Positions 1-64,000 of a stretch of 64,000 nt of DNA are shown here, piece after piece; the first letter of the stretch is position 1, and every line of letters begins with the position of its first letter. The DNA is from a virus, in IMG/VR virus record IMGVR_UViG_3300045988_161046, positions 1 through 64,000 of that record; one strand, 5' to 3'. The notes below the pieces were generated by a model. The model saw nothing but the letters and a program-made list of their open reading frames with translations. It was not told the DNA's origin and searched no databases. A program made the translations under genes and the position numbers.

Positions 1-3000
1 GCTTTTTTCTTGGCTCGCTTGGCACCAGCATCATTGATAGCCTTCCACATCTGCGTATTCACGTCGTTGAGTGCCATATTACCCCATGATTCGAGCATAG
101 ACTTCAGAGCATTTTTGATAGCTTCCTGCGCGCTGCTTGCATCGTTACGCATTTCGGCAAACGCCTTACCTACTTCCGCACCGAAAGTTTCAATAGGCTT
201 TACAAGCTGCTGCATCTGAGAGAGGCGGTTCTTCATCGCCGCTGCCATCTGATTGACGTATGCAAGTTCTGCCTCATGACGAGCCTTGTCTGCTTCATCG
301 AGGAGCTGCTTGTTCTTTGAGTTCTTGAATACAAAGGCATAGTAATCTTCTGCCATCTGCATCTTCATCTTCATCAGCTCCACCTCTGGGTCAGCGGTGA
401 GATTACCAAGACCGAGGTTCGACCACATATTGGTTCGCTTGCCGAAGAGCGCGCTTTCCTGCTGCATCTTGCGCAGGGTTTCCTGGTTGGCGAGATTGCG
501 CTTATTCACCTTCCACATCTGCTCGGCAATCTTCTTTGCCTGGTCGTAGGTCTTCTTCTGAGCCTCGGTATATTCATCAGAATACTGGATGAGCTTGTTA
601 TAGAATACATGCCAGTCTTCCGCATTATCGCCCAACATATTCTCAATGCGGGCACCCAGCGCATAAGGATCATCACCAAAGAGTACCTGCATCAGCAATC
701 CCCTACCCTCTTTACTGCTGACATCAACAGTATAAAGGTTGGCGATTTGCTTTCTTGCCTGCTCGTACATGGCAATGATGTGTTTCTTGCGTCTTTCTGC
801 AGATTCTTCATCAGCCAACTCAAAATCGGTTGGGTTAGCGAAGCCCATCTGATTGAAATCATCGTACATGCTCTGCTGCACGGCACCCGTATAGTTGTGT
901 TCTCGGGCTATCTTTCGTCGAGCTTCTGCCTGTTGAGCCTCCAGCGTTATATTGTTCTGCTGATTTTTGGTAGCCTTGGCAAAGATTTCAGACGTGATGG
1001 AGTTCATCGGTCGGTTCAGACTATTACCCAACTGAGCCATCTTCTCACGCAGGGCATCGACGTTATTCTTCTGGATGGAAGCGAGGAGGTTTTGGGAAAG
1101 ATTCACTCCAGTCTCATCGGTCTTCTCGACAAGATCATTATCCATCGTCTTCTTGAACTCCTCCCAGGTGTTAGCCTGACCTGCGATAGCAAGGCGTACT
1201 TGAGCAAGAGCTTCATTCATGCGCCTCTTTATCGGTTCTATGTAGAATTTCTGCTCTGTCTCATCTCTTCCGAGACTTACTGCCTGGGATAGCTTCTCAT
1301 TAATCTGACGCTCATAGAAGTTACGAACGTTATCCATGATAGCGCTTGCCTCGTCCTGCTTCTGCTTTAGCTCATCACGCCAGGAACGCTGCTGGTCACG
1401 TTCTGCCTGTTTTCGTTCACGTGCCTCCCGCTTCGCAGCAGCGAGGGCATCTTTCCCGGGTGCATTATTATCGAGAGTACCAGGGCTTTCTTCCGGATAA
1501 TCAGTATATCCTTCTGGAACCCAATTCGCATAAGCCTTCTCAATCTCCTTTTCTTTATTGCCTCTACGATGCGTAGCGTTTGTGTACCAGCGAGACGCAG
1601 AAAGCAAATCACGAAGTTTGAATGCCATTTGCGGGTCACTGGAAGATGGGGAAATCTTTCTGCCGTCATAACCCTGGCGGTAAACGAAACCCTTATTATC
1701 AACTTTCCAATTTTCACCGCTAATCAAGCCTGACTTATTTTTCGGAAGCTTACTAGCTAAGTACCAGAATACGGAGGTACCGCTTGCGCCTTTACTAACC
1801 CATCGGTCTATATCCTGGAAAGATACGCCGAGTTTATCCAAGCCTAAACCACGAACCTTTTCCATCAAAACGTTTGAAGCAGCGTTTCTGTCGGAATCAT
1901 ATTTCGGCAAAGCCTGCTGCTTGGCTTTCTCACGCATACGGTAGTAAGTTGCCCTCTGCGCTTCCTGTGCCAACTCTGAATAATGGTCGCGAAGGTCTTT
2001 TACATTCTTTATCTCTATACCGAGATTAGCAATATAAGAGCGGAAATCTCGATTGAATCTGGACACGAGACCTTGGCGTTCCTTTTGTGAAAGGTTCGCC
2101 TCATTCATCATTCGCTTATAATTATCGAGTTTCTTGTTAAGGTTACTTGTTTCTACTGCCGCCTCGTTAAGAGTTTTTTTCCATGAATTAGCTTTACGTG
2201 TTGCCTCTGCTTCCGCAGCAGCAGCCTCTCTGTTCGCTTCCGCAAAAGACCATACCACTCCTACAGCGGTGAGAATCGCACTTGCAATAGCTACATAAGG
2301 ATTTACCTTGGCTGCTGAATTAAACAAAGTTTGCGCAGCTGCCGCAGCTTTTAAAGCCTTGCCTAATTCCCGAAGAAACGAAACGGTTTTATAGATACCA
2401 AAAGCAGCAAAATAGTTGGCAATAAGAGGAAGAAGAGTTATGAATACCTTGCAAGCAGTAATCACACTCCACAGGGCTGCCTGAAGCGTATTCTTGAACA
2501 CCGGACTTTGCAGGATCATCTGCGACATATCGTACCAAGCCTGCGCCATAGCCTTTACACTCTCCACGCCATCAGGGTTGACAAATGCCTTCTCCCAAAG
2601 GTTGTTGGCTCTATCCAATATGCCTGCGGCAGACTGCTGCTGCATCTTGTACTCATTGGTTACAGCCGTCGCCTCCTCGAATGCCTCCTTAGACTCATAA
2701 AGATGATCCTTCAGCACATCCACGTTCTTAGACATAGTTACCATGGCGGTAATGAGTCGCTGACCATCGGAGCCAAGGTCTTTAAAGATACTGCCAAGGG
2801 CATTCATATTGCCCTTATCACGCATCTTCTCCAATACAAGAACAATGGCATCCATCGCATGCCCGGCAGCATACATGTTCTTGATGGTACCCTGCTGAAT
2901 GCCCAAATCCTTCTCGATAAGGTTGTGGTTCTTCTGCAAGGCTACGATGAATTTAGACATCGCCGTAGCACTCACCTCTGGCATCAGGAAGAGAGAGTCG

Positions 3001-4751
3001 GATGCAGAACCGAGAGCCAACAGCTGGTCAGCAGTGATACCTGCAGTACGGCTCACACCGGTCAATCTCTTGGCAAACTCTACAATATTGGTAGATGTAG
3101 AAGTAGATGTAGAAGACAACTTGAACATAGCCGAACCCGTAGCAAGCATCGCTTTTTCGATACCCATCTTCGGGATAAGACCCATCGTTTCCACCATCTT
3201 AGAAAGAGCCGGGAGCGCTTCTTCTCCCATTTCCTCACCGATGGCTACATTAATCTTATCAGCGGCTTTAACAAACTGAGCCATACCATCCACGCCATAC
3301 TTAGCCATACCGAGTTTTGCGCCCTCGTAGGCAAGTTGAGCCAGGCCATCAATAGAAGTACGGGTGTCTATCTTAGCTAACTCCTCAGACAGTTTGTTGA
3401 CATCCTGCATCGTGAGTCCGGACACCTTACGAATATCCGTCAAAGAAGAAGAATATTCAAAGTTCTTCTTGATAGCAGAAGTAACTGTATCTTTGATAGC
3501 ATTGAATACTCCGAATAAACCCACGTATGCCGTAAGGTTCTTCACTGCCGTCTGCCAGGAATTGCTTTGCTTGCTTATAGCGCCAGTGGCATTATCGATG
3601 TGCTTCTTTAAATTCTTCAGTTCTTTCTGCTTTTCGTTAAACTCCTTGCTTTTGGTGTTTAACTGATTCAGCTCTTCGGAAAGCTGATTGTAAGCCTGTT
3701 TCAACTCGTTGATAGAAGCCTTTCCCTTCTTTCCTCTCTCAATAACATCATTAAGCTGACTATGCGAAAGATAGGTACCTTTCAGGGCTTTCTCCAACAT
3801 AGCATACTGCTGACGGAGCTTTGCCACCTCCTGCGAACCTACAGGCAACTTCTGAATCTGTTTCTGAATAACATCCATTGCTGCCTTAATATCTTCCGCA
3901 GGATGACCGTTAGGGTTACTCAGAATTTCGAGGAGCTGAATAGAATCCATAGAAGCCTTCTGAGCCTTACCGGAAACCGCCTCCAGGCGTTTTTCGATGG
4001 TAGCGAGGGCATCATTATAGGCTTTTATCTGAGCAGTATCAGATGTATCTACATTATCCCTCGCCTGAGTAATAGAAGTCTTAGCGCGGCGAAGTTCGGA
4101 GGCAGTAGATGTTCGGTCTTGCACCACAGTCATAGCCTCCTGTGTAGTCAGCTTGCCATTACGTCTATCCTCCTCTCTCTCCAACTGCTTCAATGTGGCG
4201 TGATTCTTGAGATAGCTGGCATCTGTCTTTTCGAGTGAAGCCACAAGGTCTCTCTGCTGCGTTATGGCCTTACTCAGCCATTGATCAGACTGAATGCTTA
4301 TATTCTTCAGTCCTTTTTCAATCTTCACATATTTGCCTTCCAGCAAGCGCACCTGGTCGCCTACTTCCTTCATCATTGAGCGGATAGCGTTTGCCTGATC
4401 CAGCTCTGCCTCCGACAAGCCTTCGAGCTGGCGCTTGCCGTCGCCCAATGCACGGCGCAGATTGCGGAGTGAAGTATTACTGAGCTGGTTTACCACGCTC
4501 TGCAAGCGTTCATTGGCAGCTATATCCTTAATCTGGGCAGAAGCCAGCAAATCATACTGCTTCTTCAAATCATTGATGGTTGCATCGAGGGCTTTGTATG
4601 GGTCAGTGTTCGGCTTCATGGTTTTCAGCTTTGCCTGAGCCGCATCTATCTGCTCGGATATACCCGCTGCTGTCTCCTGCAACTGCTTCAGTACCTGGAG
4701 CGGCTGCTGACCGTTGAGCGTGATGATAGCCTCTGTTTTATTCTTTGCCAT
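1..4751 (-). CDS. tail tape measure protein, partial (C-terminal part runs off the left window edge)
   Basis: An ATG at 4751-4749 starts MAKNKTEAIITLNGQQPLQVLKQLQE. The frame stayed open wherever I spot-translated it down to position 1. It is missing from the ORF track because the window truncates it. The plus-strand ORFs listed in 10-4638 are shadow ORFs. The product has more than 1580 codons and is Q/A/K/E/L-rich and coiled-coil-like. A hydrophobic block lies around 2250-2500 (...ITLLPLIANYFAAFGIY...ILTAVGVVW). Confidence 0.8.
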   Translation of the reverse strand, partial: MAKNKTEAIITLNGQQPLQVLKQLQETAAGISEQIDAAQAKLKTMKPNTDPYKALDATINDLKKQYDLLASAQIKDIAANERLQSVVNQLSNTSLRNLRRALGDGKRQLEGLSEAELDQANAIRSMMKEVGDQVRLLEGKYVKIEKGLKNISIQSDQWLSKAITQQRDLVASLEKTDASYLKNHATLKQLEREEDRRNGKLTTQEAMTVVQDRTSTASELRRAKTSITQARDNVDTSDTAQIKAYNDALATIEKRLEAVSGKAQKASMDSIQLLEILSNPNGHPAEDIKAAMDVIQKQIQKLPVGSQEVAKLRQQYAMLEKALKGTYLSHSQLNDVIERGKKGKASINELKQAYNQLSEELNQLNTKSKEFNEKQKELKNLKKHIDNATGAISKQSNSWQTAVKNLTAYVGLFGVFNAIKDTVTSAIKKNFEYSSSLTDIRKVSGLTMQDVNKLSEELAKIDTRTSIDGLAQLAYEGAKLGMAKYGVDGMAQFVKAADKINVAIGEEMGEEALPALSKMVETMGLIPKMGIEKAMLATGSAMFKLSSTSTSTSTNIVEFAKRLTGVSRTAGITADQLLALGSASDSLFLMPEVSATAMSKFIVALQKNHNLIEKDLGIQQGTIKNMYAAGHAMDAIVLVLEKMRDKGNMNALGSIFKDLGSDGQRLITAMVTMSKNVDVLKDHLYESKEAFEEATAVTNEYKMQQQSAAGILDRANNLWEKAFVNPDGVESVKAMAQAWYDMSQMILQSPVFKNTLQAALWSVITACKVFITLLPLIANYFAAFGIYKTVSFLRELGKALKAAAAAQTLFNSAAKVNPYVAIASAILTAVGVVWSFAEANREAAAAEAEATRKANSWKKTLNEAAVETSNLNKKLDNYKRMMNEANLSQKERQGLVSRFNRDFRSYIANLGIEIKNVKDLRDHYSELAQEAQRATYYRMREKAKQQALPKYDSDRNAASNVLMEKVRGLGLDKLGVSFQDIDRWVSKGASGTSVFWYLASKLPKNKSGLISGENWKVDNKGFVYRQGYDGRKISPSSSDPQMAFKLRDLLSASRWYTNATHRRGNKEKEIEKAYANWVPEGYTDYPEESPGTLDNNAPGKDALAAAKREARERKQAERDQQRSWRDELKQKQDEASAIMDNVRNFYERQINEKLSQAVSLGRDETEQKFYIEPIKRRMNEALAQVRLAIAGQANTWEEFKKTMDNDLVEKTDETGVNLSQNLLASIQKNNVDALREKMAQLGNSLNRPMNSITSEIFAKATKNQQNNITLEAQQAEARRKIAREHNYTGAVQQSMYDDFNQMGFANPTDFELADEESAERRKKHIIAMYEQARKQIANLYTVDVSSKEGRGLLMQVLFGDDPYALGARIENMLGDNAEDWHVFYNKLIQYSDEYTEAQKKTYDQAKKIAEQMWKVNKRNLANQETLRKMQQESALFGKRTNMWSNLGLGNLTADPEVELMKMKMQMAEDYYAFVFKNSKNKQLLDEADKARHEAELAYVNQMAAAMKNRLSQMQQLVKPIETFGAEVGKAFAEMRNDASSAQEAIKNALKSMLESWGNMALNDVNTQMWKAINDAGAKRAKKK

Positions 4752-4789
4752 TGCTTTTTATTTTTAATGTTTATTTTTGGGGGATATGA

Positions 4790-4828
4790 GACCGGCGATG
4801 GAATCGCCGGGAACGGGAGCGAGAGGGG
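4790..4828 (+). repeat. R1 hairpin element copy E1 (GACCGGCGATGGAATCGCCGGGAACGGGAGCGAGAGGGG)
   Basis: The stem is 8 bp with a 3-nt loop, followed by a G-rich tail. The stem carries a compensatory A>G/T>C pair relative to the consensus. It lies between the stop of 4829..5383 and the tape measure start. Confidence 0.85.
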
Positions 4829-5383
4829 TTACTCGTCTTTGCCTTCCAGGGCGTTCATTATCTGCAACAAGCCTTGATAGCCGTAGTAATCGGCAAGATG
4901 ATTTTCGTATCTCGTTTTCAGTCTGCGGACGGTTCGCATGATGGCAGGACGGTGAGATTTACCTGCCCTTCTATCCCACTTGCCGATATATCGGGTTTTG
5001 AACTTAGCTTTCTTCGAGCGGTCCACCTTATCGGCAGTGATATGGGCTGCAGGGTCACGAGGATCACCCGTCAAACCTACACCAATATCCACATAGCGGA
5101 GATAATCGTTATAGCGGATTCCTACCATCAGATTACCCGTCTTTTCATCAGCCTGATATACCGTACCCTCAAAGGATTTCTTACCTTCACCCGTAGAGTA
5201 CCACATGCCGTGTTCCTCGCGGTATTTGTTTACCTTCTCGTAGCCACGATATACTTCTACCGGATAAATCTTCTGGGTATTGAAGTTGACTTCTATATCA
5301 AGAAGAGCTTGTTTCAGATATACACCTGCCACCTCTTTCAGGGGCGCAAAAGGCGACTTGATAGGTTGGGTTCTGATAGGCAT
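4829..5383 (-). CDS. hypothetical protein (neighbour of the tape measure gene)
   Basis: Taken from the ORF track. It is tiled on the same strand as its neighbours. I recognised no motif. Confidence 0.6.
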   Translation of the reverse strand: MPIRTQPIKSPFAPLKEVAGVYLKQALLDIEVNFNTQKIYPVEVYRGYEKVNKYREEHGMWYSTGEGKKSFEGTVYQADEKTGNLMVGIRYNDYLRYVDIGVGLTGDPRDPAAHITADKVDRSKKAKFKTRYIGKWDRRAGKSHRPAIMRTVRRLKTRYENHLADYYGYQGLLQIMNALEGKDE

Positions 5384-5386
5384 GGC

Positions 5387-5989
5387 TTATCCCTCCTTTC
5401 CGTCTTCTGTCGATGCAGGAATGATATATTTCTGCTCTTTTTCGCATTGGAAATTATAGAGCGGACGGATGGTTTGCCAATAGCAATCGGCAAGAAGCCA
5501 GCTCGGTCCACGGAAGAGAGGGTTTACACCATAGGCGAAACTCTCTATATTAATGGATGATAACTCGATGCCCAACTTAGGCTCTTCCGTCTTGAAGTTT
5601 CTGCCCGTAATAGGACAGATACCTGTGCGGCGAAGCTGAGTGAGATAGGACGCAAGGTCTTCACAATACTCCATCAGATCATCCGATGCAGCCTGCAATT
5701 TGCTGCCATCATATCTGCCCAACGTAGCAGAGGAATCTTTCAGTCGGATAAGGAAGCAGACCTGATAGGTAATCAGGGCTTGCTTATCCGATTTCAGCTC
5801 TCCGGAGTTCACTACACGATAGAGCATACAGGGAGAGTGAATGATATTGGCGTTGCGGGAAAAGATATTTTCCTCGTCAATATCACGGATGCGGAAGAAA
5901 CTCTGTTCTTCCAGCTTCTTGCTTGTCGGGTTATGGGATAAGGGCTTGTAGATGGTTGCCCAGTGTTCCAAAACATTTGATACTGTCAT
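5387..5989 (-). CDS. hypothetical protein
   Basis: Taken from the ORF track, on the same strand as its neighbours. It is in frame with 4829..5383 across a single TAA. I recognised no motif. Confidence 0.6.
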   Translation of the reverse strand: MTVSNVLEHWATIYKPLSHNPTSKKLEEQSFFRIRDIDEENIFSRNANIIHSPCMLYRVVNSGELKSDKQALITYQVCFLIRLKDSSATLGRYDGSKLQAASDDLMEYCEDLASYLTQLRRTGICPITGRNFKTEEPKLGIELSSINIESFAYGVNPLFRGPSWLLADCYWQTIRPLYNFQCEKEQKYIIPASTEDGKEG

Positions 5990-6053
5990 AATTCAAAGGG
6001 GTTTTAACACATTATTAACTGATAGCGTACAGAAATTAAGAGATGTTGGCACA

Positions 6054-6668
6054 TTATATATCGTAATCGTCACCAGCCCCTTTCTGCGGAATCCATTCAT
6101 TATTATCAGATTCTTTGGGCTTGCCTGCATCATCTGCCTTATCCTTATCGCTCTTATCAGATGGAGTTTCTTCTTCCTCATCTTTCATCAAGTCTTTCAG
6201 CTTCACATTGAAGTGCCTTTCGGTTTTATCGGCTACAATCTTCTGCATCACTCTTGCCCAGGGTGCCCCATTACAGGTACTCTCGTTTTCGAGAATACTC
6301 ACGAGCTGCACGCCGCAATAAATAGCAGCAAGATAGTTGGCGAGATGGAGAGGATTCTGGAAATCGAGTATCACGGTATCTACCATCGTGGCCAGGAATA
6401 TCGCAAGGATGAGGACGGAGAAGTCCTTCACCATCTTTGCCATTTTCTTTGATTTCAGTTTGCCGTCGATTTTACATCGAGGGTCTTTCTTGATAGCCTC
6501 CCGATAGCGGGAATAGATGCGGCAGTTGCACCGCCACGCCGTATAGCAATCGCAAATGAGGGCGAAGAAACATACGGCGATGTAGTTAAGAGATGGTTCC
6601 AGCGTACACCACACCAAGCCGATGATGGCTGCAAGAAACCTGGTAAGGGTTGGAATTAAACTTTGCAT
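6054..6668 (-). CDS. holin-like multi-pass membrane protein with acidic C-terminal tail
   Basis: There are 3-4 hydrophobic segments. The motif VQLVSILENESTCNGAPW resembles the E..SIlEN....G.P signature of phage holin family 4. The family assignment is from memory only. Confidence 0.5.
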   Translation of the reverse strand: MQSLIPTLTRFLAAIIGLVWCTLEPSLNYIAVCFFALICDCYTAWRCNCRIYSRYREAIKKDPRCKIDGKLKSKKMAKMVKDFSVLILAIFLATMVDTVILDFQNPLHLANYLAAIYCGVQLVSILENESTCNGAPWARVMQKIVADKTERHFNVKLKDLMKDEEEETPSDKSDKDKADDAGKPKESDNNEWIPQKGAGDDYDI

Positions 6669-6714
6669 TTCTTTTTTCTTTTTAATGTTATCCTATGTTG
6701 TCTTAATACTATTG

Positions 6715-6722
6715 CAAAGGTA
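6715..6722 (-). promoter_or_regulatory. Bacteroidota-type -7 box TACCTTTG (read on the minus strand)
   Basis: It matches TAnnTTTG about 45 nt upstream of the ATG at 6668. The same octamer recurs at 12356, 40606 and 51025. Confidence 0.45.
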
Positions 6723-6929
6723 TCTGTTTTTTATTGAGAGGTGGGGACAAAAGGATTTTCTTGTCCCTATCGATTAGGGGCATTTTTGTAATTTTGCAAT
6801 CAAGATGTACGGATGGTAGATAGCCTTCCGGGGGGGCGGGGTTTTTGAACACGAATAAAACGAATAAAACGAATTTCGGTTTTCGATACCCCACCAAGTT
6901 AACATTTAACATTCAACATTCAAAAAGAG

Positions 6930-7715
6930 ATGAGCCAATTAACACAGAACACCCTACAGAGGATAGACAAATGGCTATCCAACGGTCTCAGTATGGAGAC
7001 GATGTTCCCAAAACTGGAACAGCGGTACCGTATGCAGCTCTGTGCCGAGTTCTACAAGCGATGGGTGCAAAACAACGATATAGACCCTCGTACCACCTGC
7101 CGCAATATCGCACGACGAGATTATACACTCTTCGTAAGTCAGGCAGGACAGGGCAACAAGGAGGCGCAGGAAATGGTGATGGCGCTGCATATTGATATTG
7201 ACGAGGAAGGCAATATCAAACCCCGCACGGTTACGGAACTGAATAATGATGTGGCAGTATGCAATCATATCATCCGTTTCTTTCAGACCGACGAAAGCCC
7301 CCGCCATAAGGCGATGTATCTGAGCAGCGCTGAATGGCTGATACGTACCGGCAAACAGCAGAACAACGACCGCGCGGTGGATAAGGGTATGCAAGCCCTG
7401 GCAAATGTTTACGGCAACTTCGTGGAGGATAAGGATGCTACGGATGAGATGCCGGATATGAGCCGCATTGCCATTACCCAGGATGTGAGCATCGTGAAGC
7501 ACGACCGCATCAACTATACCGATGAGTATAAACGCAAGATGGCTCGAAAGTATGGTCTTACGGTGAAGGATATGCAGCAGATAGCCGATGAGGAGAGTCT
7601 GAATGCTACTCCGGAAAAAGCTCCTGATTACTTCGACTATATGGAAGAGGTGATGGAAGAGAAGGAGGATGGTAAACAGGCTAAAGAGATAAAGGAGGAA
7701 ATAGCCGATGAGTAA
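6930..7715 (+). CDS. hypothetical protein; the position is compatible with a small terminase subunit, but this is unproven
   Basis: It is the first gene of the rightward block that ends with the large terminase. It has an acidic C-terminus. I recognised no diagnostic motif. Confidence 0.55.
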   Translation: MSQLTQNTLQRIDKWLSNGLSMETMFPKLEQRYRMQLCAEFYKRWVQNNDIDPRTTCRNIARRDYTLFVSQAGQGNKEAQEMVMALHIDIDEEGNIKPRTVTELNNDVAVCNHIIRFFQTDESPRHKAMYLSSAEWLIRTGKQQNNDRAVDKGMQALANVYGNFVEDKDATDEMPDMSRIAITQDVSIVKHDRINYTDEYKRKMARKYGLTVKDMQQIADEESLNATPEKAPDYFDYMEEVMEEKEDGKQAKEIKEEIADE

Positions 7716-7935
7716 ACGATATAGAAATCATTATCCCAACAAGATACCTCCCTTCCGTCCTGACCCAGAACACTGGACGAGGAAAAGCAGTCACGGCTGG
7801 AAAACCAAGGTTACCTACGAGAGCGAGGATGAAGCCTACGAGTTTCTGAAACTGCACCCTAAAATCATGGCTGCCGGATATACGGCTTATCAGTGCAAGG
7901 TGTGCTCGAAATGGCACGTGGGGAAGTTGAGATAA
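7708..7935 (+). CDS. hypothetical small protein with a CxxC pair
   Basis: Taken from the ORF track. Its start overlaps the end of the preceding gene. The C-terminus reads YQCKVCSKWH. Confidence 0.5.
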   Translation: MSKRYRNHYPNKIPPFRPDPEHWTRKSSHGWKTKVTYESEDEAYEFLKLHPKIMAAGYTAYQCKVCSKWHVGKLR

Positions 7936-7968
7936 TTAATAATTTATAGTTAATAGTTTGTAAACTTT

Positions 7969-8570
7969 ATGGCAAAAGACTGGATAGGCGGCAATGCTGC
8001 CGTATTTAAGACGTTAGGCGCAAGCAACCATAAAAACGGTGAGCGACAGCGTGAAGACTACTATGCCACAGAACCCGCAGCTACCGAATGGCTCTGTAAG
8101 ATAGAGCGTTTTACGGGGGGGGGGGAAAAATTTTGGAACCTTCCTGCGGCGAAGGGCATATTAGCAAAGTATTAAAGGCTCATGGCTACAATGTAGTCAG
8201 CCGTGACTTGATAGATAGAGGTTATGGTGAGGTTGCAGATTTTCTTTCCATCGACAACTTAGAATGGGACGGAGATATTATTACCAACCCACCCTACCGA
8301 TTTGCATTGGATTTTGTAGAAAAAGCTTTGCAGATTATTCCGGAAGGAAGAAAGGTTGCTATGTTCCTGAAACTTACTTTTCTTGAAGGGAAAGGAAGAA
8401 GGCATTTGTTTAGAACACAGCTTCCATGCAGGGTATGGGTAAGCAGTTCACGACTGAAATGTGCTGCCAATGGCGATTTCGATGCAATGGCTGGTAGCGC
8501 TCAAGCCTATGCCTGGTTTATCTGGGAAAAAGGATATAAAGGAGAAACTATTCTAAAATGGTTTAATTGA
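7969..8570 (+). pseudogene. gamma-class N6-adenine DNA methyltransferase split by a frameshift at a G11 tract (phase-variable, slippage-dependent or defective)
   Basis: ORF 7969..8175 and ORF 8133..8570 overlap at G11 (8115-8125). The downstream frame carries motif I (ILEPSCGEGHI) and motif IV (DIITNPPY). A tract of 12 or 9 G would fuse the two frames. Confidence 0.75.
8115..8125 (+). repeat. homopolymeric G11 tract inside the methyltransferase gene
   Basis: I counted it directly: ttac gggggg ggggg aaaaa. Confidence 0.95.
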
Positions 8571-8590
8571 TAAAAATAGATTTATAGAGG

Positions 8591-9361
8591 ATGGAATTAA
8601 ATAAGATTTATAATGAGGATTGCCTGGTAGGAATGAAAAAGATTCCGGACGCAAGCGTGGATTGTGTTATCTGCGATTTGCCTTATGGCGTTCTCAATAA
8701 AAAGAGTGAGGGCGGTGGCTGGGATAGTATTATTCCGCTTGAGCCATTATGGAAGGAATATCTGCGCATAACCAAACCCAATGCAGCGATTATTCTTTTC
8801 TGCCAGGGCATGTTTACCGCACAACTTATGATGTCACAGCCGAAACTCTGGAAATATAATCTTATTTGGAGCAAGCAGCGGGTAACAGGCTTTTTGAATG
8901 CCAACAAGATGCCTCTGCGCTCACATGAGGATATTGCAGTATTTTATCGAAAACAACCTATCTACAATCCTCAGATGGTAAAATGTATGCCACATCAGAG
9001 AAATCACCGAGGGGGCAATGGTTCTCATAGTTTGAAACGAGGTTGTTATGGCGATTATAAAGAAGTGCCTACTATCGTATCAGATGAAAAATTCCCAAAG
9101 AGCATTATCTGCTTCGACAAAGAACATTCTGCCGATACCTTCCACCCTACGCAAAAGCCAGTAGCTCTTATCCAGTATCTTATATGTACTTATACCAATG
9201 TGGGGGGGTGCGTTCTCGACAACTGCATGGGCAGCGGCACTACTGCCATCGCTGCCATCCGTGAAAAACGCAACTTTATCGGCTTTGAGCTGAACAAAGA
9301 ATATTACGACAAGGCTTGCAAGCGCATCAAGTTAGAAATGGCGCAGCCGAGCCTATTTTAA
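8591..9361 (+). CDS. beta-class N6-adenine/N4-cytosine DNA methyltransferase
   Basis: It carries motif IV-like CDLPYG near the N-terminus, FHPTQKP, and motif I DNCMGSGTTAIAA near the C-terminus. This is the permuted beta-class order. It ends in QPSLF. Confidence 0.8.
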   Translation: MELNKIYNEDCLVGMKKIPDASVDCVICDLPYGVLNKKSEGGGWDSIIPLEPLWKEYLRITKPNAAIILFCQGMFTAQLMMSQPKLWKYNLIWSKQRVTGFLNANKMPLRSHEDIAVFYRKQPIYNPQMVKCMPHQRNHRGGNGSHSLKRGCYGDYKEVPTIVSDEKFPKSIICFDKEHSADTFHPTQKPVALIQYLICTYTNVGGCVLDNCMGSGTTAIAAIREKRNFIGFELNKEYYDKACKRIKLEMAQPSLF

Positions 9362-9373
9362 ATCTGCGAAATT

Positions 9374-9697
9374 ATGGCAAAGATTATTTATTTCGGAACC
9401 AATGGATGTTCCGGTCACTACCCTATCGGTATCGACATGACGCTGACAGAAGAAGAAAGCAGAAAATGGTGCGAGTGTGATAATAAATATTGGATTGAAA
9501 ATATCCGGAAAAACCCAGGTCGCCACCTGGTTCAACATCACGGAGAAACCTACACCAACTACGGTGTACCTTTCTCTGTAGATGAAGACAGAGTTGGAGA
9601 CCATACCGAACTCTTCTGGGAGGGAGTACACTCGGAAAAAGAAATAATAGAACTCATAAAGAGTAACCCGTTTTTGAAACGACAATTTAAAATGTAA
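9374..9697 (+). CDS. hypothetical protein
   Basis: Taken from the ORF track, tiled on the same strand as its neighbours. Confidence 0.55.
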   Translation: MAKIIYFGTNGCSGHYPIGIDMTLTEEESRKWCECDNKYWIENIRKNPGRHLVQHHGETYTNYGVPFSVDEDRVGDHTELFWEGVHSEKEIIELIKSNPFLKRQFKM

Positions 9698-9703
9698 GCG
9701 ACG

Positions 9704-9985
9704 ATGATAGTAATAAAAATAAAAACATGGAAAGACTGGAAACAGGACTTTCTTAAATGGGTGCAAGCACCTCGGCGCAGTACTTGCAAGGAGTACGTAG
9801 ATTATATGGAGGCTTTACAAAATCAGGTTCTCTACAAAATAATAAACGACACTTGCGATAAATACGGCAATATGCGTGAGGATCAAATTCAAGACATCAC
9901 CGAGGCAGTCGAGAGATGCGTGGCTGAGTGTGCCCAAGAAATACGCAAGCTAATCGATGATTGCCAGCCCGCAAAATTTCTCTAA
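9704..9985 (+). CDS. hypothetical protein
   Basis: Taken from the ORF track, tiled on the same strand as its neighbours. Confidence 0.5.
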   Translation: MIVIKIKTWKDWKQDFLKWVQAPRRSTCKEYVDYMEALQNQVLYKIINDTCDKYGNMREDQIQDITEAVERCVAECAQEIRKLIDDCQPAKFL

Positions 9986-10094
9986 GACTGTAAAAAACCT
10001 GGCGTTCCTGCGGATTTCAAATCCGCAGGAACGCCTAACGGACGCAAGGACGCGGCTAAATCAACATTCATTCAAGATAACAAAATTTTAAATT

Positions 10095-12092
10095 ATGCAA
10101 CAACCACATTTGATATACCTAACCAAATTCCAGCAGCAGTCAGTGTACATGGCTGCGAAGGACGAAAGGGTAATTGCTGCAAGACGTGTGGGTAAAACCG
10201 ACGGTCTTGTGGCTCCCTACGTCTGGATGGCTTCTAACTCCATGCCCGGTATGCTGGGAGCCTGGGTAGCCGTATCACGACAGCAGGGATTCGGCAAGAC
10301 TATTCCTGGTACCATGGCTGCCATGGAACGAATGTTCGGCTTTACGCAGGGCATTCATTTCGGTTGGGGACGGCCACCGAAGCACGCTCGTGAGGCTATC
10401 TTTAAGCCGAAAAGTTATGATAATATCATTTGGTTTGCAAATGGTGCCCAGTGGGTACTTATCTCCCTCTCGCAGACCGCAAGCGCCAACAGTTACACTT
10501 TTTCGGCGATGGTAGGTGACGAGGCCAGGTTCTTCCCCTACAAGAAAGTAACAGATGAGTTGATGCCGGCGTTGTCAGGCCAGACTCACCCTTTGGGAAA
10601 CATCAATTTTACCGATTACAATCCACTCTATAAATCGACAAGATTCCTGTCTGATGCTTCGCTTACTACCAAGGGCAGTTGGCTGGAGCGTGAGGAGGAG
10701 AAGCTTGACCTTACGATAGAATCAGGTAAATTCCAGGGCAAGACTTACAGATGGGTACAGGAGCAGTTGGAAGACTATGCCAACAAGATTATCCGCTACA
10801 ACGACCTTATCTATAATGCCAAAAAGACCGGGCATACTCCCCATGCCGTGCCACCCGATTTGAGATTGATGATACGTGCCATCGCCCTCAAGATGATTAA
10901 GCACGAGGGTCAGTTTAAGATACTGCCAAATCACGGCAACAAGCTCACAAAAAACATGGTTGATATGGCGGTAAACTATAAGCTTGTGGATGCAGCGGAT
11001 GCGGAACTCATCTATGATTACGAATATCTGTTTACGGAAGAAGAATGGTGGGAAATGCAGATGTTCGACAAGGCGGATAAGTTTCGAGACGAATACCTGA
11101 GAGAGCTTCGCCGTTCGGCATTCCTCGTTCGCCGTGCCTCTACCCTCGACAATGTGGACTTGTTGAGTGAGGATTACATCCGAACCATGAAGCGAGATTT
11201 GCCTAACTACACCTTCATGGTTTCCATCCTGAACGTGAAAATCAAGAAATCGAACGATGGTTTCTATTCTAATCTGGATATAGATCATGTGCATGGCTAT
11301 ATAGTGGATGTTGACCCCCTTTCGCAAGCCAACTGGAGCACCCAGAAGGCTACAGGCATCATCGGCGGAAAAAAGATTACATCAGAGAGTTATCAGCCGG
11401 ATTTGAAGGAACTGTCCGAGAGAAACGATTGCCGTATGGATGCTGACTGCATAAACGACCTTCCTCTTTATCTCGCATTCGACTACAATGCGAATATCAA
11501 TACCCTGGTGGTAGGTCAGGTATATCAGCGCGACGGATTGGAGGCAGTGAATGTGATTAAGAGTTTCTATACGAAGAACGAACGGAAGCTGCGTGAACTG
11601 GTAGATGATTTCTCGCATTACTATGCTCCGAAGAGGGCCGTGAACAGGGATGTGGTTTACTTCTACGATTCCACAGCAAAACAAGGTGCATCGTATGCGC
11701 TGACCGATGAGCGATTCTATCAGGCAGTCATTAAAGAGTTGGAGCGCAATGGCTGGAATGTTACGGCGATAGATATGGGTGTGCCGGAGAAGCATGAGGT
11801 GAAACACCGTATCATCAATAATGCCCTTGCCGGTATCGAATATCCTGCTATCCGTATCAATGAGACCCAGAACCCTGATTTGATTATCGCACTGCAGCTC
11901 TGTGAGGTGAGCATAGGCTATCAGGGGTTCCGCAAGGATAAGAGTCAGGAGAAGAAAGCAGAGACGGAAGACAGCCTTCCGTTGCAGCAGAGAACTGACT
12001 TCACCGATGCCTTCGACTCTCTATATTTGGGATGCAAGTTCTGGCGAGGAAATATCGGCTGGTTTGTACTGCCGGACGGAAGGAACGTTTAA
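10095..12092 (+). CDS. terL: terminase large subunit
   Basis: It has a Walker A-like AARRVGKTDG and a Walker B-like SAMVGDEARF. Its size is 665 aa. The C-terminal half contains acidic nuclease-like motifs (LAFDYNANINTL). Confidence 0.8.
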   Translation: MQQPHLIYLTKFQQQSVYMAAKDERVIAARRVGKTDGLVAPYVWMASNSMPGMLGAWVAVSRQQGFGKTIPGTMAAMERMFGFTQGIHFGWGRPPKHAREAIFKPKSYDNIIWFANGAQWVLISLSQTASANSYTFSAMVGDEARFFPYKKVTDELMPALSGQTHPLGNINFTDYNPLYKSTRFLSDASLTTKGSWLEREEEKLDLTIESGKFQGKTYRWVQEQLEDYANKIIRYNDLIYNAKKTGHTPHAVPPDLRLMIRAIALKMIKHEGQFKILPNHGNKLTKNMVDMAVNYKLVDAADAELIYDYEYLFTEEEWWEMQMFDKADKFRDEYLRELRRSAFLVRRASTLDNVDLLSEDYIRTMKRDLPNYTFMVSILNVKIKKSNDGFYSNLDIDHVHGYIVDVDPLSQANWSTQKATGIIGGKKITSESYQPDLKELSERNDCRMDADCINDLPLYLAFDYNANINTLVVGQVYQRDGLEAVNVIKSFYTKNERKLRELVDDFSHYYAPKRAVNRDVVYFYDSTAKQGASYALTDERFYQAVIKELERNGWNVTAIDMGVPEKHEVKHRIINNALAGIEYPAIRINETQNPDLIIALQLCEVSIGYQGFRKDKSQEKKAETEDSLPLQQRTDFTDAFDSLYLGCKFWRGNIGWFVLPDGRNV

Positions 12093-12118
12093 AGGTAAAA
12101 AGGTAAAAAGGTAAAAAA
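12093..12118 (+). repeat. R2 micro-array: three tandem GGTAAAAA units directly after the terL stop
   Basis: Read directly as taa AGGTAAAAAGGTAAAAAGGTAAAAAA. Confidence 0.9.
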
Positions 12119-12122
12119 TGAT

Positions 12123-12149
12123 GGGCGGGTGTCATCACGACAGCCGCCC
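12123..12149 (-). terminator. hairpin GGGCGG/CCGCCC with loop GTGTCATCACGACAG; on the minus strand it is followed by the T-rich complement of the R2 array
   Basis: A 6-bp GC stem. In the minus-strand reading it is followed by ATCATTTTTTACCTTTTTACC. The loop is related to the conserved-loop hairpin family. Confidence 0.55.
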
Positions 12150-12355
12150 CTCTAAACATAAACTACTTTACCTAAAAACAATTAAGACTCTTATATTTGT
12201 ATGAGAACTAATTAATGAAGAAATAAGCCCCTCGTTTCACAACGAAGGGACCAAGAAAACTTTAACAACTCTATAAAAATAAAATAATCATAACTATTAC
12301 GTTAAGCATATTTTGATAAAACACTAGAAGAATCTATTCTTTCTTTTTCTGTTTG

Positions 12356-12363
12356 CAAAGGTA
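12356..12363 (-). promoter_or_regulatory. -7 box TACCTTTG (minus strand) downstream of the GNAT gene
   Basis: It matches TAnnTTTG. It points into a roughly 220-nt ORF-free stretch that ends at the 12123-12149 hairpin. Confidence 0.4.
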
Positions 12364-12394
12364 ATACTTTTCCTTGTAACGGGTGGGACAACAT

Positions 12395-12755
12395 TCAAAG
12401 TTCCTTTACCAGCAGCAGACTGCCATTTTCATTCCTTGCCATTACACGATAGCCAAGGCGCTTATACCATTCGAGAACGAAAGGCTTGCCGCCTATATTA
12501 TCCCACTCCAGCTGCACCGACTTGCAGCCCAGTTTCTTAGCTTCCCGCTCCGAGGTCTCCATCAGGAGGCGAGCCGTTCCCTGCTTGCGGTACTTCTCAT
12601 CTACCCAGAAGGTTATAAATAGCACAATCGGCATACTGGTAATACTCATCCTTATAAGGTCCAGGCTTTGGTACCTCCACCTGTACGGTGCCGTGATGAG
12701 TCTCATCTACGACAATAATTTTTTGGGATGACTCCCAATCTTGAATCTGTATCAT
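12395..12755 (-). pseudogene. GNAT-family N-acetyltransferase, apparently frameshifted
   Basis: The C-terminal frame (12395..12706) carries the acetyl-CoA motif WVDEKYRKQGTARLL. A 52-codon ORF (12597..12755, MIQIQDWESSQKIIVVDETHHG...) in another frame supplies the missing N-terminal part. Confidence 0.6.
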
Positions 12756-12803
12756 TGTAATGTTTAATTTATAATCAAATGATTTTTTTTACTTTTTTTA
12801 CCT

Positions 12804-13151
12804 TTACTTGAAGTGAATGGCTATACTGAGGCAGGAAAAATCTATCAGCCTATGACGGCGGTCGAAGATACATTTTCTCGTTACGCTAAAGCCGCACAAC
12901 CTGCAGAGTACTCGCGTGAAATAGGTGTCCTTATAATAAAACTCTACGAAATCATACTGCCTAAACCAATAATCTTTTTCACCGTTGACTAATCTTTCAT
13001 CGAGAATTATCGCTTTTCTTAAATCGGAATCATAAGGAACGAACACTACACTTATCTTATGTTCTATAATAGCATTGAACTCGTCTACAGATACACGTAC
13101 CTGTAAAACCCTTGCCATATCGCTTTGGAGTCGAAATCTATCTATGCTCAT
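12804..13151 (-). CDS. hypothetical protein
   Basis: Taken from the ORF track. Its stop is followed by an AGGTAAAAAAAGTAAAAAAA R2-like tract. Confidence 0.55.
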   Translation of the reverse strand: MSIDRFRLQSDMARVLQVRVSVDEFNAIIEHKISVVFVPYDSDLRKAIILDERLVNGEKDYWFRQYDFVEFYYKDTYFTRVLCRLCGFSVTRKCIFDRRHRLIDFSCLSIAIHFK

Positions 13152-13163
13152 ACGCTATAATCT

Positions 13164-13745
13164 TCATTTCGTTTTTTTTCTAAGGTTGTTATAAAATTCC
13201 TTTGAGCAAAGGCAATCCAAAAAGTTATCTGCTGGCGCATTGTATCTGTCGCCAAAGAAATCACAGGCACAGTTTACGCTTGTCTGATTGAAAGCGATTG
13301 CCTCTATATCATTTATGCTGTGAACCTTAATAAAGGCACTCAGCTTTTCGTATTGTTGTGGATATATACCTCCACACTCATCAGCGACAACCTTTAAGCA
13401 TTCAAGATAAACTGGTATATCTTCGCCTAGAACCTTTGCAAAATCAAAGGTAGATCTGAATACCATCATTTCCTCATAAGTTAAGCGGAAATCTTTCTGT
13501 AGATCTTCGATCTCCTTTTTGGATGAAACACATAACCAGCGGCTTACATATTCACCTTTTGCCTGTTTTTCCTTCACCCATTCCAGTTCCAGCGGTTTTC
13601 CATCAGCTCCTACCGGTACGTAAGATGGAAGGTATTTCTTTTCCAGATACATCCAGAGGTGAGGCATTCCACCCCAAACATTGGGAACCTCTATAGCGAG
13701 TTTCCAGCACTTCTTTTTCTTCATTTTTACGTATATCTCAAACAT
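13164..13745 (-). CDS. hypothetical protein
   Basis: Taken from the ORF track, tiled on the same strand as its neighbours. Confidence 0.55.
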   Translation of the reverse strand: MFEIYVKMKKKKCWKLAIEVPNVWGGMPHLWMYLEKKYLPSYVPVGADGKPLELEWVKEKQAKGEYVSRWLCVSSKKEIEDLQKDFRLTYEEMMVFRSTFDFAKVLGEDIPVYLECLKVVADECGGIYPQQYEKLSAFIKVHSINDIEAIAFNQTSVNCACDFFGDRYNAPADNFLDCLCSKEFYNNLRKKTK

Positions 13746-13753
13746 GATAAAGC

Positions 13754-14407
13754 TTAGTTAATGATTAAATGTATCTCATCTTCGTAGTCCTTGATAATCT
13801 CTATCGGACGGAAATGCTTATCCAGGTACTTCTCGGGGACTTCATTCATCGGACCCTCAAATAAGGTCTGAATGTTGCGGGTATCGGGAAGAATAACATC
13901 AATGCTTACCTGGCAGAACTCGTCAATGATAGTACCTACAAGGTCGCCTATCTTCAATGGCGAAGGGTGTAGCTTCTTCTCCTCTTTCTTGCTGAGAGGA
14001 GGAACGAATGGCTTCTGCTTCTCGCAAATCACGTAAGGGGTCACGATACTCTTCTGCTTGGAAGCATCATCTGTAAAATCATTATACTTGATAGTAACAG
14101 CGTTAAAATTGCCGAGATAGTTAACAGGGCAAGCCTGGATAACCTCTGCAAGGCTCGGTTTGAACAAAGCCGGTGAGCCGAAAGTATGCACTGCTTCAAA
14201 ACTAGGCAGTACGCTTTTCACTTCCTTTTGGTGTTCCTTATTATATGAAGGCTCATCCCAGATGCAGGAGTCACCAAACACATCTTTAGGCTTTGGATAT
14301 TCTAAAAGCACAAACTCTTTTGCTTTAGGGTCATGCCGGAAACAGATGACACTGATACCTTCAGCTATCTTTTCTATCTGTTCCTTTGTAAATTCAATCT
14401 TTTCCAT
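13754..14407 (-). CDS. hypothetical protein
   Basis: Taken from the ORF track, tiled on the same strand as its neighbours. Confidence 0.55.
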   Translation of the reverse strand: MEKIEFTKEQIEKIAEGISVICFRHDPKAKEFVLLEYPKPKDVFGDSCIWDEPSYNKEHQKEVKSVLPSFEAVHTFGSPALFKPSLAEVIQACPVNYLGNFNAVTIKYNDFTDDASKQKSIVTPYVICEKQKPFVPPLSKKEEKKLHPSPLKIGDLVGTIIDEFCQVSIDVILPDTRNIQTLFEGPMNEVPEKYLDKHFRPIEIIKDYEDEIHLIIN

Positions 14408-14428
14408 AATCTATAAATCTTTTAATCA

Positions 14429-15157
14429 TTAAAATGCGTCTTTAATATCACATCCGGCTACTGCCTTATATTCTGCCTTGAGGAAAGAGATCTCATCCTT
14501 CAGGCGCTTAATAGCCTCAGTAGGCTGCTGCCTTTCAAGAGCCAGCTTCCAGTTGCGGTAGGCGTAATAGAACTTGTCGCATAGTTTCAGCTCCTCATTA
14601 GTATACTTATTATTATGCAACATCGGAATGCGCTTTACCTCGTTCAGTTTGCCATCCTCGGTAAGGACAACCAGTCCGGCATAATCGGGAAGAAGGGGAA
14701 GTACTTTTCCACTAAGGTACCATGGTACGCAATAGCAAAAGTAGTTCGGGCAGCGATGCTTTCTTTTGATTACTTCCCGACACTCGCGGTAGATATTCCA
14801 GGCCTTGCCAGTCTTCTTTATATGATAATCAGGGAAAGGCTCAAATTTCGACAAGGCTTTCTCATCCGTTTCTCTACAGACAAAAGTAAGAGAGTGCCAC
14901 TCCCCCGTCTTCAGCAATTCATGCTTCTGCCACTTATGCTTGAAATCGTTCTTGAAATCGGCGAAAGAGATTTTACATTCCACCTCATACCAATATCCGC
15001 TTCGGGTCTTGATGAGCATATCACTCTCCCAGTCGAACACGTATAGGTTTTCTACGATATACGTAGGGTTCGATTTCCAGCCGCGCAAATACTGCTGAAT
15101 AAGCTGCTCTGACACCTGCTCCTTGGTAAGGAGGGTTTGTTTACGCTTTGTTCCCAT
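14429..15157 (-). CDS. PD-(D/E)XK-type nuclease-like protein (MmcB-like)
   Basis: The motif WYEVECKISFADFKNDFKHK resembles the E-x-K core followed by the S..DF..D signature. The family assignment is from memory. Confidence 0.45.
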   Translation of the reverse strand: MGTKRKQTLLTKEQVSEQLIQQYLRGWKSNPTYIVENLYVFDWESDMLIKTRSGYWYEVECKISFADFKNDFKHKWQKHELLKTGEWHSLTFVCRETDEKALSKFEPFPDYHIKKTGKAWNIYRECREVIKRKHRCPNYFCYCVPWYLSGKVLPLLPDYAGLVVLTEDGKLNEVKRIPMLHNNKYTNEELKLCDKFYYAYRNWKLALERQQPTEAIKRLKDEISFLKAEYKAVAGCDIKDAF

Positions 15158-15743
15158 TAAGCTTTGTCATATCTCCGTTTTTAAATTCATAGCCTATCTC
15201 TCGCAGTTTTTTCTCTAACATCTTAACTTGTGACTGAGATGGCTGAAAGATGTAAAAATCATCAAAATGATTGATGGAGAGATTGGAACCGATAACATTA
15301 GCAAAGCCATGAGACGGCTCGCTGTGACATTCATCCACATTAGGGTCGCACACCCTAAGAAGCCTACAAACGCCATCACTTTCCCAAAAGAAATGTAAGA
15401 ATACATTCTTATTTTCCTGCCACAGATTAAGTTTTACACAAATAAAGCCTTTGCTCGTATTAAAGTGATCCTTACTTTGCAAAAAATAGATTCTATCCTC
15501 TTGAAGGGATTCGGGGGAAACAACTACAGAGCCAACATCCTCACCATACACGTTAGATTTGACACGATATACGCAATTCTTGGTGTCTATATCGCAAGTG
15601 AATGGATCGAAGTCTTGCCATGAGAGTTTTTCGTCCAGATACATTACCGGTCGCCCCTCTTTGATGGCTTGCAGCACCTCCAGCAAGCCATCAACATCAA
15701 ACAAATAATTCTTTTCCATAACTATTTTTATTACCTTTTTCAT
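15141..15743 (-). CDS. hypothetical protein
   Basis: Taken from the ORF track. It overlaps its neighbours by a few codons. Confidence 0.55.
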   Translation of the reverse strand: MKKVIKIVMEKNYLFDVDGLLEVLQAIKEGRPVMYLDEKLSWQDFDPFTCDIDTKNCVYRVKSNVYGEDVGSVVVSPESLQEDRIYFLQSKDHFNTSKGFICVKLNLWQENKNVFLHFFWESDGVCRLLRVCDPNVDECHSEPSHGFANVIGSNLSINHFDDFYIFQPSQSQVKMLEKKLREIGYEFKNGDMTKLNGNKA

Positions 15744-15984
15744 GTCGCCATGAGATAGTTAACTTATACTCACCACCAACCCCACACCAGGTTTCATAAC
15801 CGAGTTCATTTAGATATAACCTTACGATACTTCTGTCTTCGTCACTCTCGAAGGTCACAGTATCTTCGTACTTTAACTCTTTACAAGCACAATCGATGAT
15901 TGCGTCTATCAATTCGAGCTGTTCTTGATATTTCTCCTTAATGGCGTTAATGGTTTTTCTTCTTGCCTCTTCTGCTGTTGTCAT
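15697..15984 (-). CDS. hypothetical protein
   Basis: Taken from the ORF track. Confidence 0.5.
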   Translation of the reverse strand: MTTAEEARRKTINAIKEKYQEQLELIDAIIDCACKELKYEDTVTFESDEDRSIVRLYLNELGYETWCGVGGEYKLTISWRHEKGNKNSYGKELFV

Positions 15985-15990
15985 AAGTTG

Positions 15991-16707
15991 CTACATTTTG
16001 ATAACGTGAACATCGTTTATTTCAAATTCGAAATAACTGCAAAAGCCTTTCTCTACATAGTAATCAGGATGAGTCTCACGATTTACGTTATCTACGATGT
16101 CGTCGTAGTCGAAGCTCGTATTTTTCGAAAAGCCGACAATAAGAATGGTGCCTACAGAATATCCAGAGAGTGTACCTATCGGACTATAATCATCTACATA
16201 GTCTGCACCACGGACATAAACCTTGCGTCCTTTATATAACTGCCAAATCTCTTTGGCCGTCAATCCGGAAATATCTTCAAACTCGGAATCACCAAGCGCA
16301 GGCGTATTCTCCTGCTCTGCCGTATTCACTTCAGGCTCTACTCTATCTATAGTAGGATCTACTCCCATAGCAAAACAGATTTTGGCAGCTATTTTTTCTT
16401 CCTCACGTTTACATCGATGCTTTATCTTTAAAGCCATAAGCTTTGTTTTTCTCCAGCTATCAGCCCAAGAAAGGAGCCAGAAACCTACAAAGAAACCAGC
16501 CAACACAACGATCATTGCCCACAGGCAGCAATCGTATATCTCCTGAGATATAACATAAGGGTTAGTATAAATATTCTTCAGCTTGCCGATACCATAGATA
16601 AGGATAACGGCAAGGATAGGTACCAATGCCGCCAACAGGTTAACACCGATAACCTGGGCATAATACTTCAATTTACTTTTCATCATTTTCTTTTTGTTTT
16701 GATTCAT
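15991..16707 (-). CDS. membrane protein (two N-terminal hydrophobic helices)
   Basis: The hydrophobic segments are LLAALVPILAVILIYGI and LWAMIVVLAGFFVGFWLL. Confidence 0.55.
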   Translation of the reverse strand: MNQNKKKMMKSKLKYYAQVIGVNLLAALVPILAVILIYGIGKLKNIYTNPYVISQEIYDCCLWAMIVVLAGFFVGFWLLSWADSWRKTKLMALKIKHRCKREEEKIAAKICFAMGVDPTIDRVEPEVNTAEQENTPALGDSEFEDISGLTAKEIWQLYKGRKVYVRGADYVDDYSPIGTLSGYSVGTILIVGFSKNTSFDYDDIVDNVNRETHPDYYVEKGFCSYFEFEINDVHVIKM

Positions 16708-17677
16708 AAATCTTTTTTATTTCATCAAGTTTTCTGACACACAAATCTCGATAAACACCTTCAAAAGTTTCTGCCTGTTTATACATGCTGTCCTTTACCA
16801 TGAAACGGCAATCAAGACCGCGTGCCAGAGTTTTAACTGCAATAACGAAACCGACAAACTTGTTAGGATCATATCTGTCTTTTTTGATAGGCGACTGAGC
16901 ACCGATGCGTATCTCATCCGTAATCTTATATGTTTTCTTGATTACTTCCGATGCAGAATGAATATCTATTATCGGCTCTAGAGATACAAAGGTCTTAATC
17001 TTGTATTCATCGTGCAACTTGCGTAAAGCTTCGATGCGCTTCTCTGTAGAAGGAGCATTAGGCTCCAGCTCATCTTTACCGGTGATAGTGAAACCGATGG
17101 TGAGGCAGTGGGGTAAATTTTCCACATATTCAGGCCAGACTTTATGAGAACGAGTCAACCCCAGCTCCCAGCCTTCCGTGTATAACCAATCTACATTTTT
17201 TGTAAGAATCGTAACAGGAATCTGGCTTGTCACTAACGTATGAAGCATCCATTGGGTTATATTATTATTATTATCTAAATAGCTATCGAACGGATCGCAA
17301 GTAAACGAAAAGAATATACCTCCATCCTTGCGAATCTTATCCTCTCCGATTTTTGCAAGATCTGCCAGTATAAGACGTTGTGCAGCTAAGACTGCATGCA
17401 TAAAAACTACTGATGAATAGATATTTTCACGTGCAGTTATACCTCTATCTTTCATATACTTGTTTAATAGCTTTTCTCGCAACTTGATGATAGGTGCTGC
17501 CAGTTCCGGCTTATCGCCGAAGACGTGGCTCAACACTCCTCTGCGGTTATAACAATATGTGCAGCCATTAGAGCAACCATGATATAGATTGATTGCCCAC
17601 TTAGCATATTCACCAGCCGCACCCTGCGGCTGGTAAATCAATGCTCCCCAAACAGGAGTTTCTTCTTTATCTTGCAT
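16673..17677 (-). CDS. radical SAM enzyme, SplB/'DNA photolyase'-like (COG1533-type N-terminus)
   Basis: It carries the CxxxCxxC cluster motif in INLYHGCSNGCTYCYNRRG. Its size is 334 aa. Confidence 0.65.
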   Translation of the reverse strand: MQDKEETPVWGALIYQPQGAAGEYAKWAINLYHGCSNGCTYCYNRRGVLSHVFGDKPELAAPIIKLREKLLNKYMKDRGITARENIYSSVVFMHAVLAAQRLILADLAKIGEDKIRKDGGIFFSFTCDPFDSYLDNNNNITQWMLHTLVTSQIPVTILTKNVDWLYTEGWELGLTRSHKVWPEYVENLPHCLTIGFTITGKDELEPNAPSTEKRIEALRKLHDEYKIKTFVSLEPIIDIHSASEVIKKTYKITDEIRIGAQSPIKKDRYDPNKFVGFVIAVKTLARGLDCRFMVKDSMYKQAETFEGVYRDLCVRKLDEIKKIYESKQKENDEK

Positions 17678-18014
17678 AATCTTCTTCTTTTATTTTTTCT
17701 GTAATTGCGATATTTCCGTCTGAATCAATATCAACGCTGCATTCTCCCGTTTTATGCCAGCCATTTGGATATTGGAAGGTTAAAACTTTATCTCCCCTTG
17801 AATGGCGAAAAGAAAGATTTGCCAACAGACGTTTTTTGCTGATCAGCGGTTCAAATGAGCGGAAACGAATACAATCTCTAGTTTGATCATCCTTCTTGGG
17901 AGCTGAAAAATATCTTATCCATGGACCGCCATCGAACCATGCTACGAGATAGATAATAGCATCATCCCTTGCATTTTGAAAGGCAGGGGTAGATAACAAC
18001 TCTTGCTTTGTCAT
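17667..18014 (-). CDS. hypothetical protein
   Basis: Taken from the ORF track. Confidence 0.5.
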   Translation of the reverse strand: MTKQELLSTPAFQNARDDAIIYLVAWFDGGPWIRYFSAPKKDDQTRDCIRFRSFEPLISKKRLLANLSFRHSRGDKVLTFQYPNGWHKTGECSVDIDSDGNIAITEKIKEEDYAR

Positions 18015-18017
18015 ACG

Positions 18018-18812
18018 CTATTCTTTTTTATCTTCTGGCTTTTCTATCAAAAATCCGATGCCAGCGTGGATATTACCCAGCTTATACCACTTCTGACTGA
18101 GAGTCATCACATAGCTACTGAAGGCATTCTCTTCGATATCCAACTCGAAATTTTCGTCAGTATCAGGCTTACCGTGTCTGATATAACCTTTACCTGGTGT
18201 ATAAATGAGACGATAGTAAACGCCATCTTTACAGAGGTACAGACCGCTATTTTTACAATCAGAACTCCACCATTCCGGCTTGCTAACGTAGCAAAGCATC
18301 ACATCACCATCGTAGATAGGGATATTCGATTTCTTACCATCGTTCTTGCCTACATAGTCTTTGGCATCGACGCTATCTACCTGACGGGCAATAGTCATCA
18401 ATTCATAGCCATTTTTTATCATTTCGGCTATCTCGATATACGTAGCCTGCCATTGCAGGTCAAACTCCTGCTGAAAACACTCTCCATTCTTAAGAAAGAT
18501 TGCGAGGATATTCTGCTTCCTGTCCCCGTCGTTGGCAGGGGCAGTTTTGATGATGCTGTTCAATGCGTGCAGTTTACGGGCTTCCTTCGCCATGCTTACC
18601 ATGGTGTAGAAATAACCGTCTGGTTTATCATCGACGCACCAATACTGTCCGCAAGCTATCTTGCGAAGGTAACCGTACATATCCATCGCTTCACGCTCCG
18701 GTATATCATGCTGCTGGCATACGAACTTATATTGGTCGGGGTAAATGCTTTCCACCAGGTCGCTGAATGCCTGCATGTTCTTAATGGCGCTTACATATTC
18801 TTCTGTTTTCAT
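18018..18812 (-). CDS. hypothetical protein
   Basis: Taken from the ORF track. The opposite-strand ORF 18003..18836 is a shadow ORF. Confidence 0.6.
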   Translation of the reverse strand: MKTEEYVSAIKNMQAFSDLVESIYPDQYKFVCQQHDIPEREAMDMYGYLRKIACGQYWCVDDKPDGYFYTMVSMAKEARKLHALNSIIKTAPANDGDRKQNILAIFLKNGECFQQEFDLQWQATYIEIAEMIKNGYELMTIARQVDSVDAKDYVGKNDGKKSNIPIYDGDVMLCYVSKPEWWSSDCKNSGLYLCKDGVYYRLIYTPGKGYIRHGKPDTDENFELDIEENAFSSYVMTLSQKWYKLGNIHAGIGFLIEKPEDKKE

Positions 18813-18815
18813 ACG

Positions 18816-19274
18816 TTACTCCTCTTTTTTTTCTAAATCCTCACTCTGTTCAAAGTTTTTATTCCAACAGATGATGGTACTATCTTCAGGTATTCTACAT
18901 ACGAAACCTGGGCAGCACCAGCATTCAATGGAATCTGTTCTGACAGAGTCATGGTTTATCTCATCCTTTTCTCCGTGAGGACACGGGATGTTTTTAGGGT
19001 ACTCCGTAGCTACGACTTTTATGTTATTATAAGCTGAACGAAGTCTACGATTCAAAGTATTAATCTCTTCACGCAGCTTGATAATCTCTCTTTCCAAATC
19101 GCAGTTGCGTTTATACATCCCATAAGCGGCATTACCCGTCAATCGTTCGTACTGCTTACGGAAGCGATGGTTGGTATACTTACGGAAAAATTTTGACTTA
19201 CTGCCCGATTCTATAATAAGGTCAAAGATAAAGCCTGCTATCTTCTCCTTCACCTGTTTCATATTTATCTTCAT
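18816..19274 (-). CDS. hypothetical Cys-rich protein (start trimmed to MKINMKQ)
   Basis: The ORF track gives 18816..19397. The upstream gene stops at 19279, so the ATG at 19274 fits the tiling. The C-terminus contains CPHG...CWCCPGFVC. Confidence 0.5.
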   Translation of the reverse strand: MKINMKQVKEKIAGFIFDLIIESGSKSKFFRKYTNHRFRKQYERLTGNAAYGMYKRNCDLEREIIKLREEINTLNRRLRSAYNNIKVVATEYPKNIPCPHGEKDEINHDSVRTDSIECWCCPGFVCRIPEDSTIICWNKNFEQSEDLEKKEE

Positions 19275-19278
19275 ACGA

Positions 19279-19830
19279 TTATCCTTCTTTGCTACTATTA
19301 ATAAGATCCTCATATTCACCAATCGTGATTTCCGTGAAATCACGATTCTTCTTCTCGGCTCGGATGCTATCATCGAAGAAGGCAAAGTAACGGTCATTGC
19401 AGCGGAGAAGCTGAGTGATAGAGAAAGAACGAAAACCTTTAGGACCCCCTATGCCCAGTTCCTCCAATATATCGAAATGGTTTGCAACGGCTTTGTAGGA
19501 GGCAAGTGCAGCGGCGATAGCCTTACCCTGCTTGTATCGCTTGTTAGGTGCTACGGCTACATAATAGCCATCCTCCAGCATCTTGCCATCACGTTTCTTC
19601 CATACCTTCTTATCCAGCGTTTCATATCGCTCAGATGGTACCCAGATAGCGGTTATCTTATACTCTCGCAGCAGACTGCAGTTAGGCTGATAACCTTGCC
19701 ACTTTTCAAACTCGAAACCTACGGCTTCATCGACTCTTTTCATGTAAGCCTGATACTCTTTCTCTTCAGCTTCGAGAATACCTTTAATGTATTCGTAAAT
19801 CTTTGTTCCTTGTTTTGCTTCGTACAACAT
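19279..19830 (-). CDS. hypothetical protein
   Basis: Taken from the ORF track. Confidence 0.55.
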   Translation of the reverse strand: MLYEAKQGTKIYEYIKGILEAEEKEYQAYMKRVDEAVGFEFEKWQGYQPNCSLLREYKITAIWVPSERYETLDKKVWKKRDGKMLEDGYYVAVAPNKRYKQGKAIAAALASYKAVANHFDILEELGIGGPKGFRSFSITQLLRCNDRYFAFFDDSIRAEKKNRDFTEITIGEYEDLINSSKEG

Positions 19831-20041
19831 ATCTTCTTCGTTTTTTAGTTCTTACTCTTAATCTGCGACGGAATAGCAGAGGGTGAGGACGAGATGGAGG
19901 CGGCGGTGGCGGGATATTCGACGGCTTTATAGGCTTATGCCCACCTTCAAATATTCCGGAAACCAACACCAGGAAGAATATCGCAAATACCCAAAGCATG
20001 GTTACGATTACCTTTTCCTCCATCGATAACTCTAACGTCAT
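19784..20041 (-). CDS. small membrane protein with proline-rich and basic tail
   Basis: A transmembrane segment VIVTMLWVFAIFFLVLVSGIF is followed by PPPPPPSRP. Confidence 0.45.
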   Translation of the reverse strand: MTLELSMEEKVIVTMLWVFAIFFLVLVSGIFEGGHKPIKPSNIPPPPPPSRPHPLLFRRRLRVRTKKRRRYVVRSKTRNKDLRIH

Positions 20042-20163
20042 TTCTTTCTTCTCCTATTACGTTTATTCTGCAAATACTGCCCGAAATCTTTCGGAGTAGG
20101 AATCATTATTTCCATTGGCTCCGGACGTTTATAAATACTCTGAGGATAATTAATATCTAACAT
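20038..20163 (-). CDS. hypothetical 41-aa protein (below the ORF-track size cutoff)
   Basis: My own translation gives MLDINYPQSIYKRPEPMEIMIPTPKDFGQYLQNKRNRRRKK. Its stop overlaps the next ATG in an ATGA junction. Confidence 0.4.
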   Translation of the reverse strand: MLDINYPQSIYKRPEPMEIMIPTPKDFGQYLQNKRNRRRKK

Positions 20164-20180
20164 TTGTTTCTATACACTAA

Positions 20181-20318
20181 TTAAAATTTATGATCTTTAC
20201 AAACATTAAAACATGATGTTTTGTCATTATGTTTAACACACCATGCAGAGGCACGAGGGTCATCGTCGACACTGTACCAAAAACAGTTGCCACAGAACTG
20301 GTCTACTTCATCAGGCAT
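20181..20318 (-). CDS. 45-aa Cys-rich protein, paralogue of 21111..21248
   Basis: The sequence is MPDEVDQFCGNCFWYSVDDDPRASAWCVKHNDKTSCFNVCKDHKF. It shares the CGNC..W....D......WC......SC..VC..H.F pattern and the same length as the paralogue. Confidence 0.55.
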   Translation of the reverse strand: MPDEVDQFCGNCFWYSVDDDPRASAWCVKHNDKTSCFNVCKDHKF

Positions 20319-20322
20319 ACGG

Positions 20323-20781
20323 CTATTGCTTCTTTGGTTTATAAATGCTTTCCAGACTATCGTCTGTATCGAACTTATTGCCGACAACCTCGAAAAAAAG
20401 GAGGCAGCTATCTATTTCTGAAAGCTCGAACAGGTATATATCCGCGTTCTCTGTCCCGTTTCTGCGAATGAAGAATGCGCCGCGATCAAACATTACCGTA
20501 AATCGGGCATGGCTCTGTATATGCTCTAGAATATCTCCTTCAAAAATCAATTTAACATGCTTGTCACCGAAGCCGGTAAACATACAGACGGTCTTTGGGT
20601 CAACATCTGTAACAGAATAGCAAATCGGTTCCAAATCGTCATTCATTGCCAGTGGATGAGAAATATAGTACCGATTATTAGTACTACGATTGAAATTACC
20701 AAAAACCCAACTTCCTGGAGGAAAAAGCAAATCCCTTTCATCGATGCTTTTTGCTTTAAATCTTATAAGTTCAGCTTCCAT
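20323..20781 (-). CDS. YopX-family protein
   Basis: It carries DPKTVCMFTGFGDKHVKLIFEGDIL and a C-terminal FEVVGNKFD, which resemble the YopX signature. The assignment is from memory. Confidence 0.55.
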   Translation of the reverse strand: MEAELIRFKAKSIDERDLLFPPGSWVFGNFNRSTNNRYYISHPLAMNDDLEPICYSVTDVDPKTVCMFTGFGDKHVKLIFEGDILEHIQSHARFTVMFDRGAFFIRRNGTENADIYLFELSEIDSCLLFFEVVGNKFDTDDSLESIYKPKKQ

Positions 20782-21106
20782 AATCTATACCTTTCTTTTT
20801 TAGATACTCTTTTGCTGCATCAAAGCTGTCAAACTTCATAGGGCGATTGAAACGATCATTCAGATACCTGTATCTCTGCCACCAATGTTTTTTATACTTA
20901 ATGAAGTACTTCACTTCATCCGTAAAACTCGGGAGTTTCTCCCCATTAAAGAATTTGGGGAAACGAACCGAAATAATTTTTATCTTCATACTACTATCCT
21001 TTTTAAAGTAAAAATACTCAGCTACCTGCTCCATCAACACGATAAGGGATATTGCGAATATCGCAAGAAGTATGAGCTGTAAATCCAAACATTGCACAAG
21101 TGTCAT
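20771..21106 (-). CDS. hypothetical protein; the core (from the alternative start at 20989) is a paralogue of 22723..22944
   Basis: MKIKIISVRFPKFFNGEKL...KHWWQRYRYL...PMKFDS aligns along its full length with MKIKIVSLYFPSFFNGDRL...KHWWQRYKYM...PMKFDS. Confidence 0.6.
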   Translation of the reverse strand: MTLVQCLDLQLILLAIFAISLIVLMEQVAEYFYFKKDSSMKIKIISVRFPKFFNGEKLPSFTDEVKYFIKYKKHWWQRYRYLNDRFNRPMKFDSFDAAKEYLKKKGIDYGS

Positions 21107-21110
21107 ACGC

Positions 21111-21248
21111 TTAACTGAAAATATGATTATCGCAAACTAAATCGCATGATGTTTCTTCTTGATTGTTAATGCACCAGCCCTGGCCATAGGTATCCTCATT
21201 GTCGAACCAGTAGCAGTTACCACAACATTTCTTTTCTTTCTTTGCCAT
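21111..21248 (-). CDS. 45-aa Cys-rich protein (below the ORF-track cutoff), paralogue of 20181..20318
   Basis: My own translation gives MAKKEKKCCGNCYWFDNEDTYGQGWCINNQEETSCDLVCDNHIFS. Confidence 0.5.
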   Translation of the reverse strand: MAKKEKKCCGNCYWFDNEDTYGQGWCINNQEETSCDLVCDNHIFS

Positions 21249-21251
21249 AAG

Positions 21252-21728
21252 CTACTTTTGATTCTGTAAGTAATATTCTCTACCAATTTTCTGATAGTAA
21301 TCTGACAACAAATCCTTATTCTCTTGGCTTAACTGCTCCCACTCGTGTCTCCAGTTAATGTCGTTCGTCTGTCTAACTTTAATGAAGTTTACAGCTGACA
21401 CGGGGATCAATGTCAGTTCAGCCGCTTTACGTTTATATACATGTATAACCATAGAAGACTTATCAAACGTTTTGTCCTCCGGAATGTCTATTATATCACC
21501 AGTATACTCACAGGATATTACACTTCCAACAACATCATTATCAAAGACTACCTGCCCACCCGTAAAGCCTATACATATTTCTATCAAATTACATGCTTTG
21601 CTTTCGTGAAGAGCAAAAAGAGTATCCTTTAAGATAACCTTTATATCTTGCGGTATCGTTTCTTTCTTCATTATAGATTGAAACGTTTCGATATACTGAA
21701 GTAAACTTCTTACTTCTTCCTTTTCCAT
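21252..21728 (-). CDS. hypothetical protein
   Basis: Taken from the ORF track. Confidence 0.55.
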   Translation of the reverse strand: MEKEEVRSLLQYIETFQSIMKKETIPQDIKVILKDTLFALHESKACNLIEICIGFTGGQVVFDNDVVGSVISCEYTGDIIDIPEDKTFDKSSMVIHVYKRKAAELTLIPVSAVNFIKVRQTNDINWRHEWEQLSQENKDLLSDYYQKIGREYYLQNQK

Positions 21729-21750
21729 ATTAATAAAACCTTTTTATGAA

Positions 21751-22185
21751 TTATTTGAATCTGATTACGAACATATTCTTTTTTAACCACGCATCAGGGC
21801 ACATGCCCTTCTTCGGTTTATCTACAGTTATCTCGTCGATTTCCTTCTCGATATACGGTTGGTTATCTTTCGGATAGCCGAGGAGAAAATGAACGTGTGT
21901 GAAAGGCTCTAATACCTCCTTGCGGTAAGTTCTATCTTTCGGACTGTCCGAAGTGTGCTTGAGCCCTCCGGTGAGATAACCTTGCACGAAAAGGCCTCTA
22001 TCGGAAGCACGATGATATTTGGCTACACCAGCTATCACGTTTGGCCTATTCGGTATATCCTTTCTTAACAGACGAATCGTCCAGTATACAGAGCATTCCC
22101 GATACTCCTCTGTCTTCTCTCCGCTAGCTATCTTCTGGTACCACTCATCAGTAAGATGAATGGTTAATATTTTCTTTTCTGCCAT
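21751..22185 (-). CDS. ASCH/PUA-like domain protein
   Basis: The N-terminus ILTIHLTDEWYQKIASGEKTEEYRE resembles the ASCH signature (..sG.Kt.E.R). The assignment is from memory. Confidence 0.45.
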   Translation of the reverse strand: MAEKKILTIHLTDEWYQKIASGEKTEEYRECSVYWTIRLLRKDIPNRPNVIAGVAKYHRASDRGLFVQGYLTGGLKHTSDSPKDRTYRKEVLEPFTHVHFLLGYPKDNQPYIEKEIDEITVDKPKKGMCPDAWLKKNMFVIRFK

Positions 22186-22197
22186 ATTACTTACTTT

Positions 22198-22719
22198 TTA
22201 CCAGTGATGGACTAGCTGGGAACGGAAGCGTATACTTCGTAAATTACCCAAATTCAGCGCTGTTTCCAGCTTTTCGAACAACCGTTCTTCTTCTGATTTC
22301 TTTCGGAAGAAAGAAGAAGAATAGATGTTTTCCATTACTGAATAGAAGAAATTATGAGAGTTCCGGTATAGCTTAGTGTAGCTATCACGCAGTTGGAATG
22401 GGGTATGAGGAAGCGTGATAGGCAGCATAGACTTGCTGAATACCGGTAATACCGTTCTCGCCAACATCTGAGCTTCGTAGTGCGCTTCCCCTTCATCTAC
22501 CAACGTGAGGGGCACAATGAAACTGCGAGGTTTTTTCTCGCTCACTTCCTCCCCTACGATCCAATTACCGAAGTCAGAGACTGTACTGTCATCAACTATA
22601 GAAATTTTGTGCCACAGGGAAGGATTATCGAAATCTTCTTTCTTAAAGACGAAGACTTCTTTACCTAAACCAGCATATTCTTCTGTCGGTTCTTTCTTTG
22701 ATTCTTCTTTCTTTGCCAT
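22198..22719 (-). CDS. hypothetical protein
   Basis: Taken from the ORF track. Confidence 0.55.
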   Translation of the reverse strand: MAKKEESKKEPTEEYAGLGKEVFVFKKEDFDNPSLWHKISIVDDSTVSDFGNWIVGEEVSEKKPRSFIVPLTLVDEGEAHYEAQMLARTVLPVFSKSMLPITLPHTPFQLRDSYTKLYRNSHNFFYSVMENIYSSSFFRKKSEEERLFEKLETALNLGNLRSIRFRSQLVHHW

Positions 22720-22722
22720 AAG

Positions 22723-22944
22723 CTATTTACCTTTATAATCGATACCATTCTTTTTCAGATACTCTTCGGCTGCCTCTTGGCTGTCAAACTTCATGGGGCA
22801 GCAAAACATATCTTTCATATATTTATATCTCTGCCACCAATGCTTTTTATACATGATGAAAAACTTCATTTTATCTGCAAAAGCAGAGAGTCTATCCCCG
22901 TTAAAGAAACTGGGAAAATATAACGAAACAATTTTTATCTTCAT
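22723..22944 (-). CDS. hypothetical protein, paralogue of the 20771..20989 core
   Basis: See the entry for 20771..21106. Confidence 0.6.
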   Translation of the reverse strand: MKIKIVSLYFPSFFNGDRLSAFADKMKFFIMYKKHWWQRYKYMKDMFCCPMKFDSQEAAEEYLKKNGIDYKGK

Positions 22945-22958
22945 ACTACTATTTCTTT

Positions 22959-23189
22959 TTAACTTACTACCTCTACATACTTCAATTTAGCGAATCGGTA
23001 TGAGGTGTATACTCCATCGAGCGTTTTATTGACTCTGGCCGTAAATCTCAGGATGCAGCCTGTATAATCGTGAAATCCTAAGATGATATACTTCTCGCCA
23101 ACATACCCTGCTACGTATGCGCCAATATCCTTTCCCTTATAAAGGGCTGGCTTCCCCCGATACGCATCAAAAAAGGCTTTATTTGTCAT
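22959..23189 (-). CDS. hypothetical protein
   Basis: Taken from the ORF track. Confidence 0.5.
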   Translation of the reverse strand: MTNKAFFDAYRGKPALYKGKDIGAYVAGYVGEKYIILGFHDYTGCILRFTARVNKTLDGVYTSYRFAKLKYVEVVS

Positions 23190-23218
23190 ACGCTATTTGA
23201 TACACATAAACTCCATAA

Positions 23219-23632
23219 CTATTCCTCCTCTTTAATACCAAATGGAGTGCCGTCTGCAAAGGTGTTGTCTTGGTAGCTGTTTTTTGATGCCAGCAAGATG
23301 GAGCTACCATCCGGATCTGCCAAGCCTGCATAGTCATCATCGACATAAACGATATTAAAATAACCTTTTTTACATTTTATCCACCCAAACGGTTGATGTT
23401 TTGACATCTCCTGCCAGCACTCTTTTGCATCCTTGAATGGACGGTACTTTGGTTCTGGCTTAATGCGGTAAAGGTAGGGGCACGATATGAGCATAGAAAT
23501 ATCTATTCCTTCCCCGTCAAAATCTATATCCTTCCAAACGGCTCCTTCATTCATTTGAATAGTCTTGCCTTCAACTATTTTCTGAAGCACAGGAATCGTC
23601 CTCAGGATTATTTCTTTGTTTATTGTCATCAT
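23219..23632 (-). CDS. hypothetical protein
   Basis: Taken from the ORF track. Confidence 0.55.
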   Translation of the reverse strand: MMTINKEIILRTIPVLQKIVEGKTIQMNEGAVWKDIDFDGEGIDISMLISCPYLYRIKPEPKYRPFKDAKECWQEMSKHQPFGWIKCKKGYFNIVYVDDDYAGLADPDGSSILLASKNSYQDNTFADGTPFGIKEEE

Positions 23633-23660
23633 ATTATCTTCTTTTTATTCTCTCCCTGCT

Positions 23661-23702
23661 GACCAGCGATAGAATCGCTGGGGGACGGAGGCGAGAGGTG
23701 GG
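23661..23702 (+). repeat. R1 hairpin element copy E2
   Basis: The sequence is GACCAGCGATAGAATCGCTGGGGGACGGAGGCGAGAGGTGGG. It lies immediately 3' of the stop of 23706..23963. Confidence 0.9.
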
Positions 23703-23705
23703 TTA

Positions 23706-23963
23706 TTACTTCTTGACTTGGCAGGGGCAGGCGGCTGAATGAATGCAGCAGGTATGACCCTTGTCGGTTTCGAAGATGATGTACTCGTGACCTTTGGAGG
23801 TTACGGTGATACTGCTGCCTTTTATCCGGTCGCCTTCTCTGTAATCGGTAATGAGCGCATGAATAAGCAGATAGAGCATGCTAAACATAAAGAGTGTAAA
23901 TATCACATCTGAGGTCGTTGCTTTCAACTCATGAAAGAGTTTCTTTAACCTTGTTTTATCCAT
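23706..23963 (-). CDS. small membrane protein
   Basis: It has a transmembrane segment DVIFTLFMFSMLYLLIHALI and a C-terminal CCIHSAACPC. Confidence 0.5.
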   Translation of the reverse strand: MDKTRLKKLFHELKATTSDVIFTLFMFSMLYLLIHALITDYREGDRIKGSSITVTSKGHEYIIFETDKGHTCCIHSAACPCQVKK

Positions 23964-23979
23964 ATCGTTTTGTTTTTAC

Positions 23980-24438
23980 TTAATCTTCTAATAAAGACTG
24001 AGGGACCTTCAGCTCCTCGCAACCGCAAAGACGGAGAAAATGCTGCAGGTCGTGAATGCTTACTATCTGCATAACTCCTGTGGGTTTGCAAATATAACGT
24101 CCAGGAATCTTTGCTACAGGATTCATAGCTGCAATTTGCGCTATCGTAGCCTTTCCTTGCGATTCATTGGGACAGGTAAAATAAGAGACACCTTCACGGC
24201 AAAGGCGCTGATATTCCTCTTCGTTCTCATAATACAATTCGTAAACCACGATACGATATTCACAGCTAAAACGCTTGGCAGTGAATTTATACTGATAAGA
24301 AAATGAAGGGTTGCCTTCCAACGGCTTCATATCATCGCTAGGAGCAAACAACTGCGGATTCTCCTTTAACCATTCCTCCGTTATCGGCACAAGATAGAGC
24401 ATTTTGTATTCTCTATAAACCTTGCGGTACGTCTTCAC
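23980..24438 (-). CDS. hypothetical protein (an ATG start at 24402 is possible)
   Basis: Taken from the ORF track. The listed start is GTG. Confidence 0.5.
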   Translation of the reverse strand: MKTYRKVYREYKMLYLVPITEEWLKENPQLFAPSDDMKPLEGNPSFSYQYKFTAKRFSCEYRIVVYELYYENEEEYQRLCREGVSYFTCPNESQGKATIAQIAAMNPVAKIPGRYICKPTGVMQIVSIHDLQHFLRLCGCEELKVPQSLLED

Positions 24439-24465
24439 AAAGAATAGGGTGCAACCATCTTTATC

Positions 24466-24606
24466 CTAATTGCTGATACATGCCAACTGGTTCCCCTTCG
24501 ATGGGTCGATAAGAGATACCGGAGCATAAACGTAATCACCCAACTGAAAATCATGCGGTCCGTACTTGACAGGTTCACAACCGCTAATCTTTATTTTGTT
24601 TGCCAT
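24466..24606 (-). CDS. hypothetical 46-aa protein (below the ORF-track cutoff)
   Basis: My own translation gives MANKIKISGCEPVKYGPHDFQLGDYVYAPVSLIDPSKGNQLACISN. It is in frame with the next ORF across one TAG. Confidence 0.35.
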   Translation of the reverse strand: MANKIKISGCEPVKYGPHDFQLGDYVYAPVSLIDPSKGNQLACISN

Positions 24607-24620
24607 TGTCTTTATCTTTT

Positions 24621-25322
24621 TTATTTACCATACTTCCGTTTCAAACTCTCAAGACTCTCCTCTACGATTTTCTTTATCAGATCTTCGGGAAAGTCTTCAA
24701 TATTCATGCCCTGATTGAGTACATATCGTTTAAGCACTCCGGGATAGAAATCCTTAATCTCATCACGCTCGAAATCCTCATACGCAATAAAATCAATATT
24801 CTCGACAGCAAACAACTCACCATCCTTAAAGTTACATCTGACGACATTAATGCCTCCAGGATATACCGTTAAGGCATAATTGTCGAAAGGAATCAGCTTG
24901 CTTACGTTTACAGCAGCCAGAGCAAGCTCTTGTGCTATCTGCAATTCAGTAAGACGTTTATATCCCCATATCGACGGAAGATAAACGTTCGGAAAGTTGG
25001 GGTGGAAACGCATTCTTGAACAATAAAATGACCAGTAGCCGTTTTTTGCCTTAACCAGCATATCAGCCTCTACCCTACCATCAGCATAATGATACACCAC
25101 GGCATAAAGACTGCCAGCATCATTGCGAATTACGAACTCCACATCAACTTCTGTACGCTCCACCTCTCTAGGCTCTGACATACGCTTAACGGCATTGTTG
25201 AATTTTAAATATGCCGTATCATCTGCGTTTCCTCCTCTATAGAAGGTAGGTGCCAAAGTGATAGGGTCTTTATCGTTTCCTTTCGGTAATGGCAGCTGAA
25301 TATCAATTATTCTATGATCCAT
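24621..25322 (-). CDS. hypothetical protein
   Basis: Taken from the ORF track. Confidence 0.6.
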   Translation of the reverse strand: MDHRIIDIQLPLPKGNDKDPITLAPTFYRGGNADDTAYLKFNNAVKRMSEPREVERTEVDVEFVIRNDAGSLYAVVYHYADGRVEADMLVKAKNGYWSFYCSRMRFHPNFPNVYLPSIWGYKRLTELQIAQELALAAVNVSKLIPFDNYALTVYPGGINVVRCNFKDGELFAVENIDFIAYEDFERDEIKDFYPGVLKRYVLNQGMNIEDFPEDLIKKIVEESLESLKRKYGK

Positions 25323-25330
25323 ACGCCTTT

Positions 25331-26410
25331 CTACTTATTGTAATCTACCACGATGTTGTACTTTGCGAGGACGGGTACCAGACCGGTCATTACACCTTTG
25401 CCTAAGAGAGGAACGGCATCTAATACGCTGTATGGGATAACCTTCTTCTTAGGAAGCTGTTCGCGGTTGGCTTCCTCTTCGAGTATTTTCTTGTAGGTTT
25501 CCAACTCCTTGTCGGCATCATCGCGCTCATCGAGAGCCTTCTTGTATTTGGCATTCAGCTCATCATATTGCTTCTGAGCCTCCTTAGCCTCCTGTTTCTG
25601 CTTGGCGATATAGTCACTGGCTTTGAGCATGGTGGAATTGGCTTCATCGGCTTCTTTTCGCAGGTCTGTTATTTCCTGCTGATGCTGGGCTTTCTGATCC
25701 TCTAACTGATGTTGCAAATCAGAGAGTTTCTGACGAAGGGCTTCTGTATCGGTAGCGGTGTGGATAAAATCGAACAGGCGCTCGATGTTCTGCTTTAACT
25801 GGGTGCAGGCTTCAGAAGTGGTACCGATAAGAGTTACGGCTTCCTCGGCGGTGAGGGTATAGCCTGACTTTGAACCAGCGATAAAATCGCTGGGAACGGA
25901 GGCGTTTTCGGCAGTGGCGGTGGCGGCTTTCTCGGCGGCGGCTTTTGCGGCTTCCTCTTCCTTGGCTTTCTTTTTCTCGGCTTTCTGCTGCTCTAACACG
26001 AAGGAGATAGCTGTGGGCATATCTTCCAGCTTATCGTAGTAATTATCTTCCTGCGCATCGAGAGCAAGACGGCCTTCGTATACCTCCCACAGATTGTTAT
26101 CTATGAGGTAATAGATGGCGGAGAGCACCGTGCGTTCGCCGTGCTCTTCGATGTAAGTATTGAGAGGAGCAACCCAGGCTTTCTCTACTACGTCCTTGAG
26201 CCATTCCTTATAGACTACACCCATCAGGGTCTTCTTATCGTTCTCATCGGCATAACAGGAAGCTATGCGGGGGATAACGTAGAGAGGTTCTGTCTTCTGC
26301 AGGAAGTTCTCGTAGTTGATACCGAGAGCCTGGCGAACCATATTGCTCACGCTTTTAAACTTATACTTCTTCAATAAAGCTCGAAGTATATTTTGCTGTT
26401 TATTGATCAT
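25331..26410 (-). CDS. hypothetical coiled-coil protein
   Basis: The central and C-terminal parts are K/E/A/Q-rich heptad-like sequence. It contains R1 copy E7 in frame. Confidence 0.6.
   Translation of the reverse strand: MINKQQNILRALLKKYKFKSVSNMVRQALGINYENFLQKTEPLYVIPRIASCYADENDKKTLMGVVYKEWLKDVVEKAWVAPLNTYIEEHGERTVLSAIYYLIDNNLWEVYEGRLALDAQEDNYYDKLEDMPTAISFVLEQQKAEKKKAKEEEAAKAAAEKAATATAENASVPSDFIAGSKSGYTLTAEEAVTLIGTTSEACTQLKQNIERLFDFIHTATDTEALRQKLSDLQHQLEDQKAQHQQEITDLRKEADEANSTMLKASDYIAKQKQEAKEAQKQYDELNAKYKKALDERDDADKELETYKKILEEEANREQLPKKKVIPYSVLDAVPLLGKGVMTGLVPVLAKYNIVVDYNK
25872..25904 (+). repeat. R1 hairpin element copy E7 (inside coding sequence)
   Basis: The sequence is GAACCAGCGATAAAATCGCTGGGAACGGAGGCG. 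It encodes ...ASVPSDFIAGS... on the minus strand. Confidence 0.85.
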
Positions 26411-26448
26411 ACAGATTCAGTTTTAGAATCGTTGTTTATTGTTTATTA

Positions 26449-27174
26449 TTACTTTGAAGTATCAGGCGAATCATCGTCCTCACCTTCGATAATCTCGAAA
26501 CCATGCTTTCGGGCGGTAGCCTCGCTGCGTTCCGAGCGGTTTATCTCGCTATCGTAGGCTAACCACCATGGGTGATCGGGAACAGAGAAGTAATTGAAGC
26601 GATGCGTCATCATGTTTTTGAACGATGCAGCCGCGCCTTGCATTGGTCGCTGCGGAATGTTTAACTTCGTCTTGCGCTCCAAGCCATATTCTTCTCGCAA
26701 ACGTTCCTTCCGAAAGAGTTCCTTGCGAGCTTCTGACCGACGGCGAAGATAAGCCTTATACCGACGAGGATTTTTCTTCTTGAGTTCCTTTAAAGGACAA
26801 AAGCCGGATACTCGCAATCGGCGAGCACCTTCCCTGCAAGCTTCACTTGTCGGTTTACCTCGGATGGAATCGTACCAACCGTTCTCCTCACAGGTTTTCT
26901 TAACGTCCATTATCTGCTGACGGCGTATAGCTTTCATATCCTTTTTCAGTCCGAATTCGTTTTTAAACCTTTGGAGAGTAGAAAAGGAGATACCGAACCA
27001 TTCCATCATTCTGCGGTTGGAGTTTTTGGGGAAGAGTTTAATAAACTTCTTTTTCAGCTCACCTTCGAGCACATAGGTTTTCACACCGTTGCTTTCGGGT
27101 GTTGCCCTCATCGGTATCTGATACTTCGCCTCGCCAGTTGGCTTGCATGGAGTTTTCGTGTTCCCGAAACTCAT
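26449..27174 (-). CDS. basic protein with possible HTH
   Basis: The HTH-like segment is MEWFGISFSTLQRFKNEFGL. The middle is R/K-rich. Confidence 0.5.
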   Translation of the reverse strand: MSFGNTKTPCKPTGEAKYQIPMRATPESNGVKTYVLEGELKKKFIKLFPKNSNRRMMEWFGISFSTLQRFKNEFGLKKDMKAIRRQQIMDVKKTCEENGWYDSIRGKPTSEACREGARRLRVSGFCPLKELKKKNPRRYKAYLRRRSEARKELFRKERLREEYGLERKTKLNIPQRPMQGAAASFKNMMTHRFNYFSVPDHPWWLAYDSEINRSERSEATARKHGFEIIEGEDDDSPDTSK

Positions 27175-27656
27175 CCTTCAGCCTCCGGTTCTGGTTCTTC
27201 TGGCCAGCCGTCCTCCTGATAACCAGCCTTATGTTCCTCTGCTGATTTCTCACGGCGATTGTCGTAATATACAGGCTGCTCGCCTGCGGCTACTCGCTCC
27301 TTATTATACTCAGCATAGGCAATGGCTAGCTTATCCATAAACTCCTCGTTGGCACGGCGTTTAGCTATCTTGTAATCTTGGGTAGCTTTCTGATATGTGG
27401 CATGAGCTTCGGCACGATCAGCATCTTGCTTAACGAAGAAAGATTTCTTTTCCAAGGTTTGCTTGCCGAGAAATTCTTTCAGGCTAGACTTCTGACGTTC
27501 TTTGAACTCAACTTCCTTATCCAGGAGTTCCTTCTTGCGTTTCGAAAAGGCCTCTCCGCCATCAGTCTTGATTTTCAAAGCAACTTCGTGCTTCTTGTCT
27601 CGCTCCTTACGCAAAGGCGCAAGGACTTCTTTCTGAAATTCTTCTAATGTTCTCAT
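27171..27656 (-). CDS. hypothetical charged/coiled-coil protein
   Basis: Taken from the ORF track. It has an ATGA overlap with the next gene. Confidence 0.55.
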   Translation of the reverse strand: MRTLEEFQKEVLAPLRKERDKKHEVALKIKTDGGEAFSKRKKELLDKEVEFKERQKSSLKEFLGKQTLEKKSFFVKQDADRAEAHATYQKATQDYKIAKRRANEEFMDKLAIAYAEYNKERVAAGEQPVYYDNRREKSAEEHKAGYQEDGWPEEPEPEAEG

Positions 27657-27692
27657 ATCTTTATTAATCTTTAATGTATTATAAAACTTTTC

Positions 27693-28061
27693 TTAGTCGA
27701 AGAGGGAAGGCTGGCGTGCCTTCAGTTCCTCTTCTTTTGCTGTCTTCTCCGCTTTCTTTTCCTGAACTGCAGCAGATAGTATCTGTTTCAGTCCCTTGCG
27801 GGAGGCGAGAGGTTCCATCGATACGATGGAAATAAACTTATCTCTGCCAAGTTTGCGGTAGAAAGGAAGAAACTCCTTATCCACCAAATCGGCAGGTTCT
27901 CTATGGGATAGTCTACCTTGGTAAGGCTGACCTTTTCCATCTACTACCAGGAAATGGCGTTTGCCATTTTCCTCATCTGATATATCAATGCCTCCGGAAT
28001 ATTTGGCTATGCTGAGTTGACTGCATAGCCAAGCCTCCTTGGCTATCACGATTGTTTTCAT
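27693..28061 (-). CDS. hypothetical protein ending in a beta-clamp-binding-like motif (QPSLFD)
   Basis: The C-terminus ...KARQPSLFD fits the QxxLF consensus. Confidence 0.55.
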   Translation of the reverse strand: MKTIVIAKEAWLCSQLSIAKYSGGIDISDEENGKRHFLVVDGKGQPYQGRLSHREPADLVDKEFLPFYRKLGRDKFISIVSMEPLASRKGLKQILSAAVQEKKAEKTAKEEELKARQPSLFD

Positions 28062-28073
28062 TTGGCAATTATT

Positions 28074-28196
28074 CTATAATGGAATAGAGTTGATACTATG
28101 GCGAAGTTCTACCAGTTCCATTCTCGATAGCCACAAATCCTTGTCGCCTATATAGACGTGATAGCGATCGCCTTCCTTCAATATCTTGATATTCAT
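28074..28196 (-). CDS. hypothetical 40-aa protein (below the ORF-track cutoff)
   Basis: My own translation gives MNIKILKEGDRYHVYIGDKDLWLSRMELVELRHSINSIPL. Confidence 0.3.
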   Translation of the reverse strand: MNIKILKEGDRYHVYIGDKDLWLSRMELVELRHSINSIPL

Positions 28197-28199
28197 ATC

Positions 28200-28760
28200 T
28201 TATTTTTCAGTATTTAAATCGTTCTTGATTTCATCCCACATCGCCATTTCCACCTTCTTACCGTCGAAGTGGCCAACAGCAACAAGCTCGCCACCTTCCT
28301 GGGTAGCATCAGCAGAAGAGATAGCACTACTGCGGATAATCATTATATCAAACTCATGGATAGCATCGAGGATGCTCTTCATGTCGATGTGCTGCATATT
28401 CTCTCTAGCATTCTGACGAATGCGCTGAATATCAGCATCAGTCAGCTTACTGGACGTTTTCTCCTGCGCATCCCTCACTGCCTGCGTCTCGATAGTGATA
28501 CGCTGCTGTTCATAAGCATCAGCGAGCAGTTCCGAGTTTTGTATCTGGGCAGCGATATTCAGAAACTTCTTGAACAATTTACTTCCACCAGCAAGCAGCA
28601 TGGTAGCTAAACTCTGCTCAATGAGAAGAGTCTTACCTTTTACCTGCCAGTAGATCAATCCAGCCTTCTCCCACTTCTTGATCGTGGCAATTACGCTGGT
28701 CAGACTATCCAATGTTTTGAGAGCTTTCTTTGCTCTATGTCTTTTAAACGGATTCCACAT
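28200..28760 (-). CDS. hypothetical protein
   Basis: Taken from the ORF track. Confidence 0.55.
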   Translation of the reverse strand: MWNPFKRHRAKKALKTLDSLTSVIATIKKWEKAGLIYWQVKGKTLLIEQSLATMLLAGGSKLFKKFLNIAAQIQNSELLADAYEQQRITIETQAVRDAQEKTSSKLTDADIQRIRQNARENMQHIDMKSILDAIHEFDIMIIRSSAISSADATQEGGELVAVGHFDGKKVEMAMWDEIKNDLNTEK

Positions 28761-29009
28761 AATCTATATATTGTTTAAGATGAATATTCCAGTTTAAAAA
28801 GCGCCCTATGCTCACGCACCGGGGAGGTGTAGGAAAATGTGAATAAACAACCCTACATTGCTTTTGCTTGTAGTTATTGTAAATAAATACAGAACATCCT
28901 TTCGCTAAAGGTGTCTGCTATGAAACATTTACACAAATTCAATAATTTAACAATTAGAGCTTTAAAAATCTTCGATAAACTATATTGAATCTTAAAACAT
29001 GAATTACCA

Positions 29010-29321
29010 TTAATGAGTGATGAACCTTGTGCCATCTACTTCGAGTACCAGTATATCGTTAACCACGCGGATTTCTCCACTGTTTACGAACTGCACTTTT
29101 CTCTGATGACGCATAACATCCACCTTCAGGCAGACGCATTCACCTTCATCTACATGCCCAGTCTTGGTGAGGAACTTGATGTAGAACGATTTGCGCTTTA
29201 CGTTTCTCGCTGTCTGCGGATGAATATAGCCAGTTACCTGCTGTCCGCTACGTGGGTCTATCCACTGCCACTTCTCACAGAACTGACGAAGGTTCTGATA
29301 AGACTGATGATATTTTGCCAT
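29010..29321 (-). CDS. hypothetical protein
   Basis: Taken from the ORF track. Confidence 0.5.
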   Translation of the reverse strand: MAKYHQSYQNLRQFCEKWQWIDPRSGQQVTGYIHPQTARNVKRKSFYIKFLTKTGHVDEGECVCLKVDVMRHQRKVQFVNSGEIRVVNDILVLEVDGTRFITH

Positions 29322-29348
29322 AACTCTTTTCCATTAGTTTATGAATGC

Positions 29349-30065
29349 TTACATCATGCTCCCGAAGTCGTGATAATCGTGATGACTCTCCTGCGCTGCA
29401 TCTTCTGCATAAGGCGGGAAATCGGTGCTCAGAAAACGGTTGAGAATAGCATCTTTTACCTTCAGCTTATCCTTTTTTATCTTCTGGCGATGGCGCAAAG
29501 CATCAGGAAAACAGATGTTTCTCAATGGGTTTGACCAGTCGCAAGCATCATCACATGCCGAATAGTTAGGATAGAGCACCATCGAATAATACGAGAGCTT
29601 GCCCGTTGGCGTATCGAGCATCGGACCAGCTACAGTAAAAGCCTTTTCCTCGTTATAGAGCACCATGTGAGAAGTCTGTGCGGTTACGTCCTTATGACTC
29701 ACATATAAGATTCTATCCTTCCACTCCTGCAGGTGAATATCAATCCAGTCTTCCACATTCTTATCTGTAGAGAGCACCAGGTGGGTAACCCAACCTCGCT
29801 CAAAACACGTTTGCAGATAGTTGATGATATAGCCAGTGGCAGATGTTCTGCTTACGGTCATCGCCAGCACCATCACGCAGAAATGGTTTTTCTTTGTGCG
29901 GTTGGGCGTGGTATCTACCATATAGCCTATGGCGTGGAAGAATTTATCTACCAGCACATCGCCGTGAGTAAAAAAGCTCAATGCCCGCCGTGGTGCTTGC
30001 ATCACGGCTTTGGGCAGTTTTTTATCCACGCAACAAGGGGGGATAAAGAGCAAAGTATCGTCCAT
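29349..30065 (-). CDS. hypothetical protein
   Basis: Taken from the ORF track. It lies directly upstream of dnaN. Confidence 0.55.
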   Translation of the reverse strand: MDDTLLFIPPCCVDKKLPKAVMQAPRRALSFFTHGDVLVDKFFHAIGYMVDTTPNRTKKNHFCVMVLAMTVSRTSATGYIINYLQTCFERGWVTHLVLSTDKNVEDWIDIHLQEWKDRILYVSHKDVTAQTSHMVLYNEEKAFTVAGPMLDTPTGKLSYYSMVLYPNYSACDDACDWSNPLRNICFPDALRHRQKIKKDKLKVKDAILNRFLSTDFPPYAEDAAQESHHDYHDFGSMM

Positions 30066-30099
30066 AATCTTATCTCTATCTTATTCGTTCGATGTAAGT

Positions 30100-31293
30100 T
30101 TATTCTTCAATAATCATCGGCATGAGCAGCGTCAATGCTCGTGGTGATGGCTCATTGGCTGTGATGACACCAGCGCGGCTCGGGTCGCCCAGATGCAGAC
30201 AGATGGTATCGCTAGGGATAGGTGCCAGTGAGTCGAGCAGACTGCTTGCCTTGAAAGCGATGCGATGGTCTTCCGGACAAGTGCTATCCGTGATAATTAC
30301 CTGGTCGTTTGCTGCCATGTTGAAGTCGAGGTCTCGCGCTGCCACATCGAGGAACATACCTTCCCTATTGAGCACAATCATGTTGCTGCTTTCACTTGCA
30401 AACAGAGCCACACGTTTTACAACATTTGCCAACTCACGTTTGTCAACTACCACCTTATAAGGGTTATTCTTTGGGATAACCGAGTTGTAGTTAGGGTACT
30501 GACCTGACACCTTCTTGCAGATGAAGGTAATATCGCCCGAAGTAAAGCGCACCATGGTTTCGTTTGCCTCAATATCGATGTCCTCGCAATCCTCGAAAAC
30601 GGAAAGGGTTCTGAAGTAGGCGTTATGTACGAGAATCTTACCTGGTGTACCATCACGGAAGAAATCGCTGCCACCAGTCTCAGGATTGTTGGTATGAATG
30701 AGTTTGATGAGTCGGTGGCCATCCGATGCCACAAAAGTCACATCACTTCGGTCCTCGGCTACATCGATGCAGAGGCACTTCATAATCGGTCGCAACTCAG
30801 AATCGGAAACAAACTTTCCGGCATGAGCGAGCACGTTCTTGAAGGTTGCCATCGGAAGGGCGATATGAATATCAGCATTGTTAGGCTGCTGCGCACGAGG
30901 AAAATTCTCTGCACTGAAATAAACCAGACTTACGTTACCCTTCTTTACATTCTCGCCGTTCTGAATGCAATACTCGATATTCATATTGCGTTCTTTATCC
31001 TGCGAGAGGTCGAGAGTAATCGCACAATCAGGGAGCGTAGAGAGGAGCGAAAGCAGATTACCGATAGGCAGAACTACATCTTCCTTGAAGCTGCCATCTA
31101 CGATACTGAGAGGCGCAGGTATAATGAGTTCCGAATCAGTGGTTCCGGCTACGAAGAAGAACTTACCATCCTCCTTACGCTGGATAAGGAGCACGTTGCT
31201 GAGTGCTACGATGGTTGACTTGCTGTCAATACACTTCGCTGCTTTCTGAAGAGCCTGGCGAAGCAATATAGATGATTGAGCTTGTATTTTCAT
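30100..31293 (-). CDS. dnaN: DNA polymerase III beta sliding clamp homologue
   Basis: Its size is 397 aa. The N-terminus reads LLRQALQKAAKCIDSKSTIVALSNVLL. It carries the hallmark motif FVASDGHRLIK, then SGQYPNYNSVIP, and ends in LLMPMIIEE. This layout is typical of DnaN. Confidence 0.8.
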   Translation of the reverse strand: MKIQAQSSILLRQALQKAAKCIDSKSTIVALSNVLLIQRKEDGKFFFVAGTTDSELIIPAPLSIVDGSFKEDVVLPIGNLLSLLSTLPDCAITLDLSQDKERNMNIEYCIQNGENVKKGNVSLVYFSAENFPRAQQPNNADIHIALPMATFKNVLAHAGKFVSDSELRPIMKCLCIDVAEDRSDVTFVASDGHRLIKLIHTNNPETGGSDFFRDGTPGKILVHNAYFRTLSVFEDCEDIDIEANETMVRFTSGDITFICKKVSGQYPNYNSVIPKNNPYKVVVDKRELANVVKRVALFASESSNMIVLNREGMFLDVAARDLDFNMAANDQVIITDSTCPEDHRIAFKASSLLDSLAPIPSDTICLHLGDPSRAGVITANEPSPRALTLLMPMIIEE

Positions 31294-31323
31294 TTTTGTT
31301 TATTCTTTACTTTTGTTATTACG

Positions 31324-31353
31324 GACCAGCGATGGAATCGCTGGGAACGGAGG
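31324..31353 (+). repeat. R1 hairpin element copy E3
   Basis: The sequence is GACCAGCGATGGAATCGCTGGGAACGGAGG. It abuts the stop of the SSB-like gene. Confidence 0.85.
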
Positions 31354-31950
31354 TTAGAACGGCAGATCGTCTTCGTTCGGCATATCTGGGTATCCCTGAC
31401 CGTCAGCTGGCGGTACATAGGCTGTGGCGTTTCCTGCAGAGCCATAGGCTTGCTGCGGATATGGCTGCTGATTAGCAGTTAACTGCGGCTGGAAGAGAGA
31501 GGCGATTCGCTTATTCATGCGGGTACGGATAGCCTTAAAGAGGTGGCTATTTTCATCGTTGAAGTCCTGGTTCACAATGTCAGGGTCTTTTTCTTTTCCA
31601 GCTTCCTTCACCTGCTCTACGAGCTTTGGGAATCTCTGGGCTACAGCCTTGACGTAATCAACCGAATAAGAAATCTTCATCTCGTGGGTAGGCACACTTT
31701 TGTTGGTGTCTCCACGCTCGGCGTTGCTCTGACGTATCTTATTCTTATACGCGTCATTGAAAGGGTCGATGATAACTCTCATCTTAGCCACCTGCTTACT
31801 TGCATCATTTTTAGATGCCTCTACTCTAATCTCGTTCACATCTAACGGAATGCAAACGTATGGACGTTGTGCATTCTTCTCGTCGAGACCAATCAGAACC
31901 TTCGCTCCGTTCAGGGAGAGAAGGTCAATATTACCGGAAAAACTTGCCAT
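31354..31950 (-). CDS. putative single-stranded DNA-binding protein (non-canonical N-terminal domain, SSB-like tail)
   Basis: It has a Q/P/G/Y-rich linker and an acidic tip ...NEDDLPF like the bacterial SSB C-terminus (DDDIPF). It lies between dnaN and the primase gene. Confidence 0.5.
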   Translation of the reverse strand: MASFSGNIDLLSLNGAKVLIGLDEKNAQRPYVCIPLDVNEIRVEASKNDASKQVAKMRVIIDPFNDAYKNKIRQSNAERGDTNKSVPTHEMKISYSVDYVKAVAQRFPKLVEQVKEAGKEKDPDIVNQDFNDENSHLFKAIRTRMNKRIASLFQPQLTANQQPYPQQAYGSAGNATAYVPPADGQGYPDMPNEDDLPF

Positions 31951-32025
31951 ATACTTATTATATTCTATAAAAATTCGATTTCTTTGTTTCTTCTTTCTTT
32001 GCCATTTTTGCTTTAACTTAAAGAT

Positions 32026-32065
32026 GACCAGCGATAGAATCGCTGGGAACGGAGACGCAAAGGGG
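32026..32065 (+). repeat. R1 hairpin element copy E4, followed by an inverted R2 tract (32066-32095)
   Basis: The sequence is GACCAGCGATAGAATCGCTGGGAACGGAGACGCAAAGGGG followed by ttaaggttctttttaccattttaccttta. Confidence 0.9.
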
Positions 32066-32091
32066 TTAAGGTTCTTTTTACCATTTTACCT

Positions 32092-35000
32092 TTAAAAAGG
32101 CAGGGTATCTTTATCTATTTCCTCTACCGTGGCTTCTGCGGTACTGCCATTCTGAGCATTCTGGGCGGCTACAAATCTGCCCTGCTTACGCTTCTGATAG
32201 GCATTCCAGCGTTCTTCTTCTTCGGTTGTGAGCTGTACGATATGACCTTCATCATCACGATATGGTAATGGGTCTGGATTTTCTACAAACTCCTTGGCTA
32301 TACGCTTCAGTTCCTTGTAGTCGGTCGGTATCGTATCCTTGCCAGGCCGATAGAAGAAGAACACATGCTTAGAGGTTTGAATGTAACGGATGAACTTCGG
32401 TTCTATAGTGTTATCATTCTCCCACTCCCTACCTACGAAGTACTCCTGCGTTACCCATGCCTTCATCTTGAAGCAGTTGCGTTGCTTGTCGCTCACGTTC
32501 TCGAAGAGATGTTCAGGGTTGCACTTGATATTCGCCGATTCACAATACTTATGAATTTTCTTCTTGAAGGTGGCTCGGCTATACTCCTTGCTTTTGCCCT
32601 CACTGGCATCAGCCCAGTCACGGATAAACTCATTGAACATTTCATCGGCACAAATCGGAACACCGTAAACTTCTTCCCTAGAGAAGAAGAACTCGAAGTA
32701 GCGCACGCAACTCTCCGTAATCTCCGAAATCATATTACGTCTTCGCAGGTTCAACTGAGGAGCCTTGCTCACTACGTGATAGCGCATCATAAACTGCACG
32801 GCTAGAGCGGTGATGTAGATAGCCTGATTTCTTGCTATATCAGGTAATTTTTCGGGGTCTGGATTGAAACCCTTCAGAATGTCACCAGGTGATCTTGCCA
32901 TCTTGCGCTTCAACGTATTTTCTCGTGCGAAGCGGTTAGAGAAGGCTATCTGCGGAAAACGTCCTGCCGTAGAATCTACTCCACCATCATAAGGAAAGTT
33001 GGATGATATGATATGCAGAGGCGAATCCTTTAGACTGAGCGTTTTTATATCCGCTCCCTTACACTCCAACGTAACACCAGTGGTTGCCATCACGTAGAAA
33101 TAGTCCATCGGAAAAGATTTCGGGCGGTCCTCCCAGTGTATCGCTCGATACATGCCAGGGTTATGCTGTATCTCGCCCAGACTGAAACGGGCATCGGCAG
33201 TGGTGATGAATCGCTTCATATCGATGTTCAGTACATTGACTGCCGAACCTACAAACACACGCACCACCATGGATTTACCCGAACCACCCGAAGCCTGCTT
33301 CTCGTCTTCAATCTGATCTTCCAGCAGATAAGGGATGCTCTGACTATCGGTACCCGAGAAATCTCTGTAACATACCCTACCTATACCGGAAACCATATTC
33401 ACGAAATGGGCATTGATGATTGACTTGTCTTCTTCCGATAGCTCATGCTTGCTTCTGTCGGCTTCCATCTCCTCCTGCCAAAGCACATTTGAGCAACCGC
33501 GCAGAATACGGAGCATAGGCCACAATTCTCTATCTTTCTTACCTCGCCAGTCAACATCCCACCTGTAAACGGTACCCCACTCTCGCAGGTCGTTTTTCAT
33601 CTGACTGATTTCAAAGATGCTGAATACTGGCGAACCGTCCTCATTCTTCTGCGCTTCCTTCTGCGCTATCTCGTTTTCCCTACGGGTATATTCATCACTT
33701 TGCTTGATGATGAACGGCGGGTCGAAATGACGCATAGTAAAGTCGTATGGCTTTCTGGCAGTGGCAGGGATAAAAAAGTTGCACTGGTCGTAACTGATAG
33801 GAGTGATATACTCCGGTGTTATCTTCAATGCCACGTTGCGGAAATAGAAATATTCTACGTTCTCGCTGTAACCTTCCGTAAAATCGATGACGATACTCTG
33901 CAATCCTCCGGCAGATTTTTCTGAGAAATTCTTGTCTATCAGATTGGCGCAATCGCTCATCAACTTCTGTTCCTGCTCGTTATGTCTCCAACTCTGTTCG
34001 CAAAACTCCAAGAGTTTTTCCTTTGTTGCCTGTATGATGCTCTTTCCGTCGATGTATTCGACAAAGCATCGGTCGAGGTGGATAAACTGACCTACGAGGT
34101 CATTGCTTTCCGGGTCGATTTTGCGGTAATATCCGTGACTCGTCATAAAAAGCCACACCTTAGTAGGCGAAATCTTACAGGTGCAAGGTTTTTGCTTGCC
34201 ACTGCGGGGGTCTCTCGGATATTCTATATCGAAGGGGTCGGTGTTCTTGGCTCCCCGAAGCTTGGAGAATAATGGCAGACGAATATCATGGTCGAACCGG
34301 AAATTGTCTTCATCAGACATACGATACGTGAGCATGTAATCTCTTACGCTCCTCGGTGTGCAACCATAGAGCCATTGCCAGCGCTGGTTATAGCGCACAC
34401 GGAAAGACTCAGGCAGCATGGCATAACAAATATCACTGAATTTGGTGGCGATGGCACCGCAGTTGCGCTGCGATGTAATATCATTTGGATAGATCATAAT
34501 AACCCTTTCGGCAAATCGCTTCATCTTTTGATATTGCACACCGCTGAAGTCCAGTTTTTCCTGCCTCCACTCACCTCTTTCTATATACCAGAAATAGCCT
34601 CTGCCAATAGAAAAGGCTACGTGGTACCAGCTATTCTTTTCAAAGAACTTGTCGCCAGCCTTATCCTTTCGTAAGGATTGCATGGCGTAATAGACGCTCA
34701 ATGCGTCTTCGGGTGTTCGGCAGAAAACGATGTTCTGAGCCTTAATGTCACCTACTTCTATAGGTTTCTTTTCAGGATGAAAAGTGCCTTTCGGTTCTCC
34801 ATCCTTGGTTTCGTTCTCTACCCATATTTCTTTTTCCTCTGTATAGACCTCATCAGGCTGATATTTCTTGATAGCAGCATAAACAGCGGTATTCTCAGCC
34901 GTTCTGTTTTCGGCTGCATGAACAAACACCGGGTCTCCCATGAGCCATTTGCTCACCTTCCTCACGCTATGCTCCTCACAGGTAGAGAAGACGATCGGGT

Positions 35001-35775
35001 CTTGCTGCATTGCCGGACGGAAAAAGCAGCCGCAGCTTCCCTGCGGGGCTATCACGTCTGTGGCGAAGCAGACGAACAGCGGATTCCAGGGCGTTCCGTA
35101 AATCACTTCACTTACCAGTTGCCCGTTTCTCACCACATTAGGCAGCGTTACCTGGTCCACGGCATAGATGCGGAAATCCTCGTTCAACATCTTGGTATTG
35201 AAGTCCTTTCCGAAGCCGTATTGCGGGATTCCCTTAACCGATGTGACTTCGCACCCCAGGGCTGCAAGCTCCTGGGGATTGAAATCTGTTTTTGGCATAA
35301 ATGAGAAAGTTTCTATCGTTTGTGGAGCGATTGTGCGATAATCCATCTTTGCAAAGAGCATCGGCCATTTGGCTCTCGTCTTCTCGTTGTCGCCATACAC
35401 CCTCACGATGAGGTCATGGCACAGACGCAGCAGACTGGCTCCGTGCATCGGCAGGTTGCGCATGGCGGCATAAAGCTCTAAGGCTCCATAGCCATACTTG
35501 CCGGTCTTGGTACACATCCAGCGCAGGGCACCATGCTCTGCCTTGGAATTGTCTTCCACCCCTACACCGTTATACATACCGCCTCGCTCATTATTGTAGA
35601 TAATGAGGTGAGGAGTCTGTTTTGCCTTGCCCTGCTCGCCATCGTCTGCCTCTTCCTTCTGGCAGAGCGGACAGAAACAGGCTGTCTGTCCCTCGATGCG
35701 CTGCTCATCGGCAGGTTTTACGAGGAATTGCATGTCGAGATTGGCAATCTGGTTCAATATAGGGTGAAATAACAT
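32092..35775 (-). CDS. large replication protein: putative primase fused to a P-loop NTPase (helicase-like)
   Basis: Its size is 1227 aa. The N-terminus has a CPLC zinc-ribbon-like motif. It has a Walker A QASGGSGKSMVV with a downstream acidic Walker B-like segment. It ends in DKDTLPF. Its position in the replication module supports the call, but the domain family is not verified. Confidence 0.55.
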   Translation of the reverse strand: MLFHPILNQIANLDMQFLVKPADEQRIEGQTACFCPLCQKEEADDGEQGKAKQTPHLIIYNNERGGMYNGVGVEDNSKAEHGALRWMCTKTGKYGYGALELYAAMRNLPMHGASLLRLCHDLIVRVYGDNEKTRAKWPMLFAKMDYRTIAPQTIETFSFMPKTDFNPQELAALGCEVTSVKGIPQYGFGKDFNTKMLNEDFRIYAVDQVTLPNVVRNGQLVSEVIYGTPWNPLFVCFATDVIAPQGSCGCFFRPAMQQDPIVFSTCEEHSVRKVSKWLMGDPVFVHAAENRTAENTAVYAAIKKYQPDEVYTEEKEIWVENETKDGEPKGTFHPEKKPIEVGDIKAQNIVFCRTPEDALSVYYAMQSLRKDKAGDKFFEKNSWYHVAFSIGRGYFWYIERGEWRQEKLDFSGVQYQKMKRFAERVIMIYPNDITSQRNCGAIATKFSDICYAMLPESFRVRYNQRWQWLYGCTPRSVRDYMLTYRMSDEDNFRFDHDIRLPLFSKLRGAKNTDPFDIEYPRDPRSGKQKPCTCKISPTKVWLFMTSHGYYRKIDPESNDLVGQFIHLDRCFVEYIDGKSIIQATKEKLLEFCEQSWRHNEQEQKLMSDCANLIDKNFSEKSAGGLQSIVIDFTEGYSENVEYFYFRNVALKITPEYITPISYDQCNFFIPATARKPYDFTMRHFDPPFIIKQSDEYTRRENEIAQKEAQKNEDGSPVFSIFEISQMKNDLREWGTVYRWDVDWRGKKDRELWPMLRILRGCSNVLWQEEMEADRSKHELSEEDKSIINAHFVNMVSGIGRVCYRDFSGTDSQSIPYLLEDQIEDEKQASGGSGKSMVVRVFVGSAVNVLNIDMKRFITTADARFSLGEIQHNPGMYRAIHWEDRPKSFPMDYFYVMATTGVTLECKGADIKTLSLKDSPLHIISSNFPYDGGVDSTAGRFPQIAFSNRFARENTLKRKMARSPGDILKGFNPDPEKLPDIARNQAIYITALAVQFMMRYHVVSKAPQLNLRRRNMISEITESCVRYFEFFFSREEVYGVPICADEMFNEFIRDWADASEGKSKEYSRATFKKKIHKYCESANIKCNPEHLFENVSDKQRNCFKMKAWVTQEYFVGREWENDNTIEPKFIRYIQTSKHVFFFYRPGKDTIPTDYKELKRIAKEFVENPDPLPYRDDEGHIVQLTTEEEERWNAYQKRKQGRFVAAQNAQNGSTAEATVEEIDKDTLPF

Positions 35776-35833
35776 ATCTTACAGTAAGAGTATTTATAGA
35801 GTTAAAAGAGAAGGGGAAGTCACCACTCTTTTC

Positions 35834-35900
35834 AGTTGATAGTTTATAGTTGATACTTTATAGGACCGGCCTATTAACTTTTAACTATCACTTATCAACT
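35834..35900. repeat. four GTTGATA-type boxes (two direct, two inverted) upstream of the primase gene
   Basis: The direct copies are agttgatag (35834-42) and agttgatac (35848-56). The inverted copies are aactatca and cttatcaact (35883-35900). Confidence 0.7.
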
Positions 35901-36465
35901 AAATGCGAAGGGTAGGCAAAACTTCAAGTGTTTACACCTTGCCGGCTTATATTCGGGGCGGGCGGTCGGAGCATTTGAAAATCTGTAGTACCCGTCCACT
36001 GAATATTCCTAACGCCAAGACGCGGCATAACGCTAATCACGTCTTTCCATAGCACCGGCAAAGATGCAGTGTACAGCGTAGTCGTGGAACATTGCTGCTT
36101 CCACTACCCTTGCATAAGAGCGTTTCCAGAATGCCTCCCCTATTCTCTTTATGTCAACGTTTCAAAGAAAGAAGAACTTTCGGGGCAATACCGCCAAAGT
36201 TCGAGGATGCCTTGTTACCGCATCGATAAGTATTCCCAGGCTTTTTAATCAGACTTTTTGCTTATCGTTCCGAGACTGCGGTGGAGGGTATCAACTTATC
36301 AGTGAAGCTTTGCAGCGTTCACTTATTACCCGTCCAGTTCTTCCTGTCATTTTAACCGATGGATCGGTTGTCTAACAAAATAAAAATCGGAAACGAAGTG
36401 TATATCGTACCAAAGTTTGCATGATGTCATGCAGAATATCTTTTATTTTTTCATATCTTTATGTT

Positions 36466-36882
36466 TTATAAATTCAGAAATGTTTCCAGGCGATAATGCC
36501 TTATCTTGCAGTTACAGATGGTTTCCATGCGGTGTACTATCATCTGCGAGAGACTTTCCATCGTGAGGAATTCGGTATCTAGACCGATAATCTGCACCTC
36601 CTGCCTCCAATAGATCTTGCCGTTCTTGCGGCGGCAACTGTGCGAAGGCGTAATAATCATATCTTCCACACTGCCCGTCATCATCCTGCAAAGATACTCA
36701 CAGGTATCTTTTAGCAAGGCAAAGGGCGCATAGAAGAGGAGAGTCGGAATATCATCCTTCAGTCCGCTCATCGTCTCGGTATAGGCGAAACGATGCAGCA
36801 TTCTGTATCGTGATAGGTTCCTATGCCTCTTCTGTATGCCATTCCGGTTAGGGATATAGGGCAAATCAAACAGTCTTGGCAT
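36466..36882 (-). CDS. hypothetical protein
   Basis: Taken from the ORF track. Confidence 0.5.
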   Translation of the reverse strand: MPRLFDLPYIPNRNGIQKRHRNLSRYRMLHRFAYTETMSGLKDDIPTLLFYAPFALLKDTCEYLCRMMTGSVEDMIITPSHSCRRKNGKIYWRQEVQIIGLDTEFLTMESLSQMIVHRMETICNCKIRHYRLETFLNL

Positions 36883-37579
36883 AGCCTTCTCTTATCTTTT
36901 TCATCATCTGCCAGGTGGAGTAGATACTTCGCTTGCAGTCGAAAATCGGGTCATGCGCCGCACTTTCATCCGTAATGTCCTTATAGTCCGTAGTCAGGGC
37001 ATTAGCCTTGTCTAGGTCAAAAGGTTCTTCGTTTGGCTCGGCTGAATCCCATACGATTCTCGCAAGTTCAAGATAGAACGTGCGATGATCTCTCAGTTGG
37101 GTATGCTTAATCTGGAACTTGATGCACAGCTTGTAGCAGATATATCTCAAGATCGCCACATCGAAGTCAGTACCCTGCGCCCAAAGGCAAAGTTCTTCAT
37201 CACCGAGCTTCTTTTTAATATAGGCTATCCATCCGAACAGGTCGTTCACGACCACATCTATTGGCTGGCAGGGTGCCTCGTCGCTGTCATTGCCGAGCAA
37301 GGCAGCTTTTGCATCATCGCTCTGTTTGCTCCACCAGTCTGCCGTCGATTGATCGAAGGTGAAGCCATTCAGGAACATGCTCCTCAGGTCAATGTGAGCA
37401 GAGAATGTAGAGTTTCTTAACACACCATCACCATTCTCAAAGAATGGTGATTCTTTACCGTAGCGCTTCCACGCCACCGCGCCGATACTCATCACGGCAG
37501 CGGTGGGCGAAAGCGAACAGGTTTCTAAATCAACAGTTACATCTATCATATATGTAGTTACGATTTCTTGGCTTAACAT
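36866..37579 (-). CDS. DEDDh 3'-5' exonuclease (DnaQ-like)
   Basis: The Exo I motif is VTVDLETCS. The Exo II-like motif is WAQGTDFDVAILRY. The Exo III motif is AAHDPIFDC (H-x4-D). Confidence 0.7.
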   Translation of the reverse strand: MLSQEIVTTYMIDVTVDLETCSLSPTAAVMSIGAVAWKRYGKESPFFENGDGVLRNSTFSAHIDLRSMFLNGFTFDQSTADWWSKQSDDAKAALLGNDSDEAPCQPIDVVVNDLFGWIAYIKKKLGDEELCLWAQGTDFDVAILRYICYKLCIKFQIKHTQLRDHRTFYLELARIVWDSAEPNEEPFDLDKANALTTDYKDITDESAAHDPIFDCKRSIYSTWQMMKKIREGYAKTV

Positions 37580-38070
37580 TCAACATTGAACGCTTCTAAA
37601 AGCGTTCTGATTCCTTCCTTCTCCCATGGCTTCCAGTCGTCAGCGGTGAAACGCTTGATGATGGTGGTACGACTCATGCCCCGCTCCTCCATAAAGGCAA
37701 AGAACTTCATGCAGAGGCCATTGTTGGCTTTCTTCAGACAGGTGTAGAACACACCAGGCTCATCACTCTTGGCAAGTTCTGCCAGATAGCCTTTCTTACC
37801 TATCTCGTTGCCCAGCGCATCGGTTTCAACATACTCAGCCAATAGCTTACCTACTTCCGGTATAGCTAAAAACTGATTTTTGCAGTCGTTTATGCCCTGA
37901 ATCTCCCAGCCGTCGAAACCTTTCTGGAAGAAACGGAGATAAAATGTAGAAATAGTGAAGCCCTTAACTGATAAAAACTCAGCTAAATTCTTCTTTTCCT
38001 CCACCGAAATATCATTTACCTCTAATGGAGTGTTTTTTCTACATATTTTTTCTATAAATTCCTTTGTCAT
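37573..38070 (-). CDS. hypothetical protein (start trimmed to MTKEFIEK)
   Basis: The ORF track gives 37573..38127. A -7 box at 38097-38104 lies inside the longer version. The protein ends in ...NVEC, encoded by an R3 TGTTGAA tract. Confidence 0.5.
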   Translation of the reverse strand: MTKEFIEKICRKNTPLEVNDISVEEKKNLAEFLSVKGFTISTFYLRFFQKGFDGWEIQGINDCKNQFLAIPEVGKLLAEYVETDALGNEIGKKGYLAELAKSDEPGVFYTCLKKANNGLCMKFFAFMEERGMSRTTIIKRFTADDWKPWEKEGIRTLLEAFNVEC

Positions 38071-38096
38071 TTCGATTTTATTTCTTAATTTTGGTG

Positions 38097-38104
38097 CAAA
38101 TTTA
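38097..38104 (-). promoter_or_regulatory. -7 box TAAATTTG (minus strand)
   Basis: It matches TAnnTTTG about 27 nt upstream of the ATG at 38070. Confidence 0.45.
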
Positions 38105-38240
38105 AAGAATAAAATTATAGCTACCAAATGTTACCTATATTTTCTTTCAGAAATTATGGTAATTTAACATAGGCTACATATATTAATTAATTTCGAGATA
38201 AACAGATTAGAATTATTCACCTTTAAAATGTATTTGATAT

Positions 38241-38930
38241 ATGAAGTACTTTTATAATTACAGCTTCCTCGACAAGTGGATGGAAGCAAATAGGAAAATC
38301 ACCAATAGAGAAATTATGAAGGCTATGGGTACCACGAGCAATGCGTGCCTGGATAGCTGGATAAGAATGAAGTCTCCACTGCCTACCATCTCCCTGCTGC
38401 GCTTCTGCAATGCGTTTCATGTGCCGCTGTCGGCTTTTATTGTAGATGCGGATAAAGACCAACAAGGCAGTGAAGGATGCTGCGGTGCGGGGTATGTATG
38501 CCCTGGTATAGATGACCAGTTTGAGCCGGATGGGGGATATATAGATAATGATGAGAAGCGCAAACAGGGGACGAGGGCGCTGCGCAATCCCCTCGATGTG
38601 GAGAGGATGGAGTCGGTGGTACCTGGGTGGACCAGCGTTGGAAACGCTGGGAACGGAGGCGCAAAGGGACACAAGACAAGAGAAGAGGATAAGGAGGCTG
38701 CTGCTGCACCTATGAATGCTGCTGCGCCTACCCCGATGGCAGAAAAAGCTGCAAACGCAGAACCGGACATCAGCCTAAAGACCCTTAACCGCATGCTCGA
38801 TATTATTGCTGAACAGCAGAAACAGATAGGCGATCAGCAAAAGCTCATCAGCGAACTCACCCACCGTCTGGAATCTCAGCAGCCTAGCTACAACATGGTA
38901 GCAGAAGAGATACATCGTAACGAGGAATAA
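38241..38930 (+). CDS. HTH (XRE-like) DNA-binding protein with low-complexity linker and C-terminal coiled coil
   Basis: The HTH-like segment is ITNREIMKAMGTTSNACLDSWIRMKSPLPTISLLRFCNAFHVPLSAF. It is a plus-strand gene divergent from 37573..38070. It contains R1 copy E8 in frame. Confidence 0.5.
   Translation: MKYFYNYSFLDKWMEANRKITNREIMKAMGTTSNACLDSWIRMKSPLPTISLLRFCNAFHVPLSAFIVDADKDQQGSEGCCGAGYVCPGIDDQFEPDGGYIDNDEKRKQGTRALRNPLDVERMESVVPGWTSVGNAGNGGAKGHKTREEDKEAAAAPMNAAAPTPMAEKAANAEPDISLKTLNRMLDIIAEQQKQIGDQQKLISELTHRLESQQPSYNMVAEEIHRNEE
38631..38669 (+). repeat. R1 hairpin element copy E8 (inside a plus-strand coding sequence)
   Basis: The sequence is GACCAGCGTTGGAAACGCTGGGAACGGAGGCGCAAAGGG. 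The stem carries a compensatory AT>TT / AT>AA change. Confidence 0.85.
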
Positions 38931-38937
38931 ATGAAAA

Positions 38938-38968
38938 CAGCCAGCTATCCATCACGGACGGCTGGCTG
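38938..38968 (+). terminator. hairpin CAGCCAGC/GCTGGCTG with conserved loop TATCCATCACGGACG
   Basis: It has an 8-bp stem and lies 8 nt after the stop of 38241..38930. No T-tract follows it. Confidence 0.5.
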
Positions 38969-39057
38969 CAAATGTTTCAGCTTTAACTACTTTAAACCAA
39001 TAACGTTTATAAAAATATAGAAATAAATATATATAAAATATAAAGAACGAAATATGA

Positions 39058-39615
39058 TTAATGCTCGTTTACTGCTGCCATCTTACGGCGAAGGAACTCC
39101 CTCTCCGTGATTGTCTGGCAGTCCTCGCTTATGCTCTCGTAAGGCACATCGGTATAGAAAAATCCATGATGCAGGAAGAGGATAGGCGTTGTATTGCCAA
39201 AGGAGAACGGAAGCTGCACCTCCTTGCCTTCCTTGCCCTTTGCCATCTTAGGTTTGAACTGCAAGATAGCGATAAGAGCAGTTTCATTTACGATAGGCAG
39301 TGCCATCATCTCCTTCTCCAGGTCACTATTTTCATTAGGAACAAAGAGCGAAGTGCTCTGCATTCCGTCCTTGGTAGGAGTCTGAATGTTCGTCCAGCCT
39401 TCCTTGCTGATCGTGTTTTTGAACTCTACCATCGCCACACCACCTGCAAAGCCTTCGGGCGATTCGTAGTAGGTATCGGCTCCCTGCTTCTCTGCCCAGG
39501 CTCTCGCCTTCTCGCTTGCTTCACTACACTCAGCAAAAAAAGCCTTCAGCTTCTTGCCTGTCTCACTCTCCTCTGCTATCTTCAGATAGTTGTGAGGTCT
39601 GTTTTCTTTTTCCAT
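39058..39615 (-). CDS. hypothetical protein (start trimmed to MEKENRPH)
   Basis: The first 19 codons of track ORF 39058..39672 (MQGSLKVKKQKGKKVKNGF) are simply the translated R2 GGTAAAAA array. Confidence 0.55.
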   Translation of the reverse strand: MEKENRPHNYLKIAEESETGKKLKAFFAECSEASEKARAWAEKQGADTYYESPEGFAGGVAMVEFKNTISKEGWTNIQTPTKDGMQSTSLFVPNENSDLEKEMMALPIVNETALIAILQFKPKMAKGKEGKEVQLPFSFGNTTPILFLHHGFFYTDVPYESISEDCQTITEREFLRRKMAAVNEH

Positions 39616-39656
39616 AAATCCGTTTTTTACTTTTTTACCTTTTTGCTTTTTTACCT

Positions 39657-39974
39657 TTAAACTGCCCTGCAATAGATGACCGGCTCGCCGCTCTCATCAT
39701 TCTGCATACGGAAGCCCTGATAGCTTAACTCCTGCAGATAAAGAGAAAGCGGGTCGCCCAGCGGACAGACTATCGCCTTGAAATATTCACGAAGTCGGGC
39801 ATCATTGAATACCTCGCAGCCATCTACCCAATGATCCAACGGCTTATACTGATTACTGAAGGCTTCTATCTTTGCCGGGATAACGAAATCCTGCAGCGTA
39901 ACTTCTGCCTGTTCATCATTATCCACGATGTCGTAACCGTACTGCACGTGTTTCTTACTTTTTCCATTCCCCAT
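39657..39974 (-). CDS. hypothetical protein
   Basis: Taken from the ORF track. Its stop is followed by an R2 array. Confidence 0.5.
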   Translation of the reverse strand: MGNGKSKKHVQYGYDIVDNDEQAEVTLQDFVIPAKIEAFSNQYKPLDHWVDGCEVFNDARLREYFKAIVCPLGDPLSLYLQELSYQGFRMQNDESGEPVIYCRAV

Positions 39975-40575
39975 GGTCGGTATATTTATTAATTGCTGTA
40001 AGTGCCAGAACTATCACGATAAGCAGAAAAAGGGCAAGGGCGTTCTTTCTGGCTTTCTGAATCCAGTTAGCCTTTTTTATCTCTGCTGTATTCTTTTTCT
40101 GCGTATCTGATAAGCTGTCGGTGGCCTCCCAGCGGGTGCCAACATCACTGCGGTTGCTGATAGCGAGGCTATCGATGGTTTTCTGCATCTGATTGATTTC
40201 CTGCTGCTGATTTTGCAATCGCTCATCATAAGATGACTGCTTATCATAACTGCCCTTGCGCTGGGTGGTGCGGTCGATAGTCTTCTGCTTGTTTCCGGAA
40301 AAATCGGTGGTCTCGGTGATATGCTCCTGGATAGTCTCTTCATATTCGCCCGTTTCCGTCGATGTAGAAGTAGTATGCTTATCCTCGCTCACCTTCACGG
40401 CTGCGCTATCGCCCACCGTTACCTGCTTACGTACGCTGTCCTGCTGAATAACCGATACGCTATCCTTCACTTCCTGGTGGTTATTGCTAACCGCCCGTCG
40501 AGAGGTAGCACATGCCGTAAACATCATCGTCACTACTGCAATCAAGAGTAGTTGAATAATCTCTTTCCTTTTCAT
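39955..40575 (-). CDS. lipoprotein
   Basis: It has a signal peptide and lipobox, MKRKEIIQLLLIAVVTMMFTAC. Confidence 0.65.
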   Translation of the reverse strand: MKRKEIIQLLLIAVVTMMFTACATSRRAVSNNHQEVKDSVSVIQQDSVRKQVTVGDSAAVKVSEDKHTTSTSTETGEYEETIQEHITETTDFSGNKQKTIDRTTQRKGSYDKQSSYDERLQNQQQEINQMQKTIDSLAISNRSDVGTRWEATDSLSDTQKKNTAEIKKANWIQKARKNALALFLLIVIVLALTAINKYTDHGEWKK

Positions 40576-40605
40576 ACGTTTTCATTTCTTTTAATGTTTC
40601 TGACG

Positions 40606-40613
40606 CAAAGGTA
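40606..40613 (-). promoter_or_regulatory. -7 box TACCTTTG (minus strand) upstream of the lipoprotein gene
   Basis: It matches TAnnTTTG about 31 nt upstream of the ATG at 40575. Confidence 0.45.
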
Positions 40614-40723
40614 AGAAAAAAAAGGGTTTATGGTTGGGACAAACAAATAAAGGTAAAAAAGTAAAAAGGTAAAAAAGTAAAAAAGCCTAGCGGGATAATG
40701 GCTTGCTTTTTACCTTTTTACCT

Positions 40724-42016
40724 TTAACTTCTGTAGAACACAGGAGCAAAAGAGCCTTTGCAATCGAAAAACTCCTTTGCCTTCTCCTCGATACCCAACT
40801 TTCGGATCATTTCAAAATCATCATCGCTACACTCCACGCAGAACCTTCCGTTCTTCATGCCAATGAAGGAAATGCGGGAAAGCAGTAATTTCTCAGCATC
40901 GCCTATAATGAGCTTGCAGAATGCCTTCCACTTGTCAGCGCCTTGCCCGCTCTCGGTTACAATCTTACTTTCCGTAAGCTGATGCACATGGGCGAATATA
41001 TCACCCTCTACCGGTTTTCCAGTTTGCTGTGTGCTGTTCTGCTTATACCGCTCATTCAGAGTGGCAGCAATATCAGTGTTCTTATCCTTAGATAGATGAT
41101 TCTCGCCAACCACCGTGCGCCGTACATGAAACCTGATAAACTCCGGATCACCTTTTCGCTTGCCCGATTTATAGATGATGTCTTCATCTTTCAGCTCATC
41201 AAATACGATGTCCGTCTGGGATAACTTCTCCATCCTCTGCAAATCCTTACATACCACATCGAGGACCTGCTTTCTGAACTGCGAGAACTTGGGGTATTTG
41301 TTCATAACCGGTTCGCCCAGCTCATTCAATAGAATCTCCTTCTTGTTGTTATCTAGTTCTACCAAACCGAGATAAGACTTCAGTTCCAGGAAAGGCACCG
41401 ATATATCCATGCTGCGGTTCAAACCTATCTGACGCAAGAGATAGATATATACGCGTGGAGTGTTCACGTTCTTGGCAAACTTTGCTATCATGGATATATG
41501 GTGAATATACCCCTGCCCCATATCGAATACACGCTTAGAAAGTTTCGGGTCAATCTCAAGCAGGATATATCCCAGTATGCGGTCCACCTTCTTTCCGTCC
41601 TTAGTCGTATATCCGTTCTTCGACAATGGTATACGCATTCGGCTGAATATATGCGTAAATTCCTCGCTACCATCGGGCAGTGTACTCTTCACCGCCATAT
41701 CAAGAATACTTGTCTTCAGCTCCGCTCTCAACTTCTGATAGCTCATATTCTCGTAAGTAATGAAATCGTGAATATCTATCTTGATAGGCGGGATATTCAT
41801 AACAGCATGGTCCACGCCTTGCTCAAACAGAAAATCAGAACGAGCGTCGCCCAACTGTCTTTTCTCCAGGAAGTACTCATCCACAAATTTTTGGAGGTGG
41901 GTACTCGTTAGCATCAACACGTTCTGCTGGAACAAAGTGTATTGCTTATCCAGTTTCGTGAGCGAAAAAGGAGTATTTATCCAGGCTAAACCCTTGTTTT
42001 CATTATCTTCATTCAT
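40724..42016 (-). CDS. plasmid-type replication initiator (iteron-binding Rep, Rep_3-like)
   Basis: It is a 430-aa ORF whose ATG lies 3 nt from four tandem 22-bp iterons. The N-terminal FSLTKLDKQYTLFQQNVLML resembles Rep_3 initiators. The family assignment is from memory. Confidence 0.6.
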   Translation of the reverse strand: MNEDNENKGLAWINTPFSLTKLDKQYTLFQQNVLMLTSTHLQKFVDEYFLEKRQLGDARSDFLFEQGVDHAVMNIPPIKIDIHDFITYENMSYQKLRAELKTSILDMAVKSTLPDGSEEFTHIFSRMRIPLSKNGYTTKDGKKVDRILGYILLEIDPKLSKRVFDMGQGYIHHISMIAKFAKNVNTPRVYIYLLRQIGLNRSMDISVPFLELKSYLGLVELDNNKKEILLNELGEPVMNKYPKFSQFRKQVLDVVCKDLQRMEKLSQTDIVFDELKDEDIIYKSGKRKGDPEFIRFHVRRTVVGENHLSKDKNTDIAATLNERYKQNSTQQTGKPVEGDIFAHVHQLTESKIVTESGQGADKWKAFCKLIIGDAEKLLLSRISFIGMKNGRFCVECSDDDFEMIRKLGIEEKAKEFFDCKGSFAPVFYRS

Positions 42017-42018
42017 AT

Positions 42019-42106
42019 AAAATCTGACTTTTCGTTTACCTAAATCTGACTTTTCGTTTACCTAAATCTGACCTTTCGTTTACCTAAATCTGACCTTTCG
42101 TTTACC
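42019..42106 (+). repeat. four tandem 22-bp iterons (TAAATCTGACYTTTCGTTTACC)
   Basis: Read directly. Copies 1-2 have T at the variable position and copies 3-4 have C. Confidence 0.95.
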
Positions 42107-42205
42107 TAGAACTTTGTAAGTACTTAAATATCAGCACGTTAAGATTTTCCTAATATATATAATATAGATAATCTTATAATTTTCTATTTAAAGACTCCGT
42201 TTTTA
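42107..42205. promoter_or_regulatory. AT-rich spacer (candidate DNA-unwinding element) of the iteron origin
   Basis: The tract ...aatatatataatatagataatcttataattttctatttaaag... lies between the direct and inverted iterons. Confidence 0.5.
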
Positions 42206-42227
42206 GGTAAACGAAAAGTCAGATTTA
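42206..42227 (-). repeat. iteron, inverted copy
   Basis: The sequence ggtaaacgaaaagtcagattta is the exact reverse complement of the iteron unit. Confidence 0.95.
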
Positions 42228-42313
42228 GATAGGTAAATTGATACCAAGAACTATACCCCCTCGGTACTATTTCGGTACCTCGTCGAGGTAAAAGACTTTA
42301 GTAAGATTTTACC

Positions 42314-42335
42314 TAAATCTGACTTTTCGTTTACC
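42314..42335 (+). repeat. iteron, sixth copy (direct)
   Basis: The sequence is taaatctgacttttcgtttacc. It lies just downstream of the parG-like stop. Confidence 0.95.
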
Positions 42336-42339
42336 TAGA

Positions 42340-42762
42340 TTATCCGTTCTTATGTCTATCCAGATACTCGATAACTGCCTGCAGAGCGATGTCCTTGATA
42401 GGCGTACCCGTCTCCATCTTCATCTGAAGAATCTGCATGTAATATTTCATCGGCACATAGATGGTGATACCGTTTTGCGTCTTCTTGCCAGCCTTTCTCA
42501 TAGGTGCAGAGTCGGGAGCAGAAAAAGGAGCGGCTGATGCAGGAGGAACCGGAGACTGCGAAGGTGCTTCAGCCTGGGGTGCAGGTTCCGGCTCTGCGGT
42601 ACCCTGCCCGTTCTGCTGTTTCTCCAATGCCTCGGCAGCCCGCTTCTGGCGAGCTTCCTCATTCGCCTCATAAATTTTCTCTATACCTTGGATAGCTGGA
42701 GAGTCTTCCAGTCCTTTAAACTTGTTTACACTATTATTCTTTGCTTGTCTTGCCATAATCAC
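42340..42762 (-). CDS. ribbon-helix-helix centromere-binding protein candidate (ParG-like)
   Basis: It lies directly downstream of parA. It has a disordered A/P/Q-rich N-terminal half. The C-terminal segment GITIYVPMKYYMQILQMKMETGTPIKDIALQAVIEYLDRH fits a beta-alpha-alpha RHH fold. Confidence 0.55.
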   Translation of the reverse strand: MIMARQAKNNSVNKFKGLEDSPAIQGIEKIYEANEEARQKRAAEALEKQQNGQGTAEPEPAPQAEAPSQSPVPPASAAPFSAPDSAPMRKAGKKTQNGITIYVPMKYYMQILQMKMETGTPIKDIALQAVIEYLDRHKNG

Positions 42763-42797
42763 TAAACATTAATCATTAATCACTAAAACACTAATCA

Positions 42798-43670
42798 CTA
42801 CTTCGGCATACTTGCCAATATCTCCTTCGTAAAGTTCTCATAGTCTTGCCCTACTCTACTGTAAGGCGAATAAGAAAATATATCCTGATTGATAGCCTGC
42901 GCTTCCACCATCTTCGTATCACGACGAGTATACGAGTCGAACATGTAGTCATCAAACTTATTGCCCAGATACTCCTTAAACTGCTTTGTGGCTCTCGTCT
43001 GATCATTACTCATTACCATAAACAGACCACGAATATCAATATCAGGGTTCAAGTCTTCTCGCGTTTCCTGTACCGCATTCAGAATTTCGGCAATACCTTT
43101 TGTTGCCAACATTTCAAGCTGGATAGGTATCACTACACCCGATGCAACCGATAGGGCATTATGCGTGAGAAGTGACAAAGCTGGTGGGCAGTCAATCAAT
43201 ACATAGTCGAAAGCCTCCAGGATAGAAGATACTCCCTCATTTATCAGTTCATCACCCCGAACTTCGGTCAAAGGCTTGCCGAATAACTTAAACAAAGCCT
43301 TGCGTGGTACCGGCATCTGATTGAGGAATGGTTCGATATTGATAAGGCGATAAGATGCTGGAGCAAGATAGATACCTTCCCTTACCTGGTAAACAGGCAA
43401 GCGGGATTGCTGTATCATCGCATCGTACATGGTAGGCTGCCCCATATTCTCTGCCTCACTCCATCCAAAGAGGAAGGAAAGGCTCGACTGCGGATCGAGG
43501 TCGATGAGCAAGATACGAGGCTTGCGCTCCTTGCCGTTTTCACCCTTGCCAAAGTAACCCTTGCCATAACGACGAAGACCAGTTGCTAAACTCTGTACGG
43601 TTGTTGTCTTACCAACTCCTCCCTTGTGATTTACGAAGGCGAGGATTTCTTTTAATCTTGTTTCTGCCAT
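42798..43670 (-). CDS. parA: ParA/Soj-family partition ATPase
   Basis: It has the deviant Walker A NHKGGVGKTTT and a Walker B-like DYVLIDCPP. Confidence 0.9.
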   Translation of the reverse strand: MAETRLKEILAFVNHKGGVGKTTTVQSLATGLRRYGKGYFGKGENGKERKPRILLIDLDPQSSLSFLFGWSEAENMGQPTMYDAMIQQSRLPVYQVREGIYLAPASYRLINIEPFLNQMPVPRKALFKLFGKPLTEVRGDELINEGVSSILEAFDYVLIDCPPALSLLTHNALSVASGVVIPIQLEMLATKGIAEILNAVQETREDLNPDIDIRGLFMVMSNDQTRATKQFKEYLGNKFDDYMFDSYTRRDTKMVEAQAINQDIFSYSPYSRVGQDYENFTKEILASMPK

Positions 43671-43759
43671 AATCTTAAAAGTATTAATTCTTTTATATAT
43701 ATTAATGTATTCATTTCTTTGTTGAAAGAAAGAAAGCTATATTTTTTTCTTTCAATAAA

Positions 43760-44100
43760 CACACTAACGCATCCACACATAAATACACATTTGTGCTTTT
43801 CTGCTTTTGTGGAAACATGCTTTTGTGTTTTAATGCCGCAAAGTTAAGATTTTAATTTTAAACCGCCAAATGTTTTTAATATTTTTAATGCTTTTATGTA
43901 TGGATTGATGTATTGAAAGGAATAAACTAACAAATCAATCAAGAAATAAACCAATGAACGAACAAAGAAACAAACAAATGAAGAAACAAAGAAAGAAATT
44001 AATCAATAAATACACAAACACATAAATACATAAACACATAAACGTGTGTTTATGTATGCTTTTATGTATTTGCGTTTTTATGCTTTTCTGTTTTTTACCT
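43760..44100. repeat. repeat-rich AT-rich region upstream of parA (candidate centromere/operator)
   Basis: There are multiple RTGCTTTTNTG boxes at about 43792, 43800, 43817, 43889, 44055 and 44079. Arrays of ACATAAA/TTTATGT heptads form an imperfect palindrome centred near 44043. A -7 box TAACTTTG (minus strand) lies at 43839-43846. Confidence 0.6.
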
Positions 44101-44253
44101 TCTCATTTATCTTCTCAAAAGGAAAGGAAAAAGAAAACGTACCAAAGTATCGAAGTACGATAGTACTAAAGTGCTTTGGTACGTTTTCTTTTTCAGTGTT
44201 GAATGTTGAGTGTTAAATGTTGAATTTGGCTAGCGCCCTTGAGCCTGGTGGGG

Positions 44254-44290
44254 GACCAGCGATAGAATCGCTGGGGACGGGGGCGATAGG
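44254..44290 (+). repeat. R1 hairpin element copy E5, bracketed by inverted R3 TGTTGAA tracts (44196-44232 and 44313-44343)
   Basis: The sequence is GACCAGCGATAGAATCGCTGGGGACGGGGGCGATAGG. Confidence 0.9.
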
Positions 44291-44342
44291 AAGAAACGCA
44301 ACCCCGATAGACTAATTCAACATTCAACACTCAACATTGAAA

Positions 44343-45335
44343 TCAAAACTCCACCACGCTCTGTTCTTCCTCCCACGCATCATTGAGTGATACCGAAATG
44401 GTGGAATGGTGATTATAGTAAGAGCCGCTTACTACCGTAACATGGTTGCGCTGCAAACTGATGTTCGATAGCTTAAACGAGGTGTAAGGCTCGGTGCTGC
44501 CCTTGCGGTTCATGGTGAAGGTGATGTCCGTAGTATAGCCATCCTTCGGCACCAGGAAATAGTAGAAGAGGGAAGAGGAGGTTTTGCCGGCATATCTCGT
44601 AACGTCAGCGATACGCAGGTTTGATACCTTGCCGGTGGCGGCAAAGGTCTGCCAGTCCCATTGTTTATATTCATCGAGCTGTAACTGCAGGGTACTGCAA
44701 TCTTCCGGATATGTTCCGGTGTTCTTTACCGTCAGTTTCGCTACGATACGTTCCAGTTGGATATTGATACTCTGGTTCTGACCGACGCTTATACTCACGT
44801 CCTGCACTGCGCCGAAGCTGTCAGAGTTCTTCGTGCTCGTAAGCACAGCAGGAAGGACACCATCGGCAGACACCGAAAAGGCAGTATTATCTGCCAGACT
44901 CCATAACGAGCCATCAGCAGAGAGTAGGGTAGGGGTTTCGCTTCTCGTAGCTATCACCTTCAGCGTATGATTGCCGTAATCGAGACTCAGGGATGGCTCT
45001 GCAAAATCCTCGGCATCGGCAGTCTGGTGCAACACCTGGAGCAGTTTGCCGCTTGCCTTGTCGTAATCGAAGATGTAGAGGTCGGTCATCGCCTTGCCGT
45101 TGGCAGCAAGCTCGGCACGCGTGATAGGGTAGGCGATCCGTCGGCACTGGCTCACGCTCACGTCACCGCCTTCTGGCGAAGTAAACCGCAGTCTTACCAT
45201 AGTCTTGCCCGTCATAGGCCGGCTGCCTCCGTTCTCTACTGCATCTTCCACATACTCGGTGCATGAGGTATTCATCATCATGCACGCTGCCATCATCGCA
45301 AAGGTGGTGGCAAACAAAAACTTCTTAGTTCTCAT
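44343..45335 (-). CDS. lipoprotein, beta-rich (fimbrillin-like fold is only a guess)
   Basis: It has a signal peptide and a Cys, MRTKKFLFATTFAMMAACMMMNTSC, followed by acidic residues. Confidence 0.6.
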   Translation of the reverse strand: MRTKKFLFATTFAMMAACMMMNTSCTEYVEDAVENGGSRPMTGKTMVRLRFTSPEGGDVSVSQCRRIAYPITRAELAANGKAMTDLYIFDYDKASGKLLQVLHQTADAEDFAEPSLSLDYGNHTLKVIATRSETPTLLSADGSLWSLADNTAFSVSADGVLPAVLTSTKNSDSFGAVQDVSISVGQNQSINIQLERIVAKLTVKNTGTYPEDCSTLQLQLDEYKQWDWQTFAATGKVSNLRIADVTRYAGKTSSSLFYYFLVPKDGYTTDITFTMNRKGSTEPYTSFKLSNISLQRNHVTVVSGSYYNHHSTISVSLNDAWEEEQSVVEF

Positions 45336-45440
45336 AAGCCAAAAATTTTAAAAGTTGTTATAGATATATTTTAAAGCTCTATTCCCTTTTGCATCGGCGA
45401 AACTCAGTGATATTTCGCCGATGCAATAACGTAGGGAAAA

Positions 45441-46271
45441 CTATTCCGTCAGGTTCGGGTACATATCGTATTTGCTGGCGGCTTCCTGCTGCCACTCGTA
45501 AGACTTACTTTTGTATGCTTCCTCCTGATACTCTTTATCCAGGAACTCGTTCCACTGCTTGTTAAATTCATCCTGCACGAATATCCTTATCATTCCGAGA
45601 TACTTCTTTTCTTTATCATAGATGATACGGTTTTCCTTTTTGCGGTCGTCAGCATTCGGAGAAGTTGATTTCCTGAAGAAAACTCCAAATTCAACCTTAG
45701 AACGAAACAGCTTGCGGTATTCTATCAGGAAAGGAACTAGGCGGTCTCTCAGCTTTTCTAATATCTCCTCTTCCTCATCCTCTAAACCACTAGCCGAAGA
45801 ACGTAGAATCTCATCTAAAGACATTACTACCACATTCCTGTCTGTCTCTACCGTCAGTTCACAATACCAACATTCATCTTCAGAATATCCGTCCTTATAA
45901 AAACAGTGGTTTACGAACACTTTTAAGGAACCAGTCATATTCGATTTATCTATATGAACATCATAATTTTCCAGATTAGGAATAAGTGATGAAATATATT
46001 TAGTATATCCAAAGATATAGCATAGATTTTCAAAAGGTATCGTTTCGCCACGATGGGCGATGACTGGGTTATCATCAAAGTCGTCCTTTGCACCTGCAGG
46101 GATATGCCAGTAGTCATCATCGCCGATATAATACGGCTCGTCTAATCTATCTGGAATATCTTTATCTTTCTTCCATGCTATACCAACACGCTCACTCAAT
46201 ATGCCATACTCATCAACGAAAATGGCATGATCATTATAAGGAATGGCTACTATTTCTTCATTATCTTTCAT
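45441..46271 (-). CDS. hypothetical acidic protein
   Basis: Taken from the ORF track. A 12-bp-stem hairpin (GCATCGGCGAAA...TTTCGCCGATGC, about 45393-45427) lies just 3' of it. Confidence 0.55.
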   Translation of the reverse strand: MKDNEEIVAIPYNDHAIFVDEYGILSERVGIAWKKDKDIPDRLDEPYYIGDDDYWHIPAGAKDDFDDNPVIAHRGETIPFENLCYIFGYTKYISSLIPNLENYDVHIDKSNMTGSLKVFVNHCFYKDGYSEDECWYCELTVETDRNVVVMSLDEILRSSASGLEDEEEEILEKLRDRLVPFLIEYRKLFRSKVEFGVFFRKSTSPNADDRKKENRIIYDKEKKYLGMIRIFVQDEFNKQWNEFLDKEYQEEAYKSKSYEWQQEAASKYDMYPNLTE

Positions 46272-46368
46272 GTTTCTTAGTTTTAAAATTGTTCTTTATA
46301 TATATCTAAGTAACGCAAGGGTTTCCGGAATTATTATATACCCTCACGTATTTTTTATTAAAATCTGC

Positions 46369-46463
46369 TCAAGCAGCACGCCCTGAAAAGGCAGCAGCTC
46401 CTAGCCCAGGGCAGCGCCCTGGGTAATCATAAGCGCGCCCCTTTCGCCCTGTAAGGGCAAAAG
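46369..46463 (+). repeat. REP-like element, copy A of an inverted pair (partner at 57904-57998)
   Basis: It contains the CCCAGGGCGCTGCCCTGGG palindrome and CAGGGCG boxes. It overlaps the last ~20 codons of 46401..48155. Confidence 0.85.
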
Positions 46464-48155
46464 CTTTTTCTCGTTTCCAGGTGGTGGCATAGGCTGCGCA
46501 GCCACACCCACCAGATGGTGGATTTTTCTTGCGTCTATGCCCTTATCTCGCCCAGAAGGTGTAGTTGTAGGCGACGATACAAGATAGCCGCATACAGACT
46601 TAAAATCTCTGGTGTACGATGGTGATGCAAGCAACTCGGCAATATTCATCTTTACGATAGCCGCAGGAACGGAAGCATAAGGGTGTTTTATTTCTTTCTC
46701 TTCTTCCTCCTTATCCTGTGCCAAATCTGCATGCTCCTTCGCCTTCAATGCATCCTTGAACATTTTATCCAGCTTCACGCCCTTGTAGGCGAAGAAAGCG
46801 CAGCCACGATAACTGTTAGCCTTATTCCGTCTATCATCAGGCATGAACTCCTTGCAGAAACCGGAAAGGGTGTAAACCTTGCCCTGATATACCACCTTGT
46901 TATTGTCTATCGTGATAACCCTCTGCCCACCATGGATAAAAGTAATGATGTCGCCAGGCTCGATACCGATTTTATCAAAAGCAAACTTGCGGCTATCATC
47001 TACAGACTTCTTTTTCTTCTCTGAAGATAATGCAGCTTTCTCTTCTGCCGCAGGAGCAGTGATTTCGCAGGTCTTCTGTAATAGCTTAACACCTTTGCCT
47101 GGTTCCCCCGCATCATATACGCCATCAGCCACCTTTTCGCCGATATATGAATCACCATCCTTGCGAGGGCAGAGCAGATAAACGTTTCCGTTCTCACTCT
47201 CAGCCATCTTCAGAGTCTTCTCATTGATACCCAGATAGAGAATATCCAACTGAGGGATAGAGAGAAGATGCTCTGTGCCGAAACTAAGGGCAAAGCTATG
47301 TTTCAATACTTCATCGGTGGCAAAGGTGGCTACGTTCTCGCCCATCTTTACCGTGATAACCTTCTCGCCCTTCTTTCCGGAAAGAGAAACATATTCCTCT
47401 CCAGATACAGAATAGATCATCTTGCGGATAGCATCCCAGCTGCCGCCGATACGGACGCAATATCCGTCGAAGATGTTGCCGAAGCAGGATGCCCAGTCTA
47501 CGAACCGACAAGGAGAAGGTTCATAAGAAGTCATGCCATCAAACTCTATTACGGTAGTCTCTTCACGATTATCCAGTTTCACGGCCGCCAGTTCGTACAC
47601 TTCACCCGGCTTCATCTTTGCGCACATCTTCTTCCAGGTCTTCGCATTGATGAGCATTTCGCGGGTATCCCCCGATTTCTGGGTGATGGTAACAGGCATA
47701 GCCAGCAGCTTATGGCTATCAGTAGCCACCAGGCGGTTTCTCTCTGCATCTATAAATATACTGATTATTGCCTCCATATCATGCTTTTTATAGACGAAAT
47801 CGCAAAGTTCTGCCATCTCCTTGGTAGCCTGAAAACATACGCAGCCACGTTCCTTCTCGTTCTCTTCCTGATAAGTAAACATGCGCGCATTCTTGCCAAT
47901 GCCGGCAAGACCCTCGAACTTAGTAACAAGACGGAAGATATACGCAGCAGCAAACTCGCAGCGGAAGCTGCCTACCTCTATCTGGAATGACTGATCTTTA
48001 TCTGCATCACCCCAATAAAAAATCTTACCCATGTTCTTTGCTATCTCGCTGGCACGGAAACAACCGTGGTCGTTTCTTACCATCTTCTGCCAAATCATTT
48101 CGGCTATCTCATACAGTTTGTTGAGGATAGCCATATTCAGTTCCTTATTTGTCAT
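46401..48155 (-). CDS. divergent beta-clamp-like protein with extra N- and C-terminal regions
   Basis: RLVATDSHKLLAMPV matches the DnaN ATDGHRL motif. The downstream segments CRFVDWASCF (compare FPDY..VIP) and NVYLLCPRK (compare y.lMP.r) occur in DnaN-like order. It has about 200 extra C-terminal residues. Confidence 0.5.
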   Translation of the reverse strand: MTNKELNMAILNKLYEIAEMIWQKMVRNDHGCFRASEIAKNMGKIFYWGDADKDQSFQIEVGSFRCEFAAAYIFRLVTKFEGLAGIGKNARMFTYQEENEKERGCVCFQATKEMAELCDFVYKKHDMEAIISIFIDAERNRLVATDSHKLLAMPVTITQKSGDTREMLINAKTWKKMCAKMKPGEVYELAAVKLDNREETTVIEFDGMTSYEPSPCRFVDWASCFGNIFDGYCVRIGGSWDAIRKMIYSVSGEEYVSLSGKKGEKVITVKMGENVATFATDEVLKHSFALSFGTEHLLSIPQLDILYLGINEKTLKMAESENGNVYLLCPRKDGDSYIGEKVADGVYDAGEPGKGVKLLQKTCEITAPAAEEKAALSSEKKKKSVDDSRKFAFDKIGIEPGDIITFIHGGQRVITIDNNKVVYQGKVYTLSGFCKEFMPDDRRNKANSYRGCAFFAYKGVKLDKMFKDALKAKEHADLAQDKEEEEKEIKHPYASVPAAIVKMNIAELLASPSYTRDFKSVCGYLVSSPTTTPSGRDKGIDARKIHHLVGVAAQPMPPPGNEKKLLPLQGERGALMITQGAALG

Positions 48156-48199
48156 AGTCTTATAATCTTTAAAAACGAAAGTATTAAAATTGATATATT

Positions 48200-48322
48200 T
48201 TATTTGAATGCTCCAGCCAGAAGTGGCAGGAAGAACACAGCTACGCCGATGGTAGAGAATAGCAGCACGGCTACACCTACCAGGGCGATGGCTGCAACGG
48301 AATATGTAATTACTTTTTTCAT
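48200..48322 (-). CDS. 40-aa hydrophobic membrane peptide (below the ORF-track cutoff)
   Basis: My own translation gives MKKVITYSVAAIALVGVAVLLFSTIGVAVFFLPLLAGAFK. Confidence 0.45.
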   Translation of the reverse strand: MKKVITYSVAAIALVGVAVLLFSTIGVAVFFLPLLAGAFK

Positions 48323-48397
48323 AATGCTATAATCTTTTTAAAGTATTAAAATTGATGTTTATAATTTTATCTCAGCATCGGTAAAGTTTTGCCGATG

Positions 48398-48583
48398 CTA
48401 TAATGAAGGGTTTTCCTGCGCCTTTAAGGTCGCAGCCTCGATAGCGCGTACAATATCCGTGATATATCTGCTGCCTCCATGTTTTCTTATCCAGTTGTGA
48501 ACGTCATTGGGTACTACGTATTTATGCACGCTGCCCTCGGCTGCGCGTCTGCCTCTCTTATTCGTTGTTTTAATATTCTCCAT
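48398..48583 (-). CDS. small RHH-like DNA-binding protein
   Basis: The sequence RGRRAAEGSVHKYVVPNDVHNWIRKHGGSRYITDIVRAIEAA fits a beta-alpha-alpha pattern. It is divergent from the plus-strand RNA unit. Confidence 0.45.
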   Translation of the reverse strand: MENIKTTNKRGRRAAEGSVHKYVVPNDVHNWIRKHGGSRYITDIVRAIEAATLKAQENPSL

Positions 48584-48677
48584 AAAAATCCGCTTATCCG
48601 TGATGCAGTAGGGCTGTAAATTTATTAAAATTCTATAATAATTCGGGTGAAATGATACAATGTATCGTTTTATTCCT

Positions 48678-48685
48678 TAAATTTG
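48678..48685 (+). promoter_or_regulatory. -7 box TAAATTTG on the plus strand
   Basis: It matches TAnnTTTG. It points into an ORF-free stretch antisense to the surrounding genes. Confidence 0.45.
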
Positions 48686-48704
48686 CACTCGTCTTCGGAA
48701 GGCT

Positions 48705-48750
48705 TTTAATCGTACCTTTATGGATATTGATTTAATCGTACCTTTATGGA
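48705..48750 (+). repeat. two spacerless tandem copies of TTTAATCGTACCTTTATGGA (26-bp period); the second is followed by ATGGAAAG
   Basis: Read directly. Read as CTTTTAATCGTACCTTTATGGAATGGAAAG, it resembles 30-nt class 1 (Cas6-processed) repeats that end in ATTGAAA-N. Confidence 0.8.
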
Positions 48751-48826
48751 ATGGAAAGAGCAATAAAAACTTCCGTTGACGGTCAGACTTTCAAAAGTCT
48801 GTGGATTTAAACGCTCTTAATGAGCC

Positions 48827-48867
48827 AAATTTCTACTATAGTAGATTCGAGACGCCAGACTCGCAGT
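48827..48867 (+). CRISPR. solitary type V-A (Cas12a) repeat 3' handle AAATTTCTACTATAGTAGAT plus a 21-nt guide-like segment TCGAGACGCCAGACTCGCAGT
   Basis: The handle matches the consensus AAUUUCUACU-N3-5-GUAGAU (stem UCUAC/GUAGA, loop UAUA). The orientation agrees with the plus-strand promoter and terminator. There is only a single unit and no cas gene in the window. Confidence 0.6.
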
Positions 48868-48892
48868 GCCCCGGCTTAGGTCGGGGCTTTTT
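48868..48892 (+). terminator. intrinsic terminator GCCCCG-gcttaggt-CGGGGC + TTTTT
   Basis: A 6-bp GC stem is followed by a T5 tract on the plus strand only. It overlaps the stop codon of 48876..49268 on the other strand. Confidence 0.7.
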
Positions 48893-49268
48893 CGTTTCGT
48901 GCATAAACGCCAATTTTATGAAACTCCAACGTCGTGTGGTTATCAGGATAACTACAGTCCTCAAACATAACCCAATAACCTTGCTTGTCCAGGAATATCT
49001 GACCGATTGAGCTTGCAAAGTCCTTTGGTTCGCCTGCCAATCTATTGCATATTATCCTAGTCAAGTCTTTATAAGGCTGTCTTTGTTCGTCTATGATACG
49101 GAAAGAGTATATATTCTTATCTCTTCCGGTAATCGTCAGCGTGGTTATTAACCCTTCGATCGTTCCAACTCTTTTGTATGTATCACCCTTACACTCCAAA
49201 GACTCACCATTATCAAACAATCGTCTTGCAAGAAACGTTGTCGTATTGCTACAAATAATCTCAGACAT
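48876..49268 (-). CDS. hypothetical protein
   Basis: Taken from the ORF track. Confidence 0.55.
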   Translation of the reverse strand: MSEIICSNTTTFLARRLFDNGESLECKGDTYKRVGTIEGLITTLTITGRDKNIYSFRIIDEQRQPYKDLTRIICNRLAGEPKDFASSIGQIFLDKQGYWVMFEDCSYPDNHTTLEFHKIGVYARNEKAPT

Positions 49269-49309
49269 AATTATTCCGCTTAACCGTGATGCGCCTAGGG
49301 CTGAAATGA

Positions 49310-49840
49310 TTATTCCTTAAAATTTACACCTTTGAGCGGATCATTATCACCGCTGTTCTCAATCCTGATGCCTTCCGGCTTTTCCAGAAGGAGTTTTCTC
49401 GTAGCCTCCAGCATCATAATGGTGTGGATGGTGGCCTGTCTTGCGTGATAATCTGAGCCGGCATCATCCACATACTGCTTATTCATGCGGACCAACGTGT
49501 TCAGGAAGTCAGCGCACTCCTCGCGGCTCGGATTCTTCACGTGAACCTCGCAGGTAACAGCCTTCATGAAGTACTCCATACCCTTCTTCAATAAGGTTCT
49601 TATTCTGCCCGTATCAGGGTGCTGTCCTATCATCTGGTGAATCTTGATTCTCAGGCTGCACCCATGGCGAGGGAAACCGATGCGGTAATCATCGCCTACC
49701 TCCTCCTTTTCCTCGTCGATGTAATCTACCTTTGCGATAAAACCGCAATCCTTATCAGTGCAGACAAGGAAGTCGCACTCACCACGCTTGTGATTTCGCA
49801 GCGTGTCTATAATAAACAGGGGAATTTCTCTTTTTGCCAT
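49310..49840 (-). CDS. hypothetical protein
   Basis: Taken from the ORF track. Confidence 0.55.
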   Translation of the reverse strand: MAKREIPLFIIDTLRNHKRGECDFLVCTDKDCGFIAKVDYIDEEKEEVGDDYRIGFPRHGCSLRIKIHQMIGQHPDTGRIRTLLKKGMEYFMKAVTCEVHVKNPSREECADFLNTLVRMNKQYVDDAGSDYHARQATIHTIMMLEATRKLLLEKPEGIRIENSGDNDPLKGVNFKE

Positions 49841-49853
49841 ATCTCCAAGTATT

Positions 49854-50078
49854 TTATGATTCTTTGTACAGCTGACAGTACAGCTCTGATCTCATGCGCT
49901 TGATATAGAAGACCACTTCGCCGGGTGCTGGCTGATAGTCTGATTTTACAAACATTGCATTTTCGCCATCTGTGGCTACATACTTTTCCATCCCGTAAGT
50001 ATTCTTAGGGATGCTACCCTCATAGTAGCTTTTAGCTACAGAGGATAGCTGCAAAGGTGATAATATCATTTTTTCCAT
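49854..50078 (-). CDS. hypothetical protein
   Basis: Taken from the ORF track. Confidence 0.5.
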   Translation of the reverse strand: MEKMILSPLQLSSVAKSYYEGSIPKNTYGMEKYVATDGENAMFVKSDYQPAPGEVVFYIKRMRSELYCQLYKES

Positions 50079-50082
50079 ATTC

Positions 50083-50307
50083 TTATAAATCTATATTAGT
50101 ACCAGGAAGACCGAACCATTCTGGATAAAGCTTTTCTATCGGATCTCCCTCGCCCCAATTATTCAACATATTAATATCATTGTCGCAGTAAATATCCCAA
50201 CCTTTTTCACGAAGGTAAGTTTTTACATGTTTCTTAGATGTTGCTGTAATGTGCATATACGCACGGCTTGCGTGATTATATACAGAGTAAGTTCTAATTC
50301 TTGCCAT
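50083..50307 (-). CDS. hypothetical protein
   Basis: Taken from the ORF track. Confidence 0.5.
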   Translation of the reverse strand: MARIRTYSVYNHASRAYMHITATSKKHVKTYLREKGWDIYCDNDINMLNNWGEGDPIEKLYPEWFGLPGTNIDL

Positions 50308-50327
50308 AATCTATAAATCTTTAAACG

Positions 50328-50933
50328 TTAAAAAATAAGCGAAAAACGCTGCTTAACATCGAGTTCAAACTTTTCCTTGCTCACAGGATCGATGTCAGCA
50401 TGCTCGTCGCACCAAAATTCCCAAGCCTCGAAAGCTTCATCTTCATCGTCAAAACCATCAAAACTGAATGATGTAACACTCTTAGATGTTGATACTTCGA
50501 TGTTGGCAGGGTAGAACTTAATTCCGTGAATGCGGGTAAGACCTTTCTTGTTGACTGCATAGTCTTTGATGTCCTCGGAATTGTCGATGTATGAAGGAAT
50601 CTTGTCATACACATAAGCCTGATAAAGCGCCTCAATCTCCTCCTCGTTGCAGTCTTCGAGTTCCTTTACTCGCCAGGTACCGTAATCGTTGTCGTAATCA
50701 ATCTGGCCAGTCTCATCCTCGATATTGTCGCGACCTTCCAAAAGAACATTACCAGCACGATCAAGAAGCTGCCACTGCTCATTAGGAAGCGGATTGCCGT
50801 CGATGTCGGTATCATTGATGATGTCATCCTCTCTGATAACGTCAGCCAATGATTGTACGCTAGGTACGAAAATAATTTTTCTACCGTTGAGGTTCTTGAT
50901 GTTAAAAGCTACGATAATCTTATCTGTTGTCAT
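50328..50933 (-). CDS. strongly acidic protein (D/E-rich throughout)
   Basis: Taken from the ORF track. There are many D/E runs, for example DNIEDETGQIDYDNDY and FDGFDDEDEAFEAWEFW. Confidence 0.6.
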   Translation of the reverse strand: MTTDKIIVAFNIKNLNGRKIIFVPSVQSLADVIREDDIINDTDIDGNPLPNEQWQLLDRAGNVLLEGRDNIEDETGQIDYDNDYGTWRVKELEDCNEEEIEALYQAYVYDKIPSYIDNSEDIKDYAVNKKGLTRIHGIKFYPANIEVSTSKSVTSFSFDGFDDEDEAFEAWEFWCDEHADIDPVSKEKFELDVKQRFSLIF

Positions 50934-51024
50934 ATTTCTCTGCTCATGCCCTTGAGACTTATTTGGCTATCTGGCACAGCCTGTTATTATTATTGTTGTT
51001 ATTATCTTCTTGTTTTATCTGATG

Positions 51025-51032
51025 CAAAGGTA
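51025..51032 (-). promoter_or_regulatory. -7 box TACCTTTG with TTTG 20 nt upstream (minus strand)
   Basis: The minus-strand reading is TTTG-N20-TACCTTTG. It lies about 90 nt upstream of the ATG at 50933. Confidence 0.55.
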
Positions 51033-51182
51033 CTAATAATTTTTGAAACTACCAAATAAAATGCACTTTAATTGCATATTTAGGTGCGTTTTTAACGTTT
51101 TATTACGTTTCTAATGCTCAATACCCCGTTTATCAGTCATTTGTTCGCCGTGAAGTGTCGATCCTCACATCTTCTATAGATG

Positions 51183-51225
51183 TTGCCAGCCGTGGCAGCG
51201 ATAAGCAAAGGCAAGGTGGTTAAGG
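51183..51225 (+). repeat. degenerate R1-like element (E9) followed by an inverted R2 tract (51226-51256)
   Basis: The sequence is ttGCCAGCCGTGGCAGCGATAAGCAAAGGCAAGGTGGTTAAGG. Its tail matches those of E4/E6, but the hairpin differs (TGCCA/TGGCA). Confidence 0.6.
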
Positions 51226-51260
51226 CTTTTTTACCTTTTTACCCTTTTACCTTTAAAAAT

Positions 51261-51289
51261 CTGCTGCTATCCTCACGGACCGCAGACAG
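51261..51289 (+). other. hairpin CTGCTGC / GCAG(A)CAG with conserved loop TATCCTCACGGACC
   Basis: It has a 7-bp stem with one bulge. The loop matches the hairpins at 38946-38960 and 62194-62208. Confidence 0.6.
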
Positions 51290-51473
51290 CTGAGTTAAAC
51301 TAAAACAAATGCGAACGCCTTCGCACATAAACATTTAATTTTTAAAGTTATTTAAAAGAATAATTGCACCCCGCCGTGGTGTCGCTCCACCTTTTGCCGG
51401 TCTGCCGGACGGGGTAGGGGAAGGCTCTCAGGCTTCCCCTGATATGATTGATTTTGCATGATGGATAAACATC

Positions 51474-52031
51474 CTATGCCGCATCACCTTGCGCATAGCG
51501 CTTATTGTGGCAGGCCTTATATTCCTCCTCGGTCATACCTTTCTCAGTAAGATAATTCTCCCATTGACCTTCACGGATGTACTCCTCTTTCTTTTCCTCG
51601 AAGGTATGAGGAGCGAAGCTCTCAGCAACGTAATAAGCCTCACATCGCAGTTCGATGCCATCGCCTATCCACTGTCCTGATAATAGACGGTTCTCCTCGT
51701 CCGGGTCTTCCTCATCCTCCTCCATCTGCTCATCGAAATGCTCGATAGCGTATTTAATTATCGTGCGGATGTCCTTCGCCCATGAGCTGGTATCGTCAGG
51801 GCTGATATTGCATTCCTGCAGTACCATATTCACCAGCTCGTCGATACCCTTGCGACTCTTGATGTATGCGTTGTGATAGAAGTCGAAAGGGATGATGTGA
51901 TCCAACTTCCAGTCCTTCTCCTCATTGACCGATGGTCGGCCGTATGCCTTGCGGCTCTCTTCTGTTACCTGCACTTCTTCTACATTCTCAATAACGTTCA
52001 TACCGTTCTCTTTATTATTCTTTGCTTCCAT
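51474..52031 (-). CDS. acidic hypothetical protein (start trimmed to MEAKNNK)
   Basis: The ORF track gives 51474..52049. The region upstream of 52031 aligns with the conserved leader motif of the neighbouring genes. Confidence 0.55.
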   Translation of the reverse strand: MEAKNNKENGMNVIENVEEVQVTEESRKAYGRPSVNEEKDWKLDHIIPFDFYHNAYIKSRKGIDELVNMVLQECNISPDDTSSWAKDIRTIIKYAIEHFDEQMEEDEEDPDEENRLLSGQWIGDGIELRCEAYYVAESFAPHTFEEKKEEYIREGQWENYLTEKGMTEEEYKACHNKRYAQGDAA

Positions 52032-52097
52032 AATTTCTAAATTTTTCATGTTGTTATAAATATTGTGATTGATATATTGCCCTATAATTTGGGAGAT

Positions 52098-52421
52098 TTA
52101 GAAATCTCCCTCCATATAGACTTCGCCCTCCTGGGAGTAATCGCGATATAATTTCTTCGTGATAGTCATTCCAGATGTTTCTATCTTCCTAGGGATGATT
52201 AATCGGGAATCAATATCGCAATCATCGCAGAACACCCACAGGTCGGAATCTTTTTCCTTTTCGTACACCAGTATGCCCGCCGTTTTTCTGAAGGCTCTGG
52301 CAGCCGTGCCCATGCCACACCTGATTACTACCATATCTTCCTCGGTTGACCACCAGCCTACAGCCACCGGCTTCACTACCTTGTTGCCGATAGTCAATAT
52401 ATAAGTATATTCTTTTCTCAT
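52098..52421 (-). CDS. hypothetical protein (start trimmed to MRKEYTY)
   Basis: The ORF track gives 52098..52466. The conserved leader TATTATAGAACGTGTAAAAAATTAGAAGTT precedes the ATG at 52421. Confidence 0.5.
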   Translation of the reverse strand: MRKEYTYILTIGNKVVKPVAVGWWSTEEDMVVIRCGMGTAARAFRKTAGILVYEKEKDSDLWVFCDDCDIDSRLIIPRKIETSGMTITKKLYRDYSQEGEVYMEGDF

Positions 52422-52426
52422 AACTT

Positions 52427-52783
52427 CTAATTTTTTACACGTTCTATAATATTCGTATAATACCACACTACTGCCTGCGCCATCGCATCTTTCAATGCCT
52501 CCAGATACTTGTCGATAGCTGCCGGCGTATCGGTATTGATATGCTTATCTGGATATTTGTCGCCCTGGTCGCCACTGCCCAGATGGATGATGCAGAAGGA
52601 GCGGTCCGTGTCGTGGGTAGCTACCATACCACGGCGCTTGCAAAGTGACACTACCTTGTCGAAATATTGTGGCTCGAAGGTGATTACCTGGAGCACACTC
52701 CAGGGATATTCCTGGGCAGTCAGCAGGATTTTGCCCTGCTGCTGCGAAATAGCGAAATTATATATAACCGATGATTTCTTCAT
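52427..52783 (-). CDS. hypothetical protein
   Basis: Taken from the ORF track. Confidence 0.55.
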   Translation of the reverse strand: MKKSSVIYNFAISQQQGKILLTAQEYPWSVLQVITFEPQYFDKVVSLCKRRGMVATHDTDRSFCIIHLGSGDQGDKYPDKHINTDTPAAIDKYLEALKDAMAQAVVWYYTNIIERVKN

Positions 52784-52826
52784 TTTCTATCTGTTCTATA
52801 ATGAGTGATTTCTAATTTTTCCGATG

Positions 52827-52866
52827 GGCAATAATAGGGCAGCGCTCAGGCTGCCTTATTATTGCC
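52827..52866 (-). terminator. long hairpin GGCAATAATA(G)GGCAGC / GCTGCC(T)TATTATTGCC
   Basis: It has roughly a 16-bp stem and overlaps the last codons of 52846..53484. There is no clear U-tract. Confidence 0.45.
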
Positions 52867-53484
52867 AGGGTATGTGATAAACTCGGAGATGCTCATCTGC
52901 TCGAAGATGTTGTAATAAGCCATTATTTCCAGGCGATCATCGCCGTTCTTAGCCCCGATTTCAGCCTTCACTATATAATACAGCATGTAGGCAAGATAGG
53001 CTTCCTGACAGTCGCTCGTATGGTTAAATAAGGCTGCACGGTTCCAGTCTTTAATATCATTACTCAGAAAGGACCAGAACCCATCGCTGGAAGAGTGATT
53101 TTCCTTGATCCAGACGGCTATCTCTTCACGGTGATTTCTTACCTTTGCTATAATTGCCTTCTTTGCCTCGCTAGATAACCCGATTTTAACCTGGATGGTA
53201 TCGGTGCTGAAATTATAAGCCAGTGGGTGCTGAACACCTACGAAGGATAATTTAATATCTTTGCAAACATACTGCTGGAGCCAGCGTTCCCACTGCTTGG
53301 TGTATGCCTCGCAAACTGCCTTCTGGTAACTGTCTTCATTGAAGGTGAAATCCTCATCCTCTACAACTTCGTTCCGGTACTCGTAATCTGATACCTCAAA
53401 AGAAGAATCCCAGATAGTCTGATACAAGCCTTCGAAGCTTACCAGGTCGATGTTTGATACATCTAATTTCTTTTTCTTTTCCAT
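52846..53484 (-). CDS. hypothetical protein
   Basis: Taken from the ORF track. Confidence 0.55.
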   Translation of the reverse strand: MEKKKKLDVSNIDLVSFEGLYQTIWDSSFEVSDYEYRNEVVEDEDFTFNEDSYQKAVCEAYTKQWERWLQQYVCKDIKLSFVGVQHPLAYNFSTDTIQVKIGLSSEAKKAIIAKVRNHREEIAVWIKENHSSSDGFWSFLSNDIKDWNRAALFNHTSDCQEAYLAYMLYYIVKAEIGAKNGDDRLEIMAYYNIFEQMSISEFITYPGNNKAA

Positions 53485-53541
53485 AACCTTAAAATTTTAA
53501 ATGTTCTATAATATGTTATTTTTCTTTATTCCCAGGGAATC

Positions 53542-54249
53542 CTACTTTTGAGGATTCCCTGATACGATACGCACGCTATAATAAGGCGTACTGAAAGGGT
53601 ATCTTACTTCGTTAACGAAGTACTCGACAGACGGTGTACTCATTGCCAGGGTATCCTGGCAAATTACCCGTCCATTCATACCATGCACCATCATGTTAAG
53701 TGCACACATTTTACATACCAGCGGATCTGAGTCTTGAGCAATATACTGGAATGGTCGCCCAGCTGAATTGTCCAGTTTACTAGCCTCGATAAAATGAGCC
53801 AAGAGGAGTCTGCCACTGCCAGCTGCACAATCATACACCGTGATGCCTTCTATTTTCGTGCTAGTGGCTTCGTTTTTGCCAGAGCCTATAATGGAGCTCA
53901 TCAGGGTAGAAGCACTCTGAGGAGTGAAAAATTGCCCCGTTTTCGATGCCTTGCCAGCGGTTAAATACATATCCTCATACAGCATACCGAAAACGTCGAG
54001 CCACTGGCCGCGGTCCATAGTCTGGCTAACATCATTCAACCAAGCCACAGCCAAAACGCCAAACTTTGGTTTAGCCTGAAGGCGCTTCTGCTGCCAGTTT
54101 TTAAAACCGTCCAGAGTACCGTCAAAAGCCTTCACGCTGAACAGGTCAAGCAGATAGTCACAAAAATCACTGAGCGCCGTTTCGTATGGTCGCCCGTCTG
54201 CCTTCGTCTGCTGGCTCAGATAATCAATATAAAATTTCTTGTTTATCAT
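53542..54249 (-). CDS. HsdM/N6_Mtase-like AdoMet-binding protein that ends at the position of catalytic motif IV
   Basis: GQFFTPQSASTLMSSII, VYDCAAGSGRLLLA (motif I) and AQDSDPLVCKMCALNMMVHGMNGRVICQDTL follow the HsdM order. The ORF ends ...IVSGNPQK-stop where NPPF/Y would be expected. Confidence 0.6.
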   Translation of the reverse strand: MINKKFYIDYLSQQTKADGRPYETALSDFCDYLLDLFSVKAFDGTLDGFKNWQQKRLQAKPKFGVLAVAWLNDVSQTMDRGQWLDVFGMLYEDMYLTAGKASKTGQFFTPQSASTLMSSIIGSGKNEATSTKIEGITVYDCAAGSGRLLLAHFIEASKLDNSAGRPFQYIAQDSDPLVCKMCALNMMVHGMNGRVICQDTLAMSTPSVEYFVNEVRYPFSTPYYSVRIVSGNPQK

Positions 54250-54337
54250 AAATCCTCAAAAATTTAAACGTTCTATAATAAGTAATATTTCACTCGTTCT
54301 ATAAACAGATGCCCTGGATAGTCTCCAGGGCTAGCTG

Positions 54338-55162
54338 CTAGCATTCCCAGACGTGACTAACAAGCGGGTATTTTTCCAGGTCGTGTTCACGTGCCCAGCT
54401 TTTTATTGTACCGTCGGTTTTTATCAATTCATGAAATGCAGCCTCAATTTTGCGTACCTGTTCCACGTACTTTGCATAATGTTTGATACTTTCTTTATAT
54501 TTGGCTATATCCTGTCTTTTATCCAAGATATACCCGTCGATCACCCCCAGGGCTTTTTCTGCCTCCATACGGTCGCCCGTGGTCCATTCCCACGCCTCAT
54601 ATATCTTAGAGCATGCAGTAGGATAGAGTGTAATACCTGGAGCATACTCCCCGTATGAATTAATCGCAAACATAAACAGGCAGTCTTCACAAAAGCTACA
54701 ATTAAAGCCCGTCGCCTTCGTTGCAGCGTCCAGGAAGCGCTTATTTATCACTTTGCCGTCGAAGGTACTGCAAACGTCCTTAAGCGCCTTCAGGGCTATA
54801 ATTTCTTTATTTGTGCGGTCCACGAGTTTATCGACGTGTTCGCGGTACTTTCTTACTTCCTCGTTTTTCTTGCGCCGCTGCCAGGCCTTCACGGCGTTCT
54901 GGTAATCTTTTTTCGTGCCTATAATATAATTTTTTGGCTTATCTCGTTCAATAAAGCCACGGCGCATGCAAAACTCATTTCTCAGGATTCCATACTCTTT
55001 CGCGTTTTCTTCACTGCTGAAGGTTTTTGATGTTGGGACAGAAAGAGTATCATAAAACCACAGGAAAACATCTCCTGAGTCTTCAGACAAAACGCCCAGG
55101 CGGTCCGCGATATTCACGATATTTTCTTTCTCTAAATTATTTAAATCTATCTTTGTTTCCAT
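54338..55162 (-). CDS. hypothetical protein
   Basis: Taken from the ORF track. Confidence 0.55.
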   Translation of the reverse strand: METKIDLNNLEKENIVNIADRLGVLSEDSGDVFLWFYDTLSVPTSKTFSSEENAKEYGILRNEFCMRRGFIERDKPKNYIIGTKKDYQNAVKAWQRRKKNEEVRKYREHVDKLVDRTNKEIIALKALKDVCSTFDGKVINKRFLDAATKATGFNCSFCEDCLFMFAINSYGEYAPGITLYPTACSKIYEAWEWTTGDRMEAEKALGVIDGYILDKRQDIAKYKESIKHYAKYVEQVRKIEAAFHELIKTDGTIKSWAREHDLEKYPLVSHVWEC

Positions 55163-55212
55163 AATTCCTCAAAATTTAAATTGTTCTATAATATAGTGAT
55201 ATTTTACACGTT

Positions 55213-55593
55213 TTATAATTTAAAGCCTTCCTTCTCGAAATCTGAAACGAACTCTTCACGAATCGAAGTCCACACCTGAATATTACGCCTTTTATAGGTG
55301 CAATCAAATTCAACCTCAGTGCGCGCCTTAAAAACAAGGCCTATTTGTTCCGCTCCTTCGTCGGTATCTCGATACATACCTGTAGCGGTTTTAATGCCGT
55401 TTTTGGTCAAATCGACACACCATTCACGGCTTAAAATCTCGCTGAATGCCTGGCACGCCTCCTTCAGGTTTTCTGCCTGGATCTCGCTGTGCTGATTTCT
55501 TATATCGATCCAAAAATCAGCTCTCTTAATATTACCTTCTTTGTCATATGATTCTGAAGGTGTCACTGTGTAGCAAAAATGAAAAGTCTTCAT
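55213..55593 (-). CDS. hypothetical protein
   Basis: Taken from the ORF track. Confidence 0.55.
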   Translation of the reverse strand: MKTFHFCYTVTPSESYDKEGNIKRADFWIDIRNQHSEIQAENLKEACQAFSEILSREWCVDLTKNGIKTATGMYRDTDEGAEQIGLVFKARTEVEFDCTYKRRNIQVWTSIREEFVSDFEKEGFKL

Positions 55594-55766
55594 AACCTTA
55601 AAAATTTAAATGTTCTATAATATATATTTATTAATTCCTAGTGATATTTTACACCCACTATAAAAGCGGATTTTATCACCTTATTAGAAGGTGCCGGAAG
55701 TCCGCGAACCGCCTGGAGATCTCAAAATCTTTGCACCTTAATGTAAAAGCTTAGAAAAGAATATCA

Positions 55767-56027
55767 TTATAAAGAAATTGATAACAACACACACACCGCC
55801 GCGGTAATTAGATTAATACCTATAATTTGAAGCCCGGTAACTGTCACGCCTTCACCGTCGCTTGCAAAGTAAGTTTCAGGCTTAAAAAGCCACTGCCAGG
55901 CGGCTTTTATAGCCGCAAAGGTACTTTTGTTCAGGCGTGCAAAAAGAAGGGCACACACCGCGAATAAAATGCTTACTAGTTCGGCCGTACCTGGACGGCG
56001 TGAAAAAATGATATTATAATTATTCAT
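55767..56027 (-). CDS. small membrane protein
   Basis: It has two hydrophobic segments, LVSILFAVCALLFA and IIGINLITAAVCVLLSI. Confidence 0.5.
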   Translation of the reverse strand: MNNYNIIFSRRPGTAELVSILFAVCALLFARLNKSTFAAIKAAWQWLFKPETYFASDGEGVTVTGLQIIGINLITAAVCVLLSISL

Positions 56028-56126
56028 GATCCTAATATTTTAAATGTTCTATAATAGAGGGTGCCGGCGGGAACGATCCACCGTTTAAGGCCTCAAACCT
56101 TAGCACCCCGAAATCTTTAAATTATA

Positions 56127-56564
56127 TTATAGCGCTGCCATCATAGCAACGGCCGCGTTAACGGTTTTAGCCTGGTTCATGTTTGTGATTTCTGGAGTGT
56201 GATCTTGAACGAATTTCTTTTGTTCAGTACTCAACGCCGCAAAATTAGCCGCGAACGCCTGGACAAACGCCTCCACCTTCTCGTGTTCGTTTTGTGCTAC
56301 TGCCTGGATCTCCAGGCATAAAGGTTCACGCATACTTTTAGGGAATTTATCTACAGCGTGCAAAAGCGCCGTTTCGTACTGGAAAGATTCCCAGGTTCTA
56401 TTTAAATAAGACACGCGGGAATGTTCGTAATATTTACCGCCTCCACTTGCAAAAACATGGTGACAGAAGCCGTTTTTTGTGTTGGTCGTGTCACAAGTAA
56501 AATAAACGTGTTCGCCGTTTACTACAAAATTAAATGTTTTAGTATTATATCTTTTTGTTGCCAT
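56127..56564 (-). CDS. hypothetical protein
   Basis: Taken from the ORF track. Confidence 0.55.
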   Translation of the reverse strand: MATKRYNTKTFNFVVNGEHVYFTCDTTNTKNGFCHHVFASGGGKYYEHSRVSYLNRTWESFQYETALLHAVDKFPKSMREPLCLEIQAVAQNEHEKVEAFVQAFAANFAALSTEQKKFVQDHTPEITNMNQAKTVNAAVAMMAAL

Positions 56565-56627
56565 AATTTTTTAATTTTAAAATGTTCTATAATAAGGGCC
56601 GCCGGAACGGCCCCCGTTAACTATATA

Positions 56628-56996
56628 TTACAGACGGATCTCCTCTAATTTTCCAAGGTCGAAAATTGCAATTTGTTCATTTGCACGACCCGCCTCGATA
56701 GCTTCAGCGCGATTCTCAAAAATCACTGTTGCATCATAATAATAAAAACCGCTTTCGGAATCATACCACCCGCCGAATGCTAAGGTACGGCCGTTTAAAT
56801 CATCTAAAGCCTGTAGTTTCTCAATGACATTTGCCACCTTTGCCAGACCTTCAGCCCCGAAACTGTTTTGGGTCTTCTTTAATGCTACGGCATAGCCTGT
56901 AGTTACAGGCTGCAGAGTTGCAGCGTTAACGGTAAAACCTTCTGGGTTTAAAGCTGCAATTGCAGCAACACTTGAGATAATTAAATTCTTTTTCAT
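56628..56996 (-). CDS. hypothetical protein (first gene after the promoter region at 57.0-57.2 kb)
   Basis: Taken from the ORF track. Confidence 0.55.
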   Translation of the reverse strand: MKKNLIISSVAAIAALNPEGFTVNAATLQPVTTGYAVALKKTQNSFGAEGLAKVANVIEKLQALDDLNGRTLAFGGWYDSESGFYYYDATVIFENRAEAIEAGRANEQIAIFDLGKLEEIRL

Positions 56997-57042
56997 AACT
57001 TTAATTTTTTAAATGTTTGTACTATGTTTTATTTTTATGCTG

Positions 57043-57050
57043 CAAAAGTA
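57043..57050 (-). promoter_or_regulatory. -7 box TACTTTTG with TTTG 20 nt upstream (minus strand)
   Basis: The minus-strand reading is TTTGGCGGTTCAATATTTTATTATTACTTTTG. It lies about 47 nt upstream of the ATG at 56996. Confidence 0.5.
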
Positions 57051-57229
57051 ATAATAAAATATTGAACCGCCAAATATTTTGCAAAGAAAATACTTAAAAG
57101 ATAGTATTTTTAACCTTTATTTGCAATAACATGATAGTATCTTTACAAAATAAATACTATTATATGGTTACAAACAAATAATAGCTATTATATTATATTA
57201 TTATATATACCTTATTATATATAGAGAAA

Positions 57230-57700
57230 GAACAAAAGCAAGAAGAAGGGAAGGAAGAGAGAGAACCAGGGCGAAGGATGCCGCCGCCATCTTCGCCCGT
57301 TCCTCGCCTCTCTTCCTGTTCTGTCTGCTGCCCCACCGTCCACACCATCGCCAGCGCTCACCCTCTCGCCACGTCGCACAAGCAGCCAGGGCGAGAGGAA
57401 GGGCGAGCACCTCGTCCGGTTCTGGGCGATACCATCGCCACACCTCGCCACACCTCGCCACCGATTGACCAGCAGCCACAGGGCAGCGCCTCGACGGTCT
57501 GCCATCCTGCCCGCCTCGTCCCCGCCTCTCTTCCAATCCGTCAGATGGTGAGGGTAGGGCAGCGAGCCAGCCAGGGCGGCGATCCTCTCCAGCTCACCCC
57601 GTCGACCCTCTCGCCCGTCCTCGGCAATGTGGAGGGCATATTACAGGGACGACAAAAAGAGGTTAGAGGGGGAAGCTAACCAGTGTGGCGGCGCAGTCTT
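57230..57700. other. GC-rich, C-skewed (plus-strand) island with no credible coding frame; dense GGCGAG/CAGGGCG boxes and hairpins
   Basis: Its composition is clearly different from the flanking AT-rich DNA. Three mutually overlapping low-complexity ORFs cover it. There is a tandem cacctcgcca x2 and imperfect hairpins at about 57254-57318 and 57363-57399. Confidence 0.7.
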
Positions 57701-57903
57701 CCTTGCGAATCAAAGTTCTCAGGATAGACCGCACAAATGTATCGCTCTAAATATCAATTATTTAATTTCTCCGCTAGGCTATGCCGTGCAAAGCCGGTGT
57801 AGCGGGGAAATGGTAATTGTACTTAAAGTGTAAAAGATAACTAATTAAAACACAAATAGTTATAGGGGTGAATAAATAATTCGTTTTAGTAGTTTAGGTA
57901 AGA

Positions 57904-57998
57904 CTTTTGCCATTACAGGGCGAATCGAAACCGCACGCCTATACCCAGGGCGATGCCCTGGGCTAGGAGCTTCTGCCACTTCAGGGCGTGCAGCTTGA
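57904..57998 (-). repeat. REP-like element, copy B (inverted relative to 46369-46463)
   Basis: By-eye alignment of its reverse complement shows two well-conserved arms flanking a divergent ~18-nt core. Confidence 0.85.
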
Positions 57999-58049
57999 AA
58001 TAGCCAATGCTTCCATGGCGTGCGGCTTATATTCTTCCTATTCTGCCGA

Positions 58050-58808
58050 TTAATAATCATACAGCGAAAAGGCAGTGGGACCTTCCAGTTTGAAAGCGGT
58101 CTCTACATATACCAGCTGACTTATGTAGTTTCGATAAGCTTTATATTCGGTACGGCAAGCATTAGCGGCATAAGTCAAGGAGCCATGCTCATTTACGCCG
58201 CCATCCTCTATGCCGGCATTGGTTAACGCGCCTCTTACTATATCAAAGCGGTCTTCTATCATCGCATTATAGCGAGCCAAAGGTGCAAGAGTCTCCTCTA
58301 GGCTCATAGGTACCGACTGAAATACCTGGTTGCCGAGACTGATGCCGCCACCTGCTACCTTATGAAATACCTGACGATATACCTCGAATACCGGACGAAC
58401 CCTGCGGGCGATAAAAAACTCAAGGCATGGAACACTAAGCATGTAAGCATTCTGCGGGCGGCCCATCACGCTTTTACCGTCAGTTTGCGTGTCATCAGAC
58501 TTTTCCCCATTTTGGGGGAAAACTCCCGACTTTTTGCCATTTTGGGCAAAAACTCCAGACTTTTGAGCATTCTGGGAGAAAACTCCAGACTTTTGAGCAT
58601 TTGTGCTCAAAACCTGATAATCAATGTCTTTCACGAATAAATTACTCTTTGCTAATGCTCTTACAGCATCGGAGCGGAACTTAAATACCAATGGCCACAC
58701 CTCATCCAAATTCACTGGAAATTCCTCTTTGCTTCTTGAAAGGTTCAACACTTGGATAAAGTAAGCCTTTACCTCACTATCACTACTCTGTTTTGTTAGC
58801 TGAATCAT
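58050..58808 (-). CDS. putative DNA-binding/antirepressor-like protein with internal tandem peptide repeats (start trimmed to MIQLTKQ)
   Basis: The N-terminal FPVNLDEVWPLVFKFRSDAVRAL is reminiscent of phage Ant/KilA-type N-domains, but only weakly. The repeats QNAQKSGVFSQNAQKSGVFAQNGKKSGVFPQNGEKS are encoded by DNA repeats of roughly 30 bp at about 58500-58600. Confidence 0.4.
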   Translation of the reverse strand: MIQLTKQSSDSEVKAYFIQVLNLSRSKEEFPVNLDEVWPLVFKFRSDAVRALAKSNLFVKDIDYQVLSTNAQKSGVFSQNAQKSGVFAQNGKKSGVFPQNGEKSDDTQTDGKSVMGRPQNAYMLSVPCLEFFIARRVRPVFEVYRQVFHKVAGGGISLGNQVFQSVPMSLEETLAPLARYNAMIEDRFDIVRGALTNAGIEDGGVNEHGSLTYAANACRTEYKAYRNYISQLVYVETAFKLEGPTAFSLYDY

Positions 58809-58836
58809 AATCTTAATCTTTTTAAAAGGTGAAACT

Positions 58837-59025
58837 TCATGCTTGCACAAAAGTGGAGCGCAAACACGCAAAAAGAATACTCAAGCCCATATTATAGGAT
58901 ATGGACTGTTCTTGACTCATGCTCCCAGTATCGGGTGGTGCAGTGGCAAGCTGCTCGATTACTGCCGTGGCTGCCTCCTGGAGGTCAGCTTTACCCATTG
59001 GTAGGGTAATGGTTGTTTCTTTCAT
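58837..59025 (-). CDS. hypothetical small protein, first ORF of the leftward operon
   Basis: Taken from the ORF track. Confidence 0.4.
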   Translation of the reverse strand: MKETTITLPMGKADLQEAATAVIEQLATAPPDTGSMSQEQSISYNMGLSILFACLRSTFVQA

Positions 59026-59274
59026 TCTACATTACTAATTTTAATCAGACATTGGTACACATATTTATATATAAAAAGAGGCAGTGTGCCCTTAACCCCT
59101 TGTCTAATGACATAAAACGCTCGAATGTAGGAAAGAGCTTGCCACGATAGCGACATTACATCGCAATCAGGGGAGTTCACACTGCCATATATGTATACGC
59201 AGCCTCTGTATCAGAGACACATCACGTGCTTCGATACTTCCCACATTTCCGAATTTTTATTTTTTTAGACGGTG

Positions 59275-59282
59275 CAAAGATA
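59275..59282 (-). promoter_or_regulatory. -7 box TATCTTTG (minus strand)
   Basis: It matches TAnnTTTG. It would produce a roughly 245-nt leader containing the 59080-59186 hairpin. Confidence 0.4.
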
Positions 59283-59377
59283 AGGAGATTTATCGAAACT
59301 ACCAAACTTTTTCCAAGAAAATTCCATTTTATAAGTAATTTTTCGCCAAAAAACTTGCGTAAATCAATATTTTGTTA

Positions 59378-59385
59378 TACTTTTG
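59378..59385 (+). promoter_or_regulatory. -7 box TACTTTTG (plus strand) upstream of the XRE gene
   Basis: It lies about 32 nt upstream of the ATG at 59417. Confidence 0.45.
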
Positions 59386-59416
59386 CATCCGAACAATAAT
59401 ATATCAGATAAAGATT

Positions 59417-60082
59417 ATGAAGAAACTGGATATAAAAAGAGCCTTGCGTGAACATCACATGACGCAGGTTGAACTTTGCAAGAGAACCGGATTGCTTACT
59501 CAGAACATGAGTCCGATCATAAACGGCAATCCTACCATCTCTAAACTCTTCCAAGTAGCCGAAGGCATCGGCTGCGACATCACCGACCTCTTCTATCCCG
59601 ACCCTGCGGAAGAAGCAGAGGAGAGAGACAAGGCACTCGAAAACGCAAAGAATAGCAAGATGCCGCTGGAACTTATTCTGCGTGACCTGACAAGAAGAGC
59701 CTATCCTAGCATCACGAAAGAGGAAATGGAGGAATGGATGGATGTCATCAGAAATAAGAATATGGTTCCTTGGTTTGATATAAATCCAAGCCAAATGGGT
59801 CTGCAGAATGCGATGGATAAGCTAAGACAATTCGAAGAGGCTAGAAAGAAGCATGAGGGCGAAACTCTGAACGAAACGCTGCGGGGCGATTTGCCGGAAG
59901 GTATCATCAGCAGAGATGTGAAGTTTGTGCAGCAGGGAGCAGGGAGCGAGCCATCCTATCAGGTTCACGAAAACGGACTGGAATCAGAAAACCAGCAGCA
60001 AATAATTCAGACTTCCACCTTCTGCCCTCACTGCGGCAAGAAAGTAAGGGTAGGAGTGGTATTATTAAATGTTGAATGTTGA
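59417..60082 (+). CDS. XRE/Cro-CI-family HTH transcriptional regulator (repressor candidate) with C-terminal CxxC
   Basis: It carries MTQVELCKRTGLLTQNMSPIINGNPTISKLFQVAEGIGCDITDLF. It is divergent from the leftward operon. The start is trimmed from the track value 59372 to MKKLDIK. Confidence 0.7.
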   Translation: MKKLDIKRALREHHMTQVELCKRTGLLTQNMSPIINGNPTISKLFQVAEGIGCDITDLFYPDPAEEAEERDKALENAKNSKMPLELILRDLTRRAYPSITKEEMEEWMDVIRNKNMVPWFDINPSQMGLQNAMDKLRQFEEARKKHEGETLNETLRGDLPEGIISRDVKFVQQGAGSEPSYQVHENGLESENQQQIIQTSTFCPHCGKKVRVGVVLLNVEC

Positions 60083-60122
60083 GTGTTGAATGTTGAATGA
60101 TTTAAACAAAAATTAGAAGAAT

Positions 60123-60974
60123 ATGAAAAAGAATTTTTTATCTATGATGAAACGTTCCATGATGGCTATCTGCACAGTGGTGGCCATGGGAATAATTACG
60201 GCTTCGCTGGCGGCTTGCAGCAGCAGCGAGGACGAGAGCGAGAGCGAGAAGAATGCGGCTAAGGTGAAGGAATATCTTGCCGGAAATGAGTGGACCATCA
60301 ACAGCACCAGCGGTACTTATTCTTACTACAAGAACCACATGGTTTACTATGAGGGCGAAGGAAGCTGGTCATCGGGCGGTCTCTTCGGAGAGCCTAACAC
60401 AGCCTTCGGCTACTGGCAGATGGATGGCGACAGGCTTACTACCCGCTTCGAGGTAGGTACTCCCGAAAGCTTCAATATCAAGAATCTGCTGAACGAGACG
60501 ATTTCGGGCGTGCATCTGCAGGAGAGCAACAAGCTTACGGGAAGCAGGGTATCGGTAAGCATCGATATGAGACCGCTGATTGTGGGTACCTTCGCCAACG
60601 GCAATGAATGCCAGATGAGATGCGGCAATACGCTGAATGATATTTCGGATGAGACGAGCCATGATGCGGCGCTGCGGGGTACCTGGTATTGCATCGTAAC
60701 GATTACAAAGGACGGAAAGAAGAGGGGTTGCATGGGGTCCATGACGTTTAATGAGGATGGCACCATGCACATGGTGATAGAGGGTGAGAAGGACTTCACT
60801 ACCACCTATTCTACGAAGAACGGAAAGGTTACTATCAATGGTTATCTGGTAAAGGATCATGTAGCTACCTTCTATTATACGAACCTTAACGGTATAGAGA
60901 TTAAGCTGTATAGCTGCGAGAACGGCTATCTTTCGTCTATATGGTTTAAAAATAGGGAAGACGCGAAGCGATAA
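60123..60974 (+). CDS. surface-lipoprotein candidate
   Basis: The signal peptide and lipobox ...ITASLAAC are followed by SSSEDESESE. This acidic stretch resembles the Bacteroidota lipoprotein export signal. Confidence 0.65.
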   Translation: MKKNFLSMMKRSMMAICTVVAMGIITASLAACSSSEDESESEKNAAKVKEYLAGNEWTINSTSGTYSYYKNHMVYYEGEGSWSSGGLFGEPNTAFGYWQMDGDRLTTRFEVGTPESFNIKNLLNETISGVHLQESNKLTGSRVSVSIDMRPLIVGTFANGNECQMRCGNTLNDISDETSHDAALRGTWYCIVTITKDGKKRGCMGSMTFNEDGTMHMVIEGEKDFTTTYSTKNGKVTINGYLVKDHVATFYYTNLNGIEIKLYSCENGYLSSIWFKNREDAKR

Positions 60975-61007
60975 AGGTAAAAAAGTAAAAAGGTAAAAAG
61001 GTAAAAA

Positions 61008-61042
61008 GAGCCTAGCGGGAGATAGGGACTCCTGCTAGGCTC
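61008..61042. terminator. bidirectional terminator hairpin (13-bp stem GAGCCTAGCGGGA/TCCTGCTAGGCTC) flanked by inverted GGTAAAAA arrays
   Basis: It lies between convergent genes. The upstream flank is A-rich and the downstream flank is T-rich. The R2 arrays lie at 60974-61008 and 61097-61137. Confidence 0.7.
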
Positions 61043-61053
61043 TTTTCTTTTAG

Positions 61054-61091
61054 GACCAGCGATAGAATCGCTGGGGACGGAGGCAAGGGGG
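61054..61091 (+). repeat. R1 hairpin element copy E6
   Basis: The sequence is GACCAGCGATAGAATCGCTGGGGACGGAGGCAAGGGGG. Confidence 0.9.
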
Positions 61092-61141
61092 TAAGGTTCT
61101 TTTTACCTTTTTACTTTTTTACCTTTTTACCTTTAATAGGG

Positions 61142-61618
61142 TTAAGCATCGCCGCCGTCACCATCGGTGGTGCCGCTGCCTTGAGTGCCGCTGCCGCTTG
61201 CACCGGGTTTAACACCTGCGCCGCCACCTGCAGAAGGAGCAGATACATCGCCCGTTATGTCGAGGTCGCCCAGCTTCACCTTCAGATCTTCGGTTACGAG
61301 AGAGCACAGATAGCTGTAAGGATTGCCTATCTTGTGCTGACCCTTGTAGGCCTTCATCACAAGCAGGTAATGCTCGCTGCCCTTAGGCTTCTCTGTAGAT
61401 GGCTTGTTAGCCTTCCACCATGCGGCGGCAAACTTGCCTTTCGATACGAAAGTCTTGCGAACGGCCTGCTGTGCCTCGGTGTTAGCGTCGGTGAACTCGT
61501 GACGCTCCAATCGGTGAGTAATGCCCGTCTGCTTGTTGACAGCGTAGATAACTCCGCTTCTTGAGCAGAGTTTGCCTGAAATGCTCTCCACATCAGGCGC
61601 AAATTTTACTTTTGCCAT
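61142..61618 (-). CDS. hypothetical protein with G/S/T-rich C-terminal tail
   Basis: Taken from the ORF track. Confidence 0.55.
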   Translation of the reverse strand: MAKVKFAPDVESISGKLCSRSGVIYAVNKQTGITHRLERHEFTDANTEAQQAVRKTFVSKGKFAAAWWKANKPSTEKPKGSEHYLLVMKAYKGQHKIGNPYSYLCSLVTEDLKVKLGDLDITGDVSAPSAGGGAGVKPGASGSGTQGSGTTDGDGGDA

Positions 61619-61790
61619 AACTTTTTAAGAGTTTAAAAGTACAATAAAATAGTTTTTGAGACAGAGACGGGGTTGTTGTGGGCGAGATTTCAACAGGGCG
61701 TGAAACATTCTGCTTTCCTGCTCTATGAAAAGCCGGAAAAGAACCGGTAAGATGAGGGATGAGTTTTCTAGAAAAAGGCTCCTATCTATC

Positions 61791-61835
61791 TTTCGGTATT
61801 GTTTCGGGAATGTTTCGGGATTGTTTCGGGATTGG
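61791..61835 (+). repeat. four tandem 11-bp units (TTTCGGKAWTG)
   Basis: Read directly as tttcggtattg tttcgggaatg tttcgggattg tttcgggattg. Confidence 0.9.
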
Positions 61836-62037
61836 TGTTCCTTCTACAAGCCAAACTTTCGTCCGGAAATCTCTCGGAATCATGCTCCGGGTTTTCTCAT
61901 AAGCAAAGATACGAAAAAGCTGCGTGAAACATCGGACAACATCTGTTTGATTCCCAACGGAAGCTGCCATTATCTGTATGATTTTTATCAAATATTTCCA
62001 GATAATTCTTACGGATATGCCCAGAAATTTACAGATA

Positions 62038-62090
62038 ATTCTCTGATTTTCTCTGATTTTCTCTGATTTTCTCTGAATTTCTCTACATAT
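62038..62090 (+). repeat. five tandem 10-bp units (TTCTCTGATT and variants)
   Basis: Read directly as ttctctgatt x3, then ttctctgaat and ttctctacat. Confidence 0.9.
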
Positions 62091-62105
62091 CTCGGTTTTT
62101 CTTCG

Positions 62106-62113
62106 TATCTTTG
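62106..62113 (+). promoter_or_regulatory. -7 box TATCTTTG (plus strand), first copy of the duplicated TTCGTATCTTTGC
   Basis: It matches TAnnTTTG. It is followed by about 100 ORF-free nt and then the 62175-62228 terminator. Confidence 0.45.
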
Positions 62114-62174
62114 CACCCGAAATTCCGCTGCCCGTAAAAAAGGTGGCGGTGTTATAATCTTTATAAAAGTATTA

Positions 62175-62228
62175 AAAAACGATGCAGCCCTGCCGTCCGC
62201 GATGGATAGCAGGGCTTTTATCGTTTTT
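62175..62228. terminator. bidirectional terminator: A-tract, stem AAAAACGAT..GCCCTGC / GCAGGGC..ATCGTTTTT, T-tract; the loop is the reverse complement of the conserved TATCCATCGCGGACG
   Basis: Read directly. The inner stem is 7 bp and the outer stem 9 bp. Confidence 0.65.
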
Positions 62229-62264
62229 TGGTAACAGAAACATTGCGCTTTCAGATCATTTTCG

Positions 62265-62272
62265 TATCTTTG
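62265..62272 (+). promoter_or_regulatory. -7 box TATCTTTG (plus strand), second copy
   Basis: It lies about 26 nt upstream of the ATG at 62298. Confidence 0.5.
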
Positions 62273-62297
62273 CGGCAGAAAATAAAATATTAAGATT

Positions 62298-62657
62298 ATG
62301 AAAAAATTAGAACCATACGAAAATCAAATGATGTACCTGGTAGGTGGCAGTAGGTTGCCATCAACTCCTGGAGAGCGAGAGTTGGAGCACAAGTGTAATC
62401 CGCACCCTAACGACTGGATAGATGGTATCTATGATTTCAACAAACTTCCTTTCGCTGTTATAATGCAGAAAGGTCTTGTAACGCAAGCAGAGGATGAACG
62501 AAGGAAAGGTAGATATGGCTATCTTAGTGATTTAATTCCATCTTTCGGCGGCTCTGATGCTCCATATTTCTCTGACATGATATTAGAACCTATAGAGAAG
62601 TTCAATGCAACACACTTCCCTGACGGACGAGAAAAGAATAAGGCGGTCACCATGTAG
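62298..62657 (+). CDS. hypothetical protein
   Basis: Taken from the ORF track. It has its own promoter-like box. Confidence 0.55.
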   Translation: MKKLEPYENQMMYLVGGSRLPSTPGERELEHKCNPHPNDWIDGIYDFNKLPFAVIMQKGLVTQAEDERRKGRYGYLSDLIPSFGGSDAPYFSDMILEPIEKFNATHFPDGREKNKAVTM

Positions 62658-62676
62658 TGAACCGCCTTATCTGTTC

Positions 62677-63003
62677 CTATCCTTCTAGTAAATCAACTAT
62701 CTGACCATAACCACCTACAGCCATCACAGGACAGAGTATCTTCTTGATAAGAATAATGTCCTCGGCTTCGATGTCTACGTTCTCAGCATCCTTGCCTATC
62801 TTGCAAGCTACCCGATAAGCACGTAGCTTTTCTTCGCCCGATAGCTGAATACTCTGATTGTCTATCACCTCGAAGAGCACCTTTCCTACAATATCGCCCA
62901 TAATCTGTGGCTTGTAGGTTTCCTCTCCGTTCTCGTTCTTTACTGGTGATACTATCACCTCACCCTTCCAATTCTTGAAAGGTACATTGAAATTCTTTTT
63001 CAT
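62677..63003 (-). CDS. hypothetical protein downstream of the tail-fibre gene
   Basis: Taken from the ORF track. Confidence 0.5.
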   Translation of the reverse strand: MKKNFNVPFKNWKGEVIVSPVKNENGEETYKPQIMGDIVGKVLFEVIDNQSIQLSGEEKLRAYRVACKIGKDAENVDIEAEDIILIKKILCPVMAVGGYGQIVDLLEG

Positions 63004-63030
63004 ATTTCTTACTTTTTAATAATTATATTG

Positions 63031-64000
63031 CTATTTCCCAATAAACCAATTTACGTTCCAATTATTACCATCATATATTAATTCTGTTCTCTGGTTGTAT
63101 GCACCCGAAGTGAAGCTATTTCTAGAAACTCCGTACCAAGACATATTATTAAGTGATGATTTAATAACAAAGTTGTCACCAGCTTGTATAAACTTATAAT
63201 ATTGACCTCTCTGAGGTTTATCGGGGAGTGTTAGCGTTACGCCTCTTGTTACTATAATGAAGCAATCCATCTCAGATAATGTAATACTCTTATTGACTTT
63301 TCTTGTCACAGGACGTAATCCAGCATACATTCCTCTAGATGCGCATATTGCAAAGTTGCCTGATGGTTCATCGGAATAGCTACTTTGTTCCCTTGTTCCA
63401 CCTTCGGCATGCAATACTAAACATGCCTTAGAATCGTCTGGTCGGTACTCTCGGTCGTCTATCCTTATATCAGATATTAGATTACTAATACCATAAATTG
63501 GGGAGACACGCTTTGTAGTACCAATCCAGATAATTCTATCATTAGTTGTATGGTCAGTTGTGTGTGTGAAGAATAAACTATTCTCTGATAATTGCATTGG
63601 TTTGTGCGTGGTGTTATAACCATCGTCATATTCTAAGATTCCATTGTCTGTCAATGTGAATCTACCTATTCTTCCCATTAACGCATAGATTGCTCCATCT
63701 TGCGTCACATGGAATGGAGCATTTTTAGCATTATCCGCACCAACAAAGAGAGGAGCATAGGTAGTATCATCTACCTTGCAAGCTTCCATATTCTCGGTAT
63801 TTCCGAAATATCCCACATTGGCAGTTCCGTCCTCGGACTTCGCCCAAAGATGCTTAACCTCGATTTTATCTGCATCAATCAGGTTAGCATTGAGCTTACC
63901 ATTACTGAACATGGCAATGGTGTTATTGTTCTCATCAATAACGCTCGTCTGCTTCGCCTTGATAGCAACACTATCCGAACCGATTACAATACCAGCCGCC
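63031..64000 (-). CDS. tail fibre / receptor-binding protein, partial (N-terminus beyond the right window edge)
   Basis: The frame of track ORF 63031..63912 stays open upstream to position 64000 (AAGIVIGSDSVAIKAKQTSVIDENNNTIA-MFSNGKLNANLIDADKIEVKHLWAK...). The sequence is beta-rich and G/N/T/S-rich, typical of fibre C-termini. Confidence 0.55.
   Translation of the reverse strand, partial: AAGIVIGSDSVAIKAKQTSVIDENNNTIAMFSNGKLNANLIDADKIEVKHLWAKSEDGTANVGYFGNTENMEACKVDDTTYAPLFVGADNAKNAPFHVTQDGAIYALMGRIGRFTLTDNGILEYDDGYNTTHKPMQLSENSLFFTHTTDHTTNDRIIWIGTTKRVSPIYGISNLISDIRIDDREYRPDDSKACLVLHAEGGTREQSSYSDEPSGNFAICASRGMYAGLRPVTRKVNKSITLSEMDCFIIVTRGVTLTLPDKPQRGQYYKFIQAGDNFVIKSSLNNMSWYGVSRNSFTSGAYNQRTELIYDGNNWNVNWFIGK

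Follow-up and report, generated by a model that had tools for sequence, protein, structure and literature searches.

Locus and predicted transcription unit

The window (the whole 64-kb stretch of viral DNA analysed here) carries phage-type genes and, in the intergenic region 48584-48875, a predicted RNA locus lying antisense to its flanking open reading frames (48398-48583 and 48876-49268, both on the minus strand), the placement that the initial annotation had described. That annotation had read the locus as a lone Cas12a (type V-A) crRNA-like unit with a handle, a guide and a terminator. We find more: two type I-B copies and a type I-C-shaped unit stand between the promoter box and the handle (Table 1), so the description of a single repeat no longer holds.

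Table 1. Positions of the RNA locus, its parts and the protospacers matched by host Cas12a arrays in the window
Feature	Position	Strand	Basis or detail
-7 promoter box, Bacteroidota-type, TAAATTTG	48678-48685	+	Read directly from sequence
Predicted non-coding RNA, whole cassette, ~203 nt	48690-48892	+	Fold energy, covariation
Closing helix CGGAAG (48696-48701) / CTTCCG (48770-48775), enclosing the I-B modules	48696-48775	+	Helices 1-2
Type I-B repeat copy 1, tag end degenerate	48703-48732	+	23/30 to L104 array repeat GTATTAATCGTACCTTTATGGAATTGAAAT
Type I-B repeat copy 2 (GATTTAATCGTACCTTTATGGAATGGAAAG)	48729-48758	+	26/30 to L104 array repeat
Type I-C-shaped unit	48782-48812	+	GT + 7-bp stem + 4-nt loop + TGGATTTAAAC
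36-nt Cas12a repeat-length unit	48811-48846	+	5′ half with hairpin GCTC-TTAAT-GAGC (48813-48825)
Cas12a mature-crRNA 5′ handle AAUUUCUACU-AUA-GUAGAU	48828-48846	+	Exact 19-nt match, UCUAC/GUAGA stem intact
Pseudo-spacer, conserved hairpin	48847-48867	+	21 nt between handle and terminator
Intrinsic terminator	48868-48892	+	8-bp GC stem GCCCCGGC-TTAG-GTCGGGGC, TTAG loop, T5
Protospacer, spacer 14 of Cas12a array L192	9806-9834	-	29/29, PAM TTTG
Protospacer, spacer of array L273	17778-17806	-	28/29, PAM TTTC
Protospacer, spacer of array L254 (adjoins complete cas12a)	51597-51625	+	29/29, PAM TTTC

The motif TAnnTTTG/A, which we take to be a Bacteroidota promoter, lies 5-6 nt before a conserved TCTTCGG start in 116/116 members of the family described below. 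A plus-strand -7 box upstream of the handle had been reported and is present; its distance from the handle, 142 nt, does not fit a minimal crRNA, and from there the box would drive an RNA of ~200 nt. The GC hairpin and T5 tract noted at the 3′ end are recovered by a terminator scan, which calls a terminator on the plus strand only, and this element is conserved across the family, where a small number of changes are compensatory (helix 7). None of the tested ORFs near the locus was recognised as a cas gene, in line with the initial annotation, and no known Acr or Aca was found among the tested neighbouring and large ORFs. PHROGs and Pfam searches of neighbours and large ORFs gave nothing informative except a sliding-clamp-like protein and a weak terminase match. 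The window contains no tRNA and matches zero Rfam families along its whole length, and INPHARED phages include no near-identity match to its 47-51 kb segment.

A probably mobile family with a conserved fold

The family numbers 116 members. Homologues recovered with the I-B core as probe, not the handle, still bear the Cas12a handle. The cassette homologues sit in IMG/VR viral contigs, and flank homology is absent in 57/115 loci. One such phage, L059, has an HK97-like head and phage-type genes and was binned in a Prevotella metagenome-assembled genome; the RNA is the sole feature that it has in common with the window. Occurring as it does in unrelated phage backgrounds, the cassette behaves like a movable accessory.

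The plus strand of the cassette folds at -61.5 kcal/mol (z = -3.5; 0/200 shuffles equal), compared with z = -2.3 for the minus strand. In a 54-sequence alignment (A1), 97.1% of cells are paired and 11 pairs are changed on both sides, a result reached by 0/500 shuffles. Helices 1-2, which close the loop around the I-B modules, are 97-98% paired with 2 pairs changed on both sides, and two relatives (L079 and L152) carry CGGAGGG...CCCTCCG at this position. RNAalifold offers an alternative in which ATGGAA pairs with TTCCGT, so that the 5′ partner of CTTCCG differs from that in our model. The I-C-like stem, the small hairpin in the 5′ half of the Cas12a repeat-length unit and the pseudo-spacer hairpin all covary and are therefore constrained in shape only; the Cas12a stem is fixed in sequence.

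The Cas12a-type handle

AAATTTCTACTATAGTAGAT at 48827-48846 (plus strand) is the sole match to TCTAC-N3-5-GTAGAT within the window, and for AATTTCTACT-N3-5-GTAGAT the analytic chance expectation is 2 × 10-4 over 64 kb and both strands. The earlier report of a Cas12a handle is confirmed at this position. We rejected a minus-strand reading of the same element: although the stem-loop is palindromic, only the plus strand agrees with the AATT lead, the promoter box and the terminator.

Real Cas12a repeats have a fixed stem and a variable loop. The family handle has the same pattern of conservation, and is Cas12a-like because its stem is fixed while its loop varies: TCTAC/GTAGA is intact in 112/116 members and shows no covariation (identical in 53/54 aligned sequences), AATT precedes the handle in every member that retains it, and the loop is UAUC in 76, UAUA in 30 and UAUU in 5, with UAUG also occurring. 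Searching with a pattern that left one loop base free, we found the AATTTCTACTATNGTAGAT handle in more than 120 real metagenomic arrays that differ at that base (loops UAUU, UAUC or UAUG). A scan of GTDB genomes with the exact 19-mer of the window found no array with the UAUA loop as its repeat; the 19-mer occurs there in solitary units and single variant repeats only.

The match to real V-A repeats is confined to the 3′ 19 nt of the 36-nt unit. Its 5′ 17 nt have zero sequence identity to the repeats of the phage-targeting arrays (GGCTAGTAAGCTCTAAT...). They hold a small hairpin at a position where real metagenomic V-A repeats often have a similar one, for example GGCTATAAAGCC or GTCTATAAGAC, and in the family GCTC-TTAAT-GAGC covaries (helix 5; for example GTAC/GTAC, GTTC/GAAC).

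Type I-B and I-C-like modules

The two I-B copies start 26 nt apart and overlap, sharing an exact 20-nt direct repeat with no spacer between; the duplication is found in the window and some relatives and is absent from others. By its match to a real array repeat, copy 2 qualifies at the sequence level as a type I-B repeat. In the window the tag reads ATGGAAAG, which differs by a single change from the canonical 8-nt ATTGAAAN, and the canonical ATTGAAA occurs in only 38/116 family members. The subtype label is taken from the SRUFinder table (PMC10651486), where the solitary repeats assigned to I-B include near-identical units from related gut phage contigs; one related unit is 100% identical to repeat I-B:14176. 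That table already holds the I-B module of the family among its catalogued units, for example as TTTCAATCGTACCTTTATGGAATAGAAAG in UGV-GENOME-0370615 and TTTTAATCGTACCTTTATGGAATTGAAA in DTR_873174; among the matches listed, these two contigs have an I-B entry only, and neither TCTACTATAGTAGAT nor the I-C-like unit of the family appears.

The I-C pattern used for comparison spans 31-33 nt: GT(C), then a stem of 6-8 bp, a loop of 3-5 nt and an 11-nt tag TGGATTGAAAC/T. The unit in the window shares its 31-nt geometry with GTCGCACCCTCACGGGTGCGTGGATTGAAAC, to which it is 22/31 identical without gaps, and matches GTCACACCCTTCGTGGGTGTGTGGATTGAAAC at 23/32. Covariation in its stem is strong, four pairs each showing 17-29 double changes. 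Although the tag as a whole is conserved, nearly all members have T, C or A in place of its G, which is kept in only about 4/116. No matching host I-C array was found, and the candidate I-C assignment rests on shape and the 11-nt tag. The non-canonical I-B and I-C tags of most members could weaken Cascade binding.

So highly structured an RNA, with several tags departing from the canonical sequences, might instead be a phage small RNA unrelated to CRISPR (acting, for example, in phage gene regulation) whose likeness to repeats is incidental. We regard this as distinctly improbable, given that three modules match three repeat families with their features rightly ordered (the handle at 19/19 apart from the loop, I-B at 26/30, I-C in full geometry) and that the Cas12a stem is sequence-fixed whereas the other stems covary. 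In addition, ~13 unrelated viral contexts and several bacterial genomes contain the exact window handle as a solitary unit flanked by a promoter or a terminator, which again argues against coincidence.

The pseudo-spacer 3′ of the handle

The 21-nt segment that follows the handle had been proposed as a guide. It is not spacer-like: in the 116 homologous loci, compensatory changes maintain it as a hairpin. Every handle-retaining homologue has a hairpin starting 1-2 nt 3′ of the handle, built from at least six different stem sequences (classes include GAGCC/GGCTC, GAGTC/GACTC, GAGACC/GGTCTY and CAGAC/GTCTG); few are weaker than that of the window, which has an A.A mismatch and folds at -3.3 kcal/mol.

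Target searches covered 2.9 million viral contigs and about 1 Mb of host loci, and returned no PAM-flanked match for the supposed guide. In IMG/VR, no match was found to the commonest pseudo-spacer joined to a TTTV PAM, and a 16-mer of the window pseudo-spacer gave six, in unrelated GC-rich contigs without a PAM. In about 1.0 Mb of host loci, the main variants gave no TTTV-flanked match of at least 8 nt, and three rarer variants gave isolated 8-9-nt matches in unrelated loci, at chance level. The best runs in five host-lineage loci (L254, L181, L192, L189 and L216), including regions upstream of cas12a in L254 and L181, reached up to 6 nt, as in shuffled sequence.

These results bear on two ways in which the segment could work as a guide. 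In the first, handle and pseudo-spacer would act as a Cracr-type regulator, steering Cas12a without cleavage to a partly matching cas12a or toxin promoter and so combining repression with titration. The architecture is that of CracrVA1 (bioRxiv 10.1101/2024.10.29.618823), likewise encoded by a phage, in which one V-A repeat-like unit keeps its 19-20-nt handle intact and is followed by a spacer-like stretch of ~21 nt and a rho-independent (intrinsic) terminator, and the first bases 3′ of the handle are fairly conserved in the family (TCGAG in most members). However, CracrVA1 depends on 10 matching nt beside a PAM in the cas12a promoter, and no such match was found here in the loci searched. Moreover, the pseudo-spacer sequence switches completely between sub-groups while a hairpin that buries the seed is kept, so that structural constraint fits better than target constraint. 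We judge such regulation rather unlikely.

The second is a one-spacer mini-array, in which a real guide would let host Cas12a cut a competing phage, plasmid or host gene; the initial annotation had suggested such a unit, aimed at a competing element. A guide-length segment does lie directly 3′ of the handle, and competitor-targeting mini-arrays are known in archaeal viruses, for example the Saccharolobus portogloboviruses SPV1 and SPV2 (reviewed in PMC11656645), which resemble the window phage in carrying CRISPR parts without cas genes. Those mini-arrays, however, have at least two repeats of one type flanking a competitor-matching spacer, whereas here there is a single V-A repeat, the I-B copies leave no room for a spacer and the inter-repeat segments are structural, with no target detected. 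As the segment is conserved through compensatory changes and its IMG/VR matches lack a PAM, we consider guide hijack highly improbable.

Host arrays that target the phage

Cas12a-bearing Prevotella-like hosts have arrays with spacers that match the window (Table 1). The handle of these arrays has the same stem and a UAUU loop, as against UAUA in the window. At the L254 locus, cas1 accompanies a complete cas12a whose 1274-aa product has all Cpf1 domains, and the closest named relatives of this Cas12a (79-81% identity) are labelled Prevotella sp. A cognate V-A system is present in the host and is directed at the window phage. For the type I systems, neither their presence in the same host nor I-B or I-C spacers on the window phage were established from the loci searched: I-B spacers (L104) and I-C spacers (L184) gave short chance matches only against the window and phage loci, and a further scan of viral contigs for I-B arrays recovered L104 only.

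In arrays L181, L192, L216, L254 and L210, the terminal spacers (AATTCCATAAAGGT...) run antisense to the I-B repeat, and one L210 spacer is antisense to an I-C repeat. The repeat DNA is therefore 'seen' by the host. Together with a repeat-like DNA core identical to host array repeats, this could favour a role at the DNA level, with the repeat copies recombining with host arrays, for example, or trapping spacer integration events. Such a role has very little probability in our estimate, because all modules lie on one strand, every member retains a promoter and a terminator specific to that strand, and RNA helices are preserved by compensatory changes.

Discussion

Because its Cas12a-like repeat ends an RNA that copies two further repeat types, the RNA is most likely a multi-target decoy against Prevotella CRISPR systems. 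We put the probability at about 60% that a phage RNA of ~200 nt, with the handle unit as its 3′ module, acts as a Racr-like RNA anti-CRISPR against several subtypes, a reading built on the anatomy of the locus, its conservation and covariation, the likeness to real repeats and the host spacers against the phage. The repeat mimic proposed at the outset gains support from the fixed stem and AAUU, the host spacers and the promoter and terminator, and is recast as only one module of a larger RNA. From 5′ to 3′, the predicted transcript would present one or two I-B repeats in a helix-closed loop, an I-C-shaped stem-loop with its tag and a 36-nt equivalent of a Cas12a repeat; the handle would form the last 19 nt of the V-A unit, followed by the short hairpin at the spacer position and the terminator. 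Made in quantity while the phage infects its Prevotella host, this RNA would be bound at the handle by Cas12a, which would probably cut just 5′ of AAUUUCUAC. Cas12a loaded with a self-folded, target-less pseudo-guide would then be titrated from real crRNAs, and the I-B and I-C modules may in the same way titrate Cas6b/Cascade and Cas5c/Cascade, respectively. Transcription, Cas binding, processing and inhibition by the RNA are inferred.

Solitary V-A repeats RacrVA1-3 inhibit Cas12a (Camara-Wilpert et al. 2023, PMC10651486), and the locus resembles them in pairing a solitary phage Cas12a repeat unit with a cognate host system, in the proposed Cas sequestration and in small-RNA expression, which here is predicted. 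The validated RacrVA1 and RacrVA2, of Moraxella prophages, match the 36-nt host repeat at 36/36 and 34/36 (PMC10651486), whereas here the sequence copy is the 19-nt handle only, followed by a conserved hairpin. Also unlike RacrVA1-3, the V-A unit is fused to I-B and I-C-like copies in one predicted transcript, and the host is a member of the Bacteroidota (Prevotella). Where several Cracrs share an array, they are stated to be directed without exception at variants of a single type, and no Bacteroidota hosts are listed for them (bioRxiv 10.1101/2024.10.29.618823); here, by contrast, three subtypes from both CRISPR classes are combined in a phage RNA. The V-A unit appears to join the known class of solitary phage Cas12a repeats, of which RacrVA1-3 and CracrVA1 are examples, and three subtypes in one RNA looks new. 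V-A systems with CreR autoregulation resist simple sequestration (bioRxiv 10.1101/2024.10.29.618823), which counts against a simple decoy.

A fuller scenario is possible and offered tentatively: a polyvalent decoy that disarms I-B, I-C and V-A at once and moves as a cassette between unrelated Prevotella phages, with hosts fixing Cas12a spacers against the mimic DNA and the phage escaping by mutating the tag position in the PAM-proximal seed. If those spacers represent real immunity to mimic genes, they would mark one more level of the arms race.

RNA anti-CRISPRs have been described only since 2023, so far as single-type repeat copies or as arrays against variants of one type. If our reading is right, the spacer-position hairpin points to an easy way of designing an inert Cas12a 'blank', and such RNAs would offer compact modular inhibitors for Cas12a and type I tools. 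RNA anti-CRISPRs would extend to the abundant phages of gut Bacteroidota (Prevotella), and phages could defeat the whole CRISPR repertoire of a host with about 200 nt and zero protein.

A predicted repeat-bearing RNA unit around the Cas12a handle

The initial annotation proposed a plus-strand Cas12a (type V-A) crRNA-like unit with a -7 box and its own terminator among minus-strand genes, and this raw observation stands. The exact handle is present, and TCTAC-N3-5-GTAGAT and AATTTCTACTNNNGTAGAT each match once in the whole window, at the handle (chance expectation for AATTTCTACT-N3-5-GTAGAT, 2e-4 in 64 kb, both strands, at the window base composition); box, terminator and neighbouring genes are as described. 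Because the handle stem-loop is a palindrome it matches both strands; a minus-strand reading was rejected, as the AATT lead, box and terminator are compatible with the plus strand only.

The exact 19-mer handle occurs in 44 IMG/VR stretches, one copy in each. About 30 have the entire surrounding region in common with the window, and about 13 carry the handle alone in unrelated contexts, with a promoter before it or a terminator after it. Since all 44 had been retrieved via the handle, a second search used another part of the region, AATCGNACCTTTATGGAAT, and returned at least 119 stretches, mostly additional homologues; in total, 116 members of this predicted RNA family were collected. Alignment shows an identical order of parts: a TAnnTTTG/A promoter box 5-6 nt upstream of a conserved GTCTTCGG (116/116 members), a closing helix of CGGAAG with a downstream CTTCCG (compensatory CGGAGGG/CCCTCCG in members L079 and L152), and the modules tabulated below, of which the I-B unit is duplicated in the window and some relatives. 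The earlier statement that there is only one repeat is thus superseded: two I-B copies and an I-C-shaped unit lie within the handle's own predicted transcription unit.

Features of the RNA unit and matches of host V-A array spacers to the window
Feature	Position	Strand	Details
Flanking ORFs	48398-48583, 48876-49268	-	
-7 box	48678-48685		TAAATTTG
Type I-B repeat copies	48703-48732, 48729-48758		~30 nt, duplicated
Type I-C-shaped unit	48782-48812		GT, 7-bp stem, 4-nt loop, TGGATTTAAAC
Small hairpin	between I-C-shaped unit and Cas12a handle		GCTC...GAGC
Cas12a handle	48827-48846	+	AAATTTCTACTATAGTAGAT, read directly in sequence; with pseudo-spacer hairpin and terminator forms 3' end of unit
21-nt stretch (pseudo-spacer)	48847-48867		between handle and terminator
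Terminator	48868-48892	+	8-bp GC stem, TTAG loop, T5; terminator scan, + strand only
L192 spacer 14	9806-9834		29/29, PAM TTTG
L254 spacer 3	51597-51625		29/29, PAM TTTC
L273 spacer 16	17778-17806		28/29, PAM TTTC
L254 spacer 9	14543-14569		26/27, PAM GTTC
L273 spacer 2	53459-53487		27/29
Terminal anti-I-B spacers	directly after last V-A repeat	L192 (-), L254 (+), L181 (-), L216 (-), L210 (+)	

The I-B label is taken from the published SRUFinder table, where near-identical units of gut phage contigs are entered under I-B solitary repeats and repeat I-B:14176 is a 100% match to one of these units (Camara-Wilpert et al., PMC10651486). Copy 2 of the window is 26/30 identical to the repeat of a real array in locus L104 (GTATTAATCGTACCTTTATGGAATTGAAA(C/T), spacers 34-37 nt). 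The putative I-C assignment is based on an 11-nt tag and on geometry, which exactly reproduces that of real I-C repeats, for instance GTCGCACCCTCACGGGTGCGTGGATTGAAAC (22/31 without gaps). Most of the 116 members have non-canonical I-B tags (ATAGAAA or ATGGAAA, not ATTGAAA) and T or C in place of G in the I-C tag. Similarity to V-A repeats in sequence is limited to the 3' 19 nt of the Cas12a unit.

Our proposed structure accounts for 97.1% of cells as paired in a 54-sequence alignment, with both sides changed at 11 pairs, a level reached by 0/500 shuffles; slid controls fell to a paired fraction of 29-47%. Covariation is heavy in the I-C-like stem (17-29 double changes at four pairs) and also present in the small hairpin and terminator. 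The Cas12a stem has none (53/54 identical), and the handle loop varies across members (UAUC 76, UAUA 30, UAUU 5, UAUG 1). Cas12a recognises the sequence of its stem and is tolerant of changes in the loop, and I-C stems vary from system to system; on this background, a fixed Cas12a stem with a variable loop, together with a covarying I-C-like stem, is the behaviour of real repeats. Folding of the predicted RNA gives z = -3.5 for the plus strand of the window and -2.3 for the minus strand.

Host Cas12a arrays target the phage

Requiring two handles 35-60 nt apart, a metagenome scan yielded at least 120 loci with true V-A arrays. Among those listed, array loops were UAUU (106), UAUC (9) and UAUG (2); UAUA was found as the standard repeat loop of no array in the genome and metagenome scans. 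When 1644 spacers of these arrays were compared against both the window and the phage loci, three arrays (L192, L254 and L273) gave the tabulated matches, and related arrays, L189 among them, matched relatives of the window; a TTTV PAM was present at 10/22 best matches. The three arrays have a common repeat, GGCTAGTA(A/T)GC(T/C)…AAT plus AATTTCTACTATTGTAGAT, with minor 5'-half differences. In L254, a 1274-aa protein in which all five Cpf1/Cas12a Pfam domains are present (nearest named relatives, Cas12a of Prevotella sp., 79-81% identity) is followed by Cas1 and then by 43 repeats. The Cas12a-bearing host on which the initial proposal depended therefore exists, and the PAM-flanked matches together with this protein indicate that a Prevotella-like host with active Cas12a targets the phage. 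I-B or I-C systems of the same host, or spacers of theirs matching the phage, were not found on comparing the L104 I-B and L184 I-C spacers, which gave short chance matches, or on a further scan of viral contigs for I-B arrays, which yielded L104 again. L184, a metagenome contig whose spacers gave zero matches to the phage family, has a 59-repeat I-C array (TCGCTTCCCGCAAGGGAAGCGTGGATTGAAAT) and, 37 nt later on the same strand, a 6-repeat V-A array, so both kinds can be adjacent in one organism.

The leader-distal spacer in arrays of the phage-targeting lineage is always AATTCCATAAAGGT(T/G)C(G/T)ATT..., which reads as the I-B repeat core in reverse complement (5 arrays among at least 120, invariably in last position). 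It starts exactly after a would-be TTTC PAM in the reversed I-B repeat, and the phage I-B tag is variable at precisely position 1 of this would-be protospacer. L210 ends in two such spacers, one anti-I-B and one anti-I-C (AATCCACGCACCC...). By their sequence, these spacers would be directed at the repeat-mimic DNA of the phage or else at arrays of the host itself.

Modules vary between loci

At 57/115 family loci there is no protein homology to the five ORFs flanking the cassette in the window, and L059, a Prevotella MAG contig with an HK97-like major head protein, has nothing but the RNA in common with it. Members have one or two I-B units; L098, L126 and L136 have lost the V-A unit or carry a damaged one, and L097 lacks the I-C tag. 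Such gain and loss in unrelated backgrounds is the pattern to expect if the RNA is an exchangeable counter-defence cassette of independent modules.

Divergent from the RNA promoter, the 61-aa ORF at 48398-48583 (-) accompanies the cassette in 50/115 related loci (42-90% identity). It has no Pfam or PHROG match; to us it looks like a small ribbon-helix-helix DNA-binding protein, perhaps one that regulates the cassette. The window also holds exactly two copies of an 18-nt direct repeat, TCCGCTTA(T/A)CCGTGATGC (48589-48606 and 49275-49292; 0.11 expected). Each copy lies close to the start codon of one cassette-flanking gene, on its upstream side as read on the minus strand. The copies bracket a 686-bp unit of the RNA and the 130-aa ORF; they may serve both genes as a leader or regulatory motif, or mark a past insertion.

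Further V-A units were seen elsewhere. Unrelated viral contigs from IMG/VR carry a full-length V-A repeat with a UAUA loop (L004, GTCTAATAATTATTAGCAATTTCTACTATAGTAGAT; L043, one base different) directly after an apparent tRNA gene 3' end (…GGTTCGAATCC…CCACCA), which may point to tRNA-linked expression or processing of a solitary repeat. A Prevotella MAG contig (L054, ~4002-4020, -) has an independent solitary unit comprising a TACCTTTG box, ...CTGGAATTGAAAC (type I tag), 6 nt, the exact V-A handle and GAAGTTAATCGAACCATTGGA (I-B-like); multi-type repeat RNAs may thus have arisen more than once. In a Bacteroidales genome (L053), a solitary repeat-like unit with a UAUA loop, a terminator and a TTTCTTTG box of its own lies ~470 nt past the end of a V-A array whose loop is UGUU; it may represent a CreR-like regulatory RNA of the host, resembling a crRNA, or a decoy that has integrated. 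L037 (IMG/VR) has two V-A handles separated by 17 nt, with starts 36 nt apart and an identical TTTGTTAAA in front of both (…TTTGTTAAAAATTTCTACTATGGTAGAT CAGTATC TTTGTTAAAAATTTCTACTATAGTAGAT); this spacing leaves no normal-length spacer, a tandem decoy arrangement unlike both arrays and solitary units.

The pseudo-spacer as a probable target-less pseudo-guide

The 21 nt after the handle had been read as a guide. In all handle-retaining members this stretch folds as a hairpin starting 1-2 nt after GTAGAT, with at least six unrelated stem sequences (including GAGCC/GGCTC, GAGTC/GACTC, GAGACC/GGTCTY and CAGAC/GTCTG); the window stem, GAGAC...GACTC, contains a single A.A mismatch and ranks with the weakest of the family. 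A stretch whose shape is maintained by compensatory substitution is no acquired spacer, and the guide reading is disfavoured.

The window V-A unit shares its architecture with two precedents, and taken alone belongs to a kind already described, Racr or Cracr. In the case of RacrVA1-3, solitary V-A repeats inhibit Moraxella Cas12a (PMC10651486). CracrVA1 consists of one repeat-like unit, a spacer-like segment of 21 nt and a terminator; a 10-nt PAM-adjacent match of the segment to the cas12a promoter makes Cas12a its own repressor (bioRxiv 10.1101/2024.10.29.618823). A pseudo-spacer of the Cracr kind would steer Cas12a to a partial match, for example in the cas12a promoter. However, in ~1.0 Mb of host loci the main pseudo-spacer variants have no TTTV-flanked match of at least 8 nt, and three rarer variants have isolated 8-9-nt matches in unrelated loci, compatible with chance. 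In five loci of the host lineage that targets the phage (L254, L181, L192, L189 and L216), the longest seed runs (≤6 nt) are the same as in shuffled sequence, in a search that took in the cas12a upstream regions of L254 and L181. Within IMG/VR, the commonest pseudo-spacer with a TTTV PAM has zero copies and the window's pseudo-spacer 16-mer has chance matches without a PAM only. The TTTV-flanked target that a guide would call for is thus found in neither IMG/VR nor the ~1.0 Mb of host loci.

What appears to set the family apart is combination. Its I-B unit is already catalogued as a solitary repeat (PMC10651486), and the literature searched had no case of I-B, I-C-like and V-A mimics in one transcript. 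According to the Cracr preprint, Cracrs encoded together are in every case directed at variants of one and the same type, and the hosts it lists are only Pseudomonadota, Bacillota and Actinomycetota (bioRxiv 10.1101/2024.10.29.618823). The lack of a PAM-flanked target in the loci searched and the compensatory changes together favour a target-less, self-folded pseudo-guide: Cas12a would bind the phage RNA, would probably process it and would end up holding an inert RNA.
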